In this document: piece after piece, positions 1 to 64,000 of the stretch | Layout: each line of letters opens with the position of its first letter | Position numbering within the stretch: the first letter of the stretch is position 1 | From: a virus | Length of the DNA: 64,000 bases | Strand: one strand, 5' to 3' | Virus record (IMG/VR): IMGVR_UViG_3300044987_001050 | Location: 19,187-83,186 of that record | Position numbers and translations under genes: made by a program | Notes under the pieces: generated by a model | Databases searched by the model: none | What the model was told of the DNA's origin: nothing | What the model saw: only the letters and a program-made list of their open reading frames with translations

Positions 1-101
1 GTCAAGTCTACTAGCAAGCGGTATGCCTCTCCGGTCTTTAACACCTTCGAAGAAGCACTTAAGATGTTAGGCGAGTACATCGACTACAGAATCAGATTCC
101 A

Positions 102-596
102 ATGAGTCTATTCACGTCCAAATTTGAACGCGCCCGTCTTTGGGATTCGATCAGAGCTTACTTCAATCCCAGGCAGAAGTGGTTGACTGATCGAATTCCC
201 AACACGTGGTGTGACAAGACTGAGCTCATCCCGGATCTGTTATTCACGTGTCTCATCGACTTCGTTGAAAGCGAGAAGGGCACTGATCAGCTCAATGTGG
301 ATTGGAGTGATGACTTAGCGGCTGGTTACATCACGCAAGAGTATGTGGATTCTATCAACACGATTTATAGCGAGATCCAATCAGCTTATGAATATGCTAA
401 GAATGAACGGCCTCTGTTAATCAAAGCACATGAGGATTCTTATCCTGATGTTGTCATCGATGACAACGGTATCCGCACCTCACTTCCATACGAGGAAGCT
501 TATCGCGAGAATAACAGACTTGAAGCATTGCTCGAGAAGCGTGACTACGAAACAATGCACACAATCATCAAACACGTCGGAGTATTTTGGACATGA
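102..596 (+). CDS. hypothetical phage protein
   Basis: 164 aa ORF with ATG start, overlapping the next ORF. Confidence 0.6.
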   Translation: MSLFTSKFERARLWDSIRAYFNPRQKWLTDRIPNTWCDKTELIPDLLFTCLIDFVESEKGTDQLNVDWSDDLAAGYITQEYVDSINTIYSEIQSAYEYAKNERPLLIKAHEDSYPDVVIDDNGIRTSLPYEEAYRENNRLEALLEKRDYETMHTIIKHVGVFWT

Positions 597-1023
597 AACA
601 CACACTCGAACTACACTACTACATTCAGAACTGCGGAGACGGATCCGCGTCAGTAACATTTTGTGAATCGGAACAGCTAGCTGACTTCGATCAAGATGAA
701 GACAACGGATGGGGAGAACCTTGCACGGGTTCAATCACATTCGAATCGGACTCGCCCATCACTGTCAAAGAAGACATCATGACTCATGCGAAGTATCTGC
801 TTGAGCTGATTGATGCCGAGAACGATGATAAGATCGTTAAGTTCATCGAAGAGTTCTATCCTGACGGGGCGCCTGGTTGGACTGTCGAGATTGATGACAC
901 TTACAAAGACAAGACTTACTGCTGCAACAAGGTTTATGCTAACGGAGTTTTCGTTGATACGCTACTCCGCCGCAAGGAAGAATCTGGAGCAGTACTTCAC
1001 GAATTCCTGAACATTCCCGTACT

Positions 1024-1332
1024 ATGATCAAGCCAGGATATATCTTCGGTGAGTACCTGCCGATCATGGTTGGTAAGACTGATGTCGGTAAGAGCAAGAT
1101 CGGTGAGACTTACATTAAGCCATCGACTTGGCTACCAACACCTCCTCACCCACGCGAAGCCTATTACGATAAACGCAAGCGCTGCCCGTGCTGTTATGGA
1201 ACTTGGCTGAGCCAAACGCTCGTCGGCTATACATTTGATATGTCGAAGCCTGAAGAATTTGAAGACAGAAATGAAGCGAGATGCCAAGCATGCGGCTGGG
1301 TTGGTCTCGTTCACGACATGACACCACTATGA
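1024..1332 (+). CDS. small Zn-ribbon protein
   Basis: CPCC...CQAC cysteine pairs; ATGA overlaps at both ends. Confidence 0.55.
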   Translation: MIKPGYIFGEYLPIMVGKTDVGKSKIGETYIKPSTWLPTPPHPREAYYDKRKRCPCCYGTWLSQTLVGYTFDMSKPEEFEDRNEARCQACGWVGLVHDMTPL

Positions 1333-1643
1333 AAGATTCAGTTTTTGATAAGCTCGTCATCATGGACTGGTGCAAGCTCTGGTCTGAGATCAATACTATG
1401 GAAGCTTACTCAGCCGATTGTGATGACGCCCAAGGAATCATCACTGTTATATGCGCGCCCGACGGAGACGTTCATCTGATGATGGATGATCACGAGAGAA
1501 TGGACTTTAAAGGAGACCCAGGATTCCGAGCAAGAACATATTTTGGAGGCGGCAACCAATAACGTGTCCGCCGAGCGCTTCTGCTTCTCGCGCTTGCAAT
1601 GAAAGAAGACGCTGACCCTAACATAAATGACACACCACCATGA
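1329..1643 (+). pseudogene. hypothetical protein interrupted by an in-frame TAA at 1560-1562
   Basis: Frame continues after TAA (RVRRALLLLALAMKED...) to a TGA at 1641-1643 that overlaps the next ATG (ATGA coupling). Confidence 0.6.
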
Positions 1644-2329
1644 ACTTCACAGAAAAGAAAGAATCATTAGAATCATTTGAGGACAGGATGATGTCCTTGT
1701 ATCCATCGCTGTTTCCAAAGGATGAGAACGGAATCACGGTCCCACCCTCGTGTGGCATGTGGTGTCCTCCTGGTTGGCAACACCTCGTCGAACGGTTATG
1801 TTCTGCGCTTGATTACCAAGTAAAGACGCCTCGGCAACTTCAGAAGTGGGCGCTGTTATTTGAGGTGCATAACTTCATATTCAAGAAGATGTTTGCGCCT
1901 ATCAACAACTGGATCTACCGTCGTGTTGATCCGTTCGAGAGTATGCATTGGAGAGACGGCAAGCGTGAAAACTGGACAATGATTCATCCTGAAACACGGA
2001 CACGAATCGAAGCTGAACATCCTAAACGAGTCGCGATTTGTTCGCTCCTGCGAAAAGTTTCTCTCGCGCTCCGGCCGAAGATGCGGTGGAATTATGTCAA
2101 GGTTCCGCCTATTACGATTGACCAAGTCAAAGAAAAGTTCGGCACGCTCCGTTTCTATTATGAGGGCGGCGATGAACGTACCGCTGCCATGATCTCGATG
2201 GTCGAGCGTATCTCGGAAGTCACGTGCGAGGAATCCGGTGCGCCTGGAACATCATGTGTTCGTGGCGGATGGTGGAAGACTTTGAGCCCTGAGGTTGCCA
2301 AGAACCTCGGGTATACTCCTGCCAAGTAA
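1640..2329 (+). CDS. conserved phage hypothetical protein
   Basis: QVKEKFGTLRFY motif plus C-terminal TCEESG..G motif, common in large phages. Confidence 0.7.
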   Translation: MNFTEKKESLESFEDRMMSLYPSLFPKDENGITVPPSCGMWCPPGWQHLVERLCSALDYQVKTPRQLQKWALLFEVHNFIFKKMFAPINNWIYRRVDPFESMHWRDGKRENWTMIHPETRTRIEAEHPKRVAICSLLRKVSLALRPKMRWNYVKVPPITIDQVKEKFGTLRFYYEGGDERTAAMISMVERISEVTCEESGAPGTSCVRGGWWKTLSPEVAKNLGYTPAK

Positions 2330-2345
2330 CATCATCTCTGCTAGG

Positions 2346-2376
2346 AAGAGCGGCCGTCATTGGCCGCTCTTTTTTT
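2346..2376 (+). terminator. rho-independent terminator
   Basis: AGAGCGGCC-gtcatt-GGCCGCTCT hairpin followed by a T run. Confidence 0.85.
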
Positions 2377-2440
2377 CACTTTAGAATTGACACTCGTTTT
2401 CATCTATGTTAAAATACATACCAATCCAATCCTCAATTGT

Positions 2441-2468
2441 TGCTCAATCTGCTCAATCTGCTCAATCT
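2441..2468. repeat. 9-bp tandem repeat (TGCTCAATC x3)
   Basis: Seen directly in the intergenic region. Confidence 0.8.
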
Positions 2469-2608
2469 CGACAATGTTGCATATATGATTCAATAACATC
2501 CTTTATGTACAATCTATCGAACATTATGAAGGCAATGAAATCATCCGAAGGATGGCACAAAGGTACTCCGAAGAGAGGTTAGAGTCTAAAATCCGGGTCA
2601 CAATTTGA

Positions 2609-2637
2609 TTTACAAACCAAGAATAGTTTGTTAGAAT
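2609..2637 (+). promoter_or_regulatory. sigma70-like early/middle promoter
   Basis: TTTACA-17 nt-TAGAAT. Confidence 0.75.
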
Positions 2638-3035
2638 TTGTCATACCGATGGAACTGCCACCACTGCTTGAAACCAATGAATTCGGCGAAGTCCAATATA
2701 TGTTTGCTATGAAACCACAAAAGACCTCGCAAGAGCTTGAGATCGAAAGAGTCGAGCGGAACGCGGCAAAGTGGGCTAAACGTAAACAACGTGCTGCTGA
2801 ATACAAAAAGAAGAAAATCTGATGTCTGAAAAAGTGCTCAACAACGGTCTATACTTCCTTTGTGGAATCATGTGTATGACCATGATCTCTCGAATCTTTG
2901 AGACGCATACTAAAGCGTATGCTCGTGGTGTTGATGACACAATGCAAGAAGCTTTGGAGAATGGTGTTGCTCAAAAAGAACTCACCGCTGAAAATCAAAT
3001 CGTGATCCGCTGGATCGAAACTCACAAACTCGGAT

Positions 3036-3374
3036 ATGAAAACTAAATTGCTACTGCTCGCATCAACTTTGATCTCATTAACACTCACCTCTTGTGAGTC
3101 TCCAAATGATCCCGGCCCGATTTCTCGCACTAAGGATAACATCGAGTCTCCTCAGACAATTGGAACACTTCCTGATGGTCGTGTTATTAAGATGTTTGAG
3201 CGTGATCGCGGCGGTATGCATAATCACTTCATCTATTTCGTTGAGAATGGTGATGGCAAGTCCCTAACAATTTCGACCAACACAGAAGTATCTGCTGGTA
3301 AATCCACTCGCAATGAAACAACCGTTCTTATCGACGGAGTGAAATATGCCCCACTTGAAAAGAATGAAAACTAA
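3036..3374 (+). CDS. putative lipoprotein
   Basis: Signal peptide with LTSC lipobox. Confidence 0.65.
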   Translation: MKTKLLLLASTLISLTLTSCESPNDPGPISRTKDNIESPQTIGTLPDGRVIKMFERDRGGMHNHFIYFVENGDGKSLTISTNTEVSAGKSTRNETTVLIDGVKYAPLEKNEN

Positions 3375-3739
3375 AGTCAACATCAATATCGGCATACTTG
3401 GTTTCATATTCATTGCACTCAAGCTATTTGGAATTGTTTCCTGGCCGTGGATTTGGGTACTCGCCCCTTTCTGGATTGGAATAGTTCTGCTGCTCGCAAT
3501 CTGGGGCTTTGTTGCAATCGTTGCATTTCTCGCTCTCATTGCATTCAACACAGGTAACGTCACAATCACCAAACGCACAAAACCATGAAAGCACACAATA
3601 TACTATTCTTCATAGGGCTACCATTCTTCATAGCATCAGGATTCGCAGGAGACCTCTTGATGGTCGGAGTTGCTTGGGGTCTTGCTATCTCCGGCGTCTG
3701 CATTGAGATTGCGGCAATTGTGAAGTACAACGAATAATT

Positions 3740-4264
3740 ATGAAACTGTCAAAACTTGTCAACGAAACGATTGAAGCGAACTGGGAAACCATGATGATTC
3801 GCGCATGCAAGAAGAACAAGTACTCACCGTATGCGCTTCGCCGCATCTACGCCGTGTCTCGTGCTCTTCCTCTTTCATACACTCCAGTTGAGTATGCGAC
3901 CTATGGTCTGATGGAAATCATCACGAAGCACAATTTGGTCCGTGATTGGCATGAGTTCATCATCGAGATCGACCAGAAGCGGACTGCTTATTGGTATCGG
4001 TTCTGGTCGAATCACGAAAGCCGCGAAATGCCTTTTCCTGAAGCATTTCTCATGCAGTGCACCAACTTGATTGCCCGCACCGAGGTTTCAAAACTTCCTG
4101 CTTACCGCTCACCCGCTTGGTTTCGGAATCGGTATCCGCACGATGAAGAAAATGATTCTCTGCCGATGTCGAACTGTTGCGGTGCTTATGCTGAAGGTGC
4201 TGAGGATATCGGCATGTGTCCTGATTGTCACGAGCACTGTGAGTTTGAACAAGCCGAGGCGTGA
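3740..4264 (+). CDS. hypothetical protein with C-terminal Zn-binding motif
   Basis: SNCCGA...CPDCHEHC. Confidence 0.6.
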   Translation: MKLSKLVNETIEANWETMMIRACKKNKYSPYALRRIYAVSRALPLSYTPVEYATYGLMEIITKHNLVRDWHEFIIEIDQKRTAYWYRFWSNHESREMPFPEAFLMQCTNLIARTEVSKLPAYRSPAWFRNRYPHDEENDSLPMSNCCGAYAEGAEDIGMCPDCHEHCEFEQAEA

Positions 4265-4312
4265 TTATTTGATTTACTTCTTCCTCATTACTTGATAGAA
4301 TATCGTATACCG

Positions 4313-4819
4313 ATGAAAGATATCCTTGATGATTTCCAAACGCAGACGAAGCTTGTCAAGCTCGCGCATGACATTGCATCAAAAGCGCACGCTGGGCAAA
4401 AGCGCAAAGAGGGCGTTCCTTACATCACGCATCCCGAAGCAGTTGCACAGATTGTTGACACGGAGTTCTACACCCTGATGCCTACCTCCGAGGCAGCCCG
4501 CAACATTTGGGCGCCGATGAAAAATTACATCATCATGGCAGCTCTCCTGCACGACACCATCGAGGATACATACGTCACGTCTGAACTTCTTCGTCAGGCG
4601 GGTTTCCCTATCATGGTCATCGAGATGGTTCAGATCGTCACGAAACGGCCGAACGAGAACTACTTCGACTTCGTCATGCGCATTCAAGAGTCCGGCCATG
4701 TCGGAGCGAAGATGGTAAAGCTTGCTGACCTTCGCCATAACATGTCTGATTTAGGAGAAGGTTCAATGAAGGATAAATATCGTCTTGCTGAACATATCCT
4801 CGCATTCTTCAACAAATGA
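4313..4819 (+). CDS. HD-domain (p)ppGpp hydrolase-like protein (Mesh1/SpoT-HD family)
   Basis: AHAGQKRK..PYITHP, AALLHDTIEDT, VKLADLRHN motifs. Confidence 0.85.
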   Translation: MKDILDDFQTQTKLVKLAHDIASKAHAGQKRKEGVPYITHPEAVAQIVDTEFYTLMPTSEAARNIWAPMKNYIIMAALLHDTIEDTYVTSELLRQAGFPIMVIEMVQIVTKRPNENYFDFVMRIQESGHVGAKMVKLADLRHNMSDLGEGSMKDKYRLAEHILAFFNK

Positions 4820-5014
4820 AAACACCTACAAAGAAAGTTGTGAACAAAGCCAAGAAGGACATCGTTGAGATCGACGGCACGCTGGGTCTCCTCCGCGAGA
4901 ACTGGATGGTGTGTTCCGAAAAGAATAAATCGAAGTACATGGGCTTGATTGATCGCATGCTTGACGAGCGTTTGCTTTGCATGGCGACTCGTGATGGGAA
5001 AGAAATTACAACGG

Positions 5015-5734
5015 ATGTCTGATTCAATTCCAGTCTATATCGTCGGCGATGTGCACGGCAGGTTTGATCTTTTGCAACAAGAGATCAAGCGGTTCGACAT
5101 TCGCAACTGCATAATCATTTGTGTAGGCGATCTTGGTTTGGGTTTTCATTGGAAGACTGATCCTAAGAAGGAACAGCGCATTCATGCTCAGCAAAATCAG
5201 TGGTTCGGCCGTCGTAACATTAAGTTCTATTCGATTCGCGGCAATCACGATGATCCTCAATTCTTTACGGGCAAGACACGTATTGCCTACAAGAACTTCG
5301 AGATGATCGAGGATTACACGACATTCAATATCAACGGCGAACGATTCTTATTCATCGGCGGAGCAATCTCTGTCGACCGCTCGGGCAATCACCGCAAGGA
5401 GGGATTCAGTTACTGGAAAGATGAACCGCTCGTATTCAAGCCTTGGCTCATCAAGGAATGCGATGTGTTGATCACGCACTCCGCCCCGACTTGGAATGGT
5501 CCGCTTTCCAAAGATGGGTTACGCGAATTCGCGGATTGGGAAAATTGTGACAAGAGTCTTTGGGATGAGTGCTTACAAGAACGCAAGGATATAAGTCACA
5601 TCGTTCGTGAATCGAAAGCAAAGATGCATTACTGCGGTCACTTCCATTCATATCATTGGGTTGAACAATGCAACTGCTATTCAACGATCCTCGCCATTCT
5701 CCAATTCAAAGAACATAGAATGCTTATATCATGA
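5015..5734 (+). CDS. calcineurin-like metallophosphoesterase
   Basis: GDVHG, GDLG, RGNHD, ITH, GHFH motifs. Confidence 0.9.
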   Translation: MSDSIPVYIVGDVHGRFDLLQQEIKRFDIRNCIIICVGDLGLGFHWKTDPKKEQRIHAQQNQWFGRRNIKFYSIRGNHDDPQFFTGKTRIAYKNFEMIEDYTTFNINGERFLFIGGAISVDRSGNHRKEGFSYWKDEPLVFKPWLIKECDVLITHSAPTWNGPLSKDGLREFADWENCDKSLWDECLQERKDISHIVRESKAKMHYCGHFHSYHWVEQCNCYSTILAILQFKEHRMLIS

Positions 5735-5983
5735 AACTGTTTACATTCCTAACACTCGCGGTTTGCGTCGCGACTAATCAATCGTGCATGACCACTTATT
5801 CTGCAAAGGGATATCCTGTGCAATCAGTCGATCCTGGCGTGGCGACGGCCGCAATCATCGGCGCAGGTGCTGTCGGGTTCGTACTCGGTTCTGCTAATTA
5901 CGGATGTGAACCTTATTACGGTGCTTATGGACAAGTCGGCTACTTTCGCCCATACTCTCACGGACACTACTCTTGCTACTAAC

Positions 5984-6361
5984 ATGATTACATTTACCAC
6001 TATCGCCATTTTCGGATTCGTTCACTGGCTCTTCGACTTCTTTCTTCAGACCGACGAGCAGTCAAAAGGAAAGTCTCACAGTTACAAGATGTTGTCACAA
6101 CACGTCGGTGTTTATACACTCGGCTTGCTCGTGATGGCTATATTCACTCCGGCGCTGAATGTAGCGCCGCATATCTTCTTTGGCTGGGTTGCATTCAACG
6201 GTCTCGCTCACTTCTTTACTGACTACATCACGTCACGCGCGACGTCTCTGTTATGGAAAGATGGCGCAGTTCATGACTTCTTCGTAACCGTCGGCATTGA
6301 CCAATACATTCACAGCTTCACGCTGTTTGGTTCACTCACATACGTACTGAAATATCTATGA
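5984..6361 (+). CDS. DUF3307-like membrane protein
   Basis: HWLFDFFLQ, HFFTD, GIDQYIH motifs. Confidence 0.75.
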   Translation: MITFTTIAIFGFVHWLFDFFLQTDEQSKGKSHSYKMLSQHVGVYTLGLLVMAIFTPALNVAPHIFFGWVAFNGLAHFFTDYITSRATSLLWKDGAVHDFFVTVGIDQYIHSFTLFGSLTYVLKYL

Positions 6362-7626
6362 AAACTGCAATAGGCGAAGAGCCGCAAACACCGATGGATG
6401 TCGTGAACATCCTTAACTCAAACTACTTCGACATCAATGAAGATTGTATGCTCGTTCCGTTCTCGTTCTCATCGAACGGATTCTGCGACCTCATTCTTTT
6501 CATGGAGTATCCTCTTTGGTCATCCGAGGCTGACGGCTGGGATTACGATGATGAGGACGAAGGCATGGGCGATCCGCTGCCGTTGATCGACACTGTTAAG
6601 AAGCTCTACGTCGAGCTTCATAGCCGCATCGCTGGAGCGACTCCAGACAAACTTTTCATTACTGAGGACTAATCAGATGGGACTAGGACTTGGATTTAGT
6701 TGCAGCCGCAGTAATGAATCACGTGTTGAGTATGTCTCAACTGAGCGTGAAATCGCTCCGAAAGATGTTGACACAGGCGTGAACCCGAATCCCTACAACT
6801 TCAAGGTTAGGTGGGCGTCGGCCGTGAATGGAAACACTATCATGAAGGTGAACTATCCGAACTGCACGACGTTCGGTGGTGATAAGCTTCTGCTGCTTCG
6901 TGGTATTTGGCCTATGACTATGCACAAACTTGACCCACACTTCTTTGAAGGAGATCATCCTGTCATCGCTAGATTCAAACCTGATGCTGCTGGCGAAAAG
7001 CTTGCGGATATCTGCGCACGATCATTATGAAAAGAGTAACACGAAACGAAGCAGACTTCTCGGACGTATTTGAGTTCGCGAAAGAAACGCTAGGTCATGA
7101 ATGGAATCGGTGCTGTGATCTATTTCACGGGTCGGAATTCTTCAGTTATCAAAGGTACGATGACTTCGAACTTGAGGAACTTGAGGCAGAGGAAAAGGAA
7201 ATGACCGCGGATCCCGATGACTTCGACTTCCTCTGTGATTTGGGCTTGGCTCGCCGCATCATGATTGCTTATATGAAAGCGAAGAAAGTAAAAACCTGCC
7301 GCATCTACTCATGAACGCACACAAAGAAGAAGTAAAGGTCGCGGATTTGATTCTCGAGAGCGTGGTCAAGACATTGTCCGAAGCGTTAGCCGCTGATGGA
7401 TATGCGCTTGAGCGATTGTTCCGAAATCGAGTTGAGTGCAATGATGCAATGGGAGACCATCCGCATATCGTCACCGGGAAGATCGGACAAACCACAACAC
7501 TTAGCACGCTAGGTCTTATCAACGGGATCGTCGGCGCTCTCACAGGTCATCGTGTTGCTATGATGGTGCCCGACGATTCGGACTCTCCTATCGGCTTTAC
7601 GAGATATATGCCCCCTAAAAATTGAA

Positions 7627-7655
7627 TTTACATTCCCAAGAATCTGATATAGAAT
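7627..7655 (+). promoter_or_regulatory. early/middle promoter
   Basis: TTTACA-17-TAGAAT. Confidence 0.75.
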
Positions 7656-7674
7656 CATACATCGCAATAACACA

Positions 7675-8628
7675 ATGAACACAACTGAAATTGAAAGAAA
7701 GAAGGAGAAGAAACTTGATCGGTCGCACTGGATGTGTCGCATTCAAAAGTTTGCTTTTAACATCGACGCGCCAACATACTACATGGGCTACTGCCCGTTC
7801 TTCTGGATGACGTGGCTAGCTCTGCTTGTCTCGCCGTTCGTCGCGCTTTTCAATCTAGTGACTATCCCGGCAACATGGGCATGGGTTAACACTGCCGAGC
7901 CTGTGAAGGAGTATCGGCGAACTACCCGTGAAGCGCTTGAATCGACTCCGCTTCAGCCGTCATTCGCACAAATGCTACAGATGCAATATATGCGTGACGA
8001 CGAACTCACTGGCTGGGATTTGTGGTCGCCTCGGGCTGAACTATTCTCGAACCTTACAGAATGTAAGCGCATCGAAGTTTGGCTGAAGCAGAATCCTAAC
8101 TGGAAAAAGGAATGGCTTGCGAAGGCTAAGGCATGGGATGTTGCACACATCGAAGCAGTTCATGCTTACAACAAACTCAAGAAGGTCCGTGCCGCTCGCC
8201 TATCAAAGGTTAACCGACTCGCCTCAACATGCGGATCAGCTATCTTCAAGGTTCTCATCCCGCTCTCTATCTTTCTTGCGGTATCAGGCGGTGGCTATGG
8301 CGTATACACAATTGCTATCGAGATTAGTCTCGCGAGTTACGTCTTGGCTCTCTGCATACTTACATTAGCAGCTGCTGCGGCCGTCTTAGCCAACATCCTT
8401 TGGGACGCGCTCAAAACCATTCTTGACATTCGAGCGAAGAACAAGATGGCTGTTGAGGACGACAAGATCCCGACCCTAACATGGTGGGACAAGTTCTGCT
8501 CCAAGTTCTCGGCGGTCACTGAATTCATTCACGACACAGTCGCGATTACTTACAAGCAGGAATGTCCGCTCATCATCTGGGGCGACGAAACCGGTCCTAT
8601 CCAAAAACGAAACAAGAATACACAATGA
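7675..8628 (+). CDS. membrane protein, hypothetical
   Basis: 317 aa with about 3 hydrophobic segments; CPFFW and CPLI motifs. Confidence 0.65.
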   Translation: MNTTEIERKKEKKLDRSHWMCRIQKFAFNIDAPTYYMGYCPFFWMTWLALLVSPFVALFNLVTIPATWAWVNTAEPVKEYRRTTREALESTPLQPSFAQMLQMQYMRDDELTGWDLWSPRAELFSNLTECKRIEVWLKQNPNWKKEWLAKAKAWDVAHIEAVHAYNKLKKVRAARLSKVNRLASTCGSAIFKVLIPLSIFLAVSGGGYGVYTIAIEISLASYVLALCILTLAAAAAVLANILWDALKTILDIRAKNKMAVEDDKIPTLTWWDKFCSKFSAVTEFIHDTVAITYKQECPLIIWGDETGPIQKRNKNTQ

Positions 8629-8827
8629 TCATCAAGTTCAAAAGCAAGAAAGATTTCAACACCGCGGTAACATATCTAATCAATCAGACGTTCTGCTTCG
8701 ATCAACACGACACCTCGAACTCGCTGCGGTTCTTCATCGAATCATCGGCGGAACGAGCAATGTCGGAACTGAGCACCGTTCATAACATCACGTCTGTATT
8801 CGAAGAAGATCTGCTTCCAGCTATTGC

Positions 8828-9241
8828 ATGAATACCAAGCAGGTCATCGTGGTCCGCAAGGACCTCAATATGAGGAAGGGCAAGATGTGTGCGCAGGCAT
8901 CGCATGCCTCTATGTCCTTCCTCACTAAGGCTGGCGGAGTAGTTGACGTGCCGCACTCGATGTACGGAATGAAGTTCCAAACCGGAGACCTGTTAGGCCA
9001 TGCCGATGAAATGGATCACTGGCTCAACAACTCCTTCAAGAAGATTGTCTGTTCCGTGAACTCTGAAGCTGAACTCATTGATCTGCACGTGAAGGCGATA
9101 AGCTTAGGCTTGGTATCACATCTTATCACGGACAACGGCGCAACCGAGTTCAATGGAATTCCAACAAAGACTTGCTTGGCAATCGGCCCACACTGGGATG
9201 AAAAGTTCGAGAACCTAACATCTCATCTTCCGCTGCTATGA
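8828..9241 (+). CDS. pth2: peptidyl-tRNA hydrolase type 2
   Basis: KQVIVVRKDLNMRKGKMCAQASHAS, KKIV, DNGATEF, TCLAIGP, L.LL end. Confidence 0.92.
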   Translation: MNTKQVIVVRKDLNMRKGKMCAQASHASMSFLTKAGGVVDVPHSMYGMKFQTGDLLGHADEMDHWLNNSFKKIVCSVNSEAELIDLHVKAISLGLVSHLITDNGATEFNGIPTKTCLAIGPHWDEKFENLTSHLPLL

Positions 9242-9630
9242 ACGCTGCTCAATGGACATTTCTAATCATTATCGTCGCACTCATTGTGATCGAGCTCGGT
9301 CTATCCTTTTACTTTGACAAGAAAGACAACCAATAACATGGTCATTCCTGAAGATCCTCCTGAAGCATACGAAGACTACTTCGTCACTGATCTTGACGTG
9401 TGTGCAAACAAAGCAGACTTTTTGGCAAATGCTCTTGACTCGCTTCGTCATACTCATCCTAACTTATCGGATTCAGACAAAGAAGAAATTTGGCAAATGG
9501 TTCTTACTCTCACGGGTTTCTCTGCTGCACTCTGGCGTATCCGCGTTTTAACCGAACCTGAAGATTGATATTTACAAGTGCCTCTAAATTTGTTACTATT
9601 TGTTCCTACCACAACCACATAAACCAAAAT

Positions 9631-10218
9631 ATGAAATTGACAACACTATTCGCTATGGCTTGCTTACTCGTGACTCCGCTTACGGGTGCAACGATTACTG
9701 CCACGCTTGACAGCATCAACCCAACCACAACCACTCAGGGCACCTACACTGGCAAGCCCTTCACTGATATCTACTCAGGCGCGTTGACATTCACGGTCGG
9801 CTCCGGCGACTCGTTTCTTGCCTTTTGTGCTGAGCCTGCGTCCACAATCTCACTTGGCGAAACCGTAACATACACGCTCACGCCGCTAACACGGACTGAC
9901 CTCGCACAGATCATGTCGGTGTACTATGCTTCTCCGCGGGATACACTGAATGCTCAAGGAGCGCAATGGGCAATCTGGGAACTGTTGACGGACAACAAAC
10001 CCGACCTCGAGAAAGGCAAGGTGATGCTGCCCGAGGGTGCAGTTCGAGACAAGGCTGATGAATATCTTGATGCTTATGAGGACGCAGTCCCGGCATCAAA
10101 CATCGTGTGGTTGTCATCGTCGGATCGGCAGGATATGATTGCCTGCATTCCTGAGCCGCAACCTGCTCTGCTCGTCGGCACATTTGGTATCATTGCACTT
10201 CTTCGCCGCCGCAAATGA
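9631..10218 (+). CDS. PEP-CTERM exosortase-target surface protein with thioester-domain-like (Cys-Gln) core
   Basis: Signal peptide; AFCAEP and AQWAIWEL motifs; C-terminal IPEP-hydrophobic-RRRK. Confidence 0.85.
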   Translation: MKLTTLFAMACLLVTPLTGATITATLDSINPTTTTQGTYTGKPFTDIYSGALTFTVGSGDSFLAFCAEPASTISLGETVTYTLTPLTRTDLAQIMSVYYASPRDTLNAQGAQWAIWELLTDNKPDLEKGKVMLPEGAVRDKADEYLDAYEDAVPASNIVWLSSSDRQDMIACIPEPQPALLVGTFGIIALLRRRK

Positions 10219-11590
10219 AACTCCTTCTGCTCAATCTTCTGTTATGGTTCAGCGGCAATCAAGATAAGCCTGACTGCGTTGCTGACATCTCGGACTCTGC
10301 TAAGGCGGTGATCGAGTCATATTCAGCGAAGGACTCGAAAGGCGAGGAGATCATTGCCCCGCCTCTGAATCTGCCTGACCTTTTGATGGAGCCGCTGCGC
10401 ATGCCAGTTCTTCCTCCTCTCCCAATCATTCCAATCAACCCCAAGCCAGTAACAGACGTTAATCCATGAACCGTGTTAAGTTAACAGTATCCGACGAATC
10501 AGGAAAAACATTATGTAAGATCGGCACGTCAATCGACGATCCAGCCGGTCTCGAATATACTGATGCGGAACTAGCAGACGCACTCACTGGGATGGCTTAC
10601 ACTTTGAATGAAGCGCACAAGCATCGGTCTGATGCGCTTACCGCTAAATGGGCAGCGGTGTTAGGAGCTGAATCGAGTACCAACAAAACTGCTATGCTTC
10701 TCGAAGCTCAGGAAACTCCGTTCTTCCCACCTGGCAACTGCTAATACATTATGATCACCATCTTTGCATCTGTGGCCGAAGGGCCTGAACGCAACTACTC
10801 GCGCATCGGTAACATCTATCAGATGATACTCAATCCTGCTAATATCTCTTACATCATTGTGACTGAACATATCATCGCAATGAACAATGGAACATTCTTG
10901 AGTGTTGCTGCTGCTGAGCTTAAGAGGATCACTCTACGAATCGCACCTGAACTAGCATAAACATGAACGACCTATCACGAGCCTGGAAAGGCGAGATCGA
11001 AGAAATCGAGCGCCGCAAGGCAGCAATCGTTGCAAAGGCTAAAGAGGTTGAACGTGTTCAAGCATTCACGAAATGCGTTGTTGAACTGGCCTCTCAAGGT
11101 TGGATATTTAGGAAGGTTGATCAGTGGCACCCGCATAACAACGACACTTGGATTGAGCATGTCTTCAAGTCGCCTCGTATGAAGTCGTTTGCGCCTTACT
11201 CAACAAAGGATGACCTGATAACTCTCGAGGCAAGGATCATGGGAGCCTATGTTATGTCTGATGTAGGTAACGCTCGCTATCCACTGATTGATGATGCCCG
11301 CCGAGTTCTCGCGGAGTTCTTCCTAACAAACCCAAGCGCATCTATCGAAGATGCACCAAAACTCACTGTCTCATGCAGTATCTCGTAATCAACAACAGCA
11401 AGAACGGGCTTTATTCAATTGTCGAGCAGTACCAACTGTTCGATGATCGAGAGGAAGCATCACGGCATTACTTCGAAATCGGCGGAGATTCTGGATGGAT
11501 TTCATTGTCTGATAAACCTGGCATGGCTTCAATGACTCGGTCTGGCTTGATCGATGTTCTATTCATTCCAATCGTTTCTGAAACTAACTA

Positions 11591-12127
11591 ATGAGAATCA
11601 ATCTATACGCCGGGCCTGGAGCTGGCAAGTCAACTACAGCAGCTATGTTATTCGCAAAGCTGAAAATCGCAGGCTATTCAATTGAGCTTGTCTCGGAATA
11701 CGTCAAGGCTTGGGCAATCGCTAAGCGAGCACCGGTCGGATTCGATCAAGTTTATCTGATGGGCAAGCAACTTCAGTATGAGTATCGCTTCCTCTCGAAT
11801 GGAATTAAGAACGTGATCACTGACTCGCCTGTGTTGCTTTCAGCATGTTACACTCGCGCGAATTATCCTGACCTCATCAATGTAGCTGATCACATGGACG
11901 GCATCGTGATGGAATATGAACGGCAACATCCTGCGATTAACATCTTTCTCGATCGCGGAGATAAGGAATACAAGACCGAAGGCCGATTCCAAAGCAAGGA
12001 AGGCGCGCAACGGATTGACAACGTTGTCCGCGATACGCTCAACAGGCTAGGTTTGGTCTACACAACATTCTCATTCTACGACAACGATGCAATCTTCGAG
12101 TTCATCAAAGCAAATGCAACCTCATGA
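11591..12127 (+). CDS. P-loop ATPase/kinase (AAA_28/NadR-like)
   Basis: GPGAGKST Walker A, ITDSP. Confidence 0.8.
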   Translation: MRINLYAGPGAGKSTTAAMLFAKLKIAGYSIELVSEYVKAWAIAKRAPVGFDQVYLMGKQLQYEYRFLSNGIKNVITDSPVLLSACYTRANYPDLINVADHMDGIVMEYERQHPAINIFLDRGDKEYKTEGRFQSKEGAQRIDNVVRDTLNRLGLVYTTFSFYDNDAIFEFIKANATS

Positions 12128-12648
12128 AATCTCCTAAGGATTACGGATACGTCCTACACAAGAACCTCTGCCTCTTTCAGAAGGGACCGCTGTCTCAATG
12201 GTGGGGTGGCTACCCAGGACAGAACTCAAGCTTCGTTCCTGAAGGCGGAGGCGAAACATATAACTGTGCTGAACAATGGATGATGACTGTGAAGGCTGTG
12301 TTGATGGGCGATGAAGAAACCGCTCAGCTTATCCTAGCTGAAAAGAATCCTGCCAATCATAAGGCGCTGGGACGGCAGATCAAAAACTTCGACTCCGCAC
12401 TTTGGGACAAACATAAGGAGAAGGCGGTGTATCTTGGCAACCTCTTCAAGTTCAGACAGAACGCCGACATCCGAGAATTCCTTATCTCCTTTCCGCGCAA
12501 CACGATCTTTGCTGAAGCCGCACCTTGGGATAATGTCTGGGGAATCGGACTTGGACCGACTGATCCGGCTGCGCTCGATCAGTCGAAATGGAAGGGTCAA
12601 AATCTGCTCGGAAAGGCGATTCAGAAGGTCCACCGAGAATTGCTGTAA
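12124..12648 (+). CDS. NADAR family protein
   Basis: LSQW, AEQWMM..KA, KALGRQI, EAAPWDNVWGIG, GQNLLGK. Confidence 0.92.
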   Translation: MKSPKDYGYVLHKNLCLFQKGPLSQWWGGYPGQNSSFVPEGGGETYNCAEQWMMTVKAVLMGDEETAQLILAEKNPANHKALGRQIKNFDSALWDKHKEKAVYLGNLFKFRQNADIREFLISFPRNTIFAEAAPWDNVWGIGLGPTDPAALDQSKWKGQNLLGKAIQKVHRELL

Positions 12649-12692
12649 CTGATTGATTCTTAACAAATTCACAAAATTCATCATTTTGTGCA

Positions 12693-12733
12693 TTTTTCTT
12701 GTTTACAAGCCGAGAATTGTTTGTTAGAATCTG
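12693..12733 (+). promoter_or_regulatory. strong early promoter, near-identical to the copy at ~52806-52846
   Basis: TTTTCTTGTTTACAAGCCGaGAATTGTTTGTTAGAAT. Confidence 0.85.
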
Positions 12734-13482
12734 GTGTACCCACCATGAAAACGCTCGCCAACACACCGGCCTACCTCGTAGTCGAACTTGCGATTTATAC
12801 CTTCGCCGCCATCGCGATTCAAACCTTCGTGATGTTCGTCAAATAACGTTCACCACCTTTCGTCATGAAAACAAACATTCTCGTCAAAAACAAAACCCGC
12901 ATTGTCGCGCTTGACAAAGCAACCCAGCGTGAACTGCTTGAAGCCAAGTCGAACACGCTCGCGACAATCAAGAAATGGGAAGACCGCGTTGCTGCTGGCA
13001 TGACCCTCGGAACCGCTGGAGTCATCGCGACAATGAAAAATCATTTGAGTTCGATCGTCGTCGAGATCGCTTCCCGTGTTGGTAAGAAAGCAAAAGCATG
13101 AATTTTGAACCGCTCAACTACTACTCGGCGAAGCGCATTCGCGAGGACAAGGCATTCACGATTGAATTGCCGGTCACGCCTCAATCCGCGCCTGACGGCA
13201 AGCGCGAGAAAGATGCTTGTGAATCGCTCGTCGCCCGTGGCTTCCTCGTCGAAGTCAACCGCAACATCTTCGTCAAGAATTACCGCGCCCCGAAATGAGA
13301 CAACGCCTATTCACGAATGAATACAAAGTCGGTGATGAAGTCGCGATCATTCGTGCTCGGCACGGCTGGCATGACGGCCAAACCGAAGGAAAGATCATTC
13401 GCCTCTCTACTCATGAAGCGATTGTCATGACCGAAGACCACTCACAATACGAAATCGAACATCCCCGAGACATCAGAAAATT

Positions 13483-14376
13483 ATGAAAGGCAACAAATAC
13501 GACAACCTCTTCGGAGACGACCGCGATTGGATCGAAGACGCTTTGCGCGACTATGAAGTCCCGGACGGCGTGATCAACGAGATCGGCGCACACTTCATCG
13601 TACTGCAAACCAAGCTCGACAAGCTCGAGGCTGAGAAGGTGAACAAGCGAGACATCTTTGCTGAGATCGCGGCAGATTATGATGGTGATGATGATTTCAG
13701 AAGATACTTCAAGAAGATCGCAGATGAAGATGTGTTTTCACACCTCACGCCCAAGAATGCAACGCCAACAGTATCTGAGATCATGGACTTGTGGCCTGCC
13801 GGAACTGAAGTGAAGTACAACACATTCATCGAAGCCACTCGTCTCAAGGTCGCAGTAACTGTGACTCATGATGGAGCGCTCGCTTTCTTCAAGTATGATT
13901 GGAAGACCGCTGAGCCATACAGTTCTAACGGACGAGACAACCTGATCGACTGGCTTGGAAACCTTGGCCATGCTCAACTCGTCGCGCTCAAGAAGAAGCT
14001 GAAGAAGAACATCCAACGGACGGTCGATATTGCAAAGGCTCGAAAGCCGGTCAAGATCATCAAGCGCGAGCCACACATTCAGTCGCTCAAGACTGGCAAA
14101 TTCTTTTCACTCACTCCGAATACAATCGCCGATCTGTGGCCTATCGGCATGAGTGTTAAGTATACGCACAAGCGCACTCAAACCGAACGTAATTTTCTCA
14201 GGACTGGTCACGATACCCTGCGTGTGACTGATTATCAACTTGAGTCTGGGCGGAATATCCCTCAGGGAACTCGCCCACTATTCGCATTCCTCCGTGAACT
14301 CAACCGCGAGAAAAAGCGCAAACTGCTCAAGCGGATCTTCAAGAACCGTCAAAGAAAGCGTGATTCTATCCACTGA
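13483..14376 (+). CDS. hypothetical protein with internal duplicated domain
   Basis: DLWPAGTEVKY and DLWPIGMSVKY repeats. Confidence 0.6.
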   Translation: MKGNKYDNLFGDDRDWIEDALRDYEVPDGVINEIGAHFIVLQTKLDKLEAEKVNKRDIFAEIAADYDGDDDFRRYFKKIADEDVFSHLTPKNATPTVSEIMDLWPAGTEVKYNTFIEATRLKVAVTVTHDGALAFFKYDWKTAEPYSSNGRDNLIDWLGNLGHAQLVALKKKLKKNIQRTVDIAKARKPVKIIKREPHIQSLKTGKFFSLTPNTIADLWPIGMSVKYTHKRTQTERNFLRTGHDTLRVTDYQLESGRNIPQGTRPLFAFLRELNREKKRKLLKRIFKNRQRKRDSIH

Positions 14377-14387
14377 AAATAATTTTG

Positions 14388-14416
14388 TTTACAAGTCGGC
14401 TAAAATTTATTAGAAT
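14388..14416 (+). promoter_or_regulatory. early promoter
   Basis: TTTACA-17-TAGAAT. Confidence 0.75.
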
Positions 14417-14441
14417 TAACCGTACCCCAAACCACTACATT

Positions 14442-14876
14442 ATGAAAAAGACTGCTGAAATCACTTCGATCCGTCCACGGCTTCACTCCAATCGTGAACG
14501 GTACTTGCCTTCAGGTTGTGTTGTGCATGTTGATTGCAACGCGACAAACCTCATCGATTCCTTCTTTTCCGAAAACGAAATTTACTTGCTTGGCTTCAAG
14601 TGTAAGACTTGGGGCAAGGTTTCCAGGCTTGGAACGAAGGCGACGATTGTTTCACTCCGCGAAATCTTTGGCGACGACACGTCAATCAAGTGGAGCCGCA
14701 CGGCAGGTTGTGCATGCGGTTGCTCGCCAGGATATCGTGTTGGGAACCTGCCGTATGGCTCGCCCTACACTAACAAGAATATGAGCGTGAAGGTCGTGAC
14801 CGACGTCTCCGCTATCAAAGGCGCTCTCCCAGGATTCAAGATTGATCTTGACAAAGAAATCGCGAAGAACTCATGA
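14442..14876 (+). CDS. hypothetical protein
   Basis: WSRTAGCACGCSPGY motif. Confidence 0.6.
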   Translation: MKKTAEITSIRPRLHSNRERYLPSGCVVHVDCNATNLIDSFFSENEIYLLGFKCKTWGKVSRLGTKATIVSLREIFGDDTSIKWSRTAGCACGCSPGYRVGNLPYGSPYTNKNMSVKVVTDVSAIKGALPGFKIDLDKEIAKNS

Positions 14877-15529
14877 GTCTGACTTACAAGAGATTCCTCA
14901 ACATGTTAGCCGTGATCTCGGTCGCGGCTTACTTTGTTGAAGTAGGATTGGAAATGGAAGGCGACCTCCGCTTCCTAATCCTCGAGCGATGCGTTGCCAT
15001 CATCTTCACAATCGAACTGTTCATTCAGCTCAAACGGGAGACCGCTTATTGGAAGACAGGCGAGTTTATCGTTGACATCCTCTCGATCCTACCGTTCTAT
15101 GTCGGCTTCTTTGTTCCTGCTCAATACCTCGGAATCATTCGAACACTCCGAGTCTTTCGACTGCTCAAACTCTTCTGGCATAATGATTCATTCACGGTCA
15201 TGAAGAATGCCTTTGCGCTTGCTTGGCCATCAGTGAGGAACGTCGGCTTCTGCTTGATATGTCTCGCCCTCTTCTGTTCCGCCATCCTCTTCCAAGTTGA
15301 GCCGACTACATTCGGGTCAATCGGCAACACGCTCTACTTCGTATTGACAACTATCACGACCATCGGCTTCGGTGACTACTCGCCTAAGACCGGACTCGGA
15401 AAGGCAATCACGATCTTCCTACTGTATGGTCCGTCGCTGATGGTCTGCGGATCCTTAATAGGCGTCGTCTGCTCCTCATATCAAACCTCTCTTGAACAAT
15501 TCAACAAAACCAAACATGAATCCGATTGA
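14873..15529 (+). CDS. voltage-gated potassium channel-like protein (6TM)
   Basis: S4-like IRTLRVFRLLK; selectivity filter TTIGFGD. Confidence 0.88.
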   Translation: MSLTYKRFLNMLAVISVAAYFVEVGLEMEGDLRFLILERCVAIIFTIELFIQLKRETAYWKTGEFIVDILSILPFYVGFFVPAQYLGIIRTLRVFRLLKLFWHNDSFTVMKNAFALAWPSVRNVGFCLICLALFCSAILFQVEPTTFGSIGNTLYFVLTTITTIGFGDYSPKTGLGKAITIFLLYGPSLMVCGSLIGVVCSSYQTSLEQFNKTKHESD

Positions 15530-15881
15530 ACTAACCCGCGAAATGATCGAAGACTGCATTCTCAACTCGAAGGTATTTCGAGATGCGATCATCGACAACA
15601 TTATGCTTGCTCAGAAGCCGAACCTCCACGAGGAACTGCTGAAAGCCATGCATGATTCGGTTCAGCCCAACCACATCGGCGGCGGTACCACGATGAACAA
15701 GATCGCTTTCATCAAGGCAATCCGCGAACTCTCACAGAAACGCGCCCGCGAGTTCGTTGAACAGTATCCGTCGATCATCTCAGGTTCTGAATACTTTGGT
15801 CCTGGCGGCGCGTCGACCTTGGGCCTCGCTGATTCGAAGCACCTCGCCGAATCCTACATCTCGCTCCATTACCGCCCATGA
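15516..15881 (+). CDS. ribosomal protein bL12 (L7/L12) C-terminal-domain-like protein
   Basis: NKIAFIKAIRELS...LGLADSKHLAE resembles the bL12 CTD KIxVIKxVRExTGLGLKEAKDLVE, with an insertion. Confidence 0.6.
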   Translation: MNPIELTREMIEDCILNSKVFRDAIIDNIMLAQKPNLHEELLKAMHDSVQPNHIGGGTTMNKIAFIKAIRELSQKRAREFVEQYPSIISGSEYFGPGGASTLGLADSKHLAESYISLHYRP

Positions 15882-16720
15882 TGGCCAACGTTTTCATTAC
15901 ACGCACTAAGGGTACCCGCCGTCCTTCGCGCTACGCTGCCTTTGAGGCAAAGATGCGCGAGGAACAACACAAGCGGATGAAGGAGATCGGCACGCCCACG
16001 ATGTCTGAACTCAAAGAACGGGTCGAGGCGGCTGGCTATCACTTCGGTACCGCTATCAGGAACGAGTTTGTCAATATGTACCCAGCTGGGTATGTCGACA
16101 AAGCGGGTGAGAACCGCAAGTGTTGGGTGACATGGCATCCCACTAAAACCGAGAAGGCAACCCACATCTCGAAGAACTTCGACACACTAACCTACCGCCC
16201 GTTGCTCGACGACGATTTCTGCTTACCCCTACACATGCGATGATACCTCTATTCCAAACGATTGACGTGCACGAAGTGCTTGACCTCCCGATTGTCTTGC
16301 GTGACATGACGAAGACCCTTCGGTATTCATACATAGATCTATACGACCGCTATGAAGAAGCGGTCTTCTATGCCTCGAGTTCAACCGCGGATCAGCATAT
16401 GCTCGATAGTTTTCGGACTAACCCTCCCAAGCCGCCGACATGCGACGATGTTAGGAGTTACGACTTCACCGCTTTAGGCAACACCCTTTTCGTTTACGGA
16501 ATCATATGAAAGCACCAATCACAGTAACAATCACCGGCTTCGTTTCAATGGAACACGCAGAGGCTTGGGCCGCATGGTATGATGGCTCAGGCGAGCAACA
16601 GTCAGACGACTGGCTCGAGGAATGTGATGTTCCATCTGCATACCTCAAAGGCCCGCCGATCATCGAAGAAAACAACATCACGCTGGCCCTTCACGATCTC
16701 CCGCGTGGATGAAAATCTGA

Positions 16721-16749
16721 TTTACATCCTCACCAAAATTTGATATAAT
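16721..16749 (+). promoter_or_regulatory. promoter, ATG 7 nt downstream (leaderless)
   Basis: TTTACA-17-TATAAT. Confidence 0.8.
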
Positions 16750-16756
16750 AACACAA

Positions 16757-17824
16757 ATGAAAATCGCTTCTGTAGAAAAACTAATTTCTGTTGAACCGCA
16801 TCCAAATGCGGACCGTCTTGATCTCGTCAAGGTGTTGGGTTACCAATGCGTGACCGAAAAGGGCCTGCATTCCGCTGGCGACCTCATCATCTACATTCAG
16901 CCTGACTCTGTCTTGCCTGAAGATGCAGCATGGGCTGAGGGCTATCGCAAGTACTCTCCTGGTCGTATCAAGGCCGTGAAGCTCCGCGGTGAATTCTCGG
17001 AAGGCATCATCGTGAAGTTCGAGCAAGTTGGTTTGGCTAATTCCTACGGGACTGAAGGATTTGATGTTGCTGAATTGCTTGGCGTCAAACACTACGAGCC
17101 ACCGCTTCCCCAAGATCTTTCTGCAAAGGGTGCCCTTCCTTTCGGCATCCCGAAGACCGACGAAGAGCGTTGGGAGAACATCACGGGCCGCTTGCCTTTC
17201 GGTGAGAAGGTTGATGTGTCTCTGAAGATCGACGGCCAATCATGGTCTGCATATTACAATGTCAAGACAAAGGAGTTCGGCGTGCTGGGCCGCACGATGG
17301 AATACAAGGAAGAGTGCTCCAACCGTTACACAGCACAGATCGAACGGTATGACATCAAGAACAAGCTTGTTCAATACTGCACTGAGCTTGGCATGTCGCT
17401 TTGTATCCGAGGCGAGTCTTATGGCGATGGCCTTCAAGCGCACTCATTCAATCCGCATGCGAAGGAAAAGGCAGGTCTTGCTATCTTCTCCGTATATCTC
17501 ATCGATGAACGCCGCTACGCTCGTAAAGGTCATCCGTTCTATTACCCGCTTGTTGCTGAACAACTCGGCCTTCCAACTGTGCCAATCCTCGAGCGTGACG
17601 TGGTGCTTACACAGGAACTCATCGACAAGTACTCCGTTGGTCTCAAGAAGATTGACGGCAAGCCATTCGAAGGCGTCGTGATCAACCACGGTGACTACGT
17701 CATCGAGCGCGAGTCGAACATCATGGTTTGCCCTGACGGAGTTGAACGCGATGTTGGCGGCGCAAAGACATACGTTGCTCATTCCTTCAAGGTCATCTCG
17801 AAGCACTACGATTCACAGAAGTGA
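16757..17824 (+). CDS. RNA ligase, DRB0094/Rnl2-like family
   Basis: N-terminal HPNADRL OB-like module; KIDG, RGE, EGVV, SFKVIS motifs. Confidence 0.9.
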   Translation: MKIASVEKLISVEPHPNADRLDLVKVLGYQCVTEKGLHSAGDLIIYIQPDSVLPEDAAWAEGYRKYSPGRIKAVKLRGEFSEGIIVKFEQVGLANSYGTEGFDVAELLGVKHYEPPLPQDLSAKGALPFGIPKTDEERWENITGRLPFGEKVDVSLKIDGQSWSAYYNVKTKEFGVLGRTMEYKEECSNRYTAQIERYDIKNKLVQYCTELGMSLCIRGESYGDGLQAHSFNPHAKEKAGLAIFSVYLIDERRYARKGHPFYYPLVAEQLGLPTVPILERDVVLTQELIDKYSVGLKKIDGKPFEGVVINHGDYVIERESNIMVCPDGVERDVGGAKTYVAHSFKVISKHYDSQK

Positions 17825-18415
17825 TCCGTGTTTGAGCAAAAGATAACGCGATACTCCGGTAAGCTGCTCTGCTTCAATAATGCTAGAGAAGGTCTTGCCG
17901 GAGTATTCAATCTTCTTTGATGTATGCCGCTTTGAACTTATAGACATTTTTCTACGAGTAGCATCGGAAGCAGAAGATCCCAATTTAGCAATAGACAAAT
18001 TTTTCCTATGCTCGTCTGAGAATGTCATTCCTTTCTTAGCAACAGATATTCGTCTGCGTGATTCATCAGATCGCTTGCATGATGCCGGATGCTCTTTCCC
18101 AAATTTGCCAACAAGCCGCTGACCATTCTCTCTAGTAAATCCACCAAGCCCGCCTGGTTTTAAGTTATACACATTTCCACTTGAGATGAATTCATCTGTT
18201 ACTAATTCACGTTCTTTAGCATATGCTTCAGTCGCGTTGTCAAACTCATGAAGCGTAACTCTTTTGAATTTTGATCTTCCGTGTTTCTTGATTGCTCTAG
18301 AGATTAGAGTGCCTGAACCAAGATAGTCATCATGATCTCCGCCATTTCTATGAACACCAATGTAAATTTTGCCAGTCTCTAAATTAGTAGTTTCATACAC
18401 GATGTACATAACCAT
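17813..18415 (-). mobile_element. GIY-YIG (Seg-like) homing endonuclease with NUMOD3 repeats
   Basis: YIVYETTNL..GKIYIGVH, YLGSG, YNLKPGG, SDEHRKNLS; AT-richer, opposite strand. Confidence 0.88.
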
Positions 18416-19130
18416 ATTTATTTCCAAATGAGTGACACTTCAAGAGGCGGAGACGCCTACATCCCGTCTATGACGTGGGCCTACGCAGCTGAAGAGTTGC
18501 GTAGGCTCGCCTCGCAATTTACAATAGAGCGTAAGCAAGATCTTGAGAACAAGTTCATGTTTCGTATTGTGAGCGTTCAAAAGAAGCGGACTGATAAACC
18601 CGCCATCCCAGTGCATATAAATTTTGATATGCACACGAAAACGATGCAACAGCAAGAGACCCAAGCGATTCTTTCGACGTTCGATCAACTCGATGCGCTC
18701 GTCGAGAAATGCGACCGGCTCGAGCATGAGCGCGATCTTTGGAAAGCCGAAGCAGAACGTTGGCGGGAAATCGCCATGACGAAAGAAGACTAATGTGTTT
18801 CATCCCGCCGCCTGCGCCACCTGCACCTCCGTCGCCTCGCAATATAGTTCACTGCCGAGGTTGCAACTCTCTAGTTGATGCTAGCGTCTGGGGAGACCTT
18901 TGCTCAATTTGTGTTGTCACTGGAGGAAAAAGTCCTCCGGCTGTAGAAGAGACTGTCTCACCTGGGTGGCATCCAACATCAATTCAAATAAAAGGTTGGG
19001 AACCTACATTACGTCCACAACGACCACTCCGAACGTCTCGTGAAGTTGTTTGTGAATCGCCTAAGGCGCCGATGTCATTCCAAGAGGAGATGGACGCAGC
19101 TCTTGCCTTTAATCCATTACAAGATTTGAT

Positions 19131-19159
19131 TTTACAACGCACGAAGAATGTGATATAAT
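19131..19159 (+). promoter_or_regulatory. promoter, ATG 7 nt downstream
   Basis: TTTACA-17-TATAAT. Confidence 0.8.
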
Positions 19160-19166
19160 TACTAAT

Positions 19167-19916
19167 ATGCTACCAATCTATAAAGTTGCCGACATTCGGC
19201 AAGCATTCGTTGAAAAATACCTAAGAGGAGATATCGTAACAAATGACACAGGTTCGTTGTCCGGTGCTGATACAGTCGAGATCCTCGGCGCTTCATTCAT
19301 TGCTGACGAGTCTGCAATCTTTGGTGTACCCAACTATCCTTACATCCAAAACGAGATTGATTGGTACATCTCGAAGTCGCTCAACGTGAATGACATTCCT
19401 GGCGAGGTGCCTAAGATCTGGAAGGCGGTTGCTTCTCCTGATGGTCTCATCAACTCGAACTACGGGTACCTCATCTTCTCCAAAGAAAACGGTGCACAGG
19501 TTTGCAATGTCATCGACACGCTATTGCAGTCGCCGTCGTCTCGACGTGCAACAATGATCTACACGCGGCCGACAATGCATGTTGATTTCAACACGAATGG
19601 CATGCAAGATTTCGTTTGCACGAACGCCGTGCAGTACATCATTCGCAACAATCGACTGCACGTGATCGTTCAGATGCGCTCTAACGACGCATGGGCAGGC
19701 TTCCGCAATGACCTGGCTTGGCAACTCTTCGTTCAGAAGTTTGTGCTTTATGCTTTGAATGCGCCACGTTTCAACAGCTTATATGAGCTAGGTGATGTTC
19801 ATTGGCAGGTGTCATCGTTGCACGTCTACCAACGCCAATTCTATTTGCTCGATCACTTCGCGAAGACGGGCGAACACCACATCACGCTCGAAAACTATAA
19901 CAAGCTTTACAAATGA
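19167..19916 (+). CDS. dCMP hydroxymethylase/hydroxylase (T4 gp42-like thymidylate synthase fold)
   Basis: INSNYG, DFVCT catalytic Cys, MRSND, GFRND (Asp = dCMP specificity), SLHVY. Confidence 0.88.
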   Translation: MLPIYKVADIRQAFVEKYLRGDIVTNDTGSLSGADTVEILGASFIADESAIFGVPNYPYIQNEIDWYISKSLNVNDIPGEVPKIWKAVASPDGLINSNYGYLIFSKENGAQVCNVIDTLLQSPSSRRATMIYTRPTMHVDFNTNGMQDFVCTNAVQYIIRNNRLHVIVQMRSNDAWAGFRNDLAWQLFVQKFVLYALNAPRFNSLYELGDVHWQVSSLHVYQRQFYLLDHFAKTGEHHITLENYNKLYK

Positions 19917-20169
19917 ACATGGCTGAACAACATCGTGAAGACATCATCACCAAGGCAGAGGTTGAGGCTGAGCTTGATCAGCTATTAGGCAAGATCAGAA
20001 GCGAGCGCCAGCCTAACACACGCGGAGTTATGCTCCTAACACAATTCCTCGCAGGCCTGATGTTACAGTATGGAAATATTGATCAGTCCAAGCTTGACGC
20101 TCACGAGTTTATGTTTTGGCTTACTCATAATGGCGACGGAACTCTAATCACCCCGGCAATCAAAAACGC

Positions 20170-20439
20170 ATGACAACATATCAAACAATTCAGGAAGTAC
20201 TTGAGAAGGTAATCGGCGAAGCTAATACGCCTGAGCTGCGCGCAAAGGTTACGAAAGAACTTGAGGATCGTCTGAAGGAGTGTGTTCGTATCAAAGTCAT
20301 TTGCGACGAGACTACTAATCCGCCGTCAGTGATTTATATGAATGAGTTGCGCGGGATTGTCATTAAGGGAGATGCTAAGAAACCTGAAGAGACACAGTAC
20401 CGATTCAGGATTAGTTCAACCGGAATAAATGTTGTATGA
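20170..20439 (+). CDS. small protein resembling tail-sheath C-terminal domain
   Basis: VICDETTNPPSVIYMNEL resembles the gp18 C-terminal VCDETNN motif. Confidence 0.5.
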   Translation: MTTYQTIQEVLEKVIGEANTPELRAKVTKELEDRLKECVRIKVICDETTNPPSVIYMNELRGIVIKGDAKKPEETQYRFRISSTGINVV

Positions 20440-20924
20440 TAACACTTGAAAACATTAACAAGCAAGACGCGTGTAAGAACCTGCTCGAGTCTCCAGCACC
20501 TATCGTTGTTGGCCGCCTAATCGATGATATCCGCGCGTACATTTCGTTCGTGGACGCGCTTACTAAGCAAGTAAGGATTCATCCTATTGATGAAGACGAT
20601 CTGAACGAACTAATCGACAAACACATACCTTCATGAAGATGGCATCCTTAATAGAAACTCGCGAGCAGAAAAAGATCTGCTCATTGATAAACGAACTCGA
20701 AGAAATCCTTTTCAAGCATGTTGATTCGCCTGGCGTAGACATAACAGACCTCGAGATACCAAATCAACTTGTAAGACATGTAGCTCGTCAGATGTTGTTT
20801 CATACAAAGGCTTTTCCTGGCGTTCATGATCTCGACTATTCTCGTCTTGGCGTGCTAGCAATAACTCCGCCCAACTTCTCGATCAACTATTACACCACCT
20901 GGGCCTTCCAAGAAATTTACGACA

Positions 20925-21311
20925 ATGCTGTTTAAGAAAGGTGATCCTATTGCGGTTGACTTCGATGGAACTTGCGTAACACACGAATATCCGAAGGTCG
21001 GTCGATTCATCGGTGCACAGAAAGTGTTGCATCGTATTGTTGCTGAGGGCGGTAAGCTTATCTTATGGACAATGCGAAGCGGCGAACATCTCGATGATGC
21101 GCTTGCTTGGTTTGACGAGAATGATATTCCGCTCTACGGTATTCAGGTAAACCCAGGCCAGTACACATGGACGACTAGTCCTAAGGCGTATGCAAAGATT
21201 TACATCGATGATGCCGCGCTTGGTTGTCCCATGAAGCCAGGCTTTAAAGATGAACGTCCTTTCGTTGACTGGGACGCAGTAGAACTCTTACTATTCGGAA
21301 ACAATGCATAA
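20925..21311 (+). CDS. HAD-family phosphatase (BT0820-like)
   Basis: IAVDFDGT, ILWT.R, K.YA.IYIDD. Confidence 0.88.
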   Translation: MLFKKGDPIAVDFDGTCVTHEYPKVGRFIGAQKVLHRIVAEGGKLILWTMRSGEHLDDALAWFDENDIPLYGIQVNPGQYTWTTSPKAYAKIYIDDAALGCPMKPGFKDERPFVDWDAVELLLFGNNA

Positions 21312-21571
21312 AGAAGACCTCCAAGAAATCGTTGACTTGTCCGATATGTTAACGACCGACATCGAAAGTTTCATCGGCGAGTTCAACGATGAACTAACGA
21401 GAAGTCGACTCACGGAAATCATGCGAATGTACTTCGTTAGAGTTCGCGCGATAACACGTCTTCCGATTGACATCAACAAGATTGGGTTGTGCAACATCAG
21501 TAAGATAGCGCCAACTATTGGATCTGACTTTGGTTTACCTACAGACAGATCTGAAAACGAAATAAGAGCTA

Positions 21572-22099
21572 ATGCATACACCCAAAGTGCCTTTCGAGAT
21601 ATCTCCCGCATTATTGAAGACAATCAAGTTTCGTCCTGATGGGTACGTGGACAATTGGTTCTCGAACATGTTACCATTCGATCACCCGCTTGTCGTTGAC
21701 GGAATAACATACTTCTCGGTCGAGAATTTTTACCAAGCTTCAAAGATTGAGGCATACCGGCGCGAGTTGCGCGTCGAGATTGCAAGCATGAGCCCGCCTA
21801 AGTCGAAGGCATGCTTCCGGAGGGAACCTGACAAGTTTGTCGTGATGCAGGATTGGACGACGGGCCGCAAGCTCCGAACAATGCAGTATGCGCTCAACTG
21901 GAAGTTCTTGCCAGGCACGTCATGGCACGAGAAGCTTATGCAAACCCAAGCCGATCCTATCATTGAGTTCAACAACTGGAACGACACGTTCTGGGGCTGG
22001 GACATCAGGAAGGAGACAGGCTCAAATCATTTAGGCAGACTACTGATGGAAATGCGCGCGCGGTTTGCTCAAAGCACGCTCGACTCTTTCATGTCATAA
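21572..22099 (+). CDS. second NADAR family protein
   Basis: WFSNM, SVENFYQASK, EFNNWNDTFWG, GSNHLGRLLME.R; start uncertain. Confidence 0.85.
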   Translation: MHTPKVPFEISPALLKTIKFRPDGYVDNWFSNMLPFDHPLVVDGITYFSVENFYQASKIEAYRRELRVEIASMSPPKSKACFRREPDKFVVMQDWTTGRKLRTMQYALNWKFLPGTSWHEKLMQTQADPIIEFNNWNDTFWGWDIRKETGSNHLGRLLMEMRARFAQSTLDSFMS

Positions 22100-22104
22100 T
22101 GTTA

Positions 22105-22133
22105 TTTACATATGACGTCCAATAGTGTATAAT
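22105..22133 (+). promoter_or_regulatory. promoter of the sugar/DNA-modification operon, ATG 7 nt downstream
   Basis: TTTACA-17-TATAAT. Confidence 0.8.
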
Positions 22134-22140
22134 CATAAAA

Positions 22141-22509
22141 ATGGAAATACTCAGCGTTAACACAGTAAAAGAAACCGAAGCGATGCGCGTCCTTGACGAG
22201 TGCCGTGCAACGATGGAAAAGAAGGGGAACGATTATCAGAATCCGCACTCGCGTATTCGACAAGCGGACTATTATCCTGCAGGCGTTGCGACGATACTTG
22301 ACATCGTGCATGCCAAGGTTCTCCGCATGAGGTCCGTCATCGAAGCGATGGAGAACGATCCTAACTACGTCCCCAACTTCGAATCGTTCGAAGACTCATG
22401 CAAGGATGCAATCAATTACCTTGCCTTCGGTGTCTCATACTCTCGCGGCAAGATTGATGGCCAAGATCCTTCGCGAGATTTTCTTAACCGCATGACACGC
22501 AAAGCATGA
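22141..22509 (+). CDS. nucleotide-modification-associated all-alpha (DUF1599/MazG-like) protein
   Basis: KKGNDY, K.LR, ESFEDS..D.INY. Confidence 0.65.
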   Translation: MEILSVNTVKETEAMRVLDECRATMEKKGNDYQNPHSRIRQADYYPAGVATILDIVHAKVLRMRSVIEAMENDPNYVPNFESFEDSCKDAINYLAFGVSYSRGKIDGQDPSRDFLNRMTRKA

Positions 22510-23018
22510 ACATAACATGTCCTTTCAGGCACGTCGTCACCGACGTTGATGGTGTCCTCACGGACGGTTCATTTCATTATTCCCCTGACGGTAAAACGCA
22601 CAAGGTCTTTGGGCCGCATGATTCTGACGGTGTCAAGATCTTTCGTCGTTTGGGAATTGCTGTCTATGCGATCTCGGCGGATAAGCGTGGGTTTCCAATC
22701 ACGCTAGCGAGGATGAATGACATGAATGTCCCCATTGAATATGTTACTGAGAACAACCGATATCGGTTTGTCGCAGATAAGTTTGTGTTAGGCGATACAT
22801 GCTTCATCGGTGATGGCATTTTCGACGCGGCCCTCCTCGCGGATTGTTCATTCTCGTTCTCTCCATCGAACGCGCCTGACTTCGTTCGACAATATGCTAA
22901 GCACAACTGCAAAGCCCGCGGCGGTAACGGTGTCCTTCTTGAAGCAGCACTATATACTATCAGCACCTGGTTCCCCAATGAACTTGATGCCCTACTTAAA
23001 GACCTAAGACTACTATGA
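22506..23018 (+). CDS. KdsC-like HAD sugar-phosphate phosphatase
   Basis: DVDGVLTDG, K.F..HD..G, FIGDGIFD, GGNG. Confidence 0.88.
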   Translation: MNITCPFRHVVTDVDGVLTDGSFHYSPDGKTHKVFGPHDSDGVKIFRRLGIAVYAISADKRGFPITLARMNDMNVPIEYVTENNRYRFVADKFVLGDTCFIGDGIFDAALLADCSFSFSPSNAPDFVRQYAKHNCKARGGNGVLLEAALYTISTWFPNELDALLKDLRLL

Positions 23019-23539
23019 AGATCATCCTCGACGAAATGACTCGAATGGGCGACGCCCTCGACACAAAAGAAGTTCAGACATACGTTAACTCTCTCGCGTA
23101 TAGGTTAATATCCAAGCCAGCTATCGTAGGTCTCGCGGCGGGTCGTATGGGATACGCGTTGCGAGCATTCATCATGCGCCTCAATCACATGGGTTTCAAC
23201 GCAAGCATGATAGGCGACACGAACGTCCCTCTTATCACCGCGAATGATATCGTGCTCGTGAACAGTTCATCAGGTGAAACTCCGTCGATCCTTTTGTATG
23301 TTAAGCAAGCCCGTGACGCAGGTTCGCGTGTTTACACGACGACGTGCAACCCGATGTCGTCCATCGGCAGACTATCACATGAAGTTATTCCTCTCCCGAA
23401 AATCAATTCGGTTCAGCTGATGAAGTCGGCTTACGAACAATTCTCGATGCTGTTATATGATCACATCGTCATGGAGCTTTCATCAAAACTAAACCTAGAC
23501 CCTGAGTTCACGACTCATAATCACTCAATCCTCGAATAA
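23015..23539 (+). CDS. SIS-domain sugar-phosphate isomerase (HxlB/KdsD-like)
   Basis: AGRMG....F.MRL.H.G, SSSGET, S.IG, C-terminal HSILE. Confidence 0.85.
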   Translation: MKIILDEMTRMGDALDTKEVQTYVNSLAYRLISKPAIVGLAAGRMGYALRAFIMRLNHMGFNASMIGDTNVPLITANDIVLVNSSSGETPSILLYVKQARDAGSRVYTTTCNPMSSIGRLSHEVIPLPKINSVQLMKSAYEQFSMLLYDHIVMELSSKLNLDPEFTTHNHSILE

Positions 23540-24231
23540 TGAAACCTATCTTCGGCGCATCAGTTATATGCATGGATCACCTCAACCTCGAACGCGATGT
23601 TCGGTTGTGTGCTGAACTCGGAGTCGACTACCTCCACCTCGACGCAATGGACGGCCATGCCGTTCCTCGTTATGGTGTCTATCCTGAGCAGGTTGCACGC
23701 ATCGCGACCATCACTGACCTCCCGCTTGACCTTCACCTCATGGTGTCGGATGTCGAGTTCGCGATTAGTCAGTTCGATATCTCGAAGGTCAGGACAGTAA
23801 CATTCCACTTGAACGGTAATGAAGGGCGAGCGCTTTACCTCATGGACAAGATTCGTGAAAAAGGAGCACGGCCAGGCCTTGTCATGAACCTTGACATGCC
23901 GCTCTACGCGTTGCACCGCTTGATTGACAACGGAGAACTTGACCTCGTGATGTTCATGGGTATTCATCCTGGTGTACTCGTTCAAACGGCACGTCCTGAA
24001 ACAGTTACTGATGACATATTCGGCTTCCTCTCGGTTTATCCTAACGTCGAGATCCAAATCGACGGCGCTCTTAACTTCGACACCTTCGAACAATTTAGGA
24101 ACGACGGCGTTGATTCATTCGTCGGCGGGACGGGCACTATATATAAGAACGTAGATCGCAACACAAACTGGGAAACCCAAGAAGCGATCATCCGCACGAA
24201 CATGCAACGCATCAAATCATTTCTCCAGTAA
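23539..24231 (+). CDS. rpe: ribulose-phosphate 3-epimerase
   Basis: LHLDAMDGH.VP, DLHLMV, TFH, M.I.PG, IQIDG. Confidence 0.88.
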   Translation: MKPIFGASVICMDHLNLERDVRLCAELGVDYLHLDAMDGHAVPRYGVYPEQVARIATITDLPLDLHLMVSDVEFAISQFDISKVRTVTFHLNGNEGRALYLMDKIREKGARPGLVMNLDMPLYALHRLIDNGELDLVMFMGIHPGVLVQTARPETVTDDIFGFLSVYPNVEIQIDGALNFDTFEQFRNDGVDSFVGGTGTIYKNVDRNTNWETQEAIIRTNMQRIKSFLQ

Positions 24232-25814
24232 TGTATAAAGTCGTAATCCCATCTGCCGGGTTAGGTTCACGCGTCGCCGCGCATTCGCCTAACATCAACA
24301 AAGCACTAATCACGATTGGCAACAAGCCTGTCATCTCGCACGTCATCGACAAGTTCAAGAAGGACGTCGAGATCGTTGTGTTATTAGGTCATCACGGATC
24401 TTACGTAAGGCAATCGCTCGAGGCGATCTATCCTGACCGTAAGATCTCTTTCGTTGACGTCGAGCTTTATCAAGGTGAAGGATCCGGACTTGGTCTTACG
24501 TTAGGATGCGCCGAACATCTGTTGCAGTGCCCATTCATATTCATCTCGAACGACACAATCATTCCTGATGAAGTCATTGATCTTGACCCTAACATCACGG
24601 GCAATTGGATGGCTTACTATACCGCGACAAAAGCTGACTCGTTTAACACGTCGGTCTACCGCACCGTCGAGATTGACAACGGTGTTGTGACAAACATCAA
24701 CCCGAAGGGAATCGTATGCCCTAACATTTATGTTGGTCTATGCGGTGTCAAAGATTATGACGGTTTCTGGAAGAGCATGGACAACCCGCGTGCGATTCCT
24801 GTCGGCGAATCATACGGGCTTAAGTTTCTCAATAACATCAAAGCGATTCCTGTCCCATCATGGTGCGACACCGGGAACGTCGAATCACTTCTTAAGACGC
24901 GTGAACTGCTAGAGACTCACGAGTTCAACATCGTTCACAAGAATGATGAGGCTATCTGGTTTTACGATAACCGCGTGATCAAGTTCAGTGTTGACGATAA
25001 GTTCATTGCTGATCGAGTCAAGCGCCTTCAAGGATTGGGCAATCAAATCTTTCCTTCACTGATCCACGTTGACAAGAACCTCTACGTCTATAACCGAATC
25101 GTCGGCGATGTTGTAAGCAAGACACTCAATGGGACTAACGTCATCGACATCCTCGACTTCGCGAAGAAGGAGATGTGGGATAACACTTCGAATGCTACGC
25201 CTGAACTCGTCGAGGCGTGTTATTCGTTCTACCGTGATAAGACGTTCAAGCGTGTCCAACAATTCTTCGACGTCTTTGAGTGTGTTGACACGGTGGACAC
25301 GATTAACGGCGTGACGATTCCGCCAATGTATGTGCTGCTTAATCGCGTTGATTGGCGCGACCTATGTGATCATCCGCATGCCTCGAAGTATCATGGCGAC
25401 TTCCACAACGAAAACATTCTAGTCACGCCGTCCGGCAATCCAATGCTGATCGACTGGCGCCAAAACTTTGGGTATGATAACCTAGACATCGGCGATGCAT
25501 ACTATGACTTCGCTAAGTTCATGCACGGGCTCATTGTTTCTCACCATCAGATTTTGTGCAACCACTTTACGGTCGAGCGAGATTCCTCGAATAACATCAC
25601 GATAGATATTTTACGGCCACACCGTTTAGTCGAAGCTGAGGAGACGTTCGTGAAGTGGCTGAAGGAGAATAATTATGACGCATCGCGCGTGAGATTGCTT
25701 ACCGCACTAATCTTCCTGAACATCGCAGCGCTTCATGAGTATCCTTACTCGCTATACCTATTCTATCTTGGCAAACATCTACTGAACAAATACCTAGTCT
25801 CGACACTATCATGA
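24231..25814 (+). CDS. sugar nucleotidyltransferase fused to an APH/choline-kinase-like domain
   Basis: IPSAGLGSR, NKAL, WCDTG; C-terminal HGDFHNENIL, IDWR, GD.YYD.AK. Confidence 0.85.
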   Translation: MYKVVIPSAGLGSRVAAHSPNINKALITIGNKPVISHVIDKFKKDVEIVVLLGHHGSYVRQSLEAIYPDRKISFVDVELYQGEGSGLGLTLGCAEHLLQCPFIFISNDTIIPDEVIDLDPNITGNWMAYYTATKADSFNTSVYRTVEIDNGVVTNINPKGIVCPNIYVGLCGVKDYDGFWKSMDNPRAIPVGESYGLKFLNNIKAIPVPSWCDTGNVESLLKTRELLETHEFNIVHKNDEAIWFYDNRVIKFSVDDKFIADRVKRLQGLGNQIFPSLIHVDKNLYVYNRIVGDVVSKTLNGTNVIDILDFAKKEMWDNTSNATPELVEACYSFYRDKTFKRVQQFFDVFECVDTVDTINGVTIPPMYVLLNRVDWRDLCDHPHASKYHGDFHNENILVTPSGNPMLIDWRQNFGYDNLDIGDAYYDFAKFMHGLIVSHHQILCNHFTVERDSSNNITIDILRPHRLVEAEETFVKWLKENNYDASRVRLLTALIFLNIAALHEYPYSLYLFYLGKHLLNKYLVSTLS

Positions 25815-27052
25815 ATATTCTAATCGGCAAAACAGGCCGCTCTATTTACTTCAACTCGAACAGTCGTGGGTTCACGGCCGGTGATGAAGAGGCGCCTATG
25901 TTATATCGGCTCCTCGCGAAAAGAAATCCCGAGCATACGTTCTATCTTATCGGCAGGTCCGACATTACACGGATGCGTGACAAGGAGACGACGGGTTCGC
26001 TATCATCCTTCTTCGATGAAGTTGAGGAGGAAGAAATCGACGAAGGTTTGCCGCCTAACATAATCAACCTCTTCGACGACTGGACGAACAAGGTTACGAT
26101 TGATGATCATGTTTGGCTCGAGGAAAAGATTCGTCGACTGGACCTGAAGTTCGATGCAGGTGTTATTTTCATCGGACCTACGCCAGCCGTGGGAATTCCT
26201 AATGTAGGCATTGAACGCCTTGACGGAAAAGGAAAGGCGAAGACACTGGAGATGTTTCAAAAGTACTATGCTGGCATTGTGCATACGCTCAATTGGACGA
26301 ACACGCCGTTCATCTCAATATGTTCAGACCCTAAGTATGCTCCGCAATACGCACGCGATATCATCAATGATGAACGGGTAGTGCTTAGTCAAATCAACCA
26401 AACATACGCGCGCAAACGAATCAAGTCATACGAGGAGTCGTTGACGTTGCGTGACGTCAAGCTGAAGTACATTTACTCCGGAATCGAAACTGTCTTCCTG
26501 CTTGGCGAGAAAAAGATTGAATGGCTTGACCGTCCAAAGACGAACAAGTTTGTCATTGGCCTTAATGGCGGTCTATCTCGTGATGAGTTCATCAAGGATT
26601 GGATTCTCAAGGGTGATACGACGGGCATTAAGGTTTATGGCGAATGGGCGGACGAGTTCACGACGGGTTGGCCCGATGTCTTTGAGAACAAGAGTATCCG
26701 GTCGGTCGAGGACGTGTTCCTCAATTCGCGTTACACGATCATTGCGCCTCCGCATAAACCAACAGGAAACTTCGTAACTCAAAAGTTCTGGAAGATGATT
26801 TACTATGGCATCATCCCGTTCTTCCATCCAAATTACGATACCGACAACATCTTCAACGTGCCAGCTATCCTTCGAGTTAAGACACCCAAGGATATGTGGG
26901 AACGAATCAAATTCCTTGACGAGAATCCCGAGACATATAAGCTCGTGCAGAAGCGGCTGTATGACATGCTTGACGACAGCTACTTCAACGGAGACTTCCT
27001 TTACAACGTCGTCAAGACGAACCTCGAGCAGTACACCGGCGTCGTTCTATAA
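25811..27052 (+). CDS. GT-B glycosyltransferase, putative DNA glycosyltransferase (BGT-like)
   Basis: SDPKY, VYGEW, TQKFWKMIYYGIIPFFHPNYD; context in the sugar operon. Confidence 0.65.
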   Translation: MNILIGKTGRSIYFNSNSRGFTAGDEEAPMLYRLLAKRNPEHTFYLIGRSDITRMRDKETTGSLSSFFDEVEEEEIDEGLPPNIINLFDDWTNKVTIDDHVWLEEKIRRLDLKFDAGVIFIGPTPAVGIPNVGIERLDGKGKAKTLEMFQKYYAGIVHTLNWTNTPFISICSDPKYAPQYARDIINDERVVLSQINQTYARKRIKSYEESLTLRDVKLKYIYSGIETVFLLGEKKIEWLDRPKTNKFVIGLNGGLSRDEFIKDWILKGDTTGIKVYGEWADEFTTGWPDVFENKSIRSVEDVFLNSRYTIIAPPHKPTGNFVTQKFWKMIYYGIIPFFHPNYDTDNIFNVPAILRVKTPKDMWERIKFLDENPETYKLVQKRLYDMLDDSYFNGDFLYNVVKTNLEQYTGVVL

Positions 27053-27072
27053 CCTATAAATCAAATCAGCCA

Positions 27073-28323
27073 ATGAATAAACAAACCAAAATTACATACG
27101 CGCCAATCATCCCGCTAATCGGTGGTGAACCTCTGGGTGTTATGACAGCACTCAATGGGCAACTGCCTGAGTATGTGTTATCATATTCGCCTTTCGCCGA
27201 CAACGATTCGCACTACATCAAATATCTCCGTGATGTTAAGGGATTCACGGGTGACTATGCTGTCATCGATGATCCTGCATTCGAGAACTATGTTCCAAAG
27301 CAGGTTGATGTTGTCATGAGCACTTGCCCGTGTGCAGGCTTGTCGTCGTTGTCCGTTGCATCGTCAGCTGATTCGCCCGTGAACGAATGGCTTTACACCT
27401 CGGCTGAGTATGTGTTATCTACCGTGAAGCCCAAGGTCTTCTGGGGAGAAAACGCGCCGCGTCTATTCTCATCGTTCGGTAAGCCCGTTGCTGATAAGCT
27501 TCATGCAATCGGTAAGAAGTACGGATATTCGCTCAACCTTTACTACACGGAGTCTAAGCTGCATGGCCTTTGCCAGAAGCGTCCGCGTACATTCTACTTC
27601 TTCACACAATCCGAAGTTGCTCCTATCTTCAAAACCTGGAGACGCGATCTCAATCCTGTTGAGGACATCCTCAAGAAGAAGACACTCAAGAAGGATCCAA
27701 TGAATGTTCTCATCAACAAAGCGGACCCAATGGATAACCCATGGGTTGCATACGCGGTTGAGAAGGTCGGCGGCGGAACACTCAAAGGTGTTTATGATTA
27801 CATCGAAGAAACGCAGAACCTCATCAACGGTGCGGACGGCGACTTCGGTCAGTCACTCCCAGAGGTTGCTGATTGGATGGACGCACAGGACAAACCTACG
27901 TTCTCGCATGTCGCGAAGCGCGCACGCGCAATGCAAGGCAAGCTTGATGACGGCAAAGGTTATTGGTCGCACGGCGTCACGATGTCGAAGGGTGCTATCC
28001 CATCGTTGATCGGCGCAATGCCAGGTTCGTTAATCAATCCATTCACAGGGACATTCCTAACACTTCGTGATTGTCTTCGAATCATGGGTATGCCCGAGGA
28101 CTTCAATCTCGCGTCCGAGAATCCTGTTTCGAAGTCTAACCACATTTGTCAGAACGTGCCGGTGACAACTGCGCGTGACATGATGGACGGCATTCTTCAA
28201 TACTTGAACGACGATTGCGAGTTCTCTAACTCCGATTACATCAAGCAGTCTAACCGAAACTTCTCGGTCATCTCAGTCAACGCCCAAAAGGAAACTACGG
28301 CGTCCCTTGATTCCTTCTTCTAA
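27073..28323 (+). CDS. atypical C5-cytosine DNA methyltransferase-like protein
   Basis: TCPCAGLS (motif IV), WGENAP (VI), QKRPRTF (VIII), LTLRDCLRIMG.PEDF, QNVP; motif I replaced by PLIGG. Confidence 0.75.
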   Translation: MNKQTKITYAPIIPLIGGEPLGVMTALNGQLPEYVLSYSPFADNDSHYIKYLRDVKGFTGDYAVIDDPAFENYVPKQVDVVMSTCPCAGLSSLSVASSADSPVNEWLYTSAEYVLSTVKPKVFWGENAPRLFSSFGKPVADKLHAIGKKYGYSLNLYYTESKLHGLCQKRPRTFYFFTQSEVAPIFKTWRRDLNPVEDILKKKTLKKDPMNVLINKADPMDNPWVAYAVEKVGGGTLKGVYDYIEETQNLINGADGDFGQSLPEVADWMDAQDKPTFSHVAKRARAMQGKLDDGKGYWSHGVTMSKGAIPSLIGAMPGSLINPFTGTFLTLRDCLRIMGMPEDFNLASENPVSKSNHICQNVPVTTARDMMDGILQYLNDDCEFSNSDYIKQSNRNFSVISVNAQKETTASLDSFF

Positions 28324-28345
28324 TACACACACCACACAATAACAT

Positions 28346-29422
28346 ATGTCAGCAATACTCGACAAACTCAAGAAGAACTCCCGCGTCAAATCCGCGGAGA
28401 TCCTATGTGACTCACCTTTCTTTGGAAAGGTTGAGTTGACGACAACGCCAGTGCCGATGATCAACGTCGCGCTCTCAGGCTCACTTAACGGTGGTCTCGC
28501 TTCAGGCCTTACTGTTCTTGCAGGTCCATCCAAACACTTCAAGACAAGCTATGCGTTGCTTATGGCCGCGGCATATCTGAACAAGCACAAGGACGCATGT
28601 CTGATGTTCTATGATTCGGAATTCGGTTCGCCTCAAGCATACTTCGAATCGTTCGGGATTGATCCTGCGCGTGTTCTACACATTCCTATCAAGGATGTCG
28701 AGGAGCTGAAGTTCGACCTTGTCAACCAACTTGAAAACCTTGATCGGAAAGACAAGGTCATTATCATCATCGACTCAATTGGTAACCTTGCATCGAAGAA
28801 GGAGTTGGAGGACGCAATCGACGCGAAGTCGGTCACGGACATGTCGCGTGCAAAGTCGATCAAAGGCTTGTTCCGTATGGTCACGCCGTTCCTCACGATC
28901 AAGGATGTTCCTTGCTTGGCCGTGAACCACACATATCAAGAGATGGGCTTGTTCCCGAAAGCAGTCGTCTCAGGTGGTACTGGCATCTATTACTCCGCAT
29001 CCAACATTTGGATCGTCGGTCGTCAACAAGACAAGGTAGGTACTGAGGTTCAAGGTTATCACTTCGTCATCAATGTCGAGAAGAGCCGGTTCGTCAAGGA
29101 GAAGTCCAAGATTCCGATTTCGGTTTCATGGGACGGCGGCATCGACAAGTACTCAGGTTTGCTTGACCTTGCGTTGGAAGCAGGTTTCATTCAGAAGCCA
29201 TCCGCCCAATTCTGTCAGTTGCTTGACTTTGCGACCGGAGAGTTTGGTACTGCGAAGGTTCGTCCTAAGGCAATCCCTGATTCGTACTTTGCTGAACTGG
29301 TCAACTATCAACCCTTCGCGGACTACATCACGAACAAGTACACGATCGGACTTCGTCAAATGATCTCAGACGACTCAGACGAAGTTGGTCCTGACACGGA
29401 TGAGGAGGACGAAGATGCCTAA
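28346..29422 (+). CDS. uvsX: RecA-like recombinase
   Basis: AGPSKHFKT, FYDSEFG, DSIGNLAS, GGTG.YYS. Confidence 0.95.
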   Translation: MSAILDKLKKNSRVKSAEILCDSPFFGKVELTTTPVPMINVALSGSLNGGLASGLTVLAGPSKHFKTSYALLMAAAYLNKHKDACLMFYDSEFGSPQAYFESFGIDPARVLHIPIKDVEELKFDLVNQLENLDRKDKVIIIIDSIGNLASKKELEDAIDAKSVTDMSRAKSIKGLFRMVTPFLTIKDVPCLAVNHTYQEMGLFPKAVVSGGTGIYYSASNIWIVGRQQDKVGTEVQGYHFVINVEKSRFVKEKSKIPISVSWDGGIDKYSGLLDLALEAGFIQKPSAQFCQLLDFATGEFGTAKVRPKAIPDSYFAELVNYQPFADYITNKYTIGLRQMISDDSDEVGPDTDEEDEDA

Positions 29423-29710
29423 CACCAAGATAGTCCAAGTCGACATCGAATTCTCGCGTGTCAGATGGTTAGGCGAACGCACTAATGAAGTTCATCAACT
29501 TATCCGAGATGAACTTATCAAGTACAGTGCTGAGCGTGGTAGGCAAGCGCCTACCCAGGTCATGGTTGAGGTGTCGCCTAACCTAGCAAACGAGTTGAGC
29601 TTTGGTGACGCAACCAACTTCAACTGTAGCCTGCTAGGCGTGCCTGTTAGGTTCTCCGTGAATTGGACACTCATCAGGAATTTCATTCGACTAACCATTT
29701 CTTGATTTAC

Positions 29711-30046
29711 ATGGAAGAGGAAATAGATTACAATTTTGTAGAACACGCCGATTCGACTCTTTACTCGATTCGATTGATGACCGGCAATTGGGCTGGTGTT
29801 ATTTACACTTATGGGCGTGTTTCTATTAGGGAGGATCGGCGCAACGACACTGCAGTCCTCTCATTTGATTACCGCATCGAAGATGTAGGTGACACCTCAT
29901 TCGCACCAGAAGATCTGGAGACGAGTGATGCGTTTAGAAATATGATAGGTGATATCCTTGCCGATATCCTATCAAGTGAAGAAATACATATAGGCAAAGA
30001 TGCAACCAAATTTACAGACGATAATCGTAAAGGGACTACTCCATGA
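29711..30046 (+). CDS. gp40-like head vertex assembly chaperone
   Basis: Position between uvsX and gp41; YTYG.V...FDY...IGDIL. Confidence 0.55.
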   Translation: MEEEIDYNFVEHADSTLYSIRLMTGNWAGVIYTYGRVSIREDRRNDTAVLSFDYRIEDVGDTSFAPEDLETSDAFRNMIGDILADILSSEEIHIGKDATKFTDDNRKGTTP

Positions 30047-31391
30047 TGAGACATTCTGCCGTAAGGCGTTACCACACATAAAGCCTGAATACTTTGAGGG
30101 CGAGCATCGAGTTGTTTATGATCTGATTCTTAAGTTCATTTCCAAGTATAACAAGCTGCCTAACTCTGCAGTACTTGACATTGAATTCCGCGCATCAAAT
30201 CATAACGTAGGCGCTGACACGATCAACGTCGCGAAACTAATCTCCGACGTTGATACGCCAGAGATTGTTGAGTATGATTGGTTAGTTGACTCGACCGAGA
30301 AGTGGTGTAAGGACCGTGCAGTCTACATCGCAATCATGGAGTCGATTCAGATCATCGACGGCAAGGCTGAAGGTAAGGCGGAGGGGATGATTCCTGACAT
30401 CCTCTCGAAGGCGCTTGCAGTAACATTCGACACTAACGTAGGCCACGACTACCTCGAGGACGCGGAGAAGCGGTATGATTACTATCACCGCGTCGAGGAT
30501 AAGATTGCGTTCGACATCGACATGTTGAACAAGATCACGAACGGCGGTGTATCGCGCAAGACATTGAACATCATTCTTGCAGGTACTGCCGTGGGTAAGT
30601 CGCTCGCTATGTGTCACCTCGCGGCTGCGGCGATGGCCCAAGGTCGTAGTGTGTTATACATCACGATGGAAATGGCGGAGGAAAAGATCGCTGAACGTAA
30701 TGATGCTAACCTCTTCGACATCAACATTGATCAGATCACGAACCTCTCGAAGGAGATGTTCAATCACAAGATCAAAGGCATTGCTGCAAAGACACACGGC
30801 AAGCTGATCATCAAGGAATATCCAACAGGAGCTGCTCATGCCGGACACTTCCGGGCGCTCCTGATGGAACTGAAGCTGAAGAAGAACTTCGTTCCTGACA
30901 TCATCTTCATCGACTACCTGAACATTTGTGCATCGTCTCGAATCAAAGGTGGAGCTGAAGGCGGTACATACTCGCTCATCAAGTCGATTGCTGAAGAGCT
31001 TCGCGGTTTGGCGGTCGAGTTCAATGTTCCGATTTGGTCAGCCACGCAGGTCACTCGATCCGGGTATGCCTCGTCCGACGTTGAAATCACGGACACGTCT
31101 GAATCATTCGGTCTTCCTGCAACAGCGGACTTGATGATCGCCTTGATGTCAACTGAACAACTCGAGAAGATGGGTCAGATCATGATTAAGCAACTCAAGA
31201 ATCGTTACAATGATGTAGGCAAGTACAAGCGATTCACGGTCGGTGTTGATCGAGCTAAGATGCGGTTGTATGACATTGCTGACCCAATGGCTAACATCGC
31301 GAACGAGTCGTCCTCGCAATCAAATGTCGTGCAGACACCGTTCAGCGCAGGTAAGCCCGAACGAAAACAGTTCACTGGATTCAAGACATGA
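30000..31391 (+). CDS. 41: replicative DNA helicase (T4 gp41)
   Basis: AGTAVGKS, TMEMAEE, IKEYPT, DYLNIC, SESFGLPATAD, QLKNRY. Confidence 0.95.
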   Translation: MQPNLQTIIVKGLLHDETFCRKALPHIKPEYFEGEHRVVYDLILKFISKYNKLPNSAVLDIEFRASNHNVGADTINVAKLISDVDTPEIVEYDWLVDSTEKWCKDRAVYIAIMESIQIIDGKAEGKAEGMIPDILSKALAVTFDTNVGHDYLEDAEKRYDYYHRVEDKIAFDIDMLNKITNGGVSRKTLNIILAGTAVGKSLAMCHLAAAAMAQGRSVLYITMEMAEEKIAERNDANLFDINIDQITNLSKEMFNHKIKGIAAKTHGKLIIKEYPTGAAHAGHFRALLMELKLKKNFVPDIIFIDYLNICASSRIKGGAEGGTYSLIKSIAEELRGLAVEFNVPIWSATQVTRSGYASSDVEITDTSESFGLPATADLMIALMSTEQLEKMGQIMIKQLKNRYNDVGKYKRFTVGVDRAKMRLYDIADPMANIANESSSQSNVVQTPFSAGKPERKQFTGFKT

Positions 31392-31499
31392 GCGAAATAG
31401 TTATCATACATGGACGTAAGTGGGTGATGACGGATATCCCAGCGCCTGACTATTCGAAGACTATCTTCCGCCCGCATCCATTCAAATTCAAATACAGAT

Positions 31500-31844
31500 A
31501 TGCAAGTAAAACTAATGACACTGAACGAGCCGAACCTAAATGGGCTGACCTACTCAACGGATGTCGTAAAGAAGGCGATTGATGAATACATCGCAAGAGG
31601 CAAGCCTATGCTAATTCAGCGTGCATTCAGCAGGGAAGCAGGCGTGAATCTTGAGAACGTATGCGGCGAAGTCAAAGACATTCAGTTCAACGACTTCGAA
31701 ATGTCTGGCACGGTCCATCTGTTTCCAAATGATGAGGCCCTTCGCGCTTTACATGTTAGGCCCGCCTTTGTTGGTCGTATAGAAGAAGGCATGGTAAAAG
31801 ACATCGAACTACTCTCATTCAACTTTACAGCTGACCCGGCATGA
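31500..31844 (+). CDS. small prohead-protease-like (gp21-fold) protein
   Basis: PNLNGLTYS.DV.KKAI.EY resembles the gp21 N-terminal NxNGRxY motif. Confidence 0.45.
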   Translation: MQVKLMTLNEPNLNGLTYSTDVVKKAIDEYIARGKPMLIQRAFSREAGVNLENVCGEVKDIQFNDFEMSGTVHLFPNDEALRALHVRPAFVGRIEEGMVKDIELLSFNFTADPA

Positions 31845-32382
31845 AGAAGATAAGACGATGGGTAATCGGCCCCTGCTCAATATGTGGAAACGAGTTTGAG
31901 CGGTACGAGCCGAGACGCGAATGTAGTTACTGTAACCCCTTTGCCCAAACCAATGAGCCTGTCATACAACCGCCACAAAGATCAGGTCGCGCTCGAGCGC
32001 GCGCGAACACGCGTTAAGACCGAAAACAATAAGTGGGAACAAGGATCATCTCCTAATATAGAACGCATCGAGAAGCGGGCACGACATCTCAAGGATACTC
32101 CGACACCATGCTCATGCGAGATGTGTCGTAACCCAAGACGATCACGTTGGGCAAACGGAACAAGCAAGCTCACGATGCAAGAAAGAAAAGCTCTTAGTAA
32201 CATAAACCAAACAGAACAATGAACGAAAAAGAACAAGCAATCGCCGATAAGTTTCTAAACTCAATTGATTTTGCGAATGTCAATGAAAGGCAGGAGGCAA
32301 TCTATGTGTATCAGTCATTCCTCGGTGCTGTCCAAACGCGCCTTCAGATTGAGGCACAAAATATTGAAAACAGAAAGCAAGC

Positions 32383-33210
32383 ATGATCACAACAAAAATC
32401 ATCGCTGACTCGATCTCAACATCAGGCAAACGCATCACGACGTTTGAACTTGAGTATCCTCGGTTCATTCATTCGGAGTTCATGACTCACCGAATGATCT
32501 CGAAGAACGCCGCATCATCGCGCGCAATTCCTATCGAGACCATGATCAAGCAGGTCACGGAGAATCCAGCATGGCCTGTCTTCTGGGGCAAGAACCAAGC
32601 AGGCATGGCTGCAACAGAAGAGCTTACTGGAGCTGCTCTGTATAACGCCAAACAGATTTGGATTGAAGCTCGTGATTCAGCGATCTATAACGTAAAAGAA
32701 ATGGTCAAGCAGGGTCTGCACAAACAGATTGCTAACCGCATGCTCGAGCCGTGGGCGCACATCAAGGTTGTGGCTACTGCCACTGACTGGGATAACTTCT
32801 TCCATCTACGCCGACATCCTGCAGCTCAGCCTGAGATTCATGCGCTCGCGGATTCGATGTGGGACCTTTATTCAATCAACACGCCTGACTTGAAGTATGT
32901 TGACGAGTACCATCTTCCGTATGTGTCTGACGAAGACAAGAAGCGGTACACACTTGACGAGTGCATCAAATTGTCTGCATCGTTGTGCGCTCAGGTTTCA
33001 TACCGTAAGACTGATGAGTCACTTGAGAAAGCGCTGTTGATCTATGATCGTTTAGTCGCATCGACGCCAGTCCATGCTTCTCCGTTCGAGCATCAAGCTT
33101 CGCCATCATTGCTTTCGTCTGAGAGATCAGGGAACTTCAATGGTTGGGTTCAGTATCGGCAGTCTCTACCAAAGAATGTATGTAATGTCTACAACGGAAT
33201 AACTGAATGA
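32383..33210 (+). CDS. thyX: flavin-dependent thymidylate synthase-like protein
   Basis: EFMTHR..SKNAASSRAIP, HKQIANR.LEP, AQPEI, HASPFEHQA. Confidence 0.85.
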   Translation: MITTKIIADSISTSGKRITTFELEYPRFIHSEFMTHRMISKNAASSRAIPIETMIKQVTENPAWPVFWGKNQAGMAATEELTGAALYNAKQIWIEARDSAIYNVKEMVKQGLHKQIANRMLEPWAHIKVVATATDWDNFFHLRRHPAAQPEIHALADSMWDLYSINTPDLKYVDEYHLPYVSDEDKKRYTLDECIKLSASLCAQVSYRKTDESLEKALLIYDRLVASTPVHASPFEHQASPSLLSSERSGNFNGWVQYRQSLPKNVCNVYNGITE

Positions 33211-33465
33211 AAACATTTAGAGAATTCGTAAATACGCCGTTGCCTAACAAGATAGTTGTGCCGAAGGAGCCTGACACTACTTTTAGAGATGGCGGCTCGT
33301 TGGGTTACTATGTGAAGAACAAGGATGAATGCGGCTTTCAGTTAGTTGTGCAGGACTTCTCGATAGGAGCAAAGCGAAATAACACGGAAGGAACGTGGTA
33401 TGCGAGACAACCATCGCCTGATCACTTAGAAAAGCATCCGATTGATATGCAGCAGCTTCAGTTCG

Positions 33466-33473
33466 TATAAATA
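33466..33473 (+). promoter_or_regulatory. T4-type late promoter
   Basis: TATAAATA. Confidence 0.75.
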
Positions 33474-33500
33474 ACCGCAATAGCCACAACATCTAATCAT

Positions 33501-35048
33501 ATGCTAAGTTTCAAATCATTTCTAGAAGAAGGCTTTGCTCCGGCCTCGCTCGACAAAGTTGGTGACGTTATCACCAAGTATCTCAAAAGACAGACAGGAA
33601 TGAGAATGTTCCGTCTACACGGCGTTGAACAATTCGAGGGCGGCGGTAAGCATCGCGGTTACGGCATTCGTTGGATGTTTCCTCAGAAGAATCAATCACT
33701 TCGTCTTAACTGGAAGCAACCAACAGGCGTTGGCATTGCTGAGTTAAACTCAATCACGTATTGGAACGGTAAAGAATCTCGCCCATACGTTATTACGTTC
33801 AACAATCCTGTGTCTATTGTCAAGGCTCTTCCTATCGTAGCTGACATCCTCAAGACATCGACTGTTCCTAATGAGATCATCACGATGCCTGACGGCGTAC
33901 CGCTCAACGAATCTTTTATTGAAGGTTCGTCAGTCATATCAGAAGCTGGTGCGCCGGCGTCATTTGGCATGCCTGAAATTTTCGATGGTGTTCTCGATCT
34001 AATTCAAGAGCCTAACTTTACAAAGGGAAAGATTCACGGTCGTTACAAAGGTGCTGGCGTAAAAATCTTTGATGAACTTGAACGCCGGTATCCCGAGCTT
34101 ATTGCAAAACAAGGTACCGCTTACGCATGGTGGGGCAAGGCTCGCGACATCAGCGCGATGAAGAAGCAACGCGATGATGTTCTCAAGGCTATCGGTGCTG
34201 AAACTGCAACTGTTACACGTGGCAATGCTAAGGAAGATTACCCTGAGCAAGATGCTCAAGCTGATAAGCTCGAAGATCAGCGCGAACGCCTAACATACGA
34301 GCAGCAACAGAAGGACCTAGTCAATCTCGTCAAGTGGATGGTTTCTGGCGCAACAAATGCAATCTTCGTCGCAGGACGCGGTGGTGTCGGTAAGACGGTA
34401 CCTGTTATGCGCACGCTTGCTGGCATGGGATATGTTGACGGAAAGAACATGTTCGTCAACAAAGGCTCTATCTCAGCATCAGGTCTATACAGCCTTCTCT
34501 ACCGTTACCAAAATGAACTCGTTGTATTCGATGACTCGGATGCTGTGTTCGGTGACCAAGAAGGTCGTAACGTTCTCAAGGCAGCGACCGACACTCAGAA
34601 ATTCCGTAAGCTCGTTTGGAGTAAGCGTGGCGCGAGTGTCATGAACCCGGACGACTATACGAAAGACGAAATCCTTGATGCTGGTGCAGTCCCTCAATGG
34701 TTTGAGTTCACGGGTCGTATCGTTTTCATCTCGAACCTTAAGATGGATAAACTTGATCCTGACGGAGCTCTCCGCACGCGTGGTTATATGATCACGATTG
34801 ACCCGACCGATCAAGAGTTGTTCGACTTTATGAAGATCATTGCACCTGATACCGAACTTGAAGAAGGTCTTACACTCGATCTAAAATCTCGTTTGCACGT
34901 CGCGGATCTTATTGCTAAAACTACTTCGAAGGAGCCACCAAGTCTTCGAATGCTTGTCCGCGGTCTAAATACATACGCGTCTGCAATCAAATCAGGCAGC
35001 TCATTGACCGATGCTGAAATGGCCCGCATGATTTCTACCTACGCATAA
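33501..35048 (+). CDS. AAA+ ATPase with long N-terminal domain
   Basis: GRGGVGKT Walker A, VVFDDSD Walker B, FISN, ALRTR. Confidence 0.85.
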   Translation: MLSFKSFLEEGFAPASLDKVGDVITKYLKRQTGMRMFRLHGVEQFEGGGKHRGYGIRWMFPQKNQSLRLNWKQPTGVGIAELNSITYWNGKESRPYVITFNNPVSIVKALPIVADILKTSTVPNEIITMPDGVPLNESFIEGSSVISEAGAPASFGMPEIFDGVLDLIQEPNFTKGKIHGRYKGAGVKIFDELERRYPELIAKQGTAYAWWGKARDISAMKKQRDDVLKAIGAETATVTRGNAKEDYPEQDAQADKLEDQRERLTYEQQQKDLVNLVKWMVSGATNAIFVAGRGGVGKTVPVMRTLAGMGYVDGKNMFVNKGSISASGLYSLLYRYQNELVVFDDSDAVFGDQEGRNVLKAATDTQKFRKLVWSKRGASVMNPDDYTKDEILDAGAVPQWFEFTGRIVFISNLKMDKLDPDGALRTRGYMITIDPTDQELFDFMKIIAPDTELEEGLTLDLKSRLHVADLIAKTTSKEPPSLRMLVRGLNTYASAIKSGSSLTDAEMARMISTYA

Positions 35049-35075
35049 CCAACACCTCCCACACGCACCCCTACC

Positions 35076-35537
35076 GTGATTCGCGTCCGCGTTTATAGAT
35101 GTAAAGATTCTTTAACGCGGGCGCGTTTTCGTAAGGCTATCTTTTATTGCCTTGCTAAGCTGTTGCCTAACAAGAAACGGTTAGACCTTAAGATCACGTT
35201 CGTCGATGGCTTGAATGCAGAAGAAGGCATGGCTGGTTCATGTCAGGTTTGTGATTCGCCATCATCACATAAGCACTCAACCTTTGAGGTGTCGATTGAC
35301 TCCGCTCTTTCATTCGAGGATAAGCTGTCAATTCTTTCGCATGAATTGACTCATGTCAAGCAATACGCAAAAGGCGAACTATCATACAATTACAAGAATG
35401 CTGATCAAGCGATCTGGAAAGGTAAATATGTTATGGAGGATACGTATCCATATGAAAAACAACCATGGGAGATTGATGCAGCTAAAGGAGAACTTAAGTT
35501 GCTCGATGAACTCCTGAAAAACAAAATTTGTGACTGA
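35076..35537 (+). CDS. zincin metallopeptidase-like protein
   Basis: LSHELTHVKQY, QPWEIDA. Confidence 0.8.
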   Translation: MIRVRVYRCKDSLTRARFRKAIFYCLAKLLPNKKRLDLKITFVDGLNAEEGMAGSCQVCDSPSSHKHSTFEVSIDSALSFEDKLSILSHELTHVKQYAKGELSYNYKNADQAIWKGKYVMEDTYPYEKQPWEIDAAKGELKLLDELLKNKICD

Positions 35538-35539
35538 TC

Positions 35540-36574
35540 ATGGCTAACCTTGCACTAAAAGGAGCGGACGGAAAAATCTTTTGGGAAAAGTACGTTAAGA
35601 ACAATCCTCACTTCAAGACCAACGAGTTTGAGATTGAGGAAGGAAAGTCAACGCCTCTCTTCACTAAGGAAGGTAACACGCTTAAGGCAACGATCAAGGT
35701 TTACAAAGCAGGAACGAAACTAAACATCCTTGATTCAAAGCTGGTTATCTTTGGTGATAAGAAGCTTGCATCCGTTAAAATGTCGGGACGCAAAGGATTC
35801 GTGCCTATCACGCGGATCAAGAATCCCACAGAAGGCAACGGCACTCAGTACGAGGCAGACGTTGTCGAACTCATCAATTCAACGATCGAGAGGGTCGGCC
35901 CAATCAGCATTAAGATCAAAGGTGATTCAAAGATCTATGACGACATATCCTATGCTGTCAAGGTAACGAAGCAACACAAGCAAGCCGCTGGAATTAAGTT
36001 CGATCCTAAGTGCGATATTATCTTGTGTAAGGATATCAAGAACCCCACCGCACGAGGATCAATTTACATCTCGCATAAGATGGAGGGGGGTGCGGAAGCA
36101 TTCCAACAATTTTGCGGACTATCGGAATCAGCGGCAGGCCCTCTCATTAACAGAAATCGTCTTGTTCAAAAATTCTTGTCGATCGTCGCCGAGAATCTTG
36201 AAGAGGCTGACCGTCTTGAGGCGCCGATCATCGCATCGTTCAACGATCCTAAGCTTGCGAACATGGGAATCTTCGGTCCTGAGTACGGCCAGGCATTTTC
36301 ACTAGCTAATGTGCAATGCATTGGCCAGGGAAAGGCCGTTCTAAAACTTGGCGGCAATAAGAAGTATTACGAACTGTCTTTTACAAACCACATCAGTTTG
36401 AACGGCGACATTCGATTATTCTCAGGTCCTTATGTTCCTGTCTTAGGTGCACGATATGGAGGTGACCGATCATTCATTTACAAAGGCATCACCTATAACA
36501 AGACACGTGTTGGCATTTGGACTTTCAAGAAAATTTTCTCAAATAACGAGAAAACTTTGTTCTACGAACTATAA
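35540..36574 (+). CDS. PD-(D/E)XK restriction-endonuclease-like protein
   Basis: QYE, PKCDII, YISHK, FQQFCG. Confidence 0.6.
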   Translation: MANLALKGADGKIFWEKYVKNNPHFKTNEFEIEEGKSTPLFTKEGNTLKATIKVYKAGTKLNILDSKLVIFGDKKLASVKMSGRKGFVPITRIKNPTEGNGTQYEADVVELINSTIERVGPISIKIKGDSKIYDDISYAVKVTKQHKQAAGIKFDPKCDIILCKDIKNPTARGSIYISHKMEGGAEAFQQFCGLSESAAGPLINRNRLVQKFLSIVAENLEEADRLEAPIIASFNDPKLANMGIFGPEYGQAFSLANVQCIGQGKAVLKLGGNKKYYELSFTNHISLNGDIRLFSGPYVPVLGARYGGDRSFIYKGITYNKTRVGIWTFKKIFSNNEKTLFYEL

Positions 36575-36582
36575 ATGGTTTT

Positions 36583-37881
36583 ATGAAATCGTCTTCTAAC
36601 CTCGCACCTCGCGAGCTTTATCGTTATGACTGGAGAGTTGAGATGTTCCTCTCCAAGTTTCGGAATCAGGTTCCGTTAACGCTGGTGAATGGCGATGAGT
36701 CAGTAACACTTGTGTTCGATGACAGGATCGAGACACTTATCATGAACCGTTCACGCGATCGGATCGTGCTGCAAGGAACTGACGGCAAGTCATACTCTCT
36801 TTCAAGCTTTGCCAAGACTGCTGAATTTGGCGGTGGGTCAGGTTCAGGCGGCGGTGTCGTCATGACCAAATTGACTGAGGCTGCACAGGCAGTCTATGCA
36901 CAGTCGCGAATGCTGCATCGGTATTCGATGGCGCCTGAATACGTTGCCGTGCCGGCAAACCTGTCCGTAGCTTATTCACTTGCTAAAGTCGACGAGACAC
37001 TTGACGCGATTCTCAATGATCTCCCATCAGATTGGAAACAATCATGCCTCATTGGTGCTAAGGCATTAAATGACAGTTTTAATGATCACTTCTATCAATT
37101 CCATCGTGGATCCGATTGGGTAAACTCTCTGGAAGCTCTCTTCAAGAAACTTAACGCAAAAGAGGAGATTTTCTCGAACCTCAACAAGTGGTCGCCCGCT
37201 GATATCTACATGATCTCTAATTTTGGGATGACGATTGACTTCTCGAGTGTTGAAAGCATCGCTGAATTGAACAAAGTGTTGGTTGACGCAATGGAATCTC
37301 GCGACATATTGGGCGTTTCACTCAAGTATTTGAACCGGGATCCCAAGATCACTTTTCACAATGTCGGTAAAGTCCAAAAAGAGTATCAGCTCGACCGAGT
37401 AAGCACTGGTTTGACTGGATTCTTTTCAAGCAAGGACGCTCTTATCTATTTCGGCGAGAAGGACAAGATTCAGTTTAGAACATTCCCTGAAACATTCCAA
37501 GGCGAGATCAAAGGCAGGAACGCAAATCATGGCAAGATCTCTTACGGGCCGCTTCAAACGATTCTGAGGTCATTGTCATTGCCACCTTTGTCGGATCAAA
37601 AGCAATTGCGGAAACGTATTGCCATGAATGATTCTGCTATGCTTGATGAGTTCTACTTCACGTATCGGACGAACGTCAAGAACGAGACGATTGTTTCTAT
37701 TGACACGTTTACCGAGACTTGTTTGGCAAAGGGACCTGCTTGGATGTTCTCTAAATTTCTTAGTTTACAATTGGTCAATAACATTGTAAAATTTGGCAAC
37801 GGAAACGAATTCATTACTGCTTGTATTCGGTATGCGTCTTCCTCAAGCGAGCTATCCGCTCCTTTTGTCAAACTTGAATAA
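36583..37881 (+). CDS. PD-(D/E)XK nuclease-like protein of T4-like phages
   Basis: KTAEFGGG, NKWSPADIY, GVSLK. Confidence 0.6.
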   Translation: MKSSSNLAPRELYRYDWRVEMFLSKFRNQVPLTLVNGDESVTLVFDDRIETLIMNRSRDRIVLQGTDGKSYSLSSFAKTAEFGGGSGSGGGVVMTKLTEAAQAVYAQSRMLHRYSMAPEYVAVPANLSVAYSLAKVDETLDAILNDLPSDWKQSCLIGAKALNDSFNDHFYQFHRGSDWVNSLEALFKKLNAKEEIFSNLNKWSPADIYMISNFGMTIDFSSVESIAELNKVLVDAMESRDILGVSLKYLNRDPKITFHNVGKVQKEYQLDRVSTGLTGFFSSKDALIYFGEKDKIQFRTFPETFQGEIKGRNANHGKISYGPLQTILRSLSLPPLSDQKQLRKRIAMNDSAMLDEFYFTYRTNVKNETIVSIDTFTETCLAKGPAWMFSKFLSLQLVNNIVKFGNGNEFITACIRYASSSSELSAPFVKLE

Positions 37882-38813
37882 TGAAACAGACACAGAAGGT
37901 TTATATCAATCATCTTGATCAGATGAAGCCACTTGCATTTCTATCTCTCATGAAAATGATTGAGACAGAGTTCGACTGCTTCTTAAGGCAATACGACCCA
38001 TTCGAGTCAAGCGTCAGAATAACCGAAAAGGTTGACGGATCTGCCCTACGCTTCGGGCTTAACAAACAAGGCGACTTATTTCTTGAGTCCGCCACTTCGC
38101 CTCCGATGTTTTCCGTTGGCGACTTCGAAGCACGTGATAAGTCGAAAGGTTATGACGGCTCAATCGGGAGAAACTTTGACTTCCTACTTCAGGCAATTAG
38201 CCGAGACACAAAATTGATGGAAGTCCTTCGTAAGTTTTCCAATGACGGGATCAAGATCATTGGTGAAATCATGTTCATGCCGATGGCGCGTGCCCAATCG
38301 GACACTATGGCCCGGTTCATTCGCATTCCGTATTTCAAAGTCGACTTAGGTTACTTGTGGACATTCGTTCCTATCATGGTTCTTGATGGAAAAGGCAACC
38401 GCAGCTCCGACGAGTTCGCGGTGTTCCATGATTTGGTTGGAATCTCTACGTCTGAACGTAAGTATGTTTTGCCTAACACGCACATACGAGAAATTGATTT
38501 GACTTCGGAGATCGAGAATATCAACCGTGATCTTTACGAGTTGAATGATGTGCGTAACTTTGGCTTAATTGAAATCTTGAGCTCACGCAAGAAGGCTGAT
38601 AAAGTAGCAAAGGCTGCTCTTAAGTGTGAAGTTCATAAACACCAAGTCATCATACGTGACAAGATACTATCATACATGGACCGAGGCTTGTTCGGTCCAT
38701 TTATTGAAGGACTCGTCATTGAATTCCCTGACCGAACTCTACTGAAAGTGATCACTGATAAATTCATCAAAGAAGGACTACAATATGGAAACGACGTTCT
38801 CAAAACTAGCTGA
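37881..38813 (+). CDS. ATP-dependent ligase-fold nucleotidyltransferase (RNA-ligase-like)
   Basis: TEKVDG (motif I), IGEIM (III), EGLVI (IV), LKV (V). Confidence 0.7.
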   Translation: MKQTQKVYINHLDQMKPLAFLSLMKMIETEFDCFLRQYDPFESSVRITEKVDGSALRFGLNKQGDLFLESATSPPMFSVGDFEARDKSKGYDGSIGRNFDFLLQAISRDTKLMEVLRKFSNDGIKIIGEIMFMPMARAQSDTMARFIRIPYFKVDLGYLWTFVPIMVLDGKGNRSSDEFAVFHDLVGISTSERKYVLPNTHIREIDLTSEIENINRDLYELNDVRNFGLIEILSSRKKADKVAKAALKCEVHKHQVIIRDKILSYMDRGLFGPFIEGLVIEFPDRTLLKVITDKFIKEGLQYGNDVLKTS

Positions 38814-39660
38814 TGCAGTAAAGCCTAACGGAGGCAATGCTGTCGAAGGCGTGACTCGAATCAATCAAGCGAACGTGTCTTGGACATACACGAACTTTCG
38901 CGAGATGCTCGGTGGGCCGCTATGCTTCAACTCAAGTAATACCGCTATCATCGGCTCAGCAGGTAAGAAGGCTTGGAATGAAACCTCGGGCGATATTGAC
39001 ATTGCGGTCGAAGTGTATAACAGAGACATGTTGAAGTTCAACATTTTTGATCTATACGTCGAGGAGCTAACGCGCCTAGGTTATGCATTCAAAGACATGA
39101 GACAAATCGGCATCATCTCTATTGCTTATCCGATCATGAATTACGATGATAAGCAAGAAGGACAACTTGTGCAGATCGACCTCATGGTGGTTGGCTCGCT
39201 TGATTATGCAATGTGGAGTTACTACTCACCACAACATTTGCATTCGGAATACAAAGGTCTTTACCGCAATGAACTGAACTTCTTCATTGCTAAGCATGCT
39301 GAACTGCGTCCGACTGTCGTTCAAGACGGTATCGTAACTGAGTGGGAACGGTACTGGTTCTCGACAAGCGAAGGGTTGCTTCACGGTAAGCAAACACTGT
39401 TATCCGCGAAGACTGGCAAGATCACGAAGACGCCGCGAGTGCATTACAAGCGGGTTGTCACGAATGATCCTGACGAGGTTGCTCGATTCCTTTATGGACC
39501 TGATGTTGACTCAGACGGGATCCTAACATTCGAGGACGCGTTGCGAGCAATGAATGGTCCGACGTTTCCTTACAAGGATCGAATCAATGACATCATTGCA
39601 GATACTATTAAGGGCATTGAGAAGAAGGGATATCCTGTCCCTGACCTGCTCCGTATTTGA
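38785..39660 (+). CDS. Pol-beta superfamily nucleotidyltransferase
   Basis: IGSAGKK, SGDIDIAV, VQIDLM, S.YKG..RN. Confidence 0.8.
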   Translation: METTFSKLADAVKPNGGNAVEGVTRINQANVSWTYTNFREMLGGPLCFNSSNTAIIGSAGKKAWNETSGDIDIAVEVYNRDMLKFNIFDLYVEELTRLGYAFKDMRQIGIISIAYPIMNYDDKQEGQLVQIDLMVVGSLDYAMWSYYSPQHLHSEYKGLYRNELNFFIAKHAELRPTVVQDGIVTEWERYWFSTSEGLLHGKQTLLSAKTGKITKTPRVHYKRVVTNDPDEVARFLYGPDVDSDGILTFEDALRAMNGPTFPYKDRINDIIADTIKGIEKKGYPVPDLLRI

Positions 39661-39672
39661 TAGCAAGGTATG

Positions 39673-39680
39673 TATAAATA
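39673..39680 (+). promoter_or_regulatory. late promoter
   Basis: TATAAATA, ATG 6 nt downstream. Confidence 0.75.
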
Positions 39681-39686
39681 CGGAAT

Positions 39687-40538
39687 ATGGACACCCGTGT
39701 TTACGATTTCCGCGACCTCATCAGCATTGACCCTGTGATGTGGGGACAAATTGACCCGATTGGGCTGATGACATATCACGCATATAAGCGCCGTCAGAAT
39801 TATTGTGAGGCTACTGATTATTGGGCTGCTCTTGAAAAGGGTTTAGCTGCAACTGACCTTGCAATTCTAAAGCATATCAAGGCTGTTGGGAAGGTGTCGA
39901 ATAGCGCTAAGAAGGCGCTGAGTCATATCCTCGACAAAGCGATTAAGTATGACGTAAGCAACAGCAGTGGGTCTTATGATGGTGCTCCGACTGCGATGGC
40001 TGTTAAGTTGTTCATGCGGTCGATGAATGAAGACGTTGATATGTTAGGCGAGGCCCTAACACCTCAACAACGCATGCATCGCAAAATGGTCATGCGTCGT
40101 ATTGCTCCTAAGCTTGCTCGTGCCCGTGCCATTGCAATGAAACGCCGAGGCGGTACCGATGTTCTTAAGCGTCGTGCTCGTGGCCTTGCTCGAACAATGA
40201 TGGCTCGCAAGTTGTTGGGCGGTCGTAATAAAGCAGATGTATCTGTCGGTGAACGCGCTCGTATCGAGAAAATCCTTGCCACACGTAAGAAGGGCATTGA
40301 GCGACTTGCGACTCGTTTAGTTCCTACTGTTCGTAAAAAGCAATCCGCTAGATTTGCGCATAAACAAGTTCGTCCTGGGACTGTTACAAAGCCTAAGCAT
40401 ACTCCTGCTACGAAACCTGCATCATCAGCTAAGCCGCATCCTTCTAATAAGCCTGCTAAGCATGTGCCTGCACCAGTACCGCCAAAACACATAGCAGCGC
40501 CGCCTCCAACAAAGAACCAATACGCGGATAAATTATAG
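39687..40538 (+). CDS. basic, Arg/Lys-rich putative virion core protein
   Basis: EALTPQQRMHRKMVMRR...; Pro/Lys-rich tail; late promoter. Confidence 0.55.
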   Translation: MDTRVYDFRDLISIDPVMWGQIDPIGLMTYHAYKRRQNYCEATDYWAALEKGLAATDLAILKHIKAVGKVSNSAKKALSHILDKAIKYDVSNSSGSYDGAPTAMAVKLFMRSMNEDVDMLGEALTPQQRMHRKMVMRRIAPKLARARAIAMKRRGGTDVLKRRARGLARTMMARKLLGGRNKADVSVGERARIEKILATRKKGIERLATRLVPTVRKKQSARFAHKQVRPGTVTKPKHTPATKPASSAKPHPSNKPAKHVPAPVPPKHIAAPPPTKNQYADKL

Positions 40539-40539
40539 T

Positions 40540-41367
40540 ATGCCCAAGTTGAAATCATTTAGGTCTTTCACGGAAGAACGCGTAAAATCAATCGTTCTTA
40601 CGTTCGGCCGCTTTCAGCCTCCTACCATAGGGCATGAAAAGGTGATTACCAAAATGGCATCACTTGCAAAAGGTAATGCCTACCGTGTCTATACATCCCA
40701 GACACAAGACGCAAAGAAAAATCCATTAACATATTCCGATAAGATCAAGTTCATGCGGAAGATGTTTCCTAAGCATGGCCGTAACATAATCGAGGATGAG
40801 TCAATTCGTGATATCTTCGGAGCATTAACCAAACTATTCAAGCAAGGATTCACGAAAGCGATTGTTGTCGTAGGGTCTGACCGAATCGACGAGTTCAACC
40901 GAATGTTGAATAAGTACAACGGCGTTGAGGCAAAGCATGGCTTCTATAATTTCAAAGATGGTTTGCAAATCATATCAAGCGGGGAACGTGATCCTGACTC
41001 CGATGATGTTGATGGTATGTCCGCATCAAAGATGAGGGCTGCTGCTGCAGATAACAACATCGAAACTTTCAACAAAGGTGTTCCTAAGGACTTCTCAGAA
41101 TCTCCTGCGTTGTTCAATGCTGTGAGGACTGGCATGGGCCTTAAGGAAGCATGGGTACACCGCCAACACATTCAACTCGATCCTGTCTCGGAACAGCGCG
41201 AAGAGTTTATCAAAGGGTCCTTATTTGAAGTAGGCGACCAAGTCAGAATCATTGAATCAAAGGTAGAGGGCGTGATTACTGAGTTGGGTCCTAACTTTGT
41301 CGTTGTGCAATCACCAGCAGGAACCCAACGTAAGTGGATTACATCAGTCGAGAAACTAAATAAATAA
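40540..41367 (+). CDS. HIGH-family cytidyltransferase/adenylyltransferase-like protein
   Basis: TFGRFQPPTIGHEK, KNPL, VVGSDR, MSASKMR. Confidence 0.88.
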   Translation: MPKLKSFRSFTEERVKSIVLTFGRFQPPTIGHEKVITKMASLAKGNAYRVYTSQTQDAKKNPLTYSDKIKFMRKMFPKHGRNIIEDESIRDIFGALTKLFKQGFTKAIVVVGSDRIDEFNRMLNKYNGVEAKHGFYNFKDGLQIISSGERDPDSDDVDGMSASKMRAAAADNNIETFNKGVPKDFSESPALFNAVRTGMGLKEAWVHRQHIQLDPVSEQREEFIKGSLFEVGDQVRIIESKVEGVITELGPNFVVVQSPAGTQRKWITSVEKLNK

Positions 41368-41373
41368 AGCAGT

Positions 41374-41919
41374 ATGGAAAATCTAAACGAAGTACTATCA
41401 CCATCCGATCCTGTCGAAACATGGATCACCGACTTCGTGAAGTCGACCAATCCAAAATTCGAAGGAAAGAGTAAGAAGGAAAGAATCAAGATGGCTCTTG
41501 GCGCGCATTACGCGGCACAAAACAAGAATGAGTCCGTTTCTGATCTTCGTGATAACCGCATCATTGAACTTACGGTTGGTGCACAACATCCAGGCGTTGT
41601 GCGTCACTTCATTGATTTGAATGAAGGCATCGCGTCGAAGTCAATGCTGACAATCAAGGACGCGTGGGAACAATTTGATTCAACCCTCGTTGAATCGGAA
41701 GGCATCACGCCTGGTTCGGAAGGCAAAGTCAAATGCATTGCTCGTCTCGGGGCATGCCGTGTCGGCGATACGTTCAAAGGTACGTGGAAGCAAGCAGCGT
41801 TCAAACATCAGTTGCGTCTCGACCTTGACGGACTACCAGGTGCTACACAGCACCCAACAATTTTCTTTGATAAGAACACCAAGAAACTAGACATCCCTAA
41901 GAGCTTCGAACTACTATGA
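41374..41919 (+). CDS. putative virion internal protein
   Basis: WITDFVKS.NPKFEGKSKKER.KMAL.A motif; TAAATA upstream. Confidence 0.55.
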   Translation: MENLNEVLSPSDPVETWITDFVKSTNPKFEGKSKKERIKMALGAHYAAQNKNESVSDLRDNRIIELTVGAQHPGVVRHFIDLNEGIASKSMLTIKDAWEQFDSTLVESEGITPGSEGKVKCIARLGACRVGDTFKGTWKQAAFKHQLRLDLDGLPGATQHPTIFFDKNTKKLDIPKSFELL

Positions 41920-43748
41920 AATCACTACGAGAAATGCGCGCAAGCGACATACCAAATGTACCTGCTGCGGCCGAGGTCGTAGATAACGGAACCCCTGCTA
42001 TTTATGATAACGATGGCGAGGCGGATGCAACTGGACATACTCTAATCGCGCTCAATCATATCGCGACTATGGCTGATGACCTCTATACCGCGGTCGGCGA
42101 TGAAGGCATCGAACTGTTGCCTGAAGAGATTGATGCAATCCTGAATTCATTCGATCTCATCTCTAGCATTCATGATAAGCACTCCGAGTTGTATGATATG
42201 CCAAGTCAATCATACGACGAAGAAGATCTTGCGGGTGCGATGGATGAAGAAAACCAACTTCAGAAAGAAGAGCTTGAACTCGCGGAATCGCTTGCGTGGC
42301 AGACGATGGTCAAATCATTGGGTGTTGCAGGCTTTAAGATGATGCCGCCCGAGAAGTTTGCGTCCGGATGGAAACCTTCTAGTGGACAGGTTCATCATAT
42401 GTTCGGCATCCAAATGCGTGCTGGTAAGTTTGCTGACACTTACTTCGCGATCACGGACAACGAGGCAAAGCCATACACCATCGTTAATGTTGAAGGTACT
42501 ACCTCATACGCTGAACTCGGCCAGGCACTCGCTGCTATCAAGAAGTTGACGAAGACAGGCACGGTTCAAGAAGGTGTATCTGACGAAGAACATGCGATCT
42601 CGGATAAGTTCGTTCCTACTCCATGGGACATCATCGAAGCATTGGGCGATGAAGAAACGATCCGCCGCATGAATCGAATCAAGGAGTTTGGTGTCGGTCT
42701 TGCCCAGGATGTTATCGTTGAACACATGATCGAGGAAATTAAGACAGTTGACCTCAATCTCAGTAAGGCTATCGGCGACTTCTATTCTGAACTCAAGGAG
42801 GCGTCTAACCCCGCTCATGGGTTTGCAGTTAGGTACTCCGTCTTCTCTAAGAAGGGCGATGGCCCGATCGTTCACAAGGAGATGTCGTTCCCTACCGCCG
42901 AGAAAATGGAGAAATGGATGGACACCGCTGAAGACAAGGTTCCTTACTTCCACGAAATCCAATCAACGTCATACCCTCGAAAGAATGAAGATCTTGATGA
43001 AATGGTTGACATCGCTGAAGAGAACGTCGCTCCAGCATTGTGGAAAAAGGTGAAAGAGTTTATTGGTCAAGGCTGGGAACTCCAAGGCTATAAGGGATAT
43101 CAAATGAGTGCTGACGTTGCTCATATGAGAAAAGGAAAGCTTGCAAAACACATCACCGCAAAGGGTGAAATCCAATGGCCACCTGTGAAGAAGGAGTCAG
43201 CTGACCTTGTTGAGAACAAGACTAACTCCGTTCTAACATGGGATGGCGCCAAGGGTCAAATGGATCCTTTCCGTCTCGAGGTTATTGGTCAAGATGGTTC
43301 TGTCGTTGCACGCCTACTCGACAAAGTTCTTCCTGCTGGAAAGGGCAACGTCTATGACGACCAAATCGGATTCAAGTCCACTAAAGAACGCGAAGCCGCT
43401 GCGAAGGCGCTTACACAATACTTCAAGGCTGTCAAGGAACAAGACCTAACCATCATTGACCTCGGCGATCTCAACGAAGCATTCGATGAAACGAAGTTCA
43501 AGAGACTCGCTATGACAGGTCTTGTTCCTGCCGAGGAAGTCAATGGAGTCGTTAGAGCAATGAAGGCACTTGAAGCTGGTAAGACACTTACTCCTGCTCA
43601 AAAGGATTTGATCTCAGGCACCTTCCTAACACTTATTGGACTCGTCACAGGCGACACATCTGTCTTCTCCAAAATTCAAGGAGCTGCTAAGAAGGCGGTA
43701 TCTGAGGAAGCAACTCAGGATTTGGATCGGAAACAATCAAACGCGTAA
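41916..43748 (+). CDS. large acidic modular protein, putative processed head protein
   Basis: 610 aa; multiple (L/I/V)-x-E sites between modules. Confidence 0.55.
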   Translation: MKSLREMRASDIPNVPAAAEVVDNGTPAIYDNDGEADATGHTLIALNHIATMADDLYTAVGDEGIELLPEEIDAILNSFDLISSIHDKHSELYDMPSQSYDEEDLAGAMDEENQLQKEELELAESLAWQTMVKSLGVAGFKMMPPEKFASGWKPSSGQVHHMFGIQMRAGKFADTYFAITDNEAKPYTIVNVEGTTSYAELGQALAAIKKLTKTGTVQEGVSDEEHAISDKFVPTPWDIIEALGDEETIRRMNRIKEFGVGLAQDVIVEHMIEEIKTVDLNLSKAIGDFYSELKEASNPAHGFAVRYSVFSKKGDGPIVHKEMSFPTAEKMEKWMDTAEDKVPYFHEIQSTSYPRKNEDLDEMVDIAEENVAPALWKKVKEFIGQGWELQGYKGYQMSADVAHMRKGKLAKHITAKGEIQWPPVKKESADLVENKTNSVLTWDGAKGQMDPFRLEVIGQDGSVVARLLDKVLPAGKGNVYDDQIGFKSTKEREAAAKALTQYFKAVKEQDLTIIDLGDLNEAFDETKFKRLAMTGLVPAEEVNGVVRAMKALEAGKTLTPAQKDLISGTFLTLIGLVTGDTSVFSKIQGAAKKAVSEEATQDLDRKQSNA

Positions 43749-43937
43749 GATAATGAAACTACCTTTTCGTATTCCTACCTATCCCTTCGGGATCCGTTGG
43801 AGATCTATTAAGATTCCAACATGCAACATTTATGTCGTGTTAAATACAATCAGTAGGTGCTTAATCAATATCTGAATCAATTTGGATTCGCATTGTTCGG
43901 CGCAGATTCTAATTTATTTTAACACTTCCGGATTCAC

Positions 43938-44342
43938 ATGTCAATTCAAAACCTTCGTAACCCGAATATTCTAATCAAGCCTAAGGTTGATCTCAACGAG
44001 AAGAACTTTGTTCTGTTTGCGGCAAAGAATTACATAAACCCGCGCGTTCTTGACCAAGAAGAGTTCGAGGAAGATCTGATTCGCTTCAAATACTTAAAGC
44101 GGTTGTTCAATCGTTACAAGGAAAAGAACGAATTGCAGGAGCGCTTGATTCTGAATCACTTGACTGTCATTCACAACGTGTTCAGTTTACAAGCAGCAAC
44201 TGAAATGTGTTTCTTCAAAATTGATTCTGTCATGTGGCCAACCTTGAAAACATTTCTGCTATATCTTAACCTTTTACATCCTGACGAATACAAGACAATC
44301 CCATCCGATATGTTTGTCGTCAAAAAACTTCAGCGACTATGA
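43938..44342 (+). CDS. conserved T4-like hypothetical protein
   Basis: FAAKNY.NP, EF.EDL.RFKY.KRL, ERLILNH. Confidence 0.75.
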   Translation: MSIQNLRNPNILIKPKVDLNEKNFVLFAAKNYINPRVLDQEEFEEDLIRFKYLKRLFNRYKEKNELQERLILNHLTVIHNVFSLQAATEMCFFKIDSVMWPTLKTFLLYLNLLHPDEYKTIPSDMFVVKKLQRL

Positions 44343-44902
44343 GTTTACTTTCACGCGGTGCCGACACTTTCTATGCCTTCCGATTCCTTCGACTGTTAAC
44401 CACAGCATGGGAGGACACTGGCGCGTTCAAAGCAGGATTGCTTGATAAGGACGGCAAGGTATTGCGGCAACCTGCGAACCCAGACGAAAGGTCGGTCTAT
44501 AACATTTTTCACAAGCTCGTCTTCAATGTAAAGCGATTGGTCAACAAGGTTCCTTTCGGGAAGACGACCATTGCTTCATATCTAACCGCGCTTTACCTAA
44601 TCAAAGAACACACGTCAATGACTGACGCTGAGATCCAAGCAGTTCTTTCTGAGGCAACTAACGTTGAATTTCCTGCCCTAACTGAATCAGCTGAGAATGG
44701 TTTGATGCCAGGTCTATTCAGTCTTAGCCGTGATCTGCTGCATCCAGCAACCGCTTCGCCAATCATTCGGCGCGGTTCTCTTGTCGAAGTAGCTGACTCA
44801 GTTGAGCCATGCGGCCACATATTAGGTCAACCTATTTTCGAAGTGTTTCACCTTGAAACTAAAACCGTCATTAAAATAAGCCCCTTTGATATTGACCAAT
44901 GA
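44339..44902 (+). CDS. conserved T4-like hypothetical protein
   Basis: YAFRFLRLLTT.W....A...G..D..G, FHKLVFN.KRL. Confidence 0.7.
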   Translation: MSLLSRGADTFYAFRFLRLLTTAWEDTGAFKAGLLDKDGKVLRQPANPDERSVYNIFHKLVFNVKRLVNKVPFGKTTIASYLTALYLIKEHTSMTDAEIQAVLSEATNVEFPALTESAENGLMPGLFSLSRDLLHPATASPIIRRGSLVEVADSVEPCGHILGQPIFEVFHLETKTVIKISPFDIDQ

Positions 44903-45190
44903 ATGTCGTAGCAAACATAGATACCACGCCGACGAACCACAAGCAACACCAGCGTTCGTCTGATACTTGGAAAATGTTCGACGTTCCATCTGATGTCTTC
45001 CGTCGTTTCGAGACTGGCCGCAACAAGTTTGAGCGGTGGTCAAAATATCTTGACGTCAATGATAAGGATCAAGCAGAGGTCCTAGCATATGCTAAGAAGC
45101 AACCTAAGAACACGATCGTACTTCGTGATTCAAGCAATGGCGTGCTACGACAAATTCGTCGCCGCGCCGCGAACGATTCCTGAAATTTGA

Positions 45191-45219
45191 TTTACACAGG
45201 GCACTAACTGTTGTAAAAT
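45191..45219 (+). promoter_or_regulatory. promoter, ATG of a small ORF (45227) 7 nt downstream
   Basis: TTTACA-17-TAAAAT. Confidence 0.7.
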
Positions 45220-45442
45220 ATCAAATATGGAATCATCTAAAATAGACAAGAACGACGCCGCATCGCTCTCCAAACTATCGAAGGAGGAGTTGATCGCTCG
45301 AGTGTTGTCTTTGCAGACATTGACACGCAATCATGATTACGTGTATGTAGACGCCGTCGCACGAAAAGGTTGTCATATCGGACTGCCTACAACACGGCCT
45401 GTCTGATATATAGAATTGGGACGCATACGATTTTCAAAACTT

Positions 45443-47752
45443 ATGAGTATTAAAGCACTGTCGGCATACACTTTCTATTCGCGTTACGCGAGGTATAACA
45501 CAACTAAAAAACGTAGAGAAACATGGGAGGAAGCCGTCGCGCGAGTTTATGCGATGCACCGCGAGAAATACGCTGAACAGATCGCTGCTAATCCAGAGCT
45601 TGACTCGCTTATCGCATTTGCACAGTCGATGCAGAACAAGAAGCGTGTGTTGGCTGCGCAACGATCATTACAGTTTGCGGGTGCGCCTATCTTCAAGCAT
45701 GAACTCAAGATGTTCAACTGTTTGTTCACGCACATCGACCGTGAACGCGTTTTTGCAGAAACCCTATACTCACTCCTTTGCGGATGCGGTGTAGGTTTTT
45801 CAGTTCAAAAGCAACACGTCAAGAAGTTACCTAAGCTTGTATCCGAAACACCTACTGAGGAAGTTCATTGGGTTATTGCTGACTCGATTGAAGGATGGGC
45901 AGACGCAATTGGCGTTCTCATCGCGTCCTTCCTTCCAAAGTCGAAGGAGTTTCCTGAGTATGCAAATAAGAAGATCGTTTTCGACTATTCGTTGATCCGT
46001 CCTGCAGGCGCGTTGATTGCAGGACAGTTCACTGCGCCAGGTCCTGACGGTTTGCGTGCTGCTATTGAAAAGGTAACAGCTCTCATATCTGGACGTATTA
46101 GCAGCGAGGCTTTCAAATCTGGAGAGTTTGCGAACAAGCTCCGTCCGATTGACTGTTATGACGTCATCATGCATATCTCAGATGCTGTTCTCTCGGGCGG
46201 TGTTCGTCGTTCAGCCACACTATGTTTGTTCTCACACGACGATCCGGATATGCTTACCGCAAAGACCGGTAATTGGTTCGTCAATAATCCGCAACGCGCT
46301 AGGTCGAATAATTCAGCCGCTCTCCTGAAGGGATATGTTTCTCGGAAGGAGTTTGCAACATTGATGAAGTCGACCAAGGAGTTTGGCGAGCCAGGCTTTA
46401 TTTGGATGGACGACCTTGACTTTGGATACAACCCATGTGTTGAGATCGGGATGTACCCTCGAACACGTGACGGTCGTTCTGGATTCCAAGGATGCAACCT
46501 AACCGAGATCAACGGTAAGTGGTGTGATACCCGCGAGAACTTCCTTCGCGCATGTGAGGCTTCAGCAATCATCGGTACACTCCAAGCCGGTTACACGAAC
46601 TTCAAGTATTTGAGCAAAGAGTCGAAGGAGATCTTTGACGAGGAGGCATTGCTTGGTTGTTCTATCACGGGTATGATGGATAACCCAGACGTTATTTTTG
46701 ATGAGGCTCTTCAACGCGAAGCAGGACAATACATTCTCGAAACGAATAAGAAAGTTGCGGGAATGTTAGGTATTAGACCTGCCGCTCGTGCAACATGTGT
46801 CAAGCCTGCAGGATCAACCTCGTGCGTGTTAGGTACTGCATCGGGCATTCACCCCCACCACGCTAAGCGATACATCCGTCGTGTTCAGGCAAACAAAGGC
46901 GAGTTCTGTTTGCAAGAAACACAACGTCGCAATCCTGCGGCGGTCGAGGACTCTGTTTGGTCGTCGAATAAAACAGATGCCGTCATTTCATTCCTATGTG
47001 AAGTTCCAGGCGGCGCTATCGTCAAGAACCAACTCACCGCGGTCCAACTACTCGAGAAGGTAAAACTCACTCAACAGAATTGGGTTGGGGCAGGGACAGA
47101 CGTTTCCCTTTGTGTTAATCCTAAGCTGAGGCACAACGTGTCGAACACGATTACGGTTAAGGACGACGAGTGGGTGGCAGTCGAGGATTTCATTTTCGAT
47201 AACCAAGAATGGTTCGCAGGCATCTCGCTATTGTCATCATCCGGCGACCTTGACTATGCACAGGCTCCGTTCGCGACCGTGATGACTCCGCTCGAACTCG
47301 TCAAGGAATACGGCGATGCATCGGTCTTTGCATCAGGCTTGATTGTTGACGGTCTTGCTGCCTTTGACGACAATCTTTGGAAGGCTTGTGATACCGTTCT
47401 TGGTTTTGGCGATGACTTATCAGGAGCCTATGATGTTCCTGAGTATCCTAAGAAGAAAACTAACAAGGACTTGGTTGAGTACTTCCTTGCGCGCGACGTA
47501 TTTGACGCATGGTTCAACAAGAGCGATTGGGTTCGTCGCGTTCGACAATTCGCGGATCGTTACTTCGACACGGACATTCGGCGCGCGACATATTGCCTCA
47601 AGCACGTCTCGTTGTGGAAGACATGGTGCGATCTTAAGCGTGACTATGTTGAGATTGATTGGACCGTTGCAATCGAAGAGGCGCAAACATTCGTTGATGC
47701 AGACACTCTAGGTGCACAGGCATGCTCAGGCGGATCCTGTGAACTGATATGA
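45443..47752 (+). CDS. nrdJ: class II (B12-dependent) ribonucleotide reductase
   Basis: RRETWEE, FNC, G.GVGFS, GGVRRSA, NPC.EI, CNLTE, TCVKPAG, C-terminal CSGGSC. Confidence 0.9.
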   Translation: MSIKALSAYTFYSRYARYNTTKKRRETWEEAVARVYAMHREKYAEQIAANPELDSLIAFAQSMQNKKRVLAAQRSLQFAGAPIFKHELKMFNCLFTHIDRERVFAETLYSLLCGCGVGFSVQKQHVKKLPKLVSETPTEEVHWVIADSIEGWADAIGVLIASFLPKSKEFPEYANKKIVFDYSLIRPAGALIAGQFTAPGPDGLRAAIEKVTALISGRISSEAFKSGEFANKLRPIDCYDVIMHISDAVLSGGVRRSATLCLFSHDDPDMLTAKTGNWFVNNPQRARSNNSAALLKGYVSRKEFATLMKSTKEFGEPGFIWMDDLDFGYNPCVEIGMYPRTRDGRSGFQGCNLTEINGKWCDTRENFLRACEASAIIGTLQAGYTNFKYLSKESKEIFDEEALLGCSITGMMDNPDVIFDEALQREAGQYILETNKKVAGMLGIRPAARATCVKPAGSTSCVLGTASGIHPHHAKRYIRRVQANKGEFCLQETQRRNPAAVEDSVWSSNKTDAVISFLCEVPGGAIVKNQLTAVQLLEKVKLTQQNWVGAGTDVSLCVNPKLRHNVSNTITVKDDEWVAVEDFIFDNQEWFAGISLLSSSGDLDYAQAPFATVMTPLELVKEYGDASVFASGLIVDGLAAFDDNLWKACDTVLGFGDDLSGAYDVPEYPKKKTNKDLVEYFLARDVFDAWFNKSDWVRRVRQFADRYFDTDIRRATYCLKHVSLWKTWCDLKRDYVEIDWTVAIEEAQTFVDADTLGAQACSGGSCELI

Positions 47753-47976
47753 TCACGTCATGCATATGCTATCACAAGACATTTCGTGAGATCCTCGTGA
47801 TAGCGAAGGAGAACGGCGTGACTTCTATATCCACACTTCGCAATAAATACAAGATATGCAACAAGTGTAAACTCTGCAACCCATACGTCGAGGAGGCGTT
47901 AGTGACAGGGCAAACTGAATTCACAGGCTTGTATAAATCTAGACGAAAACATGATCGAAAAAACGAAATGCCGTAA
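47749..47976 (+). CDS. BFD-like [2Fe-2S]-binding small protein
   Basis: CIC...CNKCKLC spacing. Confidence 0.6.
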   Translation: MITSCICYHKTFREILVIAKENGVTSISTLRNKYKICNKCKLCNPYVEEALVTGQTEFTGLYKSRRKHDRKNEMP

Positions 47977-48133
47977 TTGCGGAGCAGTGTACGAACTCAT
48001 TTGGGATGACACTGAAATGGATGATTGGCGCGATGACTTCGAGGATACCGTTGAGCAATCAGACGAAGAGTTTGAAACATCGGATCCCGCTTATTGCCCA
48101 TTCTGTGGAACGCACTGTGACTATGATGAATAA
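47951..48133 (+). CDS. acidic Zn-ribbon protein
   Basis: CRNC...YCPFCG. Confidence 0.6.
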   Translation: MIEKTKCRNCGAVYELIWDDTEMDDWRDDFEDTVEQSDEEFETSDPAYCPFCGTHCDYDE

Positions 48134-48144
48134 ATAAGTTCATA

Positions 48145-48594
48145 ATGGAACTTACTCAAATCAATCAGTGGTACTACAACGCCCAACCCTTCACGAAGGA
48201 GGCGGCCGCACAAAAGATTGAGGAAGGTTACATTGGATTCATTTACGAGATCACTGATAACCTAACAGGGAAAAAGTACATAGGCAAGAAGCTTATGGTT
48301 GGGAAGCGTCGTCTCCCACCGCTTAAAGGTCAGAAGCGGAAGCGTGTAAAGATGGTTGAGTCAGACTGGGAAAAGTATTTTGGTTCCAGCGAACTCCTAT
48401 CCGCGCTTGTCGAAGAACGGCAGAACGATTTCAGTAGGGAAGTGTTATTCCTATGCAAGTCGAAGGGAGAACTAAACTATACGGAGGCTCGTGAACAATT
48501 CGCGCGCGAAGTCCTTCTCTCGGACGACTACTATAACAATTTGATTGCTGTGAAGATTCATGGCAGCCACGTGAATTCGCTTAGAAAAAAGTGA
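48145..48594 (+). CDS. GIY-YIG endonuclease (EndoII/DenA-like)
   Basis: GFIYEIT....KKYIGKK, ESDW..YFGS, YYN. Confidence 0.85.
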   Translation: MELTQINQWYYNAQPFTKEAAAQKIEEGYIGFIYEITDNLTGKKYIGKKLMVGKRRLPPLKGQKRKRVKMVESDWEKYFGSSELLSALVEERQNDFSREVLFLCKSKGELNYTEAREQFAREVLLSDDYYNNLIAVKIHGSHVNSLRKK

Positions 48595-48631
48595 TTTACA
48601 AAAGTCGGATTACTTGATACAATTGCGGTAG

Positions 48632-49498
48632 ATGATAATTGTCGACTATTCCGGGCTTGCTATGTCAAGCATGTTTTCTCTTAAGTCAAATGATGTTGAC
48701 GAAGGCATGCTTCGGCATTTGATCTTAAACTCCTTGCGGATGTATAACGTCAAGTACCGAGCAAAGTTCGGTAAGTTGGTTCTCGCGTGTGATGGCTGTT
48801 CTTGGCGGAAGAACGCGTTTCCGAATTACAAAGCGGCTAGGTCGATCAACCGCAAGGAGTCGCCGATTGATTGGGATGCGGTGTGGCGCGTCATCAATCT
48901 CGTGCGTGAGGAAATCATGGAGCATATGCCTTACAAGGTTGTGCAGGTTCGAGGAGCGGAGGCTGATGATATCGTTGCCGTGCTTGTCGAATCAACGCAA
49001 GAGTTTGGGCAAGGCGAGCCTGTGATGATCGTGTCAGCTGACCACGACTTCATTCAGTTGCAGAAATACACGAACGTGTCACAGTTCAGTCCAATGACGA
49101 AGAAGCTTGTGTCCGATAAGAACCCGCGTAAGTATCTGCTCGAGCATATCTTCCGAGGATGTGGAGGCGACGGAGTTCCCAACGTTCTTTCTCCTGATGA
49201 CGTATTCATCGATGCCACGAAACGGCAGAAGCCCCTCAAGGCAAAACTTGTCGATGAATGGATTGCCTCATACTCCAAGCTTGAGTCGATCATGGACGCC
49301 GACACATATCGCAACTATCTTCGTAACCGCGAGTGCATCGACCTTTCATACATTCCTTCGAATGTTGTTGAAGAGATCACGGCCTGTTATGAATCACAAC
49401 CTGACACTCCAAATGCCAAGGTTTTCAACTACCTCGTCTCAAAAGGTTGCCGCATGCTTGTAGGCAGCGCCGCTGAATTCTTCCCACCAAAACAATGA
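48632..49498 (+). CDS. rnh: T4-type RNase H / 5'-3' exonuclease
   Basis: IIVDYS, WRK..FP.YKA.R, EADDI, SADHDF.QL, DGVPN. Confidence 0.92.
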   Translation: MIIVDYSGLAMSSMFSLKSNDVDEGMLRHLILNSLRMYNVKYRAKFGKLVLACDGCSWRKNAFPNYKAARSINRKESPIDWDAVWRVINLVREEIMEHMPYKVVQVRGAEADDIVAVLVESTQEFGQGEPVMIVSADHDFIQLQKYTNVSQFSPMTKKLVSDKNPRKYLLEHIFRGCGGDGVPNVLSPDDVFIDATKRQKPLKAKLVDEWIASYSKLESIMDADTYRNYLRNRECIDLSYIPSNVVEEITACYESQPDTPNAKVFNYLVSKGCRMLVGSAAEFFPPKQ

Positions 49499-50790
49499 AA
49501 TCTCGATACGTACTACACTTCGATCAAATCTTTCCTGCTGTTGAACTAACTCAACAAGGATCGGTTGTCATTCTTGAAGACAACAATGGAACTGTCGTTA
49601 GGCACTCTGCGTCTGACGTGTTCCTAACAGAGCTCGACGCAAAAGTCGAGTTGCGCTCCCGGGTTCAGCAAGAGGTTCAACTCGAGAGTCAGAATGCCAA
49701 GTCGGCTGCTGCTCGTTTGGATAATGCTATCTCGAGACTCGTTGATCTCAACTCGGAAATCTTTAACATCAAACACTCCAAATAACATGGGACAAGCAAA
49801 ACGCCGCGGCACATACGATGAACGCAAGGAATCCGCTATTGCAGACAATCTCAAGACCATTCAACTTCTCAAGGAACGCGAAGACGCTTGGTGGGATTCA
49901 TTAACTCCTGAAGAACAGCAGAACGTTGTTCGTGGTCGAATCAAACGAGCCGCTAAAACCAAGATGTACAACGACATAATCCGAGCAGGCCGAGGCGGTC
50001 CGCGTATGTCTCGTCTTCCCAACATCGACTTACGCCCAGGCAGTGAAGCACTTTATGGACCTCTCGCAGATTGATTACGGTCGAGAAACAACGACTGAAC
50101 TTTTACACAGACTATACTATGATCGCAAGGAGCAAGAAAGAAAGCTGGAAGCTGGCAAAGAAGATGTACCCGATGTCGGCAAAGATGATGCGTGGTGGAC
50201 GGTGCATAGTCGAACAATGGACGGGCGACCCAGCTGAGGGCGGCGTACTTGTTAAGCGAGATGTCGGCCCAACACGGGCATCCCTCCTAAGAGACCATGC
50301 TTACGGCAAGTGTTGGACTTGGTGTTCATTTTGCATCGCCGACGCTGAACGATATATGAAAGATCATCCTAATGAATTCACGCCACACGTGCAAGTTTAG
50401 CATGCTAATGCGGACGAGTCCCGCAGGCGGCAATAGACGAAATGTTTCCGTGCTCGTGAAGTCATGCCCGTGCGGTAGCCTTCAATCAATTCATCCTGAG
50501 AAGCTAAACTACTTTGAGAGGCGTTGGATTCAACGAGTCAACAAAAGAAGTGAATCATACCATGAAAACGAAGACAAAGACTTTTCGGATTGGGAGCATG
50601 ATATTTCATGTGTCGCATCTTGATGAAATCGCTTTCATCACTGGACCTGACGGAACACGTAACTATTGTTGTGTTCACATTGGTCCTGCGATTTCTCACG
50701 ACGGCCTCATGATATTCGCGATCATCATTGGACATTTGAGTATCATGTTTGGTAGAAGTGGACAACCGATTTCATATAAATCAAACCAAC

Positions 50791-51237
50791 ATGAAAGTAC
50801 AGAAATACCTTTACCCACACGAGGCGTTTGCTGCTCTGTCAAAGATTGACTCGTTCCATGATCGAGTCAAGTTCCTGCAAGAGAAGCAGTCATTCGCGAT
50901 TCGGACAATTCTCCAGTGCGCCTTTACGCCACACATTGTTCTCGATCTACCTGAAGGAGTACCTCCGTTTGAGCGTGATATCCTTCCCGTAGGAAATTCA
51001 TTAGGCCGTGTCGATAAAGCGGTCAAGGTGTTAGGCCAATTGGTTGCTCCTGGCGGTACACCCACAAAAGGCCTTAGCCGCATGAAGAAGGAGACACGCT
51101 TCATTGCGCTCCTTGAGTCAATTAACGGAAAGGATGCAGATGTTATCCTTGCTATGAAGGACAAGAAGTTGACCGAAATGTTTCCAGCGCTTGACCTTAC
51201 GCTCGCTAAGGCGGCATTCCCAAATATCTTTAGCTGA
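50791..51237 (+). CDS. conserved T4-like hypothetical protein
   Basis: LPEG.PP, KKETRFI.LLE, DA......KDK. Confidence 0.65.
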   Translation: MKVQKYLYPHEAFAALSKIDSFHDRVKFLQEKQSFAIRTILQCAFTPHIVLDLPEGVPPFERDILPVGNSLGRVDKAVKVLGQLVAPGGTPTKGLSRMKKETRFIALLESINGKDADVILAMKDKKLTEMFPALDLTLAKAAFPNIFS

Positions 51238-51375
51238 CCAGCCTCTTAAATTGAATATACTTTACGTTACTCTAAAATTCATAAGCCAGGCCGTATCTTA
51301 CGTTCTATATTGGCTAATCATCCAAACAACGTTGTTATTCATAAGAATCTTAGCATTACTTCATTCGCTATTGCA

Positions 51376-51696
51376 ATGACATACGTCAACTGCATTCGGC
51401 ATGAGTGTACACACTACTGCGGCCGAGCATCGTCTCGGCATAAAGCGAAAGGAGATCCGATTGATCTTAGCATCTTCGGCAATCCAAGCCCGTTACGATT
51501 CGAGGAGGACCGAGACGAGAACATTCGAGAGTACACCGCATATCTCCTTGATCGCTTGAGGAAGAACAAGTACCTTGTCGAGATTCTCCGATTGATTCCT
51601 GATGACGCGGTGTTAGGTTGCTTCTGCTATCCTAAGAACTGTCATTGCCGTCCGATCATTGAAGCATGTGAATACTTACGAGAACACGACCTATGA
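51376..51696 (+). CDS. DUF4326-like protein
   Basis: YCGR, S.FGNP, LGCFCYPKNCH. Confidence 0.8.
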   Translation: MTYVNCIRHECTHYCGRASSRHKAKGDPIDLSIFGNPSPLRFEEDRDENIREYTAYLLDRLRKNKYLVEILRLIPDDAVLGCFCYPKNCHCRPIIEACEYLREHDL

Positions 51697-51864
51697 ATTC
51701 CAAGCCATTGCTACTATGTGTCAGTCACAAGCTGGAACTCGTGCGTCGTAACTATGCTAGCGTTGAAGCGCTTGCGCAATTTCCAATTTCATCAGAGGCG
51801 GCTTGTCAAATATGCAATGGCGAGTGGGCAAGAAATCAAAAAGAATCCAAGGATAAATCAGATT

Positions 51865-52125
51865 ATGCAATACGACTATTTCTGTGATGCGTGCAAAGAG
51901 GTTTGGGAAGAGAAGCAATTCCTCAATGATCGTGACGTACCTCTATCGCTCCCTTGCCCTCATTGCAAGGAGGTAGGCTCGGTCAAGCGCGGCTTCTTCA
52001 AGGCATCTGCAATTTCATACGGCGGATCAAAGTCCGTCCTTGCTCGTGCAGGCTCAGGTTGGAACGATGTTCTCATGGGCGTCAAGAAAGCCTCGGCAAA
52101 GAATAACACGATCATCACCCGATGA
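51865..52125 (+). CDS. FmdB-like Zn-ribbon regulator
   Basis: YDYFCDAC...CPHC...GWNDVL. Confidence 0.75.
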   Translation: MQYDYFCDACKEVWEEKQFLNDRDVPLSLPCPHCKEVGSVKRGFFKASAISYGGSKSVLARAGSGWNDVLMGVKKASAKNNTIITR

Positions 52126-52802
52126 GTTTCAAGCACGAGCCGATCAGCGTAGGTTATGAAGACCTATACGTGACTAACGATGAAGTTGAGGGAAGACGGT
52201 ACCTAACACCCGATGGGAAGAAGTATCCGTCGATGACGACTGTCCTATCAGTACGTGCAAAGGATTACCTTGAGGAGTGGCGGAAGAGAGTAGGCGATGT
52301 AGAGGCTGACCGTATTTGTCATCACGGTGTTACACGCGGTTCAGCACTCCACCTTCTTGCGGAGAAGCATATCAACAATGAAGTGGTTGATCTTAAAAAG
52401 GAGATGCCACACGTGATTCAATCGTTCGGTGTTGTGAGAAAGATTTTGGACGAACACGTTGATCGAATCATAGCGCAAGAGGTTGCTCTATTCTCTCATT
52501 ACCTGAAGGTCGCGGGTCGAGCCGACTTAATTGCTTACTATGACGGCGTTCTCTCGATCATCGACTTCAAGACAAGCAAATCCGTCAAGACTGAAAAGGA
52601 CATCGAGGATTACTTCATTCAGGAGACTGGATATGCAATTATGTTCGAGGAACGAACTGGGATTCCGATCTCAAATCTCGTCACAATCATGGTAGTCGAT
52701 TACAGCTCAAAACCGCTGATTTTCAAGCAAAACCGAGATACCTGGGCTCCACTCCTGCTGGAAACCATCGGAAAATACTACGAAAAACACGGAGAAAATT
52801 GA
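52122..52802 (+). CDS. PD-(D/E)XK exonuclease (Cas4-like phage exonuclease)
   Basis: YPS.TTVLS, RG..LH, AGRAD, IIDFKTS, YF.Q...YA. Confidence 0.88.
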   Translation: MSFKHEPISVGYEDLYVTNDEVEGRRYLTPDGKKYPSMTTVLSVRAKDYLEEWRKRVGDVEADRICHHGVTRGSALHLLAEKHINNEVVDLKKEMPHVIQSFGVVRKILDEHVDRIIAQEVALFSHYLKVAGRADLIAYYDGVLSIIDFKTSKSVKTEKDIEDYFIQETGYAIMFEERTGIPISNLVTIMVVDYSSKPLIFKQNRDTWAPLLLETIGKYYEKHGEN

Positions 52803-52805
52803 CGC

Positions 52806-52846
52806 ATTTTCTTGTTTACAAGCCGTGAATTGTTTGTTAGAATTTG
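52806..52846 (+). promoter_or_regulatory. strong early promoter (copy of 12693-12733)
   Basis: TTTTCTTGTTTACAAGCCGtGAATTGTTTGTTAGAAT. Confidence 0.85.
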
Positions 52847-52864
52847 TCGTAACCGAAATACATT

Positions 52865-53197
52865 ATGATCAAACACCCGAACCGCACTGAAACCTACCTT
52901 GGCTCAATCACGAATGATTCTGCCGGGCTCGCCGAACTTGCACAAATCCGTGCCGAAAACAAAGTTCACAATGCGAACGAGCGCCTCCTGAAACTCAAGG
53001 ACCCCACTTACCGAAGCAAGCTCAAGCGAGTCGTTGCCTTCGGCCGCCTCGGCAAGAACAACCCGAATTCCGCCAAGTACAAAGTGGCCCGCAACCGCGG
53101 CTGGGGTTTCTGTTGCAGCAACTATCAATACATCGCCAAGGCCGATGCCGCCACGCTTGACATCTACATTCATACCGAATATCATTACGGTTTCTAA
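52865..53197 (+). CDS. early hypothetical protein, paralog A
   Basis: GRLGKNNPN motif shared with the next gene. Confidence 0.7.
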   Translation: MIKHPNRTETYLGSITNDSAGLAELAQIRAENKVHNANERLLKLKDPTYRSKLKRVVAFGRLGKNNPNSAKYKVARNRGWGFCCSNYQYIAKADAATLDIYIHTEYHYGF

Positions 53198-53234
53198 TCG
53201 GCGCCTAGCGTCAACCTGAACTGCATCCTTCATT

Positions 53235-53549
53235 ATGAACAAGCTCCCATCTATCCGCAGCCGCCGCCGTTCGTCATCTTACCTCGGCACAATCAACAAT
53301 GATGCAGCTGGTCTCCTCGAACTCAAAGAGGTTCGCGAATTGGTCAAGAAGAATAACAAACTTGAGCGCACGCTTTCAACGGGCCGACCAAACATCCAAA
53401 GAGTTCGCGCTTGCGGCCGCCTCGGCAAGAACAACCCAAATGCCGAGAAGTATAAGATTGCGAATAAGAGGTCGTGGCGGAATGCCTACTCTGACATCCT
53501 CAAGGATGATGCGGCGACGTTCGACTTGTACATCACCACCGTGTATTGA
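53235..53549 (+). CDS. early hypothetical protein, paralog B
   Basis: GRLGKNNPN, DAATFDLYI. Confidence 0.7.
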   Translation: MNKLPSIRSRRRSSSYLGTINNDAAGLLELKEVRELVKKNNKLERTLSTGRPNIQRVRACGRLGKNNPNAEKYKIANKRSWRNAYSDILKDDAATFDLYITTVY

Positions 53550-53551
53550 AT

Positions 53552-54133
53552 ATGCCTGAGATCCTTACTGACGTAGATGGAGTTCTGTTGAACTGGGAAG
53601 ACTCATTCCATTCATGGATGTCTTCCCAAGGATTTGACCGAAACGATGAGCCTGCTTATCAACTCGAAAAGTGTTATCCCAGGCTCAATCCTGACTTCGT
53701 TTACGACAAGATCAGAACATTCAATGCATCGGCCTGGATGGGTTATCTTGAGCCGTATGCCGATGCGCTTCATTGGGTGAAGCAACTTTACTACGCCGGG
53801 ATTACTTTCCACTGCATCACTAGCATGGGCACTGATTACTGTGCAGGCAAGTTGCGCGAAAGGAATCTCAAGGATCTGTTTGGTCCTGCAATTTCAGGCG
53901 TGACTATTCTCGATTGCGGCGCTCACAAGGGCGAGGCACTAGCACCTTACAAAGACTCAAATCGAATCTGGCTTGAAGATCACATCGGCAACGCCAACAC
54001 TGGCTCCGAACTAGGTCTCCGAACATTCCTCTTCAACCATTCATACAATCTCGTGAATCCTACCAGCAAACCAGAAAACTTCACGAGAGTTGACAATTGG
54101 GAGCAATTAGTTCCACACATCTTAAATAAATAA
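53552..54133 (+). CDS. HAD 5'(3')-deoxyribonucleotidase-like protein
   Basis: LTDVDGVL, CITS, WLEDH, H.YN. Confidence 0.8.
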   Translation: MPEILTDVDGVLLNWEDSFHSWMSSQGFDRNDEPAYQLEKCYPRLNPDFVYDKIRTFNASAWMGYLEPYADALHWVKQLYYAGITFHCITSMGTDYCAGKLRERNLKDLFGPAISGVTILDCGAHKGEALAPYKDSNRIWLEDHIGNANTGSELGLRTFLFNHSYNLVNPTSKPENFTRVDNWEQLVPHILNK

Positions 54134-54139
54134 CACAAA

Positions 54140-54224
54140 GCGCACGTGGCGGAATTGGTAGACGCCGCGTCTTTAAACGGCGCCGCCCTCGGGCGTGCAG
54201 GTTCGAGTCCTGTCGTGCGTACCA
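54140..54224 (+). tRNA. tRNA-Leu(TAA)
   Basis: Cloverleaf; GCGTC-TTTAAAC-GGCGC; long V arm; CCA. Confidence 0.9.
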
Positions 54225-54236
54225 CTTTACTTTATC

Positions 54237-54830
54237 ATGACACCTGTAAAACCAAACAAGAAGACGACTCTAGTCCTCACGGCATCATTCCAAGCAATTG
54301 GATTCTTCAATGCCCGCTCCGCGATCCGCACCTTGATAGGTGGGACAGTCCGTGGTGTTGATGCCGAGGGCAATATCTATGATTGGAAAACATGGAATGA
54401 GCGTGCCGACTTTGCCGACGACACACCGTCGTTGCGAACGACCAAGACGGAATATCCTGTGCCTACGATCGTCGTGATCCCAGGCTACTTTGGCAACTTC
54501 AAGGAAATGAAGAAGCAACACACTCGCGTGTCGAGCCTGCGTCAAATCTTCAACCTCTACGGCGGTGTATGTCAATACTGTCACAAGGACATCAAGTTCA
54601 GTTTAGCAACTAAGGACCACTTGCTCCCTAAGTCGAAGGGTGGCGCTGACTATGACCAGAACATCGTTCTCGCTTGTAAGAAGTGCAACAACAAGAAGGC
54701 TTCGAAGTTTCCGTTCTACGACATTAAGGGATCGGAGGTAAAGCCTAAGATCCTGGACACCGTGGAGTTCATTGTTGCCGCAGACCGTTTGACGATGCGC
54801 CCTGAATGGGAAAGCTTCATGAAGGTATAA
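54237..54830 (+). CDS. HNH endonuclease
   Basis: CQYC, TKDHLLPKSKGG, N.V.ACKKCN..K. Confidence 0.88.
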   Translation: MTPVKPNKKTTLVLTASFQAIGFFNARSAIRTLIGGTVRGVDAEGNIYDWKTWNERADFADDTPSLRTTKTEYPVPTIVVIPGYFGNFKEMKKQHTRVSSLRQIFNLYGGVCQYCHKDIKFSLATKDHLLPKSKGGADYDQNIVLACKKCNNKKASKFPFYDIKGSEVKPKILDTVEFIVAADRLTMRPEWESFMKV

Positions 54831-54838
54831 ATAGAAGT

Positions 54839-55087
54839 ATGGACACTAAGAAACCAAATCTTGCCGTTGCTATTCGAGCAGTGCTCTCCGAATCAACCGC
54901 AGTTAAGCCTGTGGCTGACGTTCTCCGAGAGGACTATATTGAGTCAATGGGCCCTGACTTTGATTCCGGCATTGACAAGATTGTCGCTGCGTGGACAAAG
55001 TGGAAGAAGGGACCTATGACTGAGCATGAAGACATTGCTCCAGCCAAGGCTGAGATTCTATCTTACCTCAAAGGAAAACTCAAGTAA
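54839..55087 (+). CDS. late small protein
   Basis: TATAAATA at 54826-54833, ATG 5 nt downstream. Confidence 0.6.
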   Translation: MDTKKPNLAVAIRAVLSESTAVKPVADVLREDYIESMGPDFDSGIDKIVAAWTKWKKGPMTEHEDIAPAKAEILSYLKGKLK

Positions 55088-56076
55088 TGCCTAACATCAA
55101 CGAAGAACTTAGTGCAGCTGACGCAGCTGCTGTAACAAAGGTGATGTTGTCTATGCACGCATCTTATGGCGAGATCAACACGGTCCGCGACAAGATGAAC
55201 AAAGGCGACGTTGTCGCAGGTCTGTTACTCGACATCATGACCAAGATCGCGAGAAACACTTCGTTGTTCAATGCATTTGTTGCTGAATACAAGAAGAACG
55301 AGTCTGTCGAAGAACATGACATTACCCCAACACGATCCGCTGTCGAAGGTTTAACTGAAGCGGTCAAGATGACGAACGGCGTCAAGTGGGAACTTGCTCC
55401 TGAAAAGGAACGCCTTCGCGGAGATTACTACGTCACGTATGATGTTCGCACGAAGAAGATGGTCGCGTATGGTCTCACCTTAAAGGGAGCTGACCGTATC
55501 GCAGCAACCGACAAAGCTAATCTCAAGTCTGCTTCAGCAAATCACTTCGCGGATAACATCATGAATAAGGGTGTGACTGAAGCCGTTCTTACCGAAGAAA
55601 ACTCAGCTAAACTGATTAACGACATTGCGTCACTCAAGCGAATCGGCTGGAATCTTGATCGCGTCACAAAGCATCTGATCACCTCGAAAGAGTACGGCAT
55701 TCAGATGACGTCGGACATAATCAAGAACATCTTTTCGCCTTCATTGAATAACGGCTCCAAGATGAAGCCTGTTAAAGTTCCAAAGGATCCTTCTGGCTGG
55801 GGAACTGGCAAGAAGAAGAGCTGGCCTAAAGATCCTCCTGCATCGCGTCTTAACGATCCTCAGCACGCCGAGGGTTACATCAGCCAAGTGATTGACTCAG
55901 GTGAATCTCCTGACATCACAGGCTCGGAGATGTATTCGATTCTTGACCAAGCTGGATACACTCGCCCAACGATCATGTGGGTTGTTCGCAACTTTGGTAT
56001 GGAAGGCGACCTTTCCAAGTCTCAATTGGGAACATCCGCTCCTATGGCTAAGAAGGCTCCAAAGAAAGTAATGTAA
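55087..56076 (+). CDS. modular late protein, putative virion internal protein
   Basis: INE/LTE sites between modules; late operon. Confidence 0.55.
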   Translation: MPNINEELSAADAAAVTKVMLSMHASYGEINTVRDKMNKGDVVAGLLLDIMTKIARNTSLFNAFVAEYKKNESVEEHDITPTRSAVEGLTEAVKMTNGVKWELAPEKERLRGDYYVTYDVRTKKMVAYGLTLKGADRIAATDKANLKSASANHFADNIMNKGVTEAVLTEENSAKLINDIASLKRIGWNLDRVTKHLITSKEYGIQMTSDIIKNIFSPSLNNGSKMKPVKVPKDPSGWGTGKKKSWPKDPPASRLNDPQHAEGYISQVIDSGESPDITGSEMYSILDQAGYTRPTIMWVVRNFGMEGDLSKSQLGTSAPMAKKAPKKVM

Positions 56077-56740
56077 CATGGCAAGAACCCATTTAACAGA
56101 AGCGGCCAAAACGATCCTAGCTGAAGCATCTGCAAACGACAAGAAGTTCGCGGCTGTTATGGAGCTCGTCCGAAATGTAACCGATCCTGTTCCTCTTACC
56201 AAGTTCAAGATCTCGAAAGGTGTCGGCGGCTACTTCATATCTGACGGCGACGGCAACACCTGGAAAATTCTTGGTGAAAAAAGTTGAAATAATCTCCTCT
56301 TAAGTACTCTCTCTGTATAAATAAATTCACAAGATGAAACACGAACATTCATATAAGCCATCAGATTCGCCGCAAGCGATTCTACGTGCTTGGGTGAATT
56401 TCAGACTAACATTTTCTGGATGATGCATTTCTAACCTCTCTTCTTCGGTCTTGAAATGCATGCTCCTAACAAAGCATGCATTTCAAGTTTACAACCTAAC
56501 ACAAACCTGATACAATATTTCTGTAACGATTGGTGTTGCCACAATCTCAATCGTTTCCTTTTCAAGCAAGGCTTGGATCGTATCTGTTCATTACACTCCT
56601 CTGTCAAAGTTTTCTCATCCGGTCTGAAAAGAGCCTAAGGGAACGCGAAACTGACTCACAGCGCTTCGGCCTGAGTCAACGCTAGCGGGCGAATCCCAGT
56701 TGACCCGAGAAAAATAAAATTCATTTGTAGCACAAAGTTA

Positions 56741-56769
56741 TTTACAAGTGCGAGAAACTTTGATAGAAT
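56741..56769 (+). promoter_or_regulatory. promoter driving the tRNA array
   Basis: TTTACA-17-TAGAAT. Confidence 0.75.
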
Positions 56770-57008
56770 TTGCTGAGGCGATTGATTGAGCGAGTTGCAA
56801 AACTGCTCGGTTATTCTTCCTCCCTCGAAGTGAATATGCTTCGTTGAATCCGTTCTTTGACAATCGAAAACAAAACCAACTGAGGGGAACATGTGTTCAG
56901 TTAGAGCCGCTCCTTCAGGAGTAGAGTTCCACTAATCCCCTCGGTTTCTTTCCGAGATCACGAAAGTGCTGGCTAACAACCCGCGGCGAGTAACTGATCT
57001 CAAACACT

Positions 57009-57080
57009 TTGGCGTTGGTCTAAATTCTAACGACATCAGGTTTCCAACCTGAAGATCCGGAATCGCTCCGGCCGCCAACA
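57009..57080 (+). ncRNA. degenerate tRNA-Gly(TCC)-like RNA
   Basis: TCAGG-TTTCCAA-CCTGA; T arm CCGGA-ATCGC-TCCGG with 5-nt loop. Confidence 0.55.
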
Positions 57081-57270
57081 CTTTAAGGTGACCGCCCTGT
57101 CGTAAGAGTCTGTAGCTCGAAGAGACAAGCTAATCATAATTGCACAGCTGGGTTCGTGCAGCCATTTTTGATGATAGGAAGACCCCAGGATGTCACTAAG
57201 ACTGGCATAGTAAGGAAACCGAATCTGGTATGTGCTCATCAAAATAAGTTAAACATGCCGCGCTTTCAAT

Positions 57271-57365
57271 AGGTTGGTGGAAACAAATTCACAAAGCCAA
57301 GTGGTATGGCATCGGTTCCGATCAAACCGATTTCTTCGAGGGTTCGATTCCCTCTCAGCCTTTCA
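57271..57365 (+). ncRNA. tRNA-like RNA (GAT loop) with ~16-nt insertion between acceptor and D arm
   Basis: AGGTTGG/TCAGCCT acceptor; GCC-AAGTGGTAT-GGC; GAGGG-TTCGATT-CCCTC. Confidence 0.55.
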
Positions 57366-57371
57366 TTTTCA

Positions 57372-57464
57372 GATATGATTAAAGAGCGGTGACTAATTCC
57401 GCGCCTGTCCACTATGCGTAACTCGCGGACTTGTTAGTGTAACGGTAAGCACGTGATCATGTTC
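57372..57464 (+). ncRNA. circularly permuted tRNA-like RNA (YrlA-like topology)
   Basis: Order T arm, closed acceptor, D arm; ends pair as the anticodon stem. Confidence 0.5.
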
Positions 57465-57474
57465 ATTTTCATAA

Positions 57475-57551
57475 CGGGATGTAGCTCAGCTTGGTAGAGC
57501 GCTGCGTTTGGGACGCAGATGCCGTCGGTTCGAATCCGGCTATCCCGACCA
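57475..57551 (+). tRNA. tRNA-Pro(TGG)
   Basis: Canonical cloverleaf, CCA. Confidence 0.95.
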
Positions 57552-57649
57552 CTTTCACGACGAGCTTGTAGTCATGACCAAGCGATGGTTCATAAGTAAA
57601 GCTTTTACGAAAAGCCGTTCGATTCGGCAGTCGAGAAACCCTTTCATAT

Positions 57650-57735
57650 GCGTGTGTTGATCTAGCGGCGAAGACGGAAGATTGTAAACCTTCCCCTTAA
57701 ACGGCACGTGGGTTCGAGTCCCACCGCACGCACCA
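57650..57735 (+). tRNA. tRNA-Tyr(GTA)
   Basis: TTGTAAA loop, V arm, CCA. Confidence 0.85.
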
Positions 57736-57745
57736 CTTTCTAAAT

Positions 57746-57834
57746 TCTCTTGTAGCTCAATGGCAGAGCGGTTGATTGTTAATCAGCAGGCCCTTAAAAG
57801 GTAAATGTAGGTTCGAGCCCTACCAGGAGACCCA
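57746..57834 (+). tRNA. tRNA-Asn(GTT) with long variable arm
   Basis: GTTGA-TTGTTAA-TCAGC; V region AGGCCCTTAAAAGGTAAAT; C discriminator. Confidence 0.8.
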
Positions 57835-57842
57835 CTTTCAAT

Positions 57843-57916
57843 GCTGCTATCGTCTAAGGGTAGGACGCCTGACTTTCAATCAGCAAATCGGAGTTCAACT
57901 CTCCGTAGCAGTACCA
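57843..57916 (+). tRNA. tRNA-Glu(TTC)
   Basis: CTTTCAA loop, CCA. Confidence 0.88.
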
Positions 57917-57924
57917 CTTTCAAA

Positions 57925-57999
57925 TGGATTGTAGCTCAGAGGCAGAGCACCCGCCCGATAAGCGGTAGGTCGAGATTTCGAAATTCTCCAGTCCAACCA
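57925..57999 (+). tRNA. tRNA-Ile(GAT)
   Basis: CCGATAA loop (C33), CCA. Confidence 0.85.
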
Positions 58000-58001
58000 T
58001 T

Positions 58002-58076
58002 TTACGTATCGTCTAAATCATAAAGATGCCCGACCATGAATCGGGAGATGCGAGACATTGAAGCTCGCTACGCAAT
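58002..58076 (+). ncRNA. tRNA-like RNA with ATG loop and aberrant T loop
   Basis: CCCGA-CCATGAA-TCGGG; GCGAG-ACATTGAAG-CTCGC. Confidence 0.5.
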
Positions 58077-58078
58077 CC

Positions 58079-58138
58079 GCACCCCGCGCATACCCGGCCG
58101 GGACCAAGAGTCATGATCTTGATGTAGGGGTGCAACCA
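58079..58138 (+). ncRNA. T-armless tRNA-like RNA (CAT loop)
   Basis: GCACCCC/GGGGTGC acceptor; CAAGA-GTCATGA-TCTTG; ends ACCA. Confidence 0.55.
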
Positions 58139-58152
58139 CTTTCTGAAACAGA

Positions 58153-58229
58153 CGGGGCAAAACATTGCTGGTTGATGTACTAGGCTCTTAACCTTGAGAA
58201 CTCGGTTCGATTCCTGAGTGCCCCGACCA
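58153..58229 (+). tRNA. tRNA-Lys(CTT)
   Basis: CTCTTAA loop; bulged T stem; CCA. Confidence 0.8.
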
Positions 58230-58236
58230 TTTCAAA

Positions 58237-58311
58237 TCCTGTGTAGCTCAGCGGCAGAGCGGGTGACTGTTAATCACTAGGTCCTTGGTTCGATCCCAAG
58301 TTCAGGAGCCA
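58237..58311 (+). tRNA. tRNA-Asn(GTT)
   Basis: Canonical, GCCA end. Confidence 0.93.
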
Positions 58312-58332
58312 CTTTCAAAATCATTCATCAAC

Positions 58333-58407
58333 GCTCACGTGGGGGAATGGCTACTCGGCAGATTGCAACCCTGTCCTATGTCGGTTCGAGTCCGGCCGTG
58401 AGCTCCA
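58333..58407 (+). tRNA. tRNA-Cys(GCA)
   Basis: TTGCAAC loop, TCCA end. Confidence 0.85.
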
Positions 58408-58416
58408 ATTTTATTT

Positions 58417-58492
58417 CCGAGGGTAGCCTAATCGGTTAAGGCCCTGCACTGTGAATGCAGCTATTCGGGTTCGATTCCCGGCCCGCGGACCA
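58417..58492 (+). tRNA. tRNA-His(GTG)
   Basis: CTGCA-CTGTGAA-TGCAG; A73 rather than C73. Confidence 0.88.
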
Positions 58493-58508
58493 TTTTCTTT
58501 TAACATAT

Positions 58509-58592
58509 GCGCGGCTGGTGGAATGGTATACACGGCAGTTTTAGAAGCTGTTGCCTTCGGGCTTGGGGGTTCGAGTCCCCCGTCGCGCACCA
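58509..58592 (+). tRNA. tRNA-Leu(TAG)
   Basis: TTTAGAA loop, V arm, CCA. Confidence 0.92.
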
Positions 58593-58602
58593 CTTTCATA
58601 AT

Positions 58603-58690
58603 GCTGCAGTAGGGTAATGGTAGCCCCCCAGAATTTCACTCTGGCCGATCGCAAGATCTCGTGCGGGTTCGACTCCCGTCTGCAGTTCCA
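58603..58690 (+). tRNA. tRNA-Glu(TTC) with long variable arm
   Basis: CCAGA-ATTTCAC-TCTGG; V arm GATC-GCAA-GATC. Confidence 0.78.
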
Positions 58691-58702
58691 CTTTCATTCA
58701 AT

Positions 58703-58779
58703 CGCGGGGAGGACAAGACGGTTAGTCGGCAGTCTCATAAGCTGCAATCTGGGAGATTCGAGCGCTCCACCCGCAACCA
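58703..58779 (+). tRNA. tRNA-Met(CAT), initiator-like
   Basis: C1:A72 mismatch; CTCATAA loop; atypical T loop. Confidence 0.75.
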
Positions 58780-58792
58780 CTTTCAAACATAA

Positions 58793-58867
58793 GCCTCTAT
58801 CGTTTAATGGATAGGACTCTCGCCTTCTAAGCGACTAACGTAGGTTCGATTCCTACTGGAGGCACCA
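58793..58867 (+). tRNA. tRNA-Arg(TCT)
   Basis: CTTCTAA loop, CCA. Confidence 0.9.
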
Positions 58868-58882
58868 CTTTCAAATTTTCAT

Positions 58883-58958
<76 letters not shown>

Positions 58959-58968
58959 CTTTCATAAT

Positions 58969-59101
58969 GCCGGATTAGTTTAATGGGAAAACGGTACACG
59001 ATGGCTAGCTCTCACCTAGTAAAGGAGCAAGATTGAGTAGGCCTCAAAATCTGCCATCTCGATGTAACAACGCGGAGGTTCGATTCCTTCATTCGGTTTC
59101 A
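58969..59101 (+). ncRNA. tRNA-like RNA with ~60-nt branched domain replacing the anticodon loop
   Basis: GCCGGAT/ATTCGGT acceptor, D arm, TTCGATT T arm; insert closed by GATGGC/GCCATC. Confidence 0.65.
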
Positions 59102-59114
59102 TATTTTCAAATAA

Positions 59115-59189
59115 GGAGCATTCGTATAATGGTCATTACGACCGCCTGTCGAGCGGTATACACGGGTTCAATTCCCGTATGCTCCGCCA
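59115..59189 (+). tRNA. tRNA-Asp(GTC)
   Basis: ACCGC-CTGTCGA-GCGGT, GCCA. Confidence 0.9.
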
Positions 59190-59197
59190 ATTTCAAT

Positions 59198-59275
59198 TGC
59201 GGATAGGACAAGATGGTTAGTCGCCACCCTCATAAGGTGGATCTCTGTGGGATTCGAGCGCCCAGTCCGCAACCA
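59198..59275 (+). tRNA. tRNA-Met(CAT), paralog of 58703
   Basis: CCACC-CTCATAA-GGTGG; same D and T loops as 58703. Confidence 0.75.
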
Positions 59276-59285
59276 CTTTCATAAA

Positions 59286-59345
59286 TGATAGAGCGTCTGC
59301 TTTGCAAGCAGAATGTAGATGGTCCGAATCCGTTAATCTCTATCA
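59286..59345 (+). ncRNA. D-armless tRNA-Ala(TGC)-like RNA
   Basis: TGATAGAG/CTCTATCA terminal stem; anticodon arm identical to tRNA-Ala 58883. Confidence 0.55.
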
Positions 59346-59361
59346 CTTTCTAAACATAGAT

Positions 59362-59437
59362 GGGCTCGCATGTACCTCGGGGGCGAGAAACACTTGCAAT
59401 GTATCTGTGGCCGGTTCGATCCCGGTCGGGTCCACCA
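59362..59437 (+). tRNA. tRNA-Ala(TGC), atypical D arm
   Basis: G3:U70; CTTGCAA loop; CCA. Confidence 0.75.
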
Positions 59438-59448
59438 ATTTCAACAGT

Positions 59449-59886
59449 ATGGCACTAAGTCAACGATATCACAAGACAGGAAGAACCAAGCGAACAGTTC
59501 AATGCGCTCATTGCAGCAAAGACACTCACAATGGCAAATTCTGCTCGACTGATTGCTCGTTCAGATTCAAAGAGGCTTCATTGCTAAAGAGAATCTTAGA
59601 TGATTCAATTGTAGGCACGGTTGCTCTTAAGCGATATGTGTTATCGCTGAATCCTAAATGTTCTCTGTGCCCATGCACCGACGAGTGGAACGGATTGAAA
59701 CTCGTTCTTCATTTGGATCACATAGATGGCGATAGTGACAACGATAGACTTTCAAATGTTCGTCTGTTATGTCCTAACTGTCATTCACAGACGGAAACAT
59801 ACTGCTCGAGAAATAAAACTAATCCAAACTCGAAGAGATCAAAACGTCTCCGACGAGCACCATCAAGGTGCAAACAAATTTCATAA
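59449..59886 (+). mobile_element. HNH homing endonuclease inside the tRNA array
   Basis: CSLC, LHLDHIDGD..N....N.RLLCPNCHSQT. Confidence 0.88.
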
Positions 59887-59887
59887 T

Positions 59888-59962
59888 GCGCGCGTAGCTC
59901 AGAGGTAGAGCAAGTTCCTTACAAGAACGAGGCCGAGATTTCAAAATTCTCCGTGCGTACCA
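59888..59962 (+). tRNA. tRNA-Val(TAC)
   Basis: CTTACAA loop, CCA. Confidence 0.87.
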
Positions 59963-60005
59963 TTTTCAGGAGGGCCCGAGTCCATGTCTCCTCCGCAATT
60001 AACAT

Positions 60006-60080
60006 GCCACCGTAGCTCAGAGGCAGAGCGACCGTTTCATAAGCGGTAGGCCGGGATATCATGATTCCCCGGTGGCACCA
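60006..60080 (+). tRNA. tRNA-Met/Ile2(CAT)
   Basis: ACCGT-TTCATAA-GCGGT; T loop ATCATGA. Confidence 0.78.
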
Positions 60081-60120
60081 ATTTTCATTCTTCGAGATCG
60101 CTTGCAGGCATCTCGGACAA

Positions 60121-60249
60121 GCGCGCGAACATATCAGACCGATGAGCTGCAACTCGTCAAGATGGTATGATGGCGGTCGACTAGAGGATAAGTCACGGGC
60201 TCTATAGTCTGGACGCGGGTTCGAATCCCGCTTGCTGTATGTCGCGCGC
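60121..60249 (+). ncRNA. structured RNA with canonical T arm and long terminal stem
   Basis: GCGCGCGA.CATA.CAG/CTG.TATGTCGCGCGC; GCGGG-TTCGAAT-CCCGC. Confidence 0.55.
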
Positions 60250-60262
60250 AAGTTTTTCAAAC

Positions 60263-60336
60263 AGGTGGGTCGTTCAATGGTAGGACCTTGGATTCCAAAC
60301 CCAAAGACTAGAGTTCGATTCTCTATCCACCTGCCA
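60263..60336 (+). tRNA. tRNA-Trp(CCA)
   Basis: TTCCAAA loop, GCCA. Confidence 0.9.
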
Positions 60337-60353
60337 CTTTAATAAATACATGC

Positions 60354-60545
60354 ATGAAGACATTCCTTGAGTTCATTGAAAAATCGCCTAAGCTCGGTGA
60401 TACGATTACATGGGCAGCTGGCGAAAGACGATTGAGCGGTAAGGTGATTCGAGGCATGGATGGCCAAAAGCTAGTCGTTAAACATCCTACTGCTTATGGA
60501 CAAGAGATTCCGATCTCGTCATTGCGCGGAATCAAGATAAGCTAA
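60354..60545 (+). CDS. small late protein with capsid-targeting-like N-terminus
   Basis: MKTFLEFIE; AATAAATA upstream. Confidence 0.65.
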   Translation: MKTFLEFIEKSPKLGDTITWAAGERRLSGKVIRGMDGQKLVVKHPTAYGQEIPISSLRGIKIS

Positions 60546-60556
60546 CTACTTTCTTG

Positions 60557-60585
60557 TTTACATTTTCTCTTGACTGTTGTAGAAT
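60557..60585 (+). promoter_or_regulatory. internal promoter of the tRNA array
   Basis: TTTACA-17-TAGAAT. Confidence 0.75.
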
Positions 60586-60670
60586 AACACATGCTGATTG
60601 AGCGTTGCCCGAACAACCGGACAACTTAAATAACCGCTAATGAGGTGGCCAATCAACATATCATCTTTTA

Positions 60671-60757
60671 GCTGTGGTCGCTTAGTGGTCGATAGCACCG
60701 GTTTTGTAAGCCGGATGGGCAACCTCGCCGTGAGTTCGAATCTCACTCACAGCTCCA
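60671..60757 (+). tRNA. tRNA-Thr(TGT) with long variable arm
   Basis: CCGGT-TTTGTAA-GCCGG; V arm GG-GCAA-CC. Confidence 0.8.
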
Positions 60758-60764
60758 TTTTCTT

Positions 60765-60890
60765 TTCATGATAGCAAATCGGTAAAGCGGTTGGATAGTA
60801 GCCTATTACACATGGCCAAACCTGACGATGAATCACGAGTGGTGCTCGGAAGATTCAAACAATGATGGACTCAAACCCATCTCATGAAAA
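60765..60890 (+). ncRNA. expanded tRNA-like RNA
   Basis: TTCATGA/TCATGAA acceptor, D-loop AAATCGGTAAA, extended arms, GATGG/CCATC T stem. Confidence 0.5.
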
Positions 60891-60901
60891 ACATTTTCCA
60901 T

Positions 60902-60999
60902 CGGGGCGTTAACATAGCTTGGCAATGTGGGCGACTTGGAATCGCTTGAGGGCAGAAAGAGTCTGTCTTCCGTGGGTTCGAATCCCACCGTCCCGACCA
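60902..60999 (+). tRNA. tRNA-Pro(TGG) with long variable arm
   Basis: GGCGA-CTTGGAA-TCGCT; V arm GGGCAGA-AAGAG-TCTGTCT. Confidence 0.8.
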
Positions 61000-61004
61000 A
61001 TTTC

Positions 61005-61080
61005 GTTGATGTATCGTCTAAGTGTAAGGACACTCGCTCTCCAGCTTGAAATACGGGCTTTTTCAATCCGTTGCATCAAC
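61005..61080 (+). ncRNA. degenerate tRNA-like RNA with 9-bp terminal stem
   Basis: GTTGATGTA/TGCATCAAC; D arm GTCT-AAGTGTA-AGGAC. Confidence 0.45.
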
Positions 61081-61133
61081 TCGTTTTGCTTAATGTGGGA
61101 TTTCGCCACACCTATTCCCTAGGCGCACACTGT

Positions 61134-61227
61134 GGAAGGCTGGCAGAGTCTGGTCTATCGCGTCTGTCTCGAAAACAGATGGTCTGTGAAAGCAGACCCG
61201 TGGGTTCAAATCCCACGCCTTCCTCCA
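61134..61227 (+). tRNA. tRNA-Ser(CGA)
   Basis: TCTGT-CTCGAAA-ACAGA, V arm. Confidence 0.9.
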
Positions 61228-61328
61228 TTTCAAAGATGAATTCGATTAACAGAAGGTCTGTTGAATCACAGCATGAGTCGAGAATTCAACCGGTGCTCGT
61301 TCACCGTTCATGCAAACGAGATTTTCAT

Positions 61329-61419
61329 GGGTGTTTGGTCGAGTGGTTTATGGCGCCAGTCTTGAAAACTGGAGATGGTTAACAGCTGTCCGTGGGTTCA
61401 AATCCCACAGCACCCGCCA
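61329..61419 (+). tRNA. tRNA-Ser(TGA)
   Basis: CCAGT-CTTGAAA-ACTGG, GCCA. Confidence 0.92.
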
Positions 61420-61523
61420 CTTTTAGACGGAGTAAAATCCTATCGAGCGGTTAGGCTGAAAGGCCATTGCGTCGAAATGCAACGAACAATAACCCGGCAA
61501 ACACGTTGCTCTGATATTCATAT

Positions 61524-61611
61524 GCGTCACGAAAGCAGGCGGCTTCCTGCAGCAAGACTGTAAATCTTGTCTCTTCACCGAGGAGTGGGTCGGCACCACC
61601 GGGGCGCACCA
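61524..61611 (+). tRNA. allo-tRNA-like (8/4 fold) RNA, GTA anticodon
   Basis: 8-bp acceptor, 5-bp D stem, 6-bp anticodon stem, V arm, 4-bp T stem, ACCA. Confidence 0.6.
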
Positions 61612-61619
61612 ATTTCAAT

Positions 61620-61737
61620 AGGACTACGGCTCTGCTGTTCTAACAGCGATTCTTTCAGGGAACGAGACAAGCAAGCCTGTAAACTTGCTACCGGTGCTCC
61701 GGTTAGACTTAGGGGAAGATCCTGAGTAGGCCTACCA
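61620..61737 (+). ncRNA. tRNA-like RNA with branched D domain and GTA-containing 8-nt loop
   Basis: AGCAAG-CCTGTAAA-CTTGCT; ACCGG/CCGGT V arm; ends ACCA. Confidence 0.55.
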
Positions 61738-61749
61738 ATTTACAAATCC

Positions 61750-61976
61750 TCGCTGTTAATCAGCAGCTAGTGTGTTCACGAAGAAAATGGTAAAGGAACG
61801 GCAAGCCTTTGCTCACACGAAAGAAGCCTGTAGCACAGGTAAAAATCGTAAGCCAAAGGTTGTTATGATAAGCAACAAAGGGCGTCCCGGCTACTGAGGC
61901 CGTATCCCACAGTTCATTGGAGCCTAACAGCGATGAAGGTGAACAAACCGCTTCGGCGGTTGTGAGAATCAGCGAC
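61750..61976 (+). ncRNA. ~225-nt multi-hairpin RNA of unknown class
   Basis: TCGCTGTTA/TAACAGCGA long-range pairing and several hairpins; no + strand ORF in the track. Confidence 0.45.
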
Positions 61977-61985
61977 TTTCTATAA

Positions 61986-62060
61986 CCACCCATAGCTGAA
62001 ATGGATTAGCACAGGATTGAAACCCCTGAGATGTTGGATCGTTACCAACTGGGTGGGCCA
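61986..62060 (+). tRNA. tRNA-Phe(GAA), atypical
   Basis: TTGAAAC loop; T loop ATCGTTA; GCCA. Confidence 0.72.
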
Positions 62061-62069
62061 CTTTCAAAT

Positions 62070-62144
62070 GGGCGTAAAGCTTTAATGGTGAAGCTTCCGA
62101 CTTTTAATCGGATGAACTGGGATCGTTACCCAGTGCGCCTACCA
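62070..62144 (+). tRNA. tRNA-Lys(TTT)
   Basis: TCCGA-CTTTTAA-TCGGA; T loop ATCGTTA. Confidence 0.83.
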
Positions 62145-62154
62145 ATTTCATAAC

Positions 62155-62234
62155 GCGTCGTTCGCATAGTCTGGCTTATCGCACTTGTTTTCCAAACAAG
62201 CACCTCGTGGGTTCGAATCCCACACGACGTACCA
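62155..62234 (+). tRNA. tRNA-Gly(TCC)
   Basis: CTTGT-TTTCCAA-ACAAG, CCA. Confidence 0.85.
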
Positions 62235-62373
62235 CTTTAACAGCTAACCAATCATCTGACAAAGATGACATGCATCACTCGCTTGTATTTGATTGGTTAG
62301 AACGCTAAGCAGCACAATGGTAAGCGTTAATCGGGCCTCTAGGTGCTCGTCGTGTGCAACCTTTAATTTTCAT

Positions 62374-62448
62374 GCGCGTATCGTATAACGGTTATTATGA
62401 TGGCTTGCCAAGTCATAAATGGGAGTTCGATTCTCCCTACGCGCACCA
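62374..62448 (+). tRNA. tRNA-Gly(GCC)
   Basis: ATGGC-TTGCCAA-GTCAT, CCA. Confidence 0.9.
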
Positions 62449-62472
62449 CTTTCATTTCATATAAATAGTTTC

Positions 62473-62691
62473 ATGGGACACAAACCAAATTCTATTTTCG
62501 AAGCAGCGCACTCAGTGTTGACAAATGAAGCGAACGTTCCACCACCTCGCGTGTCGAAGGAAATTCGTTACAAGAATAAAAGTGGCGAAACCCGCGTAAG
62601 CTCGGTCAGTCCTGCAAAGGAAGACGAAGAAGTTAAACTGATCAAAGCGTTGGGTGGCACGATCGTCAAGATCACTGACGTCACGCACTAA
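62473..62691 (+). CDS. small late protein
   Basis: TATAAATA at 62460-62467, ATG 5 nt downstream. Confidence 0.65.
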   Translation: MGHKPNSIFEAAHSVLTNEANVPPPRVSKEIRYKNKSGETRVSSVSPAKEDEEVKLIKALGGTIVKITDVTH

Positions 62692-62702
62692 TAATTTCAA
62701 AT

Positions 62703-62777
62703 GGCCCGTTGGTATAACGGATAGAACATCGGCTTGCGAAGTCGAGGATCCAGGTTCGATTCCTGGGCGGGCTACCA
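62703..62777 (+). tRNA. tRNA-Arg(GCG)
   Basis: TCGGC-TTGCGAA-GTCGA, CCA. Confidence 0.87.
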
Positions 62778-62784
62778 TTTTTTA

Positions 62785-62907
62785 GGGAGGTTAGTTTAAA
62801 GGTAAAACCTCGTGACTAAGCGAGCGATGTTGTTAGGTAATCAAGGAGAATGACGTCAACTCCTTCTTGTGCGTTCTAACTCGGTTCAAGTCCAACATCT
62901 CCCACCA
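62785..62907 (+). ncRNA. tRNA-like RNA with ~50-nt insertion in the T stem and 6-nt anticodon loop
   Basis: GGGAGGT/ATCTCCC ACCA; GTTG[insert]G-TTCAAGT-CCAAC. Confidence 0.6.
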
Positions 62908-62916
62908 TTTTCCAAT

Positions 62917-62999
62917 TGACGCGAAGCCTAGCGGCCTGGCGCCGGTCTTTGAAACCGGAGAGAGCAATCTCATCGTGGGTTCGAATCCCACCGCGTCTA
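62917..62999 (+). tRNA. tRNA-Gln(TTG) with long variable arm
   Basis: CCGGT-CTTTGAA-ACCGG; V arm GAGA-GCAA-TCTC; no encoded CCA. Confidence 0.75.
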
Positions 63000-63034
63000 C
63001 TTTCCTTTAAGATTCGAACCATATAAATAGATAT

Positions 63035-63655
63035 GTGTACTACACTGTCTATAAGATTACGAATCAAGTGAACAACAAGATTTATGTTGGAGTTCATAAG
63101 ACGCGCAATCTTGATGATTCTTACATGGGTTCAGGGCTAATGCTAAAGAGAGCAATCACTAAGCATGGTCTCGAAAACTTCAAGAAGGAATATCTTGCGG
63201 TCTTTGACAATCCTGATGATATGTTTAACATGGAATCTGAATTAGTGAATGAAGACTTCGTTAAGTCAACTCATTCTTACAATATGAAGGAAGGCGGGCA
63301 TGGAGGATGGGATCACATTTCGCAAACTACTAGGCATGCTGCTCAGCTTAAAGGAGCACGCGCCATCGCTCATAGAATAAAAACTGATCCTATACTCAGA
63401 AAACAAAACTCAGACAGATGCAAAGCAACTACTGCTAGATCTAAAGAGGCAGGATTATACAAAGGCAAAAAAGCTTTCTTAGGCAAATCTCATTCTGATT
63501 CAACACGAAAGAAGATGAGCGTGTCTCATCAAGGAAAACATGACGGCTCAAGAAATTCTCAGTTTGGTTCCATGTGGATCACTGATCGAGTTTCAAACAA
63601 AAAGATTTCAAAAGACGATCCTATTCCAGACGGATGGATGAAAGGTCGAACATAA
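63035..63655 (+). mobile_element. GIY-YIG (Seg-like) homing endonuclease with NUMOD3
   Basis: YTVYKITN..NNKIYVGVH, YMGSG, YNMKEGG, GKSHSDSTRKKMS; late promoter at 63022. Confidence 0.9.
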
Positions 63656-63661
63656 TTTCAT

Positions 63662-63733
63662 ACTCGTATCGTCTAGCTGGATAGGATGTCCCTGCGCAGG
63701 GAGACGGTGGTTCGATCCCATCTGCGAGTTCCA
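63662..63733 (+). ncRNA. tRNA-like RNA with tetraloop in place of the anticodon loop
   Basis: ACTCGTA/TGCGAGT TCCA; TCCCT-GCGC-AGGGA; normal D and T arms. Confidence 0.65.
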
Positions 63734-63743
63734 ATTTGCTAAG

Positions 63744-63889
63744 GAGCGGGTATGCTCTGGCCTGACGGATAGTGACCGTTCATAGACGAAGCCGTTGGTA
63801 ATCGGTTCCAACTTAGTAACACTTTGAGTATGCCAATGCGTTCGGTAGGTAACATTGCATGGCATGAGTAACCCGGAAACGCATCCGCT
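63744..63889 (+). ncRNA. structured RNA of unknown class
   Basis: GAGCGGGT.TGC/GCATCCGCTC terminal stem enclosing several hairpins. Confidence 0.45.
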
Positions 63890-64000
63890 CATGCTGATAA
63901 CACCGACTCGTCAGTACACTTTTGCAATGTGTGTTCGAGCATTCGAGAGTACGGACTTTTACTCCGGAAAGTGCGGATGCTGTAATCTGATCATACTCAT

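Follow-up and report, generated by a model that had tools for sequence, protein, structure and literature searches.

Composition of the array

What are the many tRNA-like units that lie between the ordinary tRNA genes of this locus, and are they working RNAs or dead copies? The locus belongs to a freshwater T4-like phage, of which we analyzed a stretch of 64,000 nucleotides (the window, to which all coordinates refer). Its tRNA array spans approximately 56.9 to 64.0 kb, up to the end of the contig. Within the window, ARAGORN reports 26 genes at 57475-63000 plus one at 54140, and Rfam at its gathering score reports 26 tRNAs; united, the two programs place 26 tRNAs in the array and one outside it. 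Together with a CAU anticodon read at 60006, these account for all 20 amino acids. Of the 27 called tRNAs, 26 have an encoded CCA end with N-T-T-[TC]-N directly after it, the Gln tRNA at 62917 being the sole exception. An ORF of the RNA ligase family is also present in this genome. Promoter-like sites number six in total, which is below the mean of 11 for shuffled sequence. Two endonuclease ORFs are located within the array, and homing endonucleases from T4-like phages share 49% identity with the GIY-YIG protein; the position of the HNH and GIY-YIG genes was counted as support for turnover.

The first-pass annotation had described tRNA mimics interleaved with the normal tRNAs, with well-paired stems, CCA ends and a shared spacer. 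This is borne out: the array holds at least 18 odd units with tRNA parts: 16 tabulated ones (Table 1, where element F is listed in addition), element C and a 'permuted' unit. Closing stems are paired at 7/7 positions in 11 of the 16 and at 6/7 in three; the acceptor-like stem is 7/8 paired in the unit at 61524 and 5/7 in CAT1, and one of the 16 (u07a) has just a 4-bp closing stem. CCA plus spacer occurs on 9/16; CCA is absent from E, u10, u12 and the window copy of D.

Such parts are rare by chance. Strict T-arm hairpins (all five stem positions paired, loop T[TG]C[AG]AN[CT]) are found 22 times within called tRNAs, five times in the array gaps (4,158 nt), once in the other 56,204 nt and twice on the entire minus strand, against a mean of 0.055 and a maximum of two when the gap sequence was shuffled 1,000 times. 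The array holds 34 occurrences of the motif CCA[ACT]TT[TC][TCA], and 10 lie outside it. The thermodynamic signal is weak for A, B, CAT1 and CAT2 (fold z between -0.1 and -0.5).

Relatives that share just 56-66% RNase H identity also have six of these families, namely A, B, C, D, E and the Lys-CUU unit, and the stems of the six show changes on both sides of pairs between phages, a covariation drawn from just three to four independent lineages. Uncalled CCA-plus-spacer ends in relatives amount to 11, 13 and 8. Because distant relatives have retained several of the odd units under selection, these are best seen as working RNAs rather than dead copies. Overall, the odd units are a mixture of irregular decoding tRNAs, tRNA-shaped RNAs without an anticodon, and units confined to this lineage.

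Table 1. Features of the array and its surroundings. Rfam scores are sub-threshold tRNA matches, with the matched interval in brackets.
Feature	Position	Strand	Remarks
Promoter-like sites, same form as below	56488-56516; 60557-60585		Consensus match only
Promoter-like site TTTACA-17-TAGAAT	56741..56769	+	Upstream of array; consensus match only
Metatranscriptome contig	56959-57197		Spans u01
u01, tRNA-Gly(UCC)-like	57009..57078	+	Rfam 30.7 bits (57009-57079); acceptor 6/7; z = -2.66
Element F, structured RNA, not tRNA-shaped	57166..57244	+	9-bp closing stem
Element D, tRNA-shaped RNA	57271..57361	+	Rfam 27.8 bits (57293-57355); z = -2.55
u05, 'permuted' unit	57372..57464	+	10-bp closing stem enclosing three hairpins
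Element E, tRNA-shaped RNA	57555..57636	+	No recognisable anticodon loop; no CCA
u07a, cloverleaf-like	58005..58072	+	4-bp acceptor; 9-nt T loop
u07b, T-armless	58079..58138	+	Acceptor 7/7; z = -2.57; ensemble frequency 0.77
u08, irregular tRNA-Lys(CUU)	58153..58229	+	Rfam 27.5 bits (58153-58225)
CAT1, tRNA(CAU)-like	58703..58779	+	ACCA + spacer; C1xA72 and A53xG61 mismatches
u10, tRNA body with insert	58969..59098	+	Rfam 35.7 bits (58969-59098, 130 nt); z = +0.27
CAT2, tRNA(CAU)-like	59198..59275	+	Acceptor 7/7; A53xG61; ACCA + spacer
u12, D-armless	59287..59344	+	New 7/7 closing stem; no CCA; z = -2.33
Element A, 76-nt tRNA-Ala(UGC)-like	59362..59437	+	ACCA + spacer at end
HNH endonuclease ORF	59449..59886	+	Within array; Pfam HNH, 21.6 bits
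Element C, 167-nt RNA	60090..60256	+	RNAalifold on window, G001 and G004; Rfam 27.6 bits (60170-60239)
Metatranscriptome contig	60642..60908	+	Depth 7.45; long-arm tRNA-Thr and next 144-nt spacer unit
u19a, 76-nt unit	61005..61080	+	7/7 Watson-Crick closing stem; D-arm-like 5' part; no CCA
Element B, 8/4 tRNA with GUA anticodon	61524..61611	+	ACCA + spacer at end
u23, GUA-loop unit	61620..61737	+	Acceptor 6/7; ACCA + spacer
Metatranscriptome contig	61721..61975	+	Depth 52.7; stops one base before CTTTCT spacer
u26	62785..62907	+	Rfam 22.4 bits (62785-62904); acceptor 7/7; ACCA + spacer
GIY-YIG homing endonuclease ORF	63035..63655	+	Within array; Pfam GIY-YIG, 26.9 bits
u27, tRNA body	63662..63733	+	Rfam 31.1 bits (63662-63730); acceptor 7/7; D and T arms; UCCA end
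Metatranscriptome contig	63744..64000	+	Depth 14.6; begins 10 nt past u27 CCA; runs off contig end

Irregular tRNAs that probably decode

Several odd units are probably merely unusual working tRNAs. Elements A and B are families distinct from the normal Ala and Tyr tRNAs. Element A has a G3:U70 pair; its D stem (4 bp, GGGG loop) is shifted and follows a 7-nt linker. It is found at 95% identity in the related phages G001 and G004 and also in locus L208; both-sided changes affect 8/21 pairs, 96.8% of cells are paired (0/500 shuffles as high) and G3:U70 is retained in 4/4 copies. Normal tRNAs are roughly 72-90% identical in one BLAST table, against the 95% of element A, with Pro (95.7%) as the single exception. 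Covariance models of A and B were run over 863 kb of related loci: that of A yields 96-105 bits on the four copies, with normal Ala tRNAs reaching no more than 43 bits (62 sources); that of B yields 103-115 bits on copies from the window, G001 and G004 (two), with normal Tyr tRNAs reaching no more than 35 bits. Element B combines an 8-bp acceptor, a 4-bp T stem, a 6-bp anticodon stem with a CUGUAAA loop and a short variable hairpin. RNAalifold predicted this 8/4 fold unaided; both-sided changes occur in 6/26 pairs and 96.2% of cells are paired.

The T stem of the Lys(CUU) unit u08 has an additional base in its 3' strand. Homologs of this unit are located at L198 2913-2989 (89% identity) and L199 2190-2265, the latter called Lys(ctt) by ARAGORN, and the CTCTTAM loop is retained among them. 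CAT1 and CAT2 are paralogs (families D10 and D15) that differ by compensatory pairs as well, with two both-sided changes each in the acceptor, anticodon and T stems; CAT1 receives no call from either ARAGORN or Rfam. The unit at 58153 and the two CAU units, though counted among the 'mimics', are near-normal tRNAs that the programs missed.

tRNA-shaped RNAs without an anticodon

Element C consists of a 5' hairpin followed by a 10-bp bulged closing stem around a full cloverleaf (7-bp acceptor, D arm, 'anticodon' arm with a 4-nt loop, and T arm), and has neither discriminator nor CCA. ARAGORN reports a tRNA-??? at 60170-60239, inside the element. Both-sided changes are seen in 16 of its 46 pairs (window, G001 and G004), its single-stranded blocks are invariant, and its covariance model matches these three phages only (131-160 bits). 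Since the loop at the anticodon position varies in length among the three phages (4, 5 and 7 nt), element C cannot decode. Comparison across related phages reveals compensatory changes in A, B and C alike.

In element D an inserted 18-nt hairpin separates the 5' strand of the acceptor from the D arm; the 'anticodon' loop has 9 nt, and TCA stands where CCA is expected. In the homolog at L199 7589-7699 (Rfam 36.5 bits) the insert is 36 nt and the loop 8 nt long, and CCA is present; both-sided changes are found in 3/7 acceptor, 1/6 anticodon-stem and 1/5 T-stem pairs. Element E and its homolog (L198 8816-8896) differ likewise in the acceptor (5/7), D-like stem (1/5), middle hairpin (2/5) and T stem (2/4). 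Element F, which is not tRNA-shaped, shows the core motifs GATAGGAAGACCCCAGG and AGTAAGGAAACCGAA; the closing stem of a homolog in G001 (L198 about 8509-8580) differs from it by one compensatory pair.

Units seen only in this lineage

For about ten units (T-armless, D-armless or insert-bearing) no homolog was detected in relatives, and near-identical strains offer no informative variation. These may be decay or recombination debris, and the earlier argument for selection rather than decay, which holds for the six families, does not extend to them. The folds described in the first pass are recovered at 57271, 58079, 58969, 59286, 61524, 61620, 62785 and 63662. The 'permuted' unit at 57372 also folds as described, but weakly (z = -0.42), and neither a consensus T loop nor a homolog was found.

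No homologs were found in relatives for u01, u07a, u07b, u19a and u23. The T loop of u01 is a non-consensus AATCGCT and its CCA is missing. In u07b the anticodon loop GUCAUGA (CAU) is followed by AA and then by CCA plus spacer, and the D region of u23 holds two inserted hairpins. Unit u10 has a 7/7 acceptor with D and T arms, lacks CCA, and has its anticodon arm replaced by a domain of some 64 nt; units at L198 8642-8753 and L199 8005-8116 are similarly built but not demonstrably homologous. Unit u12 is a copy of the 3' part of tRNA-Ala(UGC), 81% identical to 58896-58963 (family D5), with 4 differences over the first 36 positions compared with 9 over the following 25 (Fisher p = 0.027). Unit u26 has a D arm, its 'anticodon' loop measures 6 nt and its T stem is interrupted by an insert of about 50 nt; relatives match its 3' 30 nt only. 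In u27, which has no homolog beyond the T arm, a GCGC tetraloop stands where the anticodon loop would be.

Transcription and processing

One metatranscriptome contains four contigs identical to array segments, whereas the ORFs and the remaining segments of the 7.1-kb array have no depth. This is a hint at the processed RNAs proposed earlier, from contigs of one small library in which RNA ends are not readable and DNA carry-over is possible. The 61721..61975 stretch (fold z = -1.08) has no homolog in relatives; for 63744..64000, z = -0.99.

The non-decoding units might serve as punctuation, marking RNase P or 3' enzyme cuts in the array transcript that release the neighbouring tRNAs, small RNAs and endonuclease mRNAs, and have no role afterwards. 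The CCA-NTT[TC]N junction found in 26/27 tRNAs and 9/16 odd units would fit, as would the two contigs that start or stop at unit borders (63744 and 61975), although contigs cannot prove RNA ends. Odd units also flank ORFs (A before the HNH gene, u27 after the GIY-YIG gene), but most ORFs are already flanked by ordinary tRNAs. Processing alone leaves unexplained both the 95% identity of A, unpaired D region included, and the invariant single-stranded blocks of C, and we regard it as an unlikely account.

Decoys or debris

It is similarly doubtful that the odd units form an arsenal of decoys that soak up or inhibit host anticodon nucleases, acceptor-end-modifying enzymes or tRNA sensors. Several anticodon loops do recur on very different bodies: GUA on three (57650, 61524, 61620), UGC on three (58883, 59287, 59362) and CAU on four (58079, 58703, 59198, 60006). 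Acceptor stem and CCA end are retained in anticodon-less units (63662 and the G004 copy of D), and the clade has RNA-repair-type genes (RNA ligase, and RlaP in G001 and G002). There is precedent too, three publications describing phage tRNAs that defeat tRNA-cleaving defences (PMC10264068, PMC11464382, PMC11555353). However, no host, defence system or interaction was identified here, the best-conserved odd units (A, B, Lys-CUU) resemble usable tRNAs, four units lack CCA, and the most decoy-like units are those without homologs.

Least probable is that all odd units lack function, as duplicates in decay and scars of recombination in an array with fast turnover: u12 is plainly a truncated copy, some ten units lack homologs, 44% of gap positions between G001 and G004 are unaligned, homing endonuclease genes lie within the array and, for several units, shuffled sequence folds at least as well, but as an account of all units this is refuted by the covarying stems of six families, and the conservation of A beyond that of nearly all normal tRNAs and the compensatory pairs between the CAU paralogs also speak against it.

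Proposed role of the array

We put the probability at roughly one half that the array is an island, conserved across the clade, that serves translation and RNA handling and has three kinds of unit: a decoding set, non-decoding shape RNAs and lineage-specific copies. The full decoding set would include B, A, Lys(CUU) and the two CAU units, for which intact 7-nt anticodon loops, the ACCA end and covarying stems suggest that they are still charged and used. C, D and E, which cannot decode, would act through their shape. In element C the acceptor stem appears sealed by the bulged helix and the anticodon loop shrunken, and its most likely role would be that of a Y-RNA-like partner of the Ro60/TROVE protein of G001 and G004; D and E would bind another tRNA-recognising factor or serve as processing handles. 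The truncated, chimeric and insert-bearing copies would stem from duplication and endonuclease-driven recombination, and some may be neutral.

Comparison with known systems

Ro60-type sensors had been named among the possible decoy targets. A Ro60/TROVE-vWA protein of 435-455 aa (TROVE 59 bits, Ro60-type vWA domain 29.6 bits) is indeed encoded about 5 kb past the array in G001 and G004, but in a different sense: a Ro60 gene in these relatives suggests phage-owned Y-RNA-like partners, not decoys for a host sensor. The window's own contig, which ends inside the array, has no Ro60 gene. Element C lies about 11 kb from the gene in relatives and does not adjoin it; directly behind the gene in both phages are structured RNAs, unlike element C, that may be the real Ro60 partners. 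Among other viral loci with TROVE homologs, scanned with Rfam, the gene is flanked by tRNA genes in L218, L221 and L226, and in L226 it adjoins a weak YrlA match (32 bits). A tmRNA (94-129 bits) is found within the array of three relatives. The YrlA model of Rfam does not match element C, which contains GCGAAC instead of the published Y RNA motif GNCGAAN0-1G; the architecture of the element is nevertheless like that of a Y RNA.

Content of the tRNA array

The tRNA gene cluster at the end of the window combines a complete set of ordinary tRNAs with at least 18 non-canonical units, in agreement with what the first-pass annotation had read from the sequence. ARAGORN predicts 26 genes at 57475-63000 plus one at 54140, and Rfam reports 26 tRNAs in the window at gathering score. 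The union of both yields 26 tRNAs in the array, which cover all 20 amino acids (the CAU anticodon of the gene at 60006, called by Rfam only, was assigned by reading the sequence). In 26 of the 27 called tRNAs an encoded CCA is followed by the spacer N-T-T-[TC]-N. The odd units comprise 16 with an acceptor-like closing stem, the sealed cloverleaf C, and a unit at 57372 that had been described as permuted. Closing stems are complete (7/7 pairs) in eleven of the 16 and nearly so (6/7) in three; CAT1, the CAU unit at 58703, shows 5/7 pairs, the 8/4 unit (B) 7/8, and one stem consists of 4 bp. Nine of the 16 tabulated units end in CCA and the spacer.

The ARAGORN and Infernal-Rfam scans that the annotation had proposed give a graded picture. 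Between the called tRNAs, sensitive Rfam searches reveal seven near-threshold tRNA matches, judged against the RF00005 gathering cut-off of 29 bits. Three odd units score above it (58969 with 35.7, 63662 with 31.1 and 57009 with 30.7 bits) and four below (57293 with 27.8, 60170 with 27.6, 58153 with 27.5 and 62785 with 22.4 bits). No tRNA match is obtained in Rfam at E <= 10 for A, B, E, both CAU units (CAT1 and CAT2, the latter at 59198), the T-armless unit at 58079 (u07b) and the D-armless unit at 59287 (u12). A search of the window for known large phage RNAs in Rfam returned only tRNA-clan and chance matches. Perfect 5-bp hairpins with a consensus T loop occur 22 times in the called tRNAs and five times in the 4,158 nt of gap sequence between them; the remaining 56,204 nt contain one, the whole minus strand two, and 1,000 shuffles a mean of 0.055.

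Nine examples of a broken cloverleaf had been named, and eight of these fold as described. The exception is the 'permuted' unit at 57372 (u05), which has a closing stem and hairpins only, at z = -0.42 and without a consensus T loop. Fold z-scores fail to separate odd units from normal tRNAs, with values of -1.25 to -2.95 for four normal controls and +0.27 to -2.66 for the odd units.

The array also holds long class I tRNAs for Asn, Glu, Thr, Pro and Gln (84-98 nt), with extra sequence in the variable region. Furthermore, the 11-mer CTAACAGCGAT has two copies in the array (61640-61650 and 61924-61934), which sit in different local folds, and none in the rest of the window. The word ACAGC is present 9 times in the array, several copies being part of tRNAs, and ACAGCAA 0 times; a common handle of a helix plus ACAGCAA is thus not seen among the units.

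Coordinates of the main features in the window and in related records
Feature	Location	Remark
A	window 59362-59437	alanine-type tRNA, rebuilt D arm
B	window 61524-61611	8/4 unit, GUA anticodon
C	window 60090-60256	sealed cloverleaf
D	window 57271-57361	insert between acceptor strand and D arm
E	window 57555-57636	
F	window 57166-57244	structured, not tRNA-like
Long class I tRNAs Asn, Glu, Thr, Pro, Gln	window 57746-57834, 58603-58690, 60671-60757, 60902-60999, 62917-63000	
RNA-ligase-family domain (PF09414)	window 17210-17692 (G000:C1:36396-36878)	44.9 bits
tmRNA	L198 14205-14540; L199 13764-14100; L200 7782-8101	Rfam
CUA-anticodon tRNA	L198 12059-12133; L199 11607-11681	Rfam 66, 60 bits
tRNA with anticodon-loop insert	L199 14277-14394 (G004)	
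Ro60/TROVE + vWA protein	G001:C1:79087-79716 (L210 1910-3217); G004:C1:44724-45407	
CyVA-1 RNA	L221 15914-15990	Rfam 53.1 bits, above cut-off

Related phages

The window covers the final 64 kb of an IMG/VR record of 83,186 bases, which is estimated to be 47% complete and stops inside the array. Since the genome encodes a T4-type RNase H (Pfam) and homing endonucleases that share 49% identity with enzymes of T4-like phages, we place it among the T4-like phages. Its DNA is present in 19 freshwater or lake metagenome runs.

Using the RNase H as query, 267 related stretches were found in IMG/VR, the closest with 66% amino-acid identity. Five long records were searched further. They count as three lineages, because G005 is the same as G002, and G003 matches G004 at approximately 98.6% identity. 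Their arrays contain 40, 41 and 23 Rfam tRNA matches. Beyond the ARAGORN and Rfam calls, consensus T-arm hairpins number 7, 7 and 1, and ends with CCA and the spacer 11, 13 and 8. A fourth, more distant lineage is represented by a metagenome contig (L208) for element A only.

Broader searches added little. GenBank phages show nothing near the array except single tRNAs, and A, B and C have no BLAST match there. A scan of IMG/VR for the spacer-pair pattern yields at least 117 loci, of which just one (L108) matches the array by BLAST, with a single match of 58 bits. IMG/VR holds no relative of the 329-aa protein upstream of the array, and a 40-nt word from the window end matches no other IMG/VR contig. 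The pattern of element A retrieves known relatives only in IMG/VR and three loci in metagenome contigs; among these L208 carries a true but divergent copy, and L207 was rejected as a chance match. RtcB and the PolyA_pol/CCA-adding family are found in 0/4 records.

The relatives' arrays have peculiarities of their own. Long forms of the Thr, Pro, Glu, Asn and Lys tRNAs recur in G001 and G004. A CUA-anticodon tRNA (amber suppressor type, 'Pyl(cta)' according to ARAGORN) and a tRNA-Ile(UAU) are encoded by relatives and were not seen in the window. In G004, one tRNA has a normal body and an anticodon loop, read as UUG (Gln), that is split by a 46-nt AT-rich insert between what we take to be positions 37 and 38; this insert is intron-like and far below the size of a group I intron.

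Irregular tRNAs that may decode

Units were compared with the features of a decoding tRNA: a 7-nt anticodon loop, U33, a purine at position 37, a 7-bp acceptor, a discriminator and CCA. All are present in A, B (with an 8-bp acceptor), the Lys unit at 58153 (u08), CAT2 and CAT1 (with two mismatches). C, D, E and the units at 58969 (u10), 62785 (u26) and 63662 (u27) lack this combination.

Element A follows the numbering of a 76-nt tRNA exactly, with anticodon UGC, G3:U70, A73 and CCA. A shifted D stem follows a 7-nt linker, with CTCG and CGAG pairing around a GGGG loop. In G001 and G004 the element is 95% identical to the window copy, which exceeds nearly all normal tRNAs in the same BLAST table (the exception is Pro with 95.7%), and ARAGORN calls the copy in L208 a tRNA-Ala. 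Across the copies 8 of the 21 cloverleaf pairs are changed on both sides and 96.8% of cells pair, a level reached by 0 of 500 shuffles. RNAalifold proposes an alternative fold in which the anticodon pairs with positions 7-9; it is backed by no compensatory change, and one of its pairs is broken.

For element B, RNAalifold applied to four copies without further guidance returns acceptor, T and anticodon stems of 8, 4 and 6 bp, with CUGUAAA as the anticodon loop and a small hairpin in the variable region. The acceptor stacks on the T stem to 12 bp in all, as in an 8/4 tRNA. The 5-bp D stem closes a loop of 5-6 nt, and the variable hairpin has a stem of just 3 bp. Six of 26 pairs are changed on both sides, including acceptor pairs 6, 7 and 8; the T stem is invariant. 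From A73 and the GUA anticodon, the sequence suggests a Tyr rather than a Ser identity. Covariance models separate A and B from their normal paralogs by approximately 50-70 bits (62 sources, 863 kb), so that each forms a family of its own.

At 58153 lies a tRNA-Lys(CUU) whose T stem contains one additional base; G001 and G004 both retain this unit. The two CAU units are paralogous to each other. Both have an A53xG61 mismatch, and each of three stems shows two compensatory pair differences between them.

Elements C, D, E and F

Element C also occurs in G001 and G004, in both cases just upstream of A. A 5' hairpin is followed by a closing stem of 10 bp, which has a bulged A and encloses a complete cloverleaf without discriminator or CCA. 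Across the three phages, the loop at the anticodon position varies in length (4, 5 and 7 nt). The consensus counts 46 pairs, 16 of them changed on both sides, and includes an invariant GCGAACATA block at 60125.

D carries its insert between acceptor strand and D arm (18 nt in the window, 36 nt in G004) and has an 'anticodon' loop of 9 nt in the window and 8 nt in G004; 3 of its 7 acceptor pairs are changed on both sides. E is common to the window and G001, with 5 of 7 acceptor pairs changed in this way. F is structured, closed by a hairpin and conserved in G001. The motifs GATAGGAAGACCCCAGG and AGTAAGGAAACCGAA are present in it, and Rfam has no match; it resembles a small RNA that binds a ligand or a protein. 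In the window F is grouped with D, E and tRNA-Pro, in G001 with E and Pro, and D is located near Pro in G004.

Across the related phages, both-sided changes are found in all of A, B, C, D and E. The earlier view that the odd units are selected rather than decaying is borne out for six families (these five and the Lys-CUU unit) by such stem changes, and supported for the CAU pair by its compensatory pairs. This evidence does not extend to about ten units without homologs, which may be selected or decaying.

Lineage-specific units and tmRNA

These units (u01 at 57009, u05, u07a at 58005, u07b, u10, u12, u19a at 61005, u23 at 61620, u26 and u27) have no homolog in the relatives by BLAST at E <= 0.05 beyond shared T arms. 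One of them, u12, is a truncated copy of tRNA-Ala in which differences accumulate in the T arm and acceptor strand (9/25 against 4/36 elsewhere, p = 0.027). A unit of 112 nt found in both G001 and G004 is similar in architecture to u10: its tRNA body lacks CCA and has a long stem in place of the anticodon. The likeness seen is one of build.

Three relatives encode a full tmRNA (94-129 bits) inside the array, right after tRNA-Ala. Its tag ends in ...LALAA (ARAGORN for G002, read by eye for G001). ARAGORN detects no tmRNA in the assembled part of the window array, and measured by a score of at least 47 bits for RF00023, G3:U70 and a tag frame, the window offers no more than partial matches on A and C (16-22 bits). 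The unit u10 occupies the position of the relatives' tmRNA and was considered as a shrunken form of it. This was rejected, given its C3-G70 pair and a shared word of just 8 nt (E = 1.7).

Ro60 genes near the arrays

A TROVE search is positive for G001 and G004 and negative for G002 and for the window record, whose 83-kb contig ends inside the array. In G001 and G004 the gene lies approximately 5 kb past the array and 11 kb from C, that is, beyond the point equivalent to the stop of the window contig. The ORF of G001 (435 aa) contains a TROVE domain (59 bits) and a Ro60-type vWA domain (29.6 bits). Neighbours of the gene are PurA, UvdE, the RNA-repair-type RlaP and a metallophosphoesterase, and directly behind it there are structured RNAs with closing stems of 10-12 bp, which differ between G001 and G004 and are unlike C. 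In the window genome, an RNA-ligase-family domain is part of a 367-aa ORF, possibly an RNA or tRNA repair enzyme.

Homologs of the TROVE protein of G001 and G004 are present at 18 IMG/VR loci. In all three that were scanned the gene is flanked by tRNA genes, in one case with a weak YrlA match directly upstream. On an unrelated viral contig of 176 kb, a CyVA-1 RNA is found in the tRNA array after the TROVE gene.

The consensus structure of C follows the Yrn1-type plan, in which a terminal helix is followed by the D arm, a short-looped anticodon arm and the T arm. Neither C nor u05 matches the Rfam YrlA model (RF02553, cut-off 69 bits) at E <= 10; weak YrlA matches in the window (17-24 bits) fall on ordinary tRNAs. 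The motif GNCGAAN0-1G is likewise absent from both, and its five matches in the array are located elsewhere (57667, 60420, 62553, 62623 and 63785).

Expression, upstream region and strain variation

One small metatranscriptome yields four contigs identical to 56959-57197 (depth 54), 60642-60908 (7.5), 61721-61975 (52.7) and 63744-64000 (14.6), and nothing from the endonuclease ORFs of the array. Such uneven cover argues for RNA over carried-over DNA, in a single library whose contigs cannot show RNA ends. The four stretches fold no better than shuffles (z from -0.7 to -1.1). Run X21 shares 0.01 of words; this run and the array parts uncovered in run X20 count neither for nor against expression.

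Approximately 720 nt of non-coding sequence (56288-57008) precede the first tRNA-like unit. This stretch contains a late-promoter-like word, TATAAATA, at 56316-56323 and two promoter-like TTTACA-17-TA[CG]AAT sites, so the region of interest begins upstream of the start first assigned to it.

In three DNA runs the phage's own contigs show 0 other letters across most pieces. The strain differences listed derive mostly from short contigs with tRNAs of other organisms and offer no usable variation for the lineage-specific units.

Interpretation

Overall, we read the array as a mixture of irregular working tRNAs, a few shape-only RNAs (with C as a Y-RNA-like candidate) and recombination products, and give this reading a probability of about one half. 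A more far-reaching reading, which we consider unlikely, is that the clade uses the tRNA fold as a toolkit. Several rebuilt bodies would then serve one anticodon, and sealed or anticodon-less shapes would act as dedicated ligands, some arming a phage Ro60 particle and others sponging host enzymes that attack or sense tRNA. The array would be an RNA-based conflict module as much as a decoding set.

For annotation, the consequence is that standard tRNA finders overlook at least one third of the RNA genes in this array, conserved ones included. Three conserved oddities stand out as test cases: an 8/4 tRNA bearing a Tyr anticodon, an alanine tRNA that is rebuilt in the D region and more conserved than most of its normal neighbours, and a sealed cloverleaf. 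They probe how far the tRNA fold can bend while still being charged, bound by EF-Tu or read by a protein. The Ro60 gene, tmRNA and RNA-repair genes around such arrays provide a testable route to the role of phage Ro60/Y RNA particles, which also bears on the long-unexplained species 1 and 2 RNAs of T4.

Comparison with known systems

We found no description of an 8/4 GUA tRNA, a rebuilt-D alanine tRNA or a sealed cloverleaf in the literature covered; the supplements of Mukai 2016 (phage cluster figures) and Chen 2014 (phage YrlA table), outside this coverage, may list similar units. The main text of Mukai et al. (2016, PMC5389517) reports 8/4 tRNA-Ser and tRNA-His in tRNA clusters of alpha-proteobacterial phages, as well as 'polycistrons of irregular tRNAs'. 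B resembles these 8/4 forms and allo-tRNAs in its 12-bp acceptor branch split 8/4, and less clearly in the 6-bp anticodon stem, the variable hairpin and the D arm with long stem and small loop. The 8/4 forms named there are Ser, His, Cys and Sec, and 'tyrosine' is absent from the main text. By that text, the phage-cluster figures being in the supplement, B is set apart by its GUA (Tyr) anticodon, A73 and 3-bp variable-arm stem.

Phage tRNAs are reported to counter tRNA-cleaving defences (PMC10264068, PMC11464382, PMC11555353). The array is similar in being a large phage tRNA set, which could replace host tRNAs lost to nucleases. The cases described in the sections of these papers that were consulted, however, concern anticodon-loop changes or single rescuing tRNAs, unlike the rebuilt bodies and anticodon-less mimics here.

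A further parallel is T4 itself. In its annotation (NC_000866), rnaC and rnaD (species 1 and 2) lie at the end of the tRNA cluster, with the homing endonuclease segB inside. The array likewise belongs to a T4-like phage and combines a GIY-YIG endonuclease gene with RNAs other than tRNAs, which are stable in T4. In the fold of T4 rnaC, a consensus T arm adjoins the 3' end, a feature shared by the insert-bearing units. No likeness to rnaC or rnaD is found by sequence or model (rnaC reaches 8.6 bits with the covariance model of C, in a match confined to the T arm), and at least 18 units of many builds contrast with two RNAs in T4.

Finally, Ro60 proteins of bacteria and phages are described to bind Y RNAs with a tRNA-like domain (PMC4201824), and in the Thermus phage phiLo, Ro60 with Yrl1/Yrl2 is reported to bind the host PNPase and dampen its action (Hu et al. 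2025, PMC12135203). C differs from YrlA in the missing Rfam match and exact motif, in not being permuted, and in not adjoining the Ro60 gene in the relatives. In common with Ro60/Y RNA systems, G001 and G004 encode a TROVE + vWA homolog near the tRNA array. By analogy with Yrn1 of D. radiodurans as described by Chen et al. (2014, PMC4201824), in which an end-to-end helix is joined to a tRNA-like domain with the same order of D, short-looped 'anticodon' and T arms, C is a candidate Y-RNA-like RNA.
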